Positions 1-32,000 of a stretch of DNA of 32,000 bases are shown in pieces (position 1 is the first letter of the stretch; each line of letters opens with the position of its first letter). Source of the DNA: Candidatus Kuenenia stuttgartensis (GTDB lineage: Bacteria > Planctomycetota > Brocadiia > Brocadiales > Brocadiaceae); NCBI RefSeq assembly GCF_900232105.1, contig NZ_LT934425.1, forward strand, positions 1,470,001 to 1,502,000, in the 5' to 3' direction. Below the pieces are notes generated by a model. It was not told the origin of the DNA, did no database searches, and was given only the letters and a program-made list of their open reading frames with translations. Made by a program: the position numbers and the translations under genes.

Positions 1-175
1 GAGCGACCTGTCTCTTGTAAATCCATATTAAACAGGTCTGCCTGAATACGGACAGGTCGCTCCTACGGAGCTATTTACCTTATTGAATTTTATTGCGCTA
101 CAAACAGACTGCCCCTGACGGGGCTACATGGTATTTTTTCTATAACGGGAATTTTTCAAAAAACTAAAGTGTTAC
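1..175 (+). mobile_element. Partial copy (right ~175 bp, cut by window edge) of a ~298-bp foldback MITE-like element, family A
   Basis: Near-identical to 3523-3697 and 7143-7316. Ends in terminal repeat TTTTTCAAAAAACTAAAGTGTTAC. Internal hairpin GAGCGACCTGTC...GACAGGTCGCTC. Confidence 0.7.
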
Positions 176-209
176 AAAATATTGAAATTTATGAACGTAG
201 ATTTATATT

Positions 210-842
210 ATGCCTTGTAACACCTCCAAAATAACACAGATACTTGACGTCCGAAATCAAGACCTTTACTGGACATCTATTGAAATAGCTGCTAAAGCTT
301 TGAGGAACGGCGGGATAGTGGCTTTCCCAACGGAGACCGTATATGGCCTGGGCGTTCATAAGGATAATCCAGAAGCTATCGAACGGCTTTATGAGGCAAA
401 GAAGAGGCCTGCAGAAAAGAGGCTGACCCTGATGATTGCCGATATCGGGGAAGTGGAACTATACGCGGGCGCTGTTTCTGATGTGGCAAAAAGGTTGATG
501 GAGTCTTTTTGGCCGGGTCCCTTAGCGATTATTTTTCCGCTGAAGGATGGCTCAGACATTTGCGTAAGATTGCCCGATAATGCCATCGCAAGAGACTTAA
601 TCCGCACCGCAAATATTCCGGTAGCAACTACCAGCGCAAACACTTCAGGGCATCCGCCGTCAACGGATGCATCACAAGTAACGGCATATTTTAAGGATGA
701 AATCGACTTCATACTGGATGGCGGACCAACACCATCACACGAGCCTTCAACGGTTGTCAAAATAAAAGATGGAGTATGTGAGGTCGTTCGGCATGGCATT
801 ATTCCCGAAACAACTATTCGAAATTGTCTTAAAAAATATTGA
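210..842 (+). CDS. tsaC: L-threonylcarbamoyladenylate synthase, single-domain YrdC/TsaC type (t6A tRNA modification)
   Basis: 210-aa ORF with YrdC/Sua5 motifs VAFPTETVYGLG and ATTSANTSGHP. No Sua5 C-terminal domain. Confidence 0.85.
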   Translation: MPCNTSKITQILDVRNQDLYWTSIEIAAKALRNGGIVAFPTETVYGLGVHKDNPEAIERLYEAKKRPAEKRLTLMIADIGEVELYAGAVSDVAKRLMESFWPGPLAIIFPLKDGSDICVRLPDNAIARDLIRTANIPVATTSANTSGHPPSTDASQVTAYFKDEIDFILDGGPTPSHEPSTVVKIKDGVCEVVRHGIIPETTIRNCLKKY

Positions 843-894
843 GAATCGGGATAATTTTTTTGTACATTTTTTTATGGAAGATTGTGAAACGACA

Positions 895-1347
895 ATGAAG
901 ATTGCAATAGCATCAGATCACAGAGGGTATGATTTTAAAGAACGTATTAAGGTAACATTGAAGGAATTAGGCCATTCCGTAACGGATTTTGGCACTTCAT
1001 CAAAATCGGAGTCCGTGGATTACCCCGATTTTGGAATGAAGGCGGCGCTTTCGGTGGGACACGGGGAATGCGACAGGGGTATTTTAATCTGCGGCACCGG
1101 AATAGGTATGTCGCTTGTAGCAAACAAGGTAAGGGGCGTCAGGGCGACTTTATGCCACAATCTTTATACGGTAGAAATGAGCAGACGGCATAATGATGCC
1201 AATGTACTGTGCATCGGTGCGGATATTATCGACGAAGAACTTTTGGAACAAAAAGTAAAACTATGGTTAGAAACGCCTTTTGAAGGGGGAAGACACGCCC
1301 GCCGTTTGGAGAAAATAGTGGAACTGGAAAATGGAGGCGGAATTTAA
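895..1347 (+). CDS. rpiB: Ribose-5-phosphate isomerase B (RpiB/LacA/LacB family)
   Basis: MKIAIASDHRGYDFKE..., ICGTGIGMSLVANK and HNDANVLCIGA are typical RpiB motifs. I chose ATG at 895; the track start at 769 adds a non-homologous extension overlapping tsaC. Confidence 0.88.
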   Translation: MKIAIASDHRGYDFKERIKVTLKELGHSVTDFGTSSKSESVDYPDFGMKAALSVGHGECDRGILICGTGIGMSLVANKVRGVRATLCHNLYTVEMSRRHNDANVLCIGADIIDEELLEQKVKLWLETPFEGGRHARRLEKIVELENGGGI

Positions 1348-2189
1348 TTCCCCATATGGACTACCTCCACGCCATTTGGGATTGTAAAGGTGAATATTTT
1401 TGAGTCAAGCTGGCTGTTTACAATGATATCAGAAAGCGTGATGCCCATTGCGGTATTGTATGTGGGCCAACGGACGTCAATTCTTTGCGGCAGCCGGCAA
1501 CTATCGAAATCAGAATAATCGGTAAATACTGCCTGCAGCCGGACAGAACCGTCCGGATTAAATGTTTCACATCGAAATGTATCCGTGTTACTCCTGTTAA
1601 TCAACAATTTCCCTTTAAGATTTATTTTGCCTTCATTCGTATCTATCGCGTAAATGATCCAATAATAAGGCCAGATTTCCAATACCGTACTCTCGCCGCC
1701 CAGAATATTTTTAAGATTAAATAACCCTGCCATATCATTCGGTGAAATGCCCATTCCTGATGAATTCACTTTATGCAAGGCGTTGCTGGAACCTGTGTAA
1801 ACCTTTTTTTCCGAGGGGACATAAATCCAAAAGGTATTGCCGTCGGTAGACATATCAAATAGGGTAGTCGCCAGTTTTGAGCCAATGACACGCAGATGAT
1901 TTGGCGTTTCATACACTATCAGGCCGGTGCATGTAACAGGCCCTTTTGATTCAGGCGCGGTTAAGGTTATTTTTGCCTTTGCCCGAAGCGTAGTAAGTTT
2001 AGAGTTGTTGTCAATTAACACCTCTTTTATTTGTTGTACCGAAAGGTTTTGCGCTTCCCCCCCCGTGCTATTCAGTATGGCAGAAGTATCTTCCCAAATC
2101 GATCTTTGCATAATCGCTGATTTGCTGCCTGCGCAACCGGACAGTAGGATGACAAAAAGAAATACACTTTTAATTATAGATAACTTCAT
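1344..2189 (-). CDS. Putative lipoprotein, function unknown (possibly LolA/LolB-like fold)
   Basis: Internal Met gives MKLSIIKSVFLFVILLSGCAGSK, a signal peptide with lipobox LSGC. The track start at 2234 lies inside an intergenic repeat. The fold guess is weak. Confidence 0.7.
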   Translation of the reverse strand: MKLSIIKSVFLFVILLSGCAGSKSAIMQRSIWEDTSAILNSTGGEAQNLSVQQIKEVLIDNNSKLTTLRAKAKITLTAPESKGPVTCTGLIVYETPNHLRVIGSKLATTLFDMSTDGNTFWIYVPSEKKVYTGSSNALHKVNSSGMGISPNDMAGLFNLKNILGGESTVLEIWPYYWIIYAIDTNEGKINLKGKLLINRSNTDTFRCETFNPDGSVRLQAVFTDYSDFDSCRLPQRIDVRWPTYNTAMGITLSDIIVNSQLDSKIFTFTIPNGVEVVHMGN

Positions 2190-2197
2190 TGCAGATT

Positions 2198-2333
2198 TTA
2201 GTACCTTATCAGTAATTTCTTTGCACACTTCCATTCGTCAGTGCGTGCTTATTGGTAAAATATTTACTTGTTCCTTCTGCAGCCGACAGTCTGCAAATTG
2301 CCGATTGAGGACTGAGGACTGCAGACTGTTTTC
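2198..2333 (+). repeat. Intergenic repeat family C: TTAGTACCTTATCAGTAATTTCTTTGCA...AAATATTT module followed by GCCGAC / GCAAATTGC / GAGGACTGAGGACTG tail
   Basis: Related copies at 10986-11111 (+), 20459-20523 (+), 12345-12414 (-) and 21870-21945 (-). Confidence 0.75.
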
Positions 2334-2339
2334 CTGCTG

Positions 2340-3173
2340 CTATAAAAGCCATTCTCCCGTAAAAACTTCAGCAGCAGCGCCTGTCATATAAACATTTTCA
2401 TCTTCCACCCATTCCAGTTCCAGATCCCCGCCTGGCAAGTGTGCCAAAAGTTTACGTTCTGTCAGGTTGTTAAGAACGCCGGCAACGCAAACAGCAGAAG
2501 CGCCTGTTCCGCACGCCAGGGTTATGCCCGATCCACGCTCCCAGGTGACCATTGTAACCTCTCCCGGATGGTGAACCTTTACAAAATGGACATTTGTCCT
2601 TTCGGGAAAGACGCGATGGTGTTCAATTGCCTTTCCATCTTTTTCTATATGGAGTTGCTTTAAATCATCAACGAAGATTACGCAATGAGGATTTCCCATG
2701 GAAACGCAGGTAACCCGAAATGAAGTATTTTCATTAAGCACGAGCATTTCGTCTACTACTTGCGTTTCAGCGCCAACCATTGGTATTTCCGGTCTCATCA
2801 GCTTCGGCCTTCCCATATTTACCCTTGCGCTACAGACCCTTTCATTTTTCGTATACAGCTCAATGGTTTTAATGCCTGCCAACGTTTCTACTGTAAGCGG
2901 GTTCTTTCTGACCAGTGCATGATCGTAAACGTACTTTGCAACACAACGGATTCCATTTCCGCACATTTGCGCTTCACTGCCATCCGCATTAAAGATACGC
3001 ATTTTACAATCTGCTATCTCTGACGGCAATATAAGTATTAACCCATCGGACCCCACTCCAAAGTGCCGGTCGCTTATTTTTTTTGACAGCCCGACGGGGT
3101 CCTCAACTACTTCATGAAAACAATTAACATAAACATAATCGTTGCCTATTCCATGCATTTTTGTGAATTTCAT
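2340..3173 (-). CDS. dapF: Diaminopimelate epimerase
   Basis: 277 aa. MKFTKMHGIGNDYVYV N-terminus and both catalytic Cys motifs (MCGNGIRC, ACGTGASA). Confidence 0.92.
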   Translation of the reverse strand: MKFTKMHGIGNDYVYVNCFHEVVEDPVGLSKKISDRHFGVGSDGLILILPSEIADCKMRIFNADGSEAQMCGNGIRCVAKYVYDHALVRKNPLTVETLAGIKTIELYTKNERVCSARVNMGRPKLMRPEIPMVGAETQVVDEMLVLNENTSFRVTCVSMGNPHCVIFVDDLKQLHIEKDGKAIEHHRVFPERTNVHFVKVHHPGEVTMVTWERGSGITLACGTGASAVCVAGVLNNLTERKLLAHLPGGDLELEWVEDENVYMTGAAAEVFTGEWLL

Positions 3174-3298
3174 GATAACCCTTAAACAATTTTATTTTAA
3201 AGAGAATAAACGTTCGTACAATACAAACATTTTTTGTAATAGTTCCGTCCCCTTTCCATAAGGGACTTGAAGGGGATTGGGATTTTCTATTATACCGT

Positions 3299-3351
3299 GG
3301 CAGTCGGCAGTCGGCAGTCGGCAAATTGCAGATTGAGAACTGAGGACTGAG
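3299..3351 (+). repeat. Tail module of repeat family C: (GGCAGTC)n-GGCAAATTGCAGATTGAGAACTGAGGACTGAG
   Basis: Same orientation and sequence type as 2281-2333 and 11043-11090. Confidence 0.7.
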
Positions 3352-3399
3352 TATGGTATTCATATTATATAGTATTACCATGTAAAAACTTCTTTTTTT

Positions 3400-3697
3400 G
3401 TAACATTTTAGTCTTTTGAAAAACGTATTACCTATAAGCTCCGTAGAAACAGCCTGTTTGTAGCAAAATAGGATATTATAACAGACCGTAGAGACAGGTT
3501 TGAAACCTGTCTCTACAATTAGTAGCGACCTGTCTCTTGTAAATCCATATTAAACAGGTCTGCCTGAATACGGACAGGCCGCTACTACGAAGCTATTTAC
3601 ACTATTGAATTCTATTGCGCTACAAACAGACCGCCCCTAACGGGGCTACATGGTATTTTTTCCATCCCATAAATTTTTCAAAAAACTAAAATGTTAC
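3400..3697 (+). mobile_element. Complete ~298-bp foldback MITE-like element, family A
   Basis: Terminal inverted repeats GTAACATTTTAGTCTTTTGAAAAA / TTTTTCAAAAAACTAAAATGTTAC. Internal hairpins GTAGAGACAGGTTTGAAACCTGTCTCTAC and AGCGACCTGTC...GACAGGCCGCT. No ORF. Near-identical copy at 7020-7316. Confidence 0.8.
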
Positions 3698-4019
3698 CTT
3701 TTTTTGTAAGTTTTCCTTCGTACTACTATCCCCCAATCTTTTGTTTTTTATGCTCGTTTTTCAAAATGCATAACCGTAAGGCATTGATTAGATGAGGCTT
3801 ACGTAAAGTTTAGGAGTTCAGGAGTTAACTCTTTAACTCTACGACTCTCTTTGTGGTTAAAGGACAGACGTACGGCCGTGCGTCTATACATCAATATATT
3901 TATATTGACATCTCCTGCTTACCTGCTTACGATTCACCCAATTACCCAACTATGGATTTTTAAAATGTCTTTATCTAACAATGCAAGCAAAATAATTCAT
4001 TTCAGAAGCCCAATAGATC

Positions 4020-6995
4020 ATGGTGAGAAAAAAAACTGAAGCTGAAAAAAAGAAGCCAGCGCAGACTGGGAAAAAAGAGGCACTCGCCAAGGAATCAAAA
4101 GTCCAAGCCAAAAAAGCTGTTACACCTACCGTAGCAAAAACGGCTATGCCAAAAACAAAAACGATAGCACCGGCAAGGGATGAAAAGGTTATAAAAGAAC
4201 AAACTATGACATTCCCCATTGTCGGAATCGGCGCTTCTGCCGGCGGGCTTGAGGCGCTCGAAGGTTTCTTTTCCAACATGCCTGACAATAGCAACCTTGC
4301 CGTAGTGGTTATCCAGCATCTGGCGCCTAAATACAAGAGCATTATGGCAACACTGCTAAATAAATATACCACAATGAAGATACTGGAAATCAACGATGGA
4401 ATGCGGGCGTTACCAAACTGCGTTTATCTTAATACTCCGGGGATGGACGTTGCTATTATGAACCGGACCTTTCAATTGATACAACCTCTTGAACCACATG
4501 CCTACAGACTGCCTATTGATTTCTTTTTTCGTTCCCTTGCAGATGATCTGGGAGAAAAGGCCATCTGCATCGTGCTTTCAGGAACGGGCACCGACGGCAC
4601 CCTGGGGCTTAAAGCAATCAAGGGCGCAGGGGGAATGACCATGGCGCAGGACGAAACCGAGGCAAAATATGACAGCATGCCCAGAAGCGCGATAAACACC
4701 GGTGCGGTTGATCTTGTCCTGCCAGTGGAAAGAATGCCGGGAGAACTGCTAAAATATATTAAACACCCCTATATTGATAGCGTCAGGTCAACGGGCGCCA
4801 CGGAAGAAAAATATCAAAACAATGTAACAAAAATACTCCTGCAGATTCGCAACCATACAGGACAGGATTTCTCCCAGTATAAACAAAATACGATTCGGAG
4901 AAGGATTGAAAGACGCATGGCCGTTCATCAGATAGATAAAATTGCAGATTATCTCAGTTATATCCGGGAAAATACGGCTGAAATAGGAATTCTTTACAAA
5001 GACCTGCTCATAGGGGTTACCAATTTCTTCAGAGACAAGGACGCCTTTGATCTCCTGAAAAATACGGTAATCTCCGAGATCATACAGAGAAAACAGACAA
5101 ACAGTGCTTTACGCGTCTGGGTGGCTGGCTGCGCCACAGGCGAAGAGGCATATTCCATTGCCATACTCATCGCGGAAATTATGGAAAAGAAACAGCGGCA
5201 GTGTAACGTACAGATATTTGCAACCGATATAGACTCGACGGCCATCGAATTCGCGCGCGCGGGTATCTACCCTGACAGTATTGCCGCGGACGTCTCCAAA
5301 GAACGGCTGAAACAGTTCTTTATAAAAGAAGACAACTCCTACAAGCTAAAAAAACGGATACGCGAAATGCTGGTTTTTGCCGCTCAAAGTCTGATAAAGG
5401 ATCCTCCTTTTTCCAGGCTAGACCTTGTATCATGCAGAAACGTGCTGATTTATATGGACGCCTCGCTGCAAAAAAAGATACTGTCGGTTTTTCACTATAC
5501 CCTGAATAAGGATGGGTACCTTTTCCTCGGGTCATCTGAAACCATTGGTAATTTTACCGATCTTTTTTCAACTGAAAATGCGAAATGGAAAATCTATAAA
5601 CGTAAAAGCGGCGTTATCGAAAAGGGCGTGGATCTTCCTGCCTTGCCAACGAAGGGAGTCTTTCAATCAGACCGGAAAGAAGAAAAAAAGGATTACGGAG
5701 AAATCAATATTATTCAACTTGCGGAAAGAGAGATTCTTAACAAATATGCCCCGTCGTTTGCACTGATCAATGAAAAACATGAGATTCTTTATGTTAACGG
5801 CAATATACACAAATACTTGCTAACGCCACCCGGTGTCCCCACCTTCAATATATTAAAAATGGCGCACGAAGACCTGCGTTATAAACTGAGCGCCATTCTC
5901 CATAAAATTTCCAGAAGGAAAGAAACTATCATAGAAAAAGAGGTGAAGATACGAGACAATGAACATTTCCTGACGATTGACCTGACCGTCAAGCCACTTA
6001 AAACCGGAATAGCAACTGAAGGGCTGACGATGATCATCTTTGATGAAAAATTACCGGCTGAAAAAGCGCGGAAAAAAGGAAAGGCCTCCTTAAAAATCAG
6101 CAAAGAAGACCCACAGATTACAAAACTCGAATTAGAATTGAAATCGACAAAGGAATATTTACAGGCAACCATCGAGGAACTGGAAACTTCGAATGAGGAG
6201 ATGAAATCTACCAATGAAGAATTGCAGTCCACAAACGAGGAACTGCAGAATAAGTTAAATGAATTATCACGTTCCAATAACGACCTCAACAACCTCCTTG
6301 CAAGCACTGAGATAGCAACCATATTTCTTGACACGAAACTGAATATTGTCCGTTTTACCCCGATGCTGACAAAACTCTTTAATATGCTGCTGTCGGATAT
6401 TGGCCGTTCGATAGGCGACATCACCGCAAAATTCAATACGGACACCCTCAGGGATGACTCGGCAGAAGTGCTTAGAACGCTGGTCAAAAAAGAATGCCAG
6501 ATACAGACAAAGGAGCAGGCGTTTTATAACATGCGTATCTTGCCCTATCGCACAGTAGATAATGTAATAGATGGCGTAGTTATCACATTTATTGACGTTA
6601 CAAAAATTAAAAATACAGAAGATGCTTTACGCCTGATAGAGAGTAGGTTCGACATGTTGAATCAGTCTTCGCTATTCGGCATTGTGCTCTTTAATCCGGA
6701 AAGCGGCGTTATCGTGGATTATAATAAAAAATTTGAGGAACAAACCGGCAGAAGCCTTAAGGAGCAGCATACGTACAAAATATGGGATTGTTTTTCACCG
6801 GAAAAGACAAAGAACCCGGCAGAATTCTTTCAAGGGTTGTCAAAGAAAAATGAAACGGTTTCTATGGAAATGAATATTCGAAGACCTGATGGAGTTATTG
6901 TTCCCGTGTGCTTAATGAGTACTGTTATAAAAACCTCGAAAAATATATATGTTCAATGCGTTGTAAAAGACCTGACTGACCCGTTGCGAACGTAG
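4020..6995 (+). CDS. CheB methylesterase / CheR methyltransferase fusion protein with coiled coil and C-terminal PAS domains
   Basis: 991 aa. Lys-rich N-terminus, then CheB-type FPIVGIGASAGGLEAL, then CheR SAM-binding RVWVAGCATGEEAYSIA. Coiled coil ELETSNEEMKSTNEELQSTNEELQ, then PAS-like segments. Confidence 0.85.
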   Translation: MVRKKTEAEKKKPAQTGKKEALAKESKVQAKKAVTPTVAKTAMPKTKTIAPARDEKVIKEQTMTFPIVGIGASAGGLEALEGFFSNMPDNSNLAVVVIQHLAPKYKSIMATLLNKYTTMKILEINDGMRALPNCVYLNTPGMDVAIMNRTFQLIQPLEPHAYRLPIDFFFRSLADDLGEKAICIVLSGTGTDGTLGLKAIKGAGGMTMAQDETEAKYDSMPRSAINTGAVDLVLPVERMPGELLKYIKHPYIDSVRSTGATEEKYQNNVTKILLQIRNHTGQDFSQYKQNTIRRRIERRMAVHQIDKIADYLSYIRENTAEIGILYKDLLIGVTNFFRDKDAFDLLKNTVISEIIQRKQTNSALRVWVAGCATGEEAYSIAILIAEIMEKKQRQCNVQIFATDIDSTAIEFARAGIYPDSIAADVSKERLKQFFIKEDNSYKLKKRIREMLVFAAQSLIKDPPFSRLDLVSCRNVLIYMDASLQKKILSVFHYTLNKDGYLFLGSSETIGNFTDLFSTENAKWKIYKRKSGVIEKGVDLPALPTKGVFQSDRKEEKKDYGEINIIQLAEREILNKYAPSFALINEKHEILYVNGNIHKYLLTPPGVPTFNILKMAHEDLRYKLSAILHKISRRKETIIEKEVKIRDNEHFLTIDLTVKPLKTGIATEGLTMIIFDEKLPAEKARKKGKASLKISKEDPQITKLELELKSTKEYLQATIEELETSNEEMKSTNEELQSTNEELQNKLNELSRSNNDLNNLLASTEIATIFLDTKLNIVRFTPMLTKLFNMLLSDIGRSIGDITAKFNTDTLRDDSAEVLRTLVKKECQIQTKEQAFYNMRILPYRTVDNVIDGVVITFIDVTKIKNTEDALRLIESRFDMLNQSSLFGIVLFNPESGVIVDYNKKFEEQTGRSLKEQHTYKIWDCFSPEKTKNPAEFFQGLSKKNETVSMEMNIRRPDGVIVPVCLMSTVIKTSKNIYVQCVVKDLTDPLRT

Positions 6996-7019
6996 CACAT
7001 ATAGCCAAACAAATAGTAA

Positions 7020-7316
7020 GTAACACTTTAGTTTTTTGAAAAATGTACTACCTATAAGCTCCGTAGGAGCAGCCTGTTTGTAGCAAAATAGGATATTATA
7101 ACAGATCGTAGAGACAGGTTTGAAACCTGTCTCTGCAATTAGGAGCGACCTGTCTCTTGTAAATCCATATAAACAGGTCTACCTGAATACGAACAGGTCG
7201 CTCCTACGGAGCTATTTACCTTATTGAATTTTATTGCGCTACAAACAGACCGCCCCTAACAGGGCTACATGGTATTTTTTCTATCCCGGGAATTTTTCAA
7301 AAGACTAAAGTGTTAC
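7020..7316 (+). mobile_element. Complete ~297-bp foldback MITE-like element, family A
   Basis: TIRs GTAACACTTTAGTTTTTTGAAAAA / TTTTTCAAAAGACTAAAGTGTTAC. Collinear with 3400-3697 and 1-175. Confidence 0.8.
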
Positions 7317-7320
7317 TATA

Positions 7321-7395
7321 GTAACACTTTAGTCTTTTGATACTGTAAATTATCATTTGTAGTGCGACGAACCTCGTCGCACTACATGAATTTAG
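7321..7395 (+). repeat. Repeat family D: GTAACACTTTAGTCTTTTGA terminus plus GTAGTGCGACGAACCTCGTCGCACTAC hairpin
   Basis: Starts 4 nt after the family A element. The reverse complement matches 20916-21054. Confidence 0.7.
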
Positions 7396-7606
7396 TTGGC
7401 TTAGATATTCAAATGAGGAACGAACAGCAACGGGAGCATTCCCGCTTTATTGCAAAAAGCAATTATTAGGGGGGGTAATAGTAACATAGAGACAGGATTT
7501 CAAACTTGTCTCTACCGTTGAAAATGAAGGTATTAACCCTGTCAGGGTTAATACTCTGCCGGTTTATAACCATTTTATTTTTTGTCGTACCAACATTTCA
7601 TAAAGG

Positions 7607-9355
7607 ATGGCAAAAATGGGAAAAAAGCCTCCCGAAAATAAAACAGACGCCGAACTCCGCAGAAAAGCATTAGAAAAGCTCAACCCCTATACAATACCAG
7701 TCGAGAACCTTTCGGAAGCGGAAGTCCGTAAACTTGCCCATGAATTACAGATTCATCAGATCGAGCTTGAAATGCAGGCGGAAGAACTTCGCAAATCCCA
7801 AACCCTGCTTGAAGAATCCAGGCAAAAGTATTTAAACCTTTACGACCTTGCCCCTGTAGGATATTTTACCCTTGATGAAAAAGGCTTCATCCATGAGGTA
7901 AACTTTGCAGGTGCTTTTATGTTGGGGGCGGAGCGGCATTCGCTGATAAACAAACCCCTGTCTAAATACATCGTAAGAGAGGATGCCGATCTCTTTTACC
8001 TGCATCGTAAAAGGGTGTCTGAAACGGGAAACAAAGAAACCTGTGAACTGAGGATGCTTAAAGGAGATCAACCGTTTCATGCGCAGCTTGAAAGCCGTGC
8101 TATTCCGGATTCCAAAAATAACATTAACCAGTATCTTATCATCATAACCGACATTTCAGCACGTATAGAGGCACAGATAAAACTGAAGGAAATAAATGAG
8201 ACGCTTGAGTATCAAATAAAAGTACGTACAAAAGAACTCCTGCAGTCAAAGAAATTAGAATCAATGGGCATTATGACAACAGGCGTCGCGCACGGGTTTA
8301 ACAATATCCTTGCAATCATAGACGGAAAGATACAGATGTTGATGCGGGAAAATAAAGGCAGAGAGAAGTTACTGGAAGAGTTGCGTTTGATACGCAGCTC
8401 TGTCAAGGATGGCGCTGAAATTGTTCGCCGTATGAATAAATTTACCAAAGTAAAGGAAGATCGTGACTGGTTTGTAGCAATTGACTTATGTGAAGAGATA
8501 AAAAGCACGATTGATTCTACACATCCGGGATGGAAGGAGTGTGCAGAGAGAGAAGGAATCGCCTATACCATAAATTTGGATGGTGTTAAACACGTTTCAT
8601 GCATAATGGGCAATCCTTTGGAATTGCGGGAAGTATTGATTAATATCATCAAGAATGCCTTTGACGCCATGCCGGGGGGAGGAACGCTTTCATTTTCTAC
8701 AAGGGAAGAAAACGGAAGCGTTGTTTTGGAGATTTCAGATACAGGCATTGGCATGGACGAAGAAACGCAGACAAAAATCTTTGACCCCTTTTTTACCACC
8801 AAGGAACGTGGCACTGGATTGGGAATGAGTATTGTTTATGGGACTGTCAAACGGCATGGTGGCAAAATAGCGGCGCAAAGTCAAAAGGAAAGAGGCAGTA
8901 CCCTTATCCTAAGCTTTCCCGCAGCGAAGGAGTCGCCGGGTATTACAAAGAGTGATCATGAACCTGGCAAAGTGACGCCAGAGAAAAGGGGACTGAGAAA
9001 CGGCATCCTTATCGTAGATGATGAAGCAACTATTGGAAAAGTATTGAGCAGCTTCCTTACGGGAGAAGGCTATAACGTTGTTTTTATCGATAATGGCGCC
9101 GGGGCGTTGGATCTTCTAAAAAAGGATGAATTTGATCTCGTGCTGTGCGACCTGGGCATGCCTGATATATCAGGGTGGGATATTATGAATGTAATAGCTG
9201 ATATGGCTAAGAAACCAAAGATCGGCATAATAACAGGATTCCTGAACGCTTCGGATGACTTTCCGGGCAATAAGATAAAAGCGGATTTTGTTATCAACAA
9301 GCCATTCGAATTAGATAATCTGCTACACTCAATTAATGATTCATTAAGAGATTGA
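7607..9355 (+). CDS. PAS-domain hybrid sensor histidine kinase with C-terminal receiver domain
   Basis: 582 aa. Coiled coil HELQIHQIELEMQAEELRKS plus PAS. H-box TTGVAHGFNNIL, N-box NIIKNAFDAM, G1 DTGIGMD, G2 GTGLGMS. Receiver ILIVDDE...DLVLCDLGMPDISG...VINKPF. Confidence 0.88.
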   Translation: MAKMGKKPPENKTDAELRRKALEKLNPYTIPVENLSEAEVRKLAHELQIHQIELEMQAEELRKSQTLLEESRQKYLNLYDLAPVGYFTLDEKGFIHEVNFAGAFMLGAERHSLINKPLSKYIVREDADLFYLHRKRVSETGNKETCELRMLKGDQPFHAQLESRAIPDSKNNINQYLIIITDISARIEAQIKLKEINETLEYQIKVRTKELLQSKKLESMGIMTTGVAHGFNNILAIIDGKIQMLMRENKGREKLLEELRLIRSSVKDGAEIVRRMNKFTKVKEDRDWFVAIDLCEEIKSTIDSTHPGWKECAEREGIAYTINLDGVKHVSCIMGNPLELREVLINIIKNAFDAMPGGGTLSFSTREENGSVVLEISDTGIGMDEETQTKIFDPFFTTKERGTGLGMSIVYGTVKRHGGKIAAQSQKERGSTLILSFPAAKESPGITKSDHEPGKVTPEKRGLRNGILIVDDEATIGKVLSSFLTGEGYNVVFIDNGAGALDLLKKDEFDLVLCDLGMPDISGWDIMNVIADMAKKPKIGIITGFLNASDDFPGNKIKADFVINKPFELDNLLHSINDSLRD

Positions 9356-9682
9356 TATTGCAATCCCTGCATAAATGATATCGTCGGGTAAGAAACGCGC
9401 CCTGAATATACGTTTAGAAATTTCAAGGTTTGTATCATAACATGCCAGACAATGCCCGAAAGCCCACTTTCCTCTCGTTCACAAGTGCCGGCTTCGAATC
9501 AAACCCTGACAGGGTTTTGAACCCTGTCAGGGTTGTGCTTGCTCGAATAGGAAAAAAGAATGGATGCGCCAATGCTATGGATTTTGGTTTGACAACGAAT
9601 ATGGCAAACCATAAAATGCCGACATTAATAGAGCAAAGAGAAAAATAAATTTTAGACCAAAAAATAAATGATAAAATAGCAC

Positions 9683-9955
9683 ATGGAATTCGATTGGGAC
9701 CCCGGCAAATCAGATGCTAACTTCAAAAAGCATGGCATAACTTTTCATGTGGCAGCAACAGTATTTGGTGATCCATTGGCAATTACTTTTAGCGATCCCG
9801 ACAATTCAATATGAGAGCACAGATTCTTAACTTTTGGCTATTCCAGAGAGAGTCAATTGCTGGTTGTCGTTCATACGGAACGGCATGGAAAAATAAGAAT
9901 AATAAGCGTAAGGAGTGCAACAAGACACGAAAGGAAAATATATGAAGAGGGTTAA
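9683..9955 (+). pseudogene. brnT: BrnT-family (DUF497) toxin with an in-frame TGA at 9812-9814
   Basis: My translation is MEFDWDPGKSDANFKKHGITFHVAATVFGDPLAITFSDPDNSI*EHRFLTFGYSRESQLLVVVHTERHGKIRIISVRSATRHERKIYEEG. Family signatures lie on both sides of the stop. The stop overlaps the downstream ATG. Confidence 0.7.
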
Positions 9956-10169
9956 ACCTGAAGAAATGCGTAAGGAGTACAAACGGAAAGATTTGGGCAA
10001 GGGAATAAGGGGCAAATATTTCGATGAATACAAAAAAGGGACCAATCTTATTCTTCTAAGCCCTGATGTGGCAGAAGTATTTCCCGATGACGCTTCGGTC
10101 AATGAATCCCTGCGTAGTTTGATGAAAATAGCACGTCAATCGACAGGTCTTACAAAGCGCTCCACCTGA
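9942..10169 (+). CDS. brnA: BrnA-like antitoxin partner of BrnT
   Basis: The ATG at 9942 overlaps the brnT 3' end. KGIRGKYF...LSPDVAEVFPDDASVNESLRSL matches the small antitoxin type I recall next to DUF497 toxins. Confidence 0.6.
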   Translation: MKRVKPEEMRKEYKRKDLGKGIRGKYFDEYKKGTNLILLSPDVAEVFPDDASVNESLRSLMKIARQSTGLTKRST

Positions 10170-10205
10170 CCGCTATTCCGCTGCGTTCCTACACTGCGAT
10201 TATTG

Positions 10206-10232
10206 GAATTTTTCAAAAAACTAAAGTGTTAC
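10206..10232 (+). repeat. Solo right terminal repeat of MITE family A
   Basis: GAATTTTTCAAAAAACTAAAGTGTTAC matches the right ends at 149-175, 3671-3697 and 7290-7316, with no element body. Confidence 0.65.
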
Positions 10233-10370
10233 TATGTTTTGGATTTGTTTTGAATTTTATGCTTTGTTAATTCGGATTTGTTTCGTATTTCGTATTTCGT
10301 ATTTCGTATTTTTTATTTCTTGATCTCAGACGTTTGTACAACGGAAAATCCACAATGGGGGGAAATACCA

Positions 10371-10924
10371 GTGCGAGTTTTTTTAACAGGCGTGGGTTGT
10401 GTAGGCAAGACGACGACCGGCAGGGCGTTGGCAGATCTTCTGTGTGTAAAGTTTTTTGATGTAGATGATGAAATCGAGACCTTCTTTGAGATAAGTATCG
10501 AGCGACTACAGGCAAGATTCCTTACTGTCCACTCCTTTCGAAATGAGGCTGCAAAGGCACTGATTCATCTGCTGAATCGTCCGGACAGCCGCAACAGCGT
10601 AATCGCCCTGCCACCGAGTGGACTGATGGGAGGGTATCTGCGGGCTGTTAAGAAGTCCGATGGCTTATCATTGTACTACACGACACGCCGGAGAATATCC
10701 TGGAGAGAATCAGGTTCTACGACATAGACTCGAAACCGATGGAGAAACACGTAACCACTGAAGAGAAACGCCTGTACCAGAAAGAGATCAAAAAGTACAT
10801 CACATTTTTCCGCAAGAGTTACGAACGTGCTCATTTGCAGATTGATATATCGGGTCTTAGTGTTAAGCAAGCAGCCGCCAGGATAAAAGAGGCCTTGGAA
10901 ATGTTCGACAATAAGGTACGGTGA
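10371..10924 (+). pseudogene. Shikimate-kinase-like P-loop NMP kinase, interrupted by a frameshift near 10652-10665
   Basis: GTG start follows GGGGGGA. P-loop LTGVGCVGKTTTGRALA...FDVDDEI is in frame 0. Homology-like sequence continues in another frame (LIIVLHDTPENILERIRFYDIDSKPMEKH...) into the 10739-10924 ORF. Confidence 0.55.
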
Positions 10925-10985
10925 AAAGCCATTGTTGGATTTCGCTGACCAATCCAACGTAACTGCCCCTACTGGATGAAAGGCG

Positions 10986-11111
10986 TTAGTACCTTATCGG
11001 TAATTTTTTCGCATTTTTTGGCAAAATATTTAACAGTCCCTTCTGCCGTCGGCAATCGGCAAATTGCAGATTGAGGACTGAGGACTGTTTTCGCGCTTGT
11101 TTGGTTCTGGC
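10986..11111 (+). repeat. Repeat family C, full copy; left arm of the inverted repeat bracketing mntA-hepT
   Basis: The reverse complement of 11043-11111 matches 11791-11875. The reverse complement of 10986-11042 matches 12345-12414. Confidence 0.8.
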
Positions 11112-11150
11112 TATACCAACTTAGGCGTTAAGAAACATTGGATAATAATT

Positions 11151-11453
11151 ATGATTAATCTTCTACAACTAAAACCTAAAATTGAAAGCATTTGTCGGGT
11201 ATTGCCCATAAAACGACTGGATCTTTTCGGCTCTGTTTTGACTCAAAACTTTGCACCAGGCAGCGACGTAGACGTTTTGGTGCTTTTTGATTCGGATGAA
11301 AACATTGATCTTTTTGATAAATACTTTGAATTAAAAGAACAACTGGAAAAAATATTTAAACGGAAAGTAGATCTTGTTGTAGACAAACCATTTAGAAATC
11401 CTATTTTCAGGAAATCAGTTGACAAGACAAGGATTGCCATATATGAACGATGA
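11151..11453 (+). CDS. mntA: MNT-type nucleotidyltransferase antitoxin
   Basis: LDLFGSVLTQNFAPGSDVDVLVLFD is the GS...DxD minimal nucleotidyltransferase motif. ATG at 11151 chosen; the track TTG start at 11097 lies in the repeat. Confidence 0.85.
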   Translation: MINLLQLKPKIESICRVLPIKRLDLFGSVLTQNFAPGSDVDVLVLFDSDENIDLFDKYFELKEQLEKIFKRKVDLVVDKPFRNPIFRKSVDKTRIAIYER

Positions 11454-11781
11454 AATACTTAAAAATCTCATCGACGTCCTCCATGCAGCAGAAGAGATAC
11501 AGAGATTTACCCATGAAATGGATTTCAAGGCATATAAAAACAGTCCCGTTACACAAAGAGCGGTTGAGAGAGATTTTGAGATTATTGGGGAAGCCCTTAA
11601 TAGAATCCGGAAAATTGATGCGGAGTTTATCGAAAGAATTTCTGAACATTACCGTATTATTGGTTTCAAAAACATATTAATACATGGTTATGACATAGTA
11701 GATGAAATGATTGTTTGGAAGGCTGTTAAGAACCATTTACCAATTTTGATCAAAGAAGTACGTGAAATAGTAAATGCCTAA
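11443..11781 (+). CDS. hepT: HepT (DUF86) toxin; active-site motif reads K-x4-H-x-Y instead of R-x4-H-x-Y
   Basis: The start overlaps the mntA stop by 11 nt. ...ERDFEIIGEALNRI...GFKNILIHGYDIVDEMIVW. Confidence 0.82.
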   Translation: MNDEILKNLIDVLHAAEEIQRFTHEMDFKAYKNSPVTQRAVERDFEIIGEALNRIRKIDAEFIERISEHYRIIGFKNILIHGYDIVDEMIVWKAVKNHLPILIKEVREIVNA

Positions 11782-11790
11782 GCTGACAAC

Positions 11791-11875
11791 GCCAGAACCA
11801 AACAAGCACGAAAACAGTCCTCAGTCCTCAGTCCTCAATCGGCAATTTGCAATTTGCCGACAGTAGACTGTCGAC
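11791..11875 (-). repeat. Repeat family C tail module; inner right arm of the inverted repeat around mntA-hepT
   Basis: GCCAGAACCAAACAAGCACGAAAACAGTCCTCAGTCCTCAGTCCTCAATCGGCAATTTGC... is the reverse complement of 11043-11111. Confidence 0.8.
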
Positions 11876-12021
11876 GGGAGCATTCCCGATTTTTTGTAAA
11901 AATGTCATTAGCAGGGGGGGGAAGAATAGTAACTCAAGCTTCCAGCTTGAGGGTAAAATACCACAAGCAGGATGCTTGTGTTACAATGTACAATTAGTTA
12001 ACCAAAAATCGGGAATGCTCC
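11876..12021 (+). mobile_element. MITE-like element, family B (~146 bp)
   Basis: TIRs GGGAGCATTCCCGATTTTTTGTAA / TTAACCAAAAATCGGGAATGCTCC. Internal hairpins. No ORF. Confidence 0.7.
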
Positions 12022-12219
12022 TGTTCAAACTATATCCCCCGGCGGGGGTGCAGGGGGTGGACCGGATTTCTCCCTCGATTCAACTACCCCTTTATTATGA
12101 AAACAAATTTAAACCTCTTTCCCACGCTCCGCAGACAATTCCACCCCCTTAATCCCCCGCCAGCGGGGGACAGGCTTGCCACATCCCTTGCAGCTTTCAT
12201 GCACTTGTGGTGTTGATCC

Positions 12220-12343
12220 GGGTGCATTCCCGGTTTTTTGTGACTTCTGCCATGTTTTTAATGAAACGTACAGTAGTATTAACCCCTGGCAGCGTTGTTT
12301 TGCCCCAATCACACAAACGGTTACAAAAAATCGGGAATGCTCC
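12220..12343 (+). mobile_element. MITE-like element, family B (~124 bp)
   Basis: TIRs GGGTGCATTCCCGGTTTTTTGTGA / TTACAAAAAATCGGGAATGCTCC. Confidence 0.7.
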
Positions 12344-12344
12344 T

Positions 12345-12414
12345 CTGCCGACTGCAGAAGAGAGCATTAAATATTTTGCCAAAAAATGCGAAAAAATTAC
12401 TGATAAGGCACTAA
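12345..12414 (-). repeat. Repeat family C head module; outer right arm of the inverted repeat
   Basis: CTGCCGACTGCAGAAGAGAGCATTAAATATTTTGCCAAAAAATGCGAAAAAATTACTGATAAGGCACTAA is the reverse complement of 10986-11056, with a few mismatches. Confidence 0.8.
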
Positions 12415-12518
12415 CATTCCCCTCCGCCCGACCCGTGCCAACAATGTCACCTGGCTTTTCAGCATCCCTCTTATCATGTTTCTTATGAAAAAAGACCTCT
12501 TGAAGTATAATTTAATAT

Positions 12519-12548
12519 TTGACAAAATCGGCATATACCTACTATAAT
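12519..12548 (+). promoter_or_regulatory. Candidate sigma-70-type promoter upstream of ispG-dxr-rseP
   Basis: TTGACA (12519-12524), 18-nt spacer, TATAAT (12543-12548), ~175 nt upstream of the ispG ATG. Pattern match only. Confidence 0.35.
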
Positions 12549-12722
12549 TTCTTCTTTGTTTTATATTAAGTCACGTATTTACTGAAACTTACAAAATTGA
12601 CACGTACCTTCATTGTCCCCGGTTTTTCAAATATCCTGCATTCCTAAAAATTTCGTGAACTTTTTCTGTAACGTTGAGACCATATCATTGTTCATTTTTA
12701 TTTTCTTAGATTCACTATATTT

Positions 12723-13772
12723 ATGATTAAAAGACGCAATACGCGAACGGTCAATGTTGGCGGAGTATTGATGGGGGGGAACAGCCCGATTTCCGTGCAA
12801 ACAATGACGAAGACCCACACGGAGGATATTGACGCGACAGTTAAACAGATTAAAGCGCTGGAAGCTGCCGGTTGCAATATCGTACGTGTTGCCGTTCCCA
12901 CAATTGTTACCGCAAAATGTCTTGGCGCTATTAAACGGCAGATAAACATACCCCTTGTTGCAGATATACACTTTGGACATCATCTTGCCCTTGAAGCCAT
13001 TTCACAGGGAGTTGACAAGATACGGATCAACCCCGGCAATATGAAAGACCGGAAAAAACTGGAAGAAATAATAAAAGCCGCAAAGGGGAAGGGTATCCCT
13101 ATCCGTATAGGCGTTAATTCCGGTTCAATACGGGACGTAGGGATACATGAGGAGCTGACGGCTTTAATGGTCAAAACCGTTTTGCAGTATTGCGAGCATT
13201 TTGAATCGATTGGTTTCAGGGATATTGTATTGTCATTAAAGGCGTCTGACGTGCCTTCAACCCTGGAAGCATACCGTTCAATTGCAACACAATGCGATTA
13301 TCCATTACATCTGGGCGTTACCGCGGCAGGCCCTCCAAGTCTGGCAACCATTAAATCCGCAATCGGTATCGGCGGATTACTTTCAGAAGGCATTGGCGAT
13401 ACGTTACGGGTTTCCTATACCGGCGCATCGGAACTTGAAGTAGAGGCAGGCTTTGACATCCTCGAAGCGCTCGGGCTTTACAAGCGGCGGCGTGCGGATC
13501 TTATTTCCTGTCCAACGTGCGGCAGGTGCGAAATCGACCTTGTTAAAATTGTTGAACAGGTAAGACACCGTCTGCCAAACGACAAAAAACATCTTCAGAT
13601 AGCCATTATGGGGTGTATAGTAAATGGGCCTGGAGAGGCAAGGGAGGTCGATATCGGTATTGCCGGAGGCAAGGGATTTGGGTTTCTTTTCAAAAAGGGA
13701 GAAAAGGTAAGGAAAATACCGGAAGATCGGATGGTGGATGAGCTTTTGGAAGAAATTTCCCTTATGAAATAA
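12723..13772 (+). CDS. ispG: 4-hydroxy-3-methylbut-2-en-1-yl diphosphate synthase (MEP pathway)
   Basis: 349 aa. MIKRRNTRTVNVGGVLMGGNSPISVQTMT N-terminus. Fe-S Cys ligands CPTCGRC and GCIVNGPGE. Confidence 0.93.
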   Translation: MIKRRNTRTVNVGGVLMGGNSPISVQTMTKTHTEDIDATVKQIKALEAAGCNIVRVAVPTIVTAKCLGAIKRQINIPLVADIHFGHHLALEAISQGVDKIRINPGNMKDRKKLEEIIKAAKGKGIPIRIGVNSGSIRDVGIHEELTALMVKTVLQYCEHFESIGFRDIVLSLKASDVPSTLEAYRSIATQCDYPLHLGVTAAGPPSLATIKSAIGIGGLLSEGIGDTLRVSYTGASELEVEAGFDILEALGLYKRRRADLISCPTCGRCEIDLVKIVEQVRHRLPNDKKHLQIAIMGCIVNGPGEAREVDIGIAGGKGFGFLFKKGEKVRKIPEDRMVDELLEEISLMK

Positions 13773-13774
13773 TA

Positions 13775-14917
13775 ATGAAAAACGTTGCTATCCTTGGCTC
13801 TACAGGTTCTATCGGAAAAAATGCATTACACGTTGTGCGTAACTTAAAAGACTCCTTCAGGGTAACCGGGCTTTCCAGTCATTCGCAGTGGGAATTCCTT
13901 GCCCGGCAGGCGGAAGAATTTAATCCATCGCACATAGCGCTGAGCGACCTCCAATTAGCCGGAAAACTGAAACAACACCTTTCGGGCAAGCAGATAGAAG
14001 TAATCAGCGGAAATAATTGCCTCAAAGAGATTGTTTTAAAGAGCGAGGCGGATATTGTGGTTTCAGCGGTAGTTGGCGCAATCGGATTATCCGCCGCTAT
14101 AGCAACTGTACAAGCGGGGAAAATCCTTGCCCTTGCCAACAAAGAAGCCCTTGTTATGGCAGGGAATATTGTCATTCCGTTGGCAAAAAAGAATCAGATA
14201 CTGCCGGTGGATAGTGAACACAGCGCAATATTTCAAGCCCTCCAGTCCGGCAGGCAGAACGAAATCAGGCGTATTATCATTACCGCTTCGGGAGGCCCTT
14301 TTTATGATTTTCCCGCCGATACACTTGCAGATGTAACACCTGCTCAGGCGCTTAAACATCCGACATGGCGCATGGGGCAGAAAATCACCATCGATTCTGC
14401 GACGTTAATGAACAAGGCCCTTGAAATTATTGAGGCAAAGTGGCTGTTTAATCTGGAGGCTGACCAAATTGATGTGGTAGTACATCCGCAATCGATCATT
14501 CATTCTATGGTGGAATTTTGTGATGGCTCAGTCATTGCCCAAATGGGCATGCCGGATATGAAGGTCCCGATTCAATACGCCTTAACGTTCCCTGAAAGGG
14601 CGTGTCTTAATGCTGAACCGCTGGACTTGCCGCGCATAGAAAATCTTACCTTTAAAAAGCCGGATAGGGAAAAATTTCCCGCTTTAAAGCTCGGCTATCT
14701 TGCGGTCAGAGAGGGCGGCACTATTGGCGCTACGCTAAACGCCGCAAACGAAGTCGCCGTGCAGGCCTTTCTTGAAAAGAAAATTCGTTTCACCGAAATA
14801 GCCTCCTTTGTGGAAAAGGTTATAAATCATCACCATTTTATTAAAGACCCTTGCCTGGAAGAGATTCTGGCGGCAGATGCATGGGCAAGACAGGAGATTA
14901 AAAAATGCCTTACTTAA
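13775..14917 (+). CDS. dxr: 1-deoxy-D-xylulose 5-phosphate reductoisomerase
   Basis: ILGSTGSIGKNAL, LANKEAL, DSEHSAIFQ and HPTWRMGQKITIDSATLMNKALE. Starts 2 nt after ispG. Confidence 0.93.
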   Translation: MKNVAILGSTGSIGKNALHVVRNLKDSFRVTGLSSHSQWEFLARQAEEFNPSHIALSDLQLAGKLKQHLSGKQIEVISGNNCLKEIVLKSEADIVVSAVVGAIGLSAAIATVQAGKILALANKEALVMAGNIVIPLAKKNQILPVDSEHSAIFQALQSGRQNEIRRIIITASGGPFYDFPADTLADVTPAQALKHPTWRMGQKITIDSATLMNKALEIIEAKWLFNLEADQIDVVVHPQSIIHSMVEFCDGSVIAQMGMPDMKVPIQYALTFPERACLNAEPLDLPRIENLTFKKPDREKFPALKLGYLAVREGGTIGATLNAANEVAVQAFLEKKIRFTEIASFVEKVINHHHFIKDPCLEEILAADAWARQEIKKCLT

Positions 14918-16716
14918 ATGTTTCAACAAACGTAATTCTCGTTATTGCAGGCATCGGACTGCTTATTTTTATCCATGAGCTGGGCCATTTTCTCATGGCA
15001 AAAAAAATTGGCGCCCGTGTCCTGGCCTTTTCACTGGGATTTGGCCCTGCCATATTGAAAAAACAATGGGGTGAAACCGAGTATCGGTTGTCCCTTTTTC
15101 CGCTTGGCGGATACGTAAAACTGGCAGGAGAAAACCCTGACGAGGAGAAAACCGGCGCTTCCTATGAATTTTCCTCCAAAAGTATAGGGCAACGTGCATC
15201 GGTATTGGTCGCCGGCGTTGCGTTAAACGCTCTTTTGGCATTCGTTGCCTTTATTGTCGCATTTCAGATAGGGGTGCCTTTTATTACTTCCGAAGTAGGA
15301 GATGTTATCCCAGGCCAGCCCGCCTGGCAGGCAGGGATACAGAAAGGCGATAAAATTACAGAAATCGGGGGCATTGATGACCCTGATTTTGAAGACATTT
15401 TTACTGTCGTCGCGTTGAGCAACACCACTACCGGCATACCCATCAAGGTGAAGAGAGGCAACGATATTTTCCGTACAGAGGTAATACCGATGTATGACCA
15501 GGAGCATGGCCTTCAACGCATCGGAATAATGCCCGCGACCAGCCTGGAGATTGATAAAATATTTGCCTTTGAAAATAATGAGTCGCCTGCAAGGGACGCC
15601 GGAATACAGGTAAAAGACCTTGTCGTGGCAGTAAACGGCAAAAGGATAACCTCTGAATCGGAATTTCGTGAAGTAGAATCACAGAGCGCAGGCAAAGAAA
15701 TAACCCTTACTCTGTTGCGAAACGGCGAAGAAATAAAGGTAAAAGTAACTCCATCTAAAATATCACGGTGGATGCTTGGTTTGTCCGGCGCTTCTTCCAT
15801 TATAGACGGCGTGAAATATAAAAGTATTGCCAGTAAAGCAGGATTGATGAAGGGTGATGAAATAATTGAGGTTAATTCCAATCCCATTATTGGCTTTACC
15901 GGTTTTAAGAACACATTCATGGCGTACGAAGATAAAACATGCATCCTGACCGTAAAGAGAAACAACAAGATTATATTAGTTTCTGTGCCGTTAGAAGATG
16001 CTGGCGCAAAAGAAGAATTTTTAAAAAGTATTACTCCCTTTTACGGACTGACAATCGATTCCGTTGTCCCGGGATTTCCTGCGGAAAAGATAGGATTGCA
16101 ACCCGGCGATAAAATTATTTCCCTGAATGAAAAAGAACTGCATCACTGGAACGAACTCCTTCTGGCGGTAGTATCGGGACAGGGAAAACCCATCACCCTT
16201 GGGTGGATGCGGGGGACTGAAAAATTAACCTCTGCCATAGCACCGCAAAAAAATGGTGAAACAGCGGCAGGAAGCATTGGCGTGAAATTCAGAGAAAAAA
16301 CAGAATTTAAAAAATATGGGCTTATTGGGTCATGCGTAGTAGGCTTTAAAAAGGCTGTTATCAATGTACAAAGACTGTATCTTACGTTAAGAGGGTTCTT
16401 TTCCCAAAGACTTTCAACCAAAAACGTCGGTGGATTCATCCTTATTGCCCAGGCATCATACGAATCCGCAAAAGTAGGCATGGGGAAATTGGTATATTTT
16501 TTAGGGATTTTAAGCCTTCAGCTTGCGCTTTTAAATATCTTACCGGTGCCAGTGCTGGATGGCGGACATTTATTATTCTTGTTAATTGAAAAAATCAAGG
16601 GTTCTCCGGTCAGCCAGAAAACGCTATCAATTGCCCAGTATATTGGTTTCGCCATGATTATTTCACTGGTTATTTACGCCACACGCAATGATATTATGCG
16701 GCTGTTTACGTTGTAG
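14905..16716 (+). CDS. rseP: RIP site-2 zinc metalloprotease (M50) with multiple PDZ domains
   Basis: 603 aa. HELGHF (HExxH) in the first TM region. Repeated PDZ-like blocks (GIQKGDKI, GIQVKDLV, GLMKGDEI, GLQPGDKI). C-terminal NILPVPVLDGGH. Overlaps dxr by 13 nt. Confidence 0.9.
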   Translation: MPYLNVSTNVILVIAGIGLLIFIHELGHFLMAKKIGARVLAFSLGFGPAILKKQWGETEYRLSLFPLGGYVKLAGENPDEEKTGASYEFSSKSIGQRASVLVAGVALNALLAFVAFIVAFQIGVPFITSEVGDVIPGQPAWQAGIQKGDKITEIGGIDDPDFEDIFTVVALSNTTTGIPIKVKRGNDIFRTEVIPMYDQEHGLQRIGIMPATSLEIDKIFAFENNESPARDAGIQVKDLVVAVNGKRITSESEFREVESQSAGKEITLTLLRNGEEIKVKVTPSKISRWMLGLSGASSIIDGVKYKSIASKAGLMKGDEIIEVNSNPIIGFTGFKNTFMAYEDKTCILTVKRNNKIILVSVPLEDAGAKEEFLKSITPFYGLTIDSVVPGFPAEKIGLQPGDKIISLNEKELHHWNELLLAVVSGQGKPITLGWMRGTEKLTSAIAPQKNGETAAGSIGVKFREKTEFKKYGLIGSCVVGFKKAVINVQRLYLTLRGFFSQRLSTKNVGGFILIAQASYESAKVGMGKLVYFLGILSLQLALLNILPVPVLDGGHLLFLLIEKIKGSPVSQKTLSIAQYIGFAMIISLVIYATRNDIMRLFTL

Positions 16717-16719
16717 GAA

Positions 16720-17120
16720 ATACGTACGAAGTACGGTTTACGATTGTAACGGGAGCATTCCTGATTTTTTGTAACAGTTTAGATTTTTGGAAAAACAAAA
16801 ATGCTCGTTCCCAAGCTCCGGCTTGGGAACGTAATTGCGTTGGAAGCTCTAGCTTCCATTTAGCCGGCAAGCGAAGCTTCGTGTATTATTCGATTCAAAA
16901 GAGGTTTCCAAATATCTTGGGTAACATACTGAAAAGCCTCCAAACTGACAACATGGGTTCATTCCCTTTTCCATTCGAAGCTGGAGCTTCTCAAACAAAT
17001 CCGTTCCCAAGCCGGAGCTTGGGAACGAGCGGTTTTTTTCAATATATTACGCTGAATAGTTACTTACGATTTTAGCTTTGGGATTTGGGGTTTTAAATCG
17101 TAAATCGTACTTCGTACCAC
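16720..17120. repeat. ~400-bp composite foldback region (MITE-like)
   Basis: Bounded by inverted ACGTACGAAGTACGGTTTACGATT (16722-16745) and AAATCGTAAATCGTACTTCGTACC (~17095-17118). Contains mirrored GCTCGTTCCCAAGCTCCGGCTTGGGAACG / CCGTTCCCAAGCCGGAGCTTGGGAACGAGC hairpins and a family B TIR at 16751-16775. Confidence 0.6.
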
Positions 17121-17123
17121 CAA

Positions 17124-18179
17124 CTAAAGAATACTACAACTTTTTATCATTTCAATAAATGCCTCAATACGGGTTTTCATTGACCCATCCAATGGGCCTG
17201 GACGATCGCAATCGAGGGTAAGGATCGGCAGTCGTATATTTTTCCTAATAATCTTGTCCTGAATATGCCTATGGCAAAAACTTTGCACATAATGAATGAT
17301 GCCATGGATTCTTCTTTGCCTTACCGCATCTTGAATATCCTCTAAACGCGAAAAAATATCGTATGGATAGGTATAGCGGCTGTACTGTTCCACAAGGGTA
17401 TCTGACTGGTATGGCATACTGAACTGACGCTGAATTTCGTTAAATACTACCTGTACGCCAAGGGAGGAAAGAAAGTGGTACAAATCTTCACAAATGGGGG
17501 GTATTCCGACAACTCCGAGCCTTATTGCATGTTTGATTGGCTCCCGTCCGGATACCGATTTAAGAAATTTCCCTGCAAGTTCCCCAAATGTCTCAAAATC
17601 TCCCATGAAGTCGCTCGTCGATACTGTCCACAGGTGGTTTTCATCGCCTGTGACAACATTCTCCACCCATGTAAGCCGGTCAATTTCGTGTACTATGCTT
17701 CTCACCGAATCCAGACGCTTCTTTGTTTCTTCCGCTCTCCAGTAAGAAACTCCCAGGTTTGCGGCAAGCGACTCCATTTGATCACGCAGAAAGGATGTAT
17801 CCGCTTTACTATGGGGATAAGCGAAAGGAATGGTTTTTATGCCCTCCGACAAAAAAACCTCCATAAGCGCCTGATTATTACTGCAATCACCCTGAATCAC
17901 GCTGATAATCTTTCGGATTGAGTATTTTTTCACAGCGGAATACATGCCCTTGATCCATGCGCATGTGTTTCTGGGCAAACCAGCCAGCTCCGCATCCTCT
18001 ATCATTTTATTTGGCGCAATATCGCAAATGAATATATTGTTAAGATCGATAGGCACATATCCTGCGGCAAAGACGATCTCTATGGGGATGGTGGACGTAA
18101 TCCCTATGATTTTGTCCGCTGGAAATTTCCCGGGATCGGGAAGATAAGGAAGTAAATTGTCGTTAGACATAAGATGCAT
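17124..18179 (-). CDS. 2-hydroxyacyl-CoA dehydratase family protein (HgdB/BcrC-like subunit), stand-alone
   Basis: 351 aa. ITSTIPIEIVFAAGYVPIDL, NTCAWIKG and conserved Cys (GDCSNN, SFCHRH) fit my recollection of the family. No partner subunit or activase lies adjacent. Confidence 0.6.
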   Translation of the reverse strand: MHLMSNDNLLPYLPDPGKFPADKIIGITSTIPIEIVFAAGYVPIDLNNIFICDIAPNKMIEDAELAGLPRNTCAWIKGMYSAVKKYSIRKIISVIQGDCSNNQALMEVFLSEGIKTIPFAYPHSKADTSFLRDQMESLAANLGVSYWRAEETKKRLDSVRSIVHEIDRLTWVENVVTGDENHLWTVSTSDFMGDFETFGELAGKFLKSVSGREPIKHAIRLGVVGIPPICEDLYHFLSSLGVQVVFNEIQRQFSMPYQSDTLVEQYSRYTYPYDIFSRLEDIQDAVRQRRIHGIIHYVQSFCHRHIQDKIIRKNIRLPILTLDCDRPGPLDGSMKTRIEAFIEMIKSCSIL

Positions 18180-18203
18180 GTTTTATAAAATGCTGCCGTT
18201 TTA

Positions 18204-18257
18204 GATTTACGATGTACGAGGCACGATTTTTAAATCGTACTTCGCACATCGTAAATC
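18204..18257. repeat. 54-bp imperfect palindrome between ftsH and the dehydratase-family gene
   Basis: GATTTACGATGTACGAGGCACGATTT..AAATCGTACTTCGCACATCGTAAATC, 3 mismatches in 26-nt arms. Shares the TACGAAGTACGATTTACGATT motif with 16722-16745 and 17095-17118. Confidence 0.6.
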
Positions 18258-18306
18258 GTACATCATACTGGCGCATGCCTCTAAAGCGGGCAGCAGGGAT
18301 GTATCA

Positions 18307-20169
18307 TTATTCTTTTTCCGTTGGAGTCTTTTCTCCGGTAGGTTTATTGAGTTCTTCTAAGAATTTTTTCAGGTCATCACCTTCTATTACCTCTTCTTCG
18401 ATGAGTTTTTTTGCCATTCTCTGCAAAATCATCTTTTTTTCAAGCAGTATTGTTTCGACCCGCTGGGACGATTCGTCCATTATTCTTTTGATTTCTAAAT
18501 CTATTTCCCGCGCCGTTTCTTCGCTGTATTCTTTTTCAAAGGAGAGTCCGTAAAGCGATTGCCTGTCGCCTTGATCAAAAGCAACCTGTCCCATTTTTTC
18601 GCTCATGCCGTATTCCTTAATCATCATTCGGGCGATTTCTGTCGCTTTTTTCAGGTCGTTCTGGGCGCCGGTTGATATTTCATTAAAAATAATCTTTTCC
18701 GCAGATCTGCCTCCCAGCAATATTGCTATTCTGTCGAGAAGTTCTGACCTTGTCATCAAATAGCGGTCTTCCGTAGGTTTCTGCAAGGTATAACCAAGGG
18801 CGCCGATACCCCTTGGGATCATCGATATTTTCCGGACAGGGTCAGCATTTGGAATCATGCACGCTACAAGGGCATGGCCGGATTCATGGTAAGCGACGAT
18901 TTCCTTCTCTTTCAGGTTCATAAGACGCTTCTTCTTTTCTAACCCTGCCATAAGCCTATCAATTGCCTCTTCAAATTCAGGCATGCCTGCGGCTTTCTTG
19001 TTTCTTCTTGCGGCAAGCAATGCGGCTTCATTGATAAGGTTTGCAAGGTCTGCGCCGACAAATCCCGGCGTCATTGCGGCAACAGCATGTAAGTCCACTT
19101 CTTTTTCCATCTTTACGTCTGCGGAATGTACCTTGAGTATTGCTTCGCGTCCGTGCAAATCCGGCCTGTCAACTACCACTTGCCGGTCGAATCTGCCTGG
19201 CCTTAAAAGGGCTGAATCCAATATTTCAGGACGATTTGTAGCCCCCATGATAATTACGCCTTTATTGGAATCAAAACCATCCATTTCCACCAGCAACTGA
19301 TTTAATGTTTGCTCACGTTCGTCATGCCCCCCCATGGGGTTTTGCCCCCTGGCCTTGCCAAGGGCGTCAAGTTCGTCAATAAAAATAATGCATGGCGCTT
19401 TTTGGTCTGCCTGATTAAACAAATCTCTCACCCTTGCGGCGCCCACGCCAACAAACATTTCTACGAATTCAGAGCCGCTCATGTTGAAAAAAGGGACACC
19501 AGCTTCCCCTGCCACGGCTTTTGCCAACAGGGTCTTTCCTGTTCCCGGAGCACCGACAAGCAGTACTCCTTTTGGTATCTTGCCGCCTATGGCACGAAAT
19601 TTTTCAGGGGTTTTCAGGAATTCTATAATTTCCTGCAATTCCTCTTTTGCCTCATCTATGCCTGCTACATCGTCAAATGTAACATTTAAGTCTTCCTGGA
19701 CGTAAAGGCGTCCCCTGCTCTTGCCGAAAGTCATGATGCTGCTGGCAGGCCCGAATCTTTTAAATACAAAGCGCCAGATCAAAAACAGTATTAATAAGGG
19801 GACTATCCATGAAAAGAAAAATGTTTTCAACCAGGGGCTTTCGTACTGTCCTTCGTATTTCACCCCCATTTTTTCTAATTCGCTTACCAGTTCAGGGTCA
19901 TCTATCCGCGCCGTAATAAAGATTGCGTATTTGTTAGTGCCGCGTTCATATTCCTTTAATTTGCCTTGAATAGCCGCATGGGATATATGACATTCCAGTA
20001 TCATATCTTCGCGCAATAATTTCTTAAATTCGCTGTACGAGATATTCCTTACCCCGGGGTTCATTAAATACATTTGGATAAGTATGAGAAACCCAAAAGC
20101 CATAATAATGTGCCAAATAGAAAACTTTTTCGGCCTTTTAAACTTCATTTTTTTTAAGTCTTTGAACAT
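18307..20169 (-). CDS. ftsH: ATP-dependent zinc metalloprotease FtsH
   Basis: 620 aa. Walker [45 protein letters not shown], zinc site HESGHAL. Confidence 0.95.
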
Positions 20170-20458
20170 TTACACTCCTATGGTTGATTATTCAAAAGAA
20201 CATGCTATAAACAGATAAAGAATTTATGGTCAGACGACATCTTTGTTACGTCTCTCCGTTCAGCCGGTTTGAAATGTATGCGGAATACAACTTGGTAGAG
20301 ACGCACGGCCGTGTGTCTAATTCTACCAGAAAGCGCTGTATCACTCAAAAAAACTTTATGATATTTGTAAAATGGTAATTGTCTGTCACTGTGAGTGCAG
20401 AAGGAATCCGCATTGAAGAACGGACATAATCGGAGCATTTGCAAGAGAGGAGCAGCAA

Positions 20459-20523
20459 TTAGTACTTTATCAGTAATTTCTTTGCATTTTTTGGCAAAAT
20501 ATTTAATGGTGAAAACGAAATGC
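20459..20523 (+). repeat. Repeat family C head module
   Basis: TTAGTACTTTATCAGTAATTTCTTTGCATTTTTTGGCAAAATATTTAATGGTGAAAACGAAAT. Inverted partner at 21870-21945. Confidence 0.75.
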
Positions 20524-20662
20524 TATATTTCAATCCTCCCACCTCCAAAGGGTGACAACCATTCCCTGCACCCCCAGCGGGGAGACATTCTCCCCCTTTG
20601 GAGGGGATAAGGGGGGGGAGAGTTTTGAAATTTGTTTCGTATTTCGTATCATATTTTCGTAA

Positions 20663-20864
20663 GGTGCATTCCCGATTTTTTGTAAAAAAGCTTATTATTT
20701 ATGCAGGATGGACTACTCGGCGCTGACCTATCAATAAACTACACCGGAAAAAATGAATATCGAAGGATAAGAAAACTTCGTAATTCGAAATTCCTTGTTC
20801 TGCGGTTCGATATTCTCTTTTCATCCTACTAAAATGACTGGTTACAAAAAATCTGGAATACACC
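20663..20864 (+). mobile_element. MITE-like element, family B (~202 bp)
   Basis: TIRs GGTGCATTCCCGATTTTTTGTAA / GTTACAAAAAATCTGGAATACACC. Confidence 0.65.
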
Positions 20865-20915
20865 CTTTGCTATAAACGGTTGCTGGTCTTTCCTCACTTG
20901 AAATATCTAAGCCCA

Positions 20916-21054
20916 CTAAATTCATGTAGTGTGACGAGATTCGTCGCACCAAAAAAAGTTGTGAGATCAAGGAATAGGGTCTACCCAAAACAATGCGACG
21001 AATCTCGTCGCACTACAAATGATTATTTCCGGTTTCAAAATACTAAAGTGTTAC
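20916..21054 (-). repeat. Repeat family D, expanded copy
   Basis: CTAAATTCATGTAGTGTGACGAGATTCGTCGCAC ... TGCGACGAATCTCGTCGCACTACAAATGATTATTTCC..CAAAATACTAAAGTGTTAC is the reverse complement of 7321-7395, with a ~45-bp insert splitting the hairpin. Confidence 0.65.
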
Positions 21055-21101
21055 AATTTTTATGTATTATAAGGGCTTATACACCATACTCAAACCCTTA
21101 G

Positions 21102-21824
21102 TTACATAGAGGTCATGGACGAAACGGACAAGACAGGGTGCGTCTCTGAATCTCTCAATACCTTGCCGTCTTTCAGCATTATCATTCTGCGTGTGTATCC
21201 TGCGATATCTTCTTCATGTGTTACGAGTACAATGGTAAGATTCATTTCACTGTTCAGTTTGCAAAGGACGTTCATTACCTCTTTGCTGGTAGCGCTATCA
21301 AGATTGCCGGTAGGCTCATCCGCGAGAAGCAGGGAAGGGCTGTTGATAATTGCCCTTGCAATCGCGACACGTTGCTGCTGGCCGCCGGAAAGCTGGCTGG
21401 GATAATTTTTATGGAGTCCTTCAAGGCCCAGTATCCGGATTGTTTCGTAGATTTTATGTTCGGAGCTTTTCGTTAGTTTTTTCGCGTAAATAAGCGGGAG
21501 TTCTATATTTTCCAAGACAGTTGTTCTTCCAAGAAGGTTGAAACTCTGAAATACAAAACCGAGTTTTTTGTTCCGGATCTCCGCCAGTTCATTCTTTGAA
21601 AAACGTGAAACATCTACCCCTTCAAAAAAGTATCTCCCTTTCGTAGGGAGGTCCAGACATCCGAGTATATTCATTAATGTGGATTTTCCAGAACCAGAAG
21701 CCCCCATAATGGAAACAAACTCTCCCTTTTTAATGGAGAGAGAAACATTGTTTAAAGCCGTAAAGGCAATCTCCCCCATTTCGTATATTTTATAAATGGA
21801 ATCTAATTGTATTATATCCTGCAT
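21102..21824 (-). CDS. ABC transporter ATP-binding protein, MacB/LolD/DevA-like
   Basis: 240 aa. Walker [11 protein letters not shown], signature [14 protein letters not shown], Walker [14 protein letters not shown]-loop VTHE. Confidence 0.9.
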
Positions 21825-21869
21825 ATATCATAAGCTGGCATAGCCAGCGCCAAACAATAATGAAATAAA

Positions 21870-21945
21870 AAATACGAAACAAATTTCGGGTTTCACCATT
21901 AAATATTTTGCCAAAAAATGTAAAAAAATTACCGATAAGGCACTA
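21870..21945 (-). repeat. Repeat family C head module sitting between the adaptor and ATPase genes
   Basis: ...TTTCACCATTAAATATTTTGCCAAAAAATGTAAAAAAATTACCGATAAGGCACTAG. Its last 3 nt (21943-21945) are the stop codon of the adaptor gene. Confidence 0.75.
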
Positions 21946-23148
21946 GCGCCGGCCTCCCCCCATTCTGGTCCAGGGAATCTGTTGGGAACTTTTCGCGGCG
22001 GATTTATCGGTTATCTCCGCAACGACAACTTCATCCCCTTCTTTTACTTCTCCCCCAACAATCTCCGTAAAATCGTAATCGCTTATTCCGGTTTTTATCA
22101 TCACCATTACCGGTTTTCCGTGTTTCAGTATCCAGAGAGGGGAATATTTCTCTCCATCATATTCGCCTCCTTCCGGTTTACCGGTTTTATCTCTTATGGT
22201 TTTTGATGGAGTGAAACGTAACGCGGTATTTGGGATGCTTAATACGTTTTTTGCTTCTGCCACTAAAATGGAAGTATTTGCAGTCATTCCCGGCTTGAGT
22301 TTTAGGGAAGAGTTGTCTATGCTGACAATGGTATCGTAGGTTACGACGTTTTGAAAAATAACCGGCGACATACGAATTTCTGTTACCTTGCCATCAAAAA
22401 CGTCTTCAGGGAAGGCGTCAACATTAAATCTTGCACTTTGCCCCACTTCAACCATGCCGATATCCGCCTCATCAACGTTTGTATTCACCTGCATACTGAC
22501 AAGGTCTTTGGCTATTGTAAATAATGTGGGCGTCTGAAAACTGGAGGCCACCGTCTGGCCAACGTCCACTTCCCTTGAAATCACTATGCCGTCAAGAGGA
22601 GAAACAATTACCGTGTACCCCAGATCGGTTTTTGCTATTGCAAGGGACGCCTCTGCCTGCATTATTTCAGCTTTCGCAAGTTCAGCGTCTGCAAGGCTTG
22701 TCTCGTAAACGGTTCGGGACTCATCAAATTCATCAATGGAAATGACCTGTGTTGAGAATAATTTTTTCGCGCGATGATATTTCCTCTTGCTGTTTCTTAA
22801 GACAGCATTCGATCTTTTTAGTTTTGCAAGCGCTGTTGCAAGGGCTGCTTCCGCCTTCCGTACCTGATGCTCGAAGGGCGTTGGGTCTATCTGCGCCACG
22901 ATCTGACCCGTTTTCACCTCGGAATTAAAATCTGCGTACAGCTTTGAAATAAGGCCTGAGACCTGACTGCCGATGATCACTGTTCTTACAGGATTTATTG
23001 TGCCTGTGGCAACCACATATTTCTGAATATCGCCCTTAACAATTTTAGCCGTCTCAAACCTGACGGTTTCTTCTTTTTTAAGCAGGTAAATTACGGTTAC
23101 TATGATTACCAATACGCATGGTATGCCAATATAAATGTACTTTTTCAT
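21943..23148 (-). CDS. Efflux periplasmic adaptor (HlyD/MacA-type membrane fusion protein)
   Basis: 401 aa. N-terminal TM anchor, then lipoyl/coiled-coil/beta-barrel layout (GQIVAQIDPTPFE..., coiled coil, SPLDGIVISREVDVGQ). Confidence 0.85.
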   Translation of the reverse strand: MKKYIYIGIPCVLVIIVTVIYLLKKEETVRFETAKIVKGDIQKYVVATGTINPVRTVIIGSQVSGLISKLYADFNSEVKTGQIVAQIDPTPFEHQVRKAEAALATALAKLKRSNAVLRNSKRKYHRAKKLFSTQVISIDEFDESRTVYETSLADAELAKAEIMQAEASLAIAKTDLGYTVIVSPLDGIVISREVDVGQTVASSFQTPTLFTIAKDLVSMQVNTNVDEADIGMVEVGQSARFNVDAFPEDVFDGKVTEIRMSPVIFQNVVTYDTIVSIDNSSLKLKPGMTANTSILVAEAKNVLSIPNTALRFTPSKTIRDKTGKPEGGEYDGEKYSPLWILKHGKPVMVMIKTGISDYDFTEIVGGEVKEGDEVVVAEITDKSAAKSSQQIPWTRMGGGRR

Positions 23149-23238
23149 ATCTGCTAGAAGATAATAAATATTGATACGTATGGCAATTATAATTTTACCC
23201 TGCGTTCCCGAAGGGAATGGATTTGACAGTCTGAGGCC

Positions 23239-23342
23239 GGAGGTCGGAAGTCAGAGGTCAGAGGTCAGAGGTCAGCGAGAACAGTCCTCAGTCCTCAGTC
23301 CTCAGTCCTCAATCTGCCGACTGACAACTGTAGACTGTAGAC
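23239..23342. repeat. Back-to-back heptamer tandem arrays, (GAGGTCA)n then (CAGTCCT)x4, followed by a GCCGAC/GTAGACT tail
   Basis: GGAGGTCGGAAGTCAGAGGTCAGAGGTCAGAGGTCAGCGAGAACAGTCCTCAGTCCTCAGTCCTCAGTCCTCAATCTGCCGACTGACAACTGTAGACTGTAGAC. Confidence 0.75.
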
Positions 23343-23450
23343 AAGGTACTAAGGCACTGTAAATAAATAAAGGTATCAAGTAGATCAATTTCATGCTCTG
23401 GAAACATGCAATCAAGGCTTCAAAGTGAGACGTTAATTTATTTACAGCGC

Positions 23451-25511
23451 CTAAAGTAAATAATCTAACCGGTCTTTAAACATTTCCACGACCTTCGTCT
23501 TTATTTTTTGATGTTCTTCCGCAGAAAGAGAAGGGTCACGGCAAACAATTTCAAACGCATCTTTCCGGGCTTTTTGTAGTAGGGAGAAATCATGAAAGAT
23601 ATTGCTTATCTTTAATTCCGGCAAACCATGCTGCCGCGTGCCAAAAAACTCTCCGGGGCCTCTCAGCCTGAAATCCATTTCCGCTATTTTAAACCCGTCA
23701 GACGTATTTACCATTGTTCTAAGCCGGTCACGCGACAGGGCTGTTTTTGGCGTACCAAAAAGCAGGCAATATGATTGTTTACCGCCTCTTCCTATTCTTC
23801 CGCGCAATTGATGCAATTGCGCCAGGCCGAACCGTTCCGCATGTTCAATAACCATTATAGTGGCATTAGGGACGTCAATGCCCACCTCAATAATTATCGT
23901 GGAAACTAAAATATCATACCGCCTTTCTTTGAAATCGGCCATTGCCTGCTCTTTTTCCGCAGATTTCATCTTGCCGTGAAGTAGTCCTACTTTGCATTCG
24001 GGAAATATTTCGTTCCGCAGCCTCTCTGCTTCAGTGATGGCTGATTTTAAATCCAGTTTTTCCGAGTGTTCCACAAGTGGATAGACGACAAATACCTGCT
24101 TTCCTTTTGATATTTCACCCCGGATGAAATCGTAAGCGGCTTTTTCTTTATTTTTTGAAACCCAAAATGTCTTTACCGGAATACGGCCCGGAGGCATTTC
24201 GTCCAGCATTGAAATATCCATATCGCCAAACAGCGTAAGCGACAACGTACGGGGGATTGGCGTCGCCGTCATAATAAGCACATCAGGGCTTGCTCCCTTT
24301 TTCCGCAGTTTAAGGCGCTGCAAAACGCCAAATTTGTGCTGCTCGTCGATCACCACCAGTCCCAGTTTTTTAAACGAGACGGATTCTTCTATGATTGCAT
24401 GCGTCCCGACAATTAAATCTATCCCGCCATCGCTCACCTGGGCAATGACATTTTTTTTATGTGTTGCATTGCCGCTGCCGGTTAATAAACAGACCCTGAC
24501 CTGCGATCCTGATAAGAATTTTTGCAGCGTGCGAAAATGCTGTTGTGCCAGTAGTTCCGTGGGTGCCATAAAGGTCGCCTGATATCCGTTTGCTACCGCA
24601 ATTAAGGCTGCATATAAAGCAACCACCGTTTTACCGGAACCAACATCCCCCTGAAGCAATCTGTTCATGGGCTTGTCACTTTTCATATCTTCCCTGATTT
24701 CATAAATTACCCTTTCCTGCGCTTTCGTGAGGGTAAAGGGGATAATATTCCGAATGTGGGCGTCCACATTCGCCCCTGCTTTAAAGGGGATTCTAGTCTC
24801 TCCTTTAATACGGTAACGCCTGAGTGCCATTGCCATCTCAAGGCAAAACAGTTCCTCATAAACCAGCCGGTTTTTGGCGCGGTTTAAAAGCTCCATTGAA
24901 GGAGGGGAATGAATATGTCTTATAGCGTCCGCTACGGGAAGAAAATTGTATTTTTTTATGAGGGGCAGAGGCAAGGCGTCCTCAAGCAAATCCACATATT
25001 CCTGTATTGCAGCGTGGATAATTTTTCGTAATTGGGACTGGCTTATGTGTTCGGTAAGAGGGTAAACGGGAATAATACCCCATCCACTCCCGCCTGCCTG
25101 CCTATCGCTAATAATCTCATATTCCGGACTGAGCAATTGGAGATATTTATACGAATTGACCTTTCCGTGCAAAAACAGGCGATCTCCGATGCGAAATTTA
25201 TTTACCAGAAACGGTTGATTAAACCATGTGGCGGCTATTACGCCTGTTTCATCGCTCACGAAAACTTCCAGAATGGTCTTCCCCATTCGGGCAACCCTGT
25301 TTTGTATGCCGTTAATAGTGCCTTGAATGGTAATGCTGTCGCCTGTCTTCGCTTCAGCAATCTTCTGTATTTTAGAAAAATCATTGTAGTCGCGGGGGAA
25401 GTAATAGAGTAAATCATGGACCGTTTGTATGCCTAATCGTCCGATAATTTTGCTTCGTTTAGGCCCTATGCCGTTAAGATATTGGACTGGTTGGAGTAAT
25501 GAGTGACTCAA
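23451..25511 (-). CDS. recG: ATP-dependent DNA helicase RecG
   Basis: 686 aa. Wedge-domain N-terminus, Walker A GDVGSGKT, DEQH box VIDEQHKFG, motif VI HQLRGRIGRG. Confidence 0.93.
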   Translation of the reverse strand: MSHSLLQPVQYLNGIGPKRSKIIGRLGIQTVHDLLYYFPRDYNDFSKIQKIAEAKTGDSITIQGTINGIQNRVARMGKTILEVFVSDETGVIAATWFNQPFLVNKFRIGDRLFLHGKVNSYKYLQLLSPEYEIISDRQAGGSGWGIIPVYPLTEHISQSQLRKIIHAAIQEYVDLLEDALPLPLIKKYNFLPVADAIRHIHSPPSMELLNRAKNRLVYEELFCLEMAMALRRYRIKGETRIPFKAGANVDAHIRNIIPFTLTKAQERVIYEIREDMKSDKPMNRLLQGDVGSGKTVVALYAALIAVANGYQATFMAPTELLAQQHFRTLQKFLSGSQVRVCLLTGSGNATHKKNVIAQVSDGGIDLIVGTHAIIEESVSFKKLGLVVIDEQHKFGVLQRLKLRKKGASPDVLIMTATPIPRTLSLTLFGDMDISMLDEMPPGRIPVKTFWVSKNKEKAAYDFIRGEISKGKQVFVVYPLVEHSEKLDLKSAITEAERLRNEIFPECKVGLLHGKMKSAEKEQAMADFKERRYDILVSTIIIEVGIDVPNATIMVIEHAERFGLAQLHQLRGRIGRGGKQSYCLLFGTPKTALSRDRLRTMVNTSDGFKIAEMDFRLRGPGEFFGTRQHGLPELKISNIFHDFSLLQKARKDAFEIVCRDPSLSAEEHQKIKTKVVEMFKDRLDYLL

Positions 25512-25513
25512 GG

Positions 25514-25840
25514 TTATCCTATGGCATCTATCTTTGCGGCAAGGATAAAATCGCTTTCAGTAAGTCCCTGTATCTTATGTGTATAAACCTTGATTTCCAC
25601 CTTCCCCCACGTCAGGCATATTTGGGGATGATGCCCCTGTTCTTCAGCAATTTCCCCCACTTTGTTTGTAAAGGTAAGCGCAGTTTTGAAATCAGGAAAT
25701 TTAAACGTCTTGTATAAATGATGCTCTTCAATAACGTCCCACCCACGCAGGTGTTTCTGCAATTCCTTAAGTGCGCTGCCCTTTAAAGGCAGCACCCCTA
25801 CCTGACAGGGTACACACTTTTTTGATGCGAGTTCTGACAT
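25514..25840 (-). CDS. Pterin-4-alpha-carbinolamine dehydratase
   Basis: 108 aa. EEQGHHPQICLTWGKVEI core motif. AGGAGG SD upstream. Stop is 2 nt before the recG start. Confidence 0.85.
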   Translation of the reverse strand: MSELASKKCVPCQVGVLPLKGSALKELQKHLRGWDVIEEHHLYKTFKFPDFKTALTFTNKVGEIAEEQGHHPQICLTWGKVEIKVYTHKIQGLTESDFILAAKIDAIG

Positions 25841-25880
25841 TTTAATATCCTCCTAAAAAAAGTAAAAAAAACGTAACTTC

Positions 25881-26084
25881 TCAGTAAGTTGAGGTTTTTA
25901 TAATAATTTCTACCTTGAAAAGTCCCGGATCGTCAAATCCTTGTGCTCGTAGTGTAGCAACAACATATCCTGCTGGCCTGCGGCCTTCCTGTAAGACAAG
26001 TTCCCGTGTATCACGTATGTATTCACAATACTGAAGCAGTTCTTCGTACGGAGAATTGATGATGAGTTTATTAATATTTTTCAT
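25881..26084 (-). pseudogene. N-terminal remnant (~55 aa of homology) of a large type III-restriction-like Res/DEAD-box helicase
   Basis: INSPYEE...GRRPAGYVVA...FDDPGLF matches my recollection of the conserved N-terminus of ~900-1000-aa Res-like helicases. The ORF then ends after unrelated residues. ATGA overlap with the hepT stop. Confidence 0.35.
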
Positions 26085-26431
26085 GGATTGTTTTTAAGGA
26101 AAGGTATTTCTTCAAGTTTGATTATGAGAGACGGAAGGTCTTTAGTAACCGTCTGCCAGACAATATCCAGATTTATATCAAAATAGGCGTGAATCAGCCG
26201 GTTTCTCATGTTAATTATGCTTTTCCATGGGATATGAGAAAACCTCTCACGACAATCCTTTGAAACATTAGCGGCAGCCTCTCCTATAATCTCAACATCC
26301 TTAACCAGGGAAAGCACCAGCATACGGTTTTTGTCGAGTGACTTTCTGGCCTGCCCTTGAGCAAAAGAAACGGCCTCTTTCGCGGCATCGAGTATATGAT
26401 GCATCCGTACAATATCTTCTTTACTGCACAT
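26081..26431 (-). CDS. hepT: HepT (DUF86) toxin
   Basis: 116 aa. [11 protein letters not shown]...[18 protein letters not shown] carries the canonical R-x4-H-x-Y. Confidence 0.85.
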
Positions 26432-26726
26432 ATTGCACCTCTGCCGACTCGACTACCTCCTTGCGGAAATAGCGGCTTAAATCTTCCGGTGTCCGCAAGT
26501 CCACGTTGCGCCCGATGATTTCGCTTAATTCGATCTCCATGCCAGATAAGGTTATGAGACCCGGAATATGCTCCGGCTCAAACTCAACGAGAAGGTCTAT
26601 ATCGCTTTCTGGTCCAAAATCGCCATGCAGGCAGGAACCGAACAAAGACAGCTTGCGTATATGATGCCGCTTACAGAATTCGGCGATCTTGTCTTTTGGC
26701 AGTACTATATGGTTTTTTCTTTCCAT
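26421..26726 (-). CDS. mntA: MNT-type nucleotidyltransferase antitoxin
   Basis: 101 aa. [24 protein letters not shown]. 11-nt overlap with hepT. Confidence 0.85.
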
Positions 26727-26806
26727 CAGCTATTTCTCCCTTCCCATGCGATTATTGTGACCTGATATCTATAGTAAACGTCATAAACAAGTTTACATAA
26801 AAACGT

Positions 26807-26872
26807 GTCATTGCGAGCGGAGCGAAGCAATCTTTCCCAGAGATTGCTTCGGGCTATCGCCCGCGCAATGAC
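26807..26872 (-). terminator. Nested hairpin repeat, possible intrinsic terminator of the upstream small gene
   Basis: GTCATTGCGAGCGGAGCGAAGCAATCT-TTCCCAG-AGATTGCTTCGGGCTATCGCCCGCGCAATGAC. On the minus strand it is followed by ACGTTTTTAT. A related half-motif is at 20383-20410. Confidence 0.3.
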
Positions 26873-26939
26873 AACTTACTTTTAGCATCCACTATATGTT
26901 TATTCTTGCGGTAGAAATTCAGAGTATTTGGTTCTAAAC

Positions 26940-27242
26940 TCATTCTACCTGATAATCTTCAAACTCTCTATCCATAGGATTTAGCGCTCTACCTCCAAAT
27001 CCCTCCCTGTGCAAACGGATATCCTTAATTATCTCTGCCGCCGAGCGCTCATCATTCCAAATGCCGTAGAGACCGCTCCCTTTGGTTTCGCGCTTCTTGT
27101 GACGCACTTTCACAGAAAGCACACCTTCCTTTAACGAGTGAATGATCTTCACAACCTTTGGAAGCACCTCGCCAGGCATTTCCCGAACTTCCCTAAGAAT
27201 AATCTTTTCATATTCAGCCCTTGTCCCCATAATTTCCTCCAT
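26940..27242 (-). CDS. Small antitoxin-like protein with no adjacent toxin gene (orphan)
   Basis: 100 aa (96 aa from ATG 27230, which has a GGAGGA SD). The N-terminal helical segment and C-terminal ...GLYGIWNDERSAAEIIKDIRLHRE resemble short type II antitoxins. No family assigned. Confidence 0.4.
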   Translation of the reverse strand: MEEIMGTRAEYEKIILREVREMPGEVLPKVVKIIHSLKEGVLSVKVRHKKRETKGSGLYGIWNDERSAAEIIKDIRLHREGFGGRALNPMDREFEDYQVE

Positions 27243-27522
27243 AATCCTCTTTTTGAAAAACTCATAGCGCCAAGTTTTTTGTTGAAACTCATCTTACCTG
27301 ATAATCTTCAGACTCTCAATGCCTTGTATGTACTACAAAGGCGTCATAGGTATTTCCTAACTGGGTGCTGCCTCTCATTGCTATTTTCTGAAATTAGATA
27401 TGGTGTCACTAGAATTCCAATTCTTTCTCACTCCAAGCGGGATAAAACGAACTCAACTGTTCTTAAAAAAAGTGAATATCGTGTCTTGTCGCTGTTATGT
27501 GCAGTTGGATGCTCCGTTGATT

Positions 27523-29478
27523 TTATTCTTCTGCGTCCTTTAAAAGGAGATTCAATTCTTTGAACAGTTTGTCAAATCGATCTAGAGCTTCCTCAAGATG
27601 CGGAAGGTTCTTTTTTATCATGCCCGAGTTTTCTACTAAGAATGATGCTGGTCCAAAGTGGTCGAATTCAGAAATATCTATTGAAAGCGTTCTGAAATGT
27701 TCCTCAACCTCTGCAACAACCCGCTTTGGTGCTTTTGAGGGCTTCTTGTCAGACAGCTGTTGAGATCCTTTCAGGCTGTAACATTCATTCACTAAAGTTA
27801 TATACGTTGAACGACCAAACATATCTTCAATATCAGCTTCATCTTGGTTAGCAAACATCTCGGCACTGAAGACGTGCCCTTTCTTAAGTATCTCGGAATC
27901 TCGGAGAGTGCGGATTTTCTTCTTGTCACCATCGTGAAAATCTGTAAAAACGGCAATGTGAAGTTTGTTGCAGCCGAAAAGAGTAATAAAGCTGCCTATC
28001 TTGTCTATTCCTCCGGCCGGAGCAATGACCCATTTTGAATCCAAGCCTTCTTTGCATTGTGATTTGAGTTCCTGAGAGAACCACTTGAGGTATAGCAGGT
28101 CGGACGGTCCCTCGACAAGCAACGTGTGCTTCCCGATGAATAGAGTCTGAGTGATCTCATAACCAAGGGCTGCTTGTAATGGGAACAGAGTGTCGGAATC
28201 CGTGCTTAGAACTTTGTCGCCTATCTTAGTTCCTAATGGTTGCTTATTCTTTACGACATCTTCAACCGTCCTGACACCCATGATGTTGTCGGGATCCACC
28301 ATAAAAGGGGAATGGGTACTGTAGATAACTTGAAAGTGCGGTTTTAGCTTTTCGTTTATGTATCTGAGCAAATCTCCCTGTGCTTTGGCGTGCAAGCTGA
28401 GACCGGGTTCGTCCAGAAGTAGAAAGAGATTCGTACCATAGGTCTTCCGTACTTGTGAGAACCACGCCAAGAAAGAAAAGAACCAAACGAAGCCTGTGCT
28501 GCGGTCTTCGAAGCTTACAGATACTTGATGTCGGGTGTTCTCTATACGAGTCATAAAGACATATCCACTATTGAACGGCGGCGGATCCTCTGCCAGTGCA
28601 TTTTCGAAGCGGAAGTTGACCCTTAAGTATTCATTCTGACTCCAATATTCAAATATCTCTCGGGTCAGCTTATTGGAAACACCCTCAAGCTTTGCTATTA
28701 AATGTTCAAGTTTACCTAACTCTTGAATTTCTTTTGGTGTAGTGCCGGCTAAATCAAGCAAGGCAAGGAAAATCTTCTCTGAGAATAAAAGTTTCTTAGA
28801 ACTTATGTTCTGGCTTAGCGCATTGAAGGAAACTCGCCCAGCCATTTTCTGGTAGTCAGCGAAATAGAGAAAAGTTGGAAGCCGTGTAGCCAATGCATTA
28901 TTGACCACTTGGCTTAGTTCCCCATTTGGGATATTCTTCTTAATCTTAGCAAGAACCTCTGCCTGTTCTGCTGAGGGTGTCTTGATGTTCTCAAGTTGTG
29001 TGATTATATCTGCAACAGAGAGAACCTTGGTCCCTTCTGTAATCTCTCCCTTCTCGGAACGAAGTTGCTTGAGATAATGCTTTACAACTTTCGCTTCGTC
29101 AACCTCAGTATTCCAACAGAGTTTGTTTCCATAGCCTTTGGTTACTGTGACCAGCTTACTCCTGATCGGGTTCACCCCGAATGTATCCTGCAAGACCTTT
29201 TCGTCTCTTTGGTCGAGTTCCCATACAGTCGTGAGTACATTAGCTGGTTTCTCATCCTTGATTACCTCGTAATCTGTTAAACCCTTCCTTGGATACTCCT
29301 CAAGGTCATCGAAGTCAGCTTGATCGCGTTCCACTGGCTTAAGTTTGTAGAGAGCCTGCAAGACTGCACTCTTTCCAGACTCATTTTTCCCGACTAGACA
29401 AGTAATAGGCGCTAGTGAAAATTCTTCTGAATCGTCAATGCACTTGTAATTATGAATTCTTACGGTTTTGAGTCTCAT
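27523..29478 (-). CDS. OLD-family nuclease: N-terminal ABC-type ATPase plus C-terminal Toprim domain, stand-alone (class 1-like)
   Basis: 651 aa. Walker A GKNESGKS, signature-like RSTGFVWFFSF, Walker B LFLLLDEPGLSLH, H-loop YSTHSPF. Toprim LLVEGPSDLLYL and DFHDGD. Strong AGGAGG SD. Confidence 0.75.
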   Translation of the reverse strand: MRLKTVRIHNYKCIDDSEEFSLAPITCLVGKNESGKSAVLQALYKLKPVERDQADFDDLEEYPRKGLTDYEVIKDEKPANVLTTVWELDQRDEKVLQDTFGVNPIRSKLVTVTKGYGNKLCWNTEVDEAKVVKHYLKQLRSEKGEITEGTKVLSVADIITQLENIKTPSAEQAEVLAKIKKNIPNGELSQVVNNALATRLPTFLYFADYQKMAGRVSFNALSQNISSKKLLFSEKIFLALLDLAGTTPKEIQELGKLEHLIAKLEGVSNKLTREIFEYWSQNEYLRVNFRFENALAEDPPPFNSGYVFMTRIENTRHQVSVSFEDRSTGFVWFFSFLAWFSQVRKTYGTNLFLLLDEPGLSLHAKAQGDLLRYINEKLKPHFQVIYSTHSPFMVDPDNIMGVRTVEDVVKNKQPLGTKIGDKVLSTDSDTLFPLQAALGYEITQTLFIGKHTLLVEGPSDLLYLKWFSQELKSQCKEGLDSKWVIAPAGGIDKIGSFITLFGCNKLHIAVFTDFHDGDKKKIRTLRDSEILKKGHVFSAEMFANQDEADIEDMFGRSTYITLVNECYSLKGSQQLSDKKPSKAPKRVVAEVEEHFRTLSIDISEFDHFGPASFLVENSGMIKKNLPHLEEALDRFDKLFKELNLLLKDAEE

Positions 29479-29500
29479 CTACACCTCCTATTTGTTCTAA

Positions 29501-29725
29501 TTACTCAGAGAAACTGGACTTTATTTCCTTCATCTCTTGCAATTCCAGCCCTTCTATCTTCCTTTTGTACTCTTCCATCACAATTAAAAGATATGTGTTG
29601 TGTCCGTTGCGCTTGACCCAGCCGCACTTTTATCAAAGAAACGCCACACCCGCTTCTTTAAAATGTTTGTTGATCTTTACACTGGCCTTGGGGGCTTCTT
29701 TATTAAGACATATTCTATAGTGCCA
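29501..29725 (-). pseudogene. Decayed Phd/YefM-like antitoxin remnant
   Basis: A single frame reads ...SVKINKHFKEAGVAFL**KCGWVKRNGHNTYLLIVMEEYKRKIEGLELQEMKEIKSSFSE, with tandem in-frame TGA TAA and no start codon. Only a 25-aa ORF (29501-29578) is intact. Confidence 0.3.
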
Positions 29726-30097
29726 TTACCGTAAATCTTCTATCATCCTTTTAATAGTAATGGATAATGGTGACACTTCATGTGCACATATCCAAAATAC
29801 CTCTTCCGCATCAATATCAAAATAGTGATGTGCGATAATATCCCGGAAACCCATGGCGCCTTTCCAGTCGGTTTCAGAGTATTTCGAAAGAAGGCTGCCG
29901 CCTGTTATTTTGTCTATATTTTTCAAGGCTTCTCCGATGGAGATGAACAGCATGCAGATACCATCCAGCTTTTCCATACCGGCCGGCGAATCGGTAAAAT
30001 CGTCTGCGCTATGAATTTGTTCCGAACGACTTTTGATTTTTCCAAGGGCTTCATCAATCTGATGGAGTATTGACAGAACAAGGTCATTATCAAACAT
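29726..30097 (-). CDS. hepT: HepT (DUF86) toxin
   Basis: 123 aa. ...ISIGEALKNI...GFRDIIAHHYFDIDAEEVFW carries R-x4-H-x-Y. Confidence 0.85.
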   Translation of the reverse strand: MFDNDLVLSILHQIDEALGKIKSRSEQIHSADDFTDSPAGMEKLDGICMLFISIGEALKNIDKITGGSLLSKYSETDWKGAMGFRDIIAHHYFDIDAEEVFWICAHEVSPLSITIKRMIEDLR

Positions 30098-30380
30098 AGA
30101 CGCCCTCTTTCTCTATGCGTTCTTTAAGAAAAGGGTTCATCTTTTCCCGCATCCTGACAATATCAACCTGTTTCCGCACCCGGCTTTCAATCTCTTCCTT
30201 TATGTGCACCATTGCAAACGGGTTGGGAGTCTTTGTTTTTATACAGACGTCAACATCACTGTCCTCCCTCGCTTCATCCCGAGCAATCGAACCGAAGATT
30301 CCGATTTCAAGTATGCCGTATTTATCCGCAAAGTTCTGTTTGAAGTCGCGCAAAATGGCTAGTATATCATCTCTTCCCAT
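30090..30380 (-). CDS. mntA: MNT-type nucleotidyltransferase antitoxin
   Basis: 96 aa. IGIFGSIARDEAREDSDVDVCI. 8-nt overlap with hepT. AGGAGG SD. Confidence 0.85.
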   Translation of the reverse strand: MGRDDILAILRDFKQNFADKYGILEIGIFGSIARDEAREDSDVDVCIKTKTPNPFAMVHIKEEIESRVRKQVDIVRMREKMNPFLKERIEKEGVYV

Positions 30381-30482
30381 TATCTGCCTCCTACTGCATT
30401 TATTGCCAATATCTTCTTTCCATAACTACACCTCAATGACCTTGAGACCTTCAAACCGCAAAGGGAATAAAGGCTAGGATCA

Positions 30483-31106
30483 TTACCGTTTCATCAACTT
30501 TCCCTGGCTTTGAGCAGTTTTGATGACAGGATGATTAGCCGTAAAGATTTGTATCCCCGGCACTGTGACAAAGTCGCCATCATCGGTAATGACCTTTAGC
30601 ACACCTGCCTTTGAAATAGCTTCAAGGATAAACAGATCGTAGCCGTCGAGAGGCTGACTCGAAAGCCTTGAGAGAGCAGCATTAGTAACCTGTTCATCTA
30701 TTTGAAGGTCAAGCGTTTGAGCCATTGTGTTAACCTGGCTCCAGGCGGTTTGAACTTCTGCTACGACATTGGCCCGTTCTGTTGAATGGTTATGGCGGTA
30801 TTCTTTACTACCCAAGGCCCCATTAGAGCGGCTGTAAATCTCCCGCTCCGTCCTTTCGATCAGGTGTGCTAATTCTGCCAGAGAAAGTCCGCATCTGTGG
30901 AGTTGGCTTTTCGCTGAAATGGTCTTGCTGATGTATGATGGATAGTCGTTTGTTTGATAAGGTTTGGGACGCGTATCCGCCAGATCTGCCCTGGAATAAG
31001 TAACCCAGTACCATACATTGGTATCCACAAGAAAGATATCGTCTTGCCCCGGTGTGTCATTGCGAATATCGATTACTTCGGCATGGACTGTATAATTGAT
31101 TGCCAT
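30483..31106 (-). CDS. Enlarged PIN-domain nuclease (VapC-like core with N-terminal extension and central insertion)
   Basis: 207 aa. FLVDTNVW (first acidic residue), LDGYDLFILE, VITDDGDFVTVPGIQIF (C-terminal PIN motif). The start overlaps the upstream stop in TAATG. Confidence 0.7.
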   Translation of the reverse strand: MAINYTVHAEVIDIRNDTPGQDDIFLVDTNVWYWVTYSRADLADTRPKPYQTNDYPSYISKTISAKSQLHRCGLSLAELAHLIERTEREIYSRSNGALGSKEYRHNHSTERANVVAEVQTAWSQVNTMAQTLDLQIDEQVTNAALSRLSSQPLDGYDLFILEAISKAGVLKVITDDGDFVTVPGIQIFTANHPVIKTAQSQGKLMKR

Positions 31107-31453
31107 TATAAAGCCTCGGACTGTTCAAGCAGGACTTCGTCAACGGCCTTACGAACGTTAGGGTTGGAATAATACTCTTTAGAGTTCTCAATAACTCTTT
31201 TGAGAACCGCTAAACCTGTAGGGACAATGTTTGTAATTTTGAGGAGGCGGTTAAGGTCGTCAGGTTTAATATCTTTGAGTAGCCGACCAATGGCGGCATT
31301 AAAGAACGGTGATGCAAATATTTTCACATCCTTAAAATCAAGGGCAACGATATTGCCGCCTGATAATTCAGGGTGTATCAAGTTGAAAATTTTCTGACCG
31401 TCCTCCAGTGTAATGCAGTTTTCACCAACCAGATCAAATACGTTTATCTTCAT
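31106..31453 (-). CDS. STAS-like DUF4325 domain protein
   Basis: 115 aa. MKINVFDLVGENCITLEDGQKIF...VALDFKDVKIFASPFFNAAIGRL matches my recollection of the DUF4325 (STAS-like) pattern. GGAGG SD at 31461-31465. Confidence 0.65.
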   Translation of the reverse strand: MKINVFDLVGENCITLEDGQKIFNLIHPELSGGNIVALDFKDVKIFASPFFNAAIGRLLKDIKPDDLNRLLKITNIVPTGLAVLKRVIENSKEYYSNPNVRKAVDEVLLEQSEAL

Positions 31454-31470
31454 TTTAAAACCTCCATTGA

Positions 31471-31620
31471 TTAAAAAAGCGGCTCTTCAACAACTTCTGA
31501 CGCCAAGTGGTAATATGATTCATCACAAATAAAAGTTATATTTATAAGAGTTCCTTCAAAAAATGTAGACCTGTTCAAGAACTCTTCCCGCTTGCTATCT
31601 ATGTATAGCATAACCCTCAT
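31471..31620 (-). other. Out-of-frame continuation (49 codons) that probably is the true C-terminus of the GHKL ATPase
   Basis: The shifted frame reads (MRVM)LYIDSKREEFLNRSTFFEGTLINITFICDESYYHLASEVVEEPLF*. It ends 17 nt before the DUF4325 start. The GT-x-(I/V)-x-(I/V) segment is typical of the last strand of GHKL kinase-like folds. Confidence 0.45.
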
Positions 31621-32000
31621 GGCTAAATACCTCAAGTTTTCCCTTATTGATTTTTACGAACTCTTTAAGCAGATCAAGCCCCAGACCTCTATTATTTGGC
31701 TTCGTGGTTGTCCCGCGCTGAAATGCCCATTTCAGGCAGCTTGCGGCGTTCAAGGAGTGCGCCCGCGGATCATGTTTGAAAAACATTCTTACATTTGACG
31801 GTATCCCAACGCCAAAATCCACAACTGAAAGTTTAAGTTCATGTTTATTCGGGTAATGTTGACCGCAGCTAAAGATACCAATGGGCGACTGGCCATGCTC
31901 AAAGGCATTGGCGTAAATCTCCCAGACCCTGCCAACAATGGCATCCTTCAGCATTTCACTCACAGGAACCCATCCTCGCCCCAGCCAATTCGTTTTCAAG
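31595..32000 (-). CDS. GHKL-superfamily ATPase / RsbW-SpoIIAB-like kinase. The 5' end is outside the window and the reading frame stops prematurely at 31595.
   Basis: N-box VWEIYANAFEHG, G1 VVDFGVGIP, G2 NRGLGLDLLKEF. The ORF runs off the right window edge. Confidence 0.7.
   Translation of the reverse strand, partial: LKTNWLGRGWVPVSEMLKDAIVGRVWEIYANAFEHGQSPIGIFSCGQHYPNKHELKLSVVDFGVGIPSNVRMFFKHDPRAHSLNAASCLKWAFQRGTTTKPNNRGLGLDLLKEFVKINKGKLEVFSHEGYAIHR

What the first reader, a model, noticed from the sequence alone, without database searches (positions are those of the whole stretch)
30483..32000. Coupled GHKL ATPase -> STAS-like (DUF4325) -> enlarged PIN nuclease operon: candidate partner-switching-controlled toxin or defence system
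**Seen in sequence.**
- Three minus-strand genes are packed with almost no spacing.
- The ATPase reading frame (after the apparent frameshift) ends 17 nt before the DUF4325 start, which has a GGAGG SD.
- The DUF4325 stop and the PIN start overlap in TAATG (31104-31108).
- Gene 1 has GHKL N, G1 and G2 boxes of the RsbW/SpoIIAB anti-sigma kinase type.
- Gene 2 has the LDF-x-(D/G)V...(S)xFxNxxIGxL pattern of STAS-like DUF4325. Ser48 (FASPFF) sits where SpoIIAA/RsbV carry the phospho-serine.
- Gene 3 carries PIN acidic motifs but is ~70 aa larger than a VapC. It sits in the toxin position of a TA pair, with the STAS-like protein in the antitoxin position.

**Established knowledge.** RsbW/RsbV and SpoIIAB/SpoIIAA partner switches control sigma factors.

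**Inference.**
- Here the same logic appears to be wired to a nuclease effector. The kinase would phosphorylate or sequester the STAS-like protein, which in turn would gate the PIN domain.
- I cannot match this three-gene composition to any named TA or anti-phage system.
- The unit lies in an island of TA modules and an OLD nuclease, which fits a conflict role.
Basis: partly seen in the sequence, partly recalled or inferred. Interest (0 to 1): 0.85.

Follow-up and report, generated by a model that had tools for sequence, protein, structure and literature searches.

The report
Known VapKSC defence operon, kinase broken
The three genes are a copy of VapKSC, a kinase–antitoxin–RNase anti-phage toxin–antitoxin system described and tested in 2026 and already listed for this organism, so it is not new; in this genome the kinase gene carries a one-base frameshift.

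Summary
Three tightly packed minus-strand genes encode a GHKL ATPase (cut by the window end and frameshifted), a 115-aa DUF4325/STAS-like protein and a 207-aa enlarged PIN protein.

VapK kinase phosphorylates Ser48 of the antitoxin VapS, which releases the VapC PIN toxin. That operon gave about 2 logs of protection against one phage.

- The window's PIN protein matches crystallised Escherichia VapC (PDB 9z7o) at E=1.9e-52.
- The DUF4325 protein matches VapS at E=1.7e-22, with Ser48 and VapC Asp28 conserved.
- Candidatus Kuenenia stuttgartiensis, the source of this window, is listed twice in that paper's catalogue of 289 vapKSC operons.

So the system is already known.

What I add:
- vapK here carries a single inserted C (window 31603) that removes the last 43 residues. 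A relative whose VapC is 93% identical keeps an intact 294-aa VapK.
- A remnant of the 3' end of hsdS abuts vapK.
- In 18 of 68 assessable related loci the trio directly follows hsdR-hsdM-hsdS on the same strand.
- About a third of related loci lack an intact vapK.

The parts
30483..31106 (-). vapC: 207-aa enlarged PIN-domain toxin (stop codon included)
   Evidence: - ORF found.
- Pfam PIN E=2.9e-4, below the cut-off.
- Full-length match to PDB 9z7o chain C 'Escherichia VapC', E=1.9e-52.
- D28, E78/E84/E87, D154/D157 and D175/D176/D178 are invariant in 15 homologues.
31106..31453 (-). vapS: 115-aa STAS-like (DUF4325) antitoxin with a C-terminal helix region; its stop overlaps the vapC start by 1 nt
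   Evidence: - PF14213 E=9.4e-16.
- Matches PDB 9z7o chain A 'Escherichia VapS', E=1.7e-22, over residues 2-112.
- Ser48 (FASPFF) is conserved in 77 of 80 aligned sequences.
31461..31465 (-). GGAGG ribosome-binding site ahead of vapS
   Evidence: Read directly from the sequence. It ends 7 nt upstream of the ATG at 31453.
31471..31602 (-). vapK 3' tail: 43 codons plus stop, now out of frame with the body of the gene
   Evidence: - The translation IDSKREEF...EEPLF is 43/43 identical to the C-terminus of the intact VapK in L097.
- It matches the C-termini of all full-length homologues.
31603..31603 (-). Single inserted C that frameshifts vapK (GCTATA-C-ATAGAT versus GCTATA-ATAGAC/T in relatives)
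   Evidence: - DNA alignment with three relatives shows the extra base.
- The 920-bp region is identical in 10 independent K. stuttgartiensis assemblies.
31595..32000 (-). vapK body: GHKL kinase/ATPase domain with N, G1 and G2 boxes. It ends at a premature TAG (31595-31597), and the 5' part of the gene lies beyond the window end.
   Evidence: - HATPase_c E=3.9e-6.
- The full truncated gene is 253 aa in CP049055.1 (L001 8751-9512).
- NAFEH is at residue 150, DFGVG at 180 and GLGLD at 224.

Best explanation
**What it is.** The locus is the vapKSC operon of Candidatus Kuenenia stuttgartiensis. VapKSC is a three-component toxin-antitoxin / anti-phage system described in 2026.

**Published mechanism (shown for the Escherichia homologue, inferred here by homology).**
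- VapC, a PIN nuclease presumed in the paper to cut RNA, is held inactive in a VapS2-VapC2 complex.
- VapS binds through its STAS domain, and its C-terminal helix reaches the VapC active site.
- VapK has an N-terminal domain the paper calls STAS-like and a C-terminal GHKL kinase domain. It is proposed to be activated by single-stranded DNA that arises from DNA damage or phage infection.
- Active VapK phosphorylates VapS Ser48, which lies in the VapS-VapC interface. This releases VapC and arrests growth.

**Specific to this genome (shown here).**
- vapK carries a 1-nt insertion that replaces the last 43 residues with 'HR-stop'.
- In the AlphaFold model of an intact close homologue, this removes the last two beta-strands of the ATP-binding domain.
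- The N, G1 and G2 boxes remain.

**Consequence (inferred).**
- The kinase is probably non-functional. VapS-VapC then persists as a permanently inhibited pair, or at most as a simple two-gene toxin-antitoxin pair that no longer responds to the VapK signal.
- The cassette looks like the decayed distal end of an hsdR-hsdM-hsdS-vapK-vapS-vapC operon. Only the last ~55 codons of hsdS survive, and they overlap the vapK start.
For: **Homology to the characterised system.**
- VapC matches PDB 9z7o_C at E=1.9e-52 over its full length.
- VapS matches 9z7o_A at E=1.7e-22.
- Ser48 and VapC Asp28 are conserved.
- The published experiments and model are in PMC13373217, sections 13-14.
- Ca. K. stuttgartiensis is listed twice in Dataset EV3. 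In strain CH1 one gene ID is skipped between VapK and VapS, which could reflect the split gene.

**Conserved gene order.** The K-S-C order recurs across phyla.

**Frameshift.**
- There is a single extra C relative to three relatives.
- The sequence is identical in 10 assemblies.
- The window is 100% identical to CP049055.1 over 11.5 kb.
- The closest relative has an intact 294-aa VapK.
- AF2 model of the intact homologue: pLDDT 84, pTM 0.87, with strands at 257-261 and 269-276 beyond the truncation point.
- The GHKL fold is confirmed by Foldseek hits to TopoVI-B and GyrB ATPase domains.

**hsdS remnant and R-M linkage.**
Against: - No experiment exists on the Kuenenia proteins.
- The truncated VapK keeps all ATP-binding motifs, so residual activity cannot be excluded.
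- The out-of-frame tail shows no decay: 43/43 aa identical to the relative, with 4 synonymous and 0 non-synonymous differences. This fits a very recent lesion, but would also fit continued translation of the tail.
- VapK activation by ssDNA is not demonstrated biochemically even in the source paper. It rests on an AF3 model and the F54A phenotype.
- The STAS nature of the VapK N-terminal domain was not confirmed here. hhalign against VapS gave E=0.11.
Confidence: 0.85

Rival explanations
1. The operon is still a working three-component switch in Kuenenia. Either the 253-aa truncated VapK remains an active kinase, or it is complemented by the separately translated 49-54-aa tail ORF, or a +1 recoding event restores the full-length protein.
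For: - The N, G1 and G2 boxes are retained.
- The tail ORF is intact and 43/43 identical to the relative's.
- An ATG with an upstream GAGG exists for the tail ORF.
- The frameshifted allele is the only one seen in 10 assemblies, and VapC occurs in 427 collection blocks.
Against: - The site (GCU AUA CAU AGA UAG C) has no slippery codon that would allow tRNA re-pairing in the +1 frame (my reading).
- Other genomes show vapK splits at different positions, or complete loss. That pattern indicates ordinary decay.
- The lost segment includes two predicted core beta-strands of the Bergerat fold.
Confidence: 0.1
2. The apparent frameshift is an assembly or sequencing artefact, and vapK is intact in the organism.
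For: Single-base indels are a common error type, and several MAG-derived relatives also show split vapK genes.
Against: - The 920 bp are identical in 10 assemblies from NCBI, JGI and ENA, including a closed 4.33-Mb genome.
- The extra base is not in a homopolymer run.
- The 253-aa product forms its own protein cluster, P0245.
Confidence: 0.03
3. It is a classical anti-sigma / anti-anti-sigma partner switch (RsbW/RsbV or SpoIIAB/SpoIIAA type) that regulates transcription, and the PIN gene is merely adjacent.
For: The pairing of a GHKL domain with a STAS-like protein bearing a conserved Ser resembles those modules.
Against: - There is no sigma-factor gene in the operon.
- HATPase_c_2 reaches only E=0.086.
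- The PIN gene is coupled to vapS by a shared base, and co-occurs with it in 78 of 80 loci. The two exceptions lie at contig ends.
- The crystal structure shows VapS bound directly to VapC.
Confidence: 0.01

Closest known systems
VapKSC of Escherichia sp. E4736 (Chambers et al., EMBO J 2026; PDB 9z7o)
   Same: - Same three genes in the same order.
- VapC and VapS are direct homologues (E=1.9e-52 and 1.7e-22).
- Ser48, Asp28 and the VapS C-terminal region are conserved.
- The same organism is in the authors' catalogue.
   Different: - vapK is truncated by a 1-nt insertion here.
- The Kuenenia copy belongs to a clade that is often fused to the end of a type I R-M operon, of which only an hsdS stub remains here.
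- No experimental data exist for this copy.
CapK-CapS (same paper): ssDNA-activated kinase plus STAS-wHTH repressor upstream of CBASS, Bub and other immune operons
   Same: - A GHKL kinase with an internal STAS domain phosphorylates a conserved Ser on a small STAS protein.
- It is often found just downstream of R-M systems (88 of 443).
   Different: - CapS carries a wHTH domain and represses transcription. VapS here (115 aa) has only DUF4325 plus a short helix, and inhibits a nuclease by direct binding.
- CapK has an extra N-terminal HTH domain.
SpoIIAB-SpoIIAA and RsbW-RsbV partner switches
   Same: A GHKL Ser kinase phosphorylates a conserved serine on helix 2 of a STAS protein to change its binding partner.
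   Different: - The output there is a sigma factor sequestered by the kinase. Here the output is a PIN toxin sequestered by the STAS protein.
- There is no sigma factor or PP2C phosphatase in the operon.
- The Pfam HATPase_c_2 model is not significantly matched.
VapBC type II toxin-antitoxin systems / PIN.4 group of Matelska et al. 2017
   Same: - PIN-domain toxin with the antitoxin gene immediately upstream and overlapping.
[quoted passage not shown]
   Different: - The antitoxin is STAS-like, not an RHH, AbrB or HTH DNA binder.
- According to the paper it does not displace the active-site Mg2+.
- The toxin is about 70 aa larger than typical VapC.
- A third, kinase gene provides the trigger.
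PrrC-EcoprrI and other abortive-infection genes embedded in type I R-M loci (from my own knowledge)
   Same: A latent RNA-targeting toxin is encoded inside or next to a type I hsd operon as a second line of defence.
   Different: - PrrC is an anticodon nuclease held in check by the R-M complex itself and activated by the T4 Stp peptide.
- Here control is by a kinase/STAS pair, and any functional link to the R-M enzyme is untested.

Membership tests
VapKSC (Chambers et al. 2026) | Three-gene operon in the order vapK (kinase) - vapS (STAS) - vapC (PIN), co-directional and tightly spaced | tested here: met
   - 17-nt and 1-nt-overlap junctions.
- The same order recurs in dozens of related loci.
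VapKSC (Chambers et al. 2026) | VapC homologous to the characterised VapC, with the catalytic Asp28 | tested here: met
   - PDB 9z7o_C: E=1.9e-52, residues 1-205 aligned to 1-202.
- D28 is invariant.
VapKSC (Chambers et al. 2026) | VapS is a STAS domain plus a short C-terminal inhibitory region, homologous to the characterised VapS | tested here: met
   - PDB 9z7o_A: E=1.7e-22 over residues 2-112, which includes the C-terminal region.
- PF14213: E=9.4e-16.
VapKSC (Chambers et al. 2026) | Conserved Ser/Thr phospho-acceptor in VapS (Escherichia S48) | tested here: met
   FASPFF aligns residue for residue with Escherichia FASPFF. Ser is present in 77 of 80 sequences.
VapKSC (Chambers et al. 2026) | VapK has a GHKL kinase domain | tested here: met
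   - HATPase_c: E=3.9e-6 on the window fragment and 2.2e-6 on a full-length homologue.
- The AF2 model of the homologue hits TopoVI-B and GyrB ATPase domains.
- Kinase activity as opposed to ATPase activity was not tested.
VapKSC (Chambers et al. 2026) | VapK has an N-terminal STAS domain | tested here: inconclusive
   - The AF2 model gives an alternating beta-alpha N-terminal domain (residues 1-125).
- hhalign against the VapS profile gave E=0.11.
- Foldseek hits covered only the GHKL half.
VapKSC (Chambers et al. 2026) | All three genes intact | tested here: not met
   vapK is truncated at residue 251 by a 1-nt insertion. vapS and vapC are intact.
VapKSC (Chambers et al. 2026) | Conserved aromatic residue of the putative ssDNA site (Escherichia VapK F54) | tested here: inconclusive
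   F44 and F52 are invariant or nearly invariant in VapK alignments.
VapKSC (Chambers et al. 2026) | Listed by the authors as a vapKSC operon | tested here: met
   Dataset EV3 lists 'Candidatus Kuenenia stuttgartiensis' and 'Ca. K. stuttgartiensis CH1'.
VapKSC (Chambers et al. 2026) | VapC toxicity, neutralisation by VapS, phosphorylation-dependent release, and phage protection | not testable with these tools
   Requires experiments. Shown only for the Escherichia operon.
RsbW/RsbV or SpoIIAB/SpoIIAA partner switch | The kinase doubles as an anti-sigma factor, with a cognate sigma-factor gene in the module | tested here: not met
   - No sigma-factor gene is present in the Kuenenia locus or in related loci.
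- HATPase_c_2 reaches only E=0.086.
Canonical VapBC type II TA | Antitoxin with a DNA-binding domain (RHH, AbrB, HTH or PHD) upstream of the PIN toxin | tested here: not met
   The upstream protein matches only DUF4325 / STAS-like.
CapK-CapS regulators | CapS = STAS + wHTH repressor; CapK = HTH + STAS + GHKL; followed by an immune operon | tested here: not met
   - VapS is 115 aa with no HTH hit.
- VapK homologues of ~294 aa show no HTH hit.
- The downstream gene is the PIN toxin itself.
PIN.4 group (Matelska et al. 2017) | PF01850-type PIN with 5-6 conserved acidic residues, encoded next to a DUF4325 gene | tested here: met
   

The most novel reading that the evidence does not exclude
**Reading.** In the clade that contains the Kuenenia copy, vapKSC is not a free-standing island gene set. 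It is the distal half of a single hsdR-hsdM-hsdS-vapK-vapS-vapC operon.

**Counts.**
- hsdS ends 250 nt or less upstream on the same strand in 18 of 68 assessable loci.
- In 13 loci (of the 21 with adjacent hsdS, counted without the ≥1.5-kb upstream-sequence filter) the spacing is -4 to +4 nt.

**What this would mean.**
- It would be a hard-wired two-layer defence. The ssDNA-sensing VapK would be triggered by DNA processing that follows type I restriction, or by the failure of restriction, and would then unleash the VapC RNase.
- The frequent loss or splitting of vapK (about a third of loci, including Kuenenia) would then reflect selection against a costly self-triggering sensor.

**Status.** The source paper proposes R-M coupling for CapKS only, and does not discuss it for VapKSC.
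Probability: 0.3. Interest if true: 0.45.

Novelty: already known. Interest (0 to 1): 0.15.

Why it matters
As a discovery it no longer matters. The system was named, crystallised and shown to defend against phage in 2026, and this organism's copy is in that paper's table.

The residual value is descriptive:
- An anammox bacterium carries a decayed VapKSC with a broken sensor kinase. This is a natural 'kinase-minus' allele.
- The comparative data point to a recurrent type I R-M-vapKSC super-operon, and to frequent vapK loss. Both could guide follow-up work on how the system is triggered and what it costs.

Tried and rejected
- **PADLOC-DB v2 (2023).** No model for VapS. Only weak, irrelevant hits for VapC (AbiEi, E=0.004) and VapK (DrmA, E=2e-5). 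The library predates the system.
- **Literature searches.** 'PF14213' found nothing. 'STAS-like/PIN/GHKL' returned mostly irrelevant papers.
- **VapK profile against PDB sequences.** Only weak CheA ATPase-domain hits, E~1e-3.
- **Foldseek against PDB.** Generic GHKL hits only, with low TM-scores because of the two-domain query.
- **hhalign of the VapK N-terminal domain against VapS.** Not significant.
- **Structure prediction from locus-derived sequences.** I redid it with database proteins.
- **Homologue search with the 134-aa window fragment.** It returned only short fragments.
- **Promoter/terminator scan around the operon.** No more sites than in shuffled sequence.
- **Mobility.** No VapC relatives in PLSDB plasmids or INPHARED phages, and only 4 in IMG/VR. 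The system is not mainly plasmid- or phage-borne.
- **Programmed +1 frameshifting.** Considered and judged unlikely from the codon context.
- **dN/dS against the closest relative.** It has no power to date the frameshift.
Full report
**1. The observation**

The minus strand of window 30483-32000 carries three closely packed reading frames:
- a 207-aa ORF at 30483-31106;
- a 115-aa ORF at 31106-31453;
- an ORF at 31595-31999 that runs out of the window, followed by a 54-aa ORF in another frame at 31471-31635.

- TAATG is shared between the second and third genes.
- The out-of-frame tail ends in TAA 17 nt before the ATG at 31453.
- GGAGG lies at 31461-31465.

Pfam gives the following:
- DUF4325 at E=9.4e-16 for the 115-aa protein;
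- HATPase_c at E=3.9e-6 for the ATPase fragment, just above the gathering score;
- PIN at E=2.9e-4 for the 207-aa protein, just below the gathering score;
- HATPase_c_2, the RsbW/SpoIIAB-type model, at only E=0.086.

PADLOC-DB v2 recognises none of the three.

**2. Source and full locus**

- The exact 207-aa protein is encoded in many assemblies of Candidatus Kuenenia stuttgartiensis, an anammox planctomycete. The window is 100% identical to the closed genome CP049055.1 over the 11.5 kb held.
- In that genome the ATPase is a 253-aa ORF followed by the out-of-frame tail.
- It is preceded, with a 4-nt overlap, by a 73-aa ORF.
- The island sits between a urocanase gene and pterin-4a/recG. It also holds two MNT/HepT pairs and a 651-aa OLD-family ATPase-nuclease.

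**3. The system is already described**

Two earlier papers cover it.

*Matelska et al. [quoted passage not shown]

*Chambers et al., EMBO J 2026 (PMC13373217; preprint February 2026).* A search combining STAS, PIN domain and defence found this paper. It names a three-gene operon vapKSC:
- VapK has STAS and GHKL kinase domains;
- VapC is a VapC-like PIN protein.

The authors report the following:
- a 3.4 Å VapS2VapC2 crystal structure;
- VapC toxicity that D28A abolishes;
- rescue by VapS, but not by VapS lacking its C-terminal region or by VapS S48E;
- loss of VapS-VapC co-purification with S48E;
- an AF3 model in which S48 faces the VapK active site and ssDNA binds VapK at F54;
- about 2 logs of protection against phage Bas42, lost in the VapC D28A, VapS S48A and VapK F54A mutants;
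- 289 operons catalogued, 36% of them within 10 kb of another defence gene.

**4. Membership tested directly**

- The window's PIN protein matches PDB 9z7o chain C ('Escherichia VapC') at E=1.9e-52 over its whole length, with FLVDTNVWYW (Asp28) conserved.
- The DUF4325 protein matches chain A ('Escherichia VapS') at E=1.7e-22 over residues 2-112. The motif FASPFFN (Ser48) is conserved, and the C-terminal region is included.
- Across 80 VapS sequences, Ser48 is present in 77.
- In 15 diverse VapC homologues, D28, E78/E84/E87, D154/D157 and D175/D176/D178 are invariant.
- The authors' Dataset EV3 lists 'Candidatus Kuenenia stuttgartiensis' and 'Ca. K. stuttgartiensis CH1'. It also lists several genomes I retrieved independently: Planctomycetes GWA2_39_15, Calothrix NIES-2100 and Brevibacillus borstelensis.

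**5. What is particular here: a broken kinase gene**

- Homologues encode a single VapK of about 292-296 aa that covers both Kuenenia pieces.
- DNA alignment with three relatives shows one extra C in Kuenenia: GCTATA-C-ATAGAT, at window 31603.
- The 920-bp region is identical in ten independent assemblies, so this is not an assembly error.
- The closest relative found has VapC 93% identical and the same downstream MNT gene. It has an intact 294-aa VapK.
- The out-of-frame tail is still 43/43 identical at protein level to that relative. This suggests a recent lesion, although the comparison cannot date it.
- An AlphaFold2 model of the intact homologue (pLDDT 84, pTM 0.87) places strands 257-261 and 269-276 after the truncation point at residue 251. 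The N (N150), G1 (D180) and G2 (G224) boxes lie before it.
- Foldseek confirms a Bergerat/GHKL fold.
- I could not independently confirm that the N-terminal domain is STAS-like.
- I infer that the kinase is probably inactive. VapS-VapC would then be left as a locked pair, or as a simple toxin-antitoxin pair.

**6. Comparative context**

*Distribution.*
- A scan of one genome per species found VapC relatives in 287 genomes. I examined the best 80.
- DUF4325 lies immediately upstream of the PIN gene in 78 of the 80 loci. The two exceptions are cut by contig ends. The ATPase lies upstream of DUF4325 in most loci.
- The loci come from Cyanobacteria, Nitrospirae, Desulfobacterota, Planctomycetes, Acidobacteria, Chlorobi, Ignavibacteria, Gammaproteobacteria and an archaeal MAG.

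*State of vapK.*
- vapK is intact in 50 loci, split or truncated in about 13, and absent in 13.
- Many of these are MAGs, so some splits may be sequencing errors.

*Link to type I restriction-modification.*
- The 73-aa ORF upstream of Kuenenia vapK is the last ~55 residues of a type I HsdS subunit. It is 79% identical to the full-length HsdS of a relative.
- hsdS ends 250 nt or less upstream of the module, on the same strand, in 18 of 68 assessable loci. In 13 loci (counted without the ≥1.5-kb upstream-sequence filter) the spacing is -4 to +4 nt. It is usually preceded by hsdR and hsdM.
- The Kuenenia copy thus looks like the surviving distal end of an hsdRMS-vapKSC cassette.
- The source paper stresses R-M adjacency for capKS. 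For vapKSC it only records PADLOC hits.

*Other contexts.*
- A Brevibacillus prophage end, between the lysis genes and the integrase.
- A cyanobacterial defence island that lacks vapK.
- The family is absent from PLSDB plasmids and INPHARED phages, and rare in IMG/VR.

**7. Verdict**

- It is an already-known system, VapKSC, so interest is low.
- My additions are modest: the vapK frameshift, the hsdS stub, the recurrent R-M-vapKSC operon, and the frequent loss of vapK.
- The most novel reading still open is a functional coupling between type I restriction and VapK activation.

Noticed in passing
L001 8533-8754 (just beyond the window end; would be window ~32353-32574, minus strand): A 73-aa ORF overlaps the vapK start by 4 nt. 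It is the C-terminal ~55 residues of a type I R-M HsdS subunit, 79% identical to the intact HsdS of L094. The rest of the hsd operon is gone in Kuenenia.
   Followed up: yes
L012, L015, L018, L023, L029, L032, L055, L065, L066, L079, L089, L090 and others: There is a recurrent six-gene arrangement hsdR-hsdM-hsdS-vapK-vapS-vapC on one strand. hsdS ends 250 nt or less upstream in 18 of 68 assessable loci. In 13 loci (counted without the ≥1.5-kb upstream-sequence filter) hsdS and vapK overlap or abut (-4 to +4 nt). The VapKSC paper does not discuss this.
   Followed up: partly
L011-L090 (80 loci): vapK is split or truncated in about 13 loci and absent in 13, while vapS-vapC stay intact (vapC is intact in 76 of 80). 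The kinase seems to be lost preferentially. Some splits may be MAG assembly errors.
   Followed up: partly
window 27523-29478 (-): A 651-aa ATPase-nuclease: Pfam AAA_15/AAA_21, PADLOC AriA E=2.6e-28 and Old E=4.1e-26. It is a standalone OLD-family defence candidate, followed by a 100-aa ORF (26940-27242) with no family hit.
   Followed up: partly
window 30090-30380 / 29726-30097 and 26421-26726 / 26081-26431 (-): Two MNT/HepT (NTP_transf_2 / HepT-like) toxin-antitoxin pairs flank the OLD-like gene. Both MNT proteins hit the PADLOC candidate family PDC-S09.
   Followed up: partly
L097 3777-5870 and L096 2468-4561: In the closest relative (VapC 93% identical), the OLD-like gene is replaced by a 697-aa SIR2_2 protein and the HepT gene is cut to 35 aa. 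Defence genes are turning over at the same spot. hsdS there is a 211-aa half-subunit next to a Y1 transposase.
   Followed up: no
L094 2025-4580: An 851-aa AAA_13/SMC_N ATPase is inserted between hsdS and vapK in a groundwater relative. This is another accessory gene inside the type I R-M-vapKSC operon.
   Followed up: no
P0254, P0275, P0284-P0286, P0300, P0305: VapK variants of about 392-398 aa carry an N-terminal extension of ~100 aa with no Pfam hit. The extension could correspond to the HTH seen in CapK, or could be a start-codon artefact.
   Followed up: partly
L093 4870-6729 (Brevibacillus borstelensis): vapKSC sits at a prophage end, between the holin/amidase lysis genes and the integrase. 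This is a typical position for phage-carried defence cargo.
   Followed up: no
L001 vs L097 (vapK, vapS, vapC): Synonymous divergence is very uneven: vapK dS 0.59, vapC 0.165, vapS 0.03. This suggests recombination within the operon between lineages.
   Followed up: no
L039 4430-5221 and L049 7210-8001: In two cyanobacterial loci without vapK, the DUF4325 region lies in a 263-aa ORF. This is either an N-terminally extended VapS or an upstream-start artefact.
   Followed up: no
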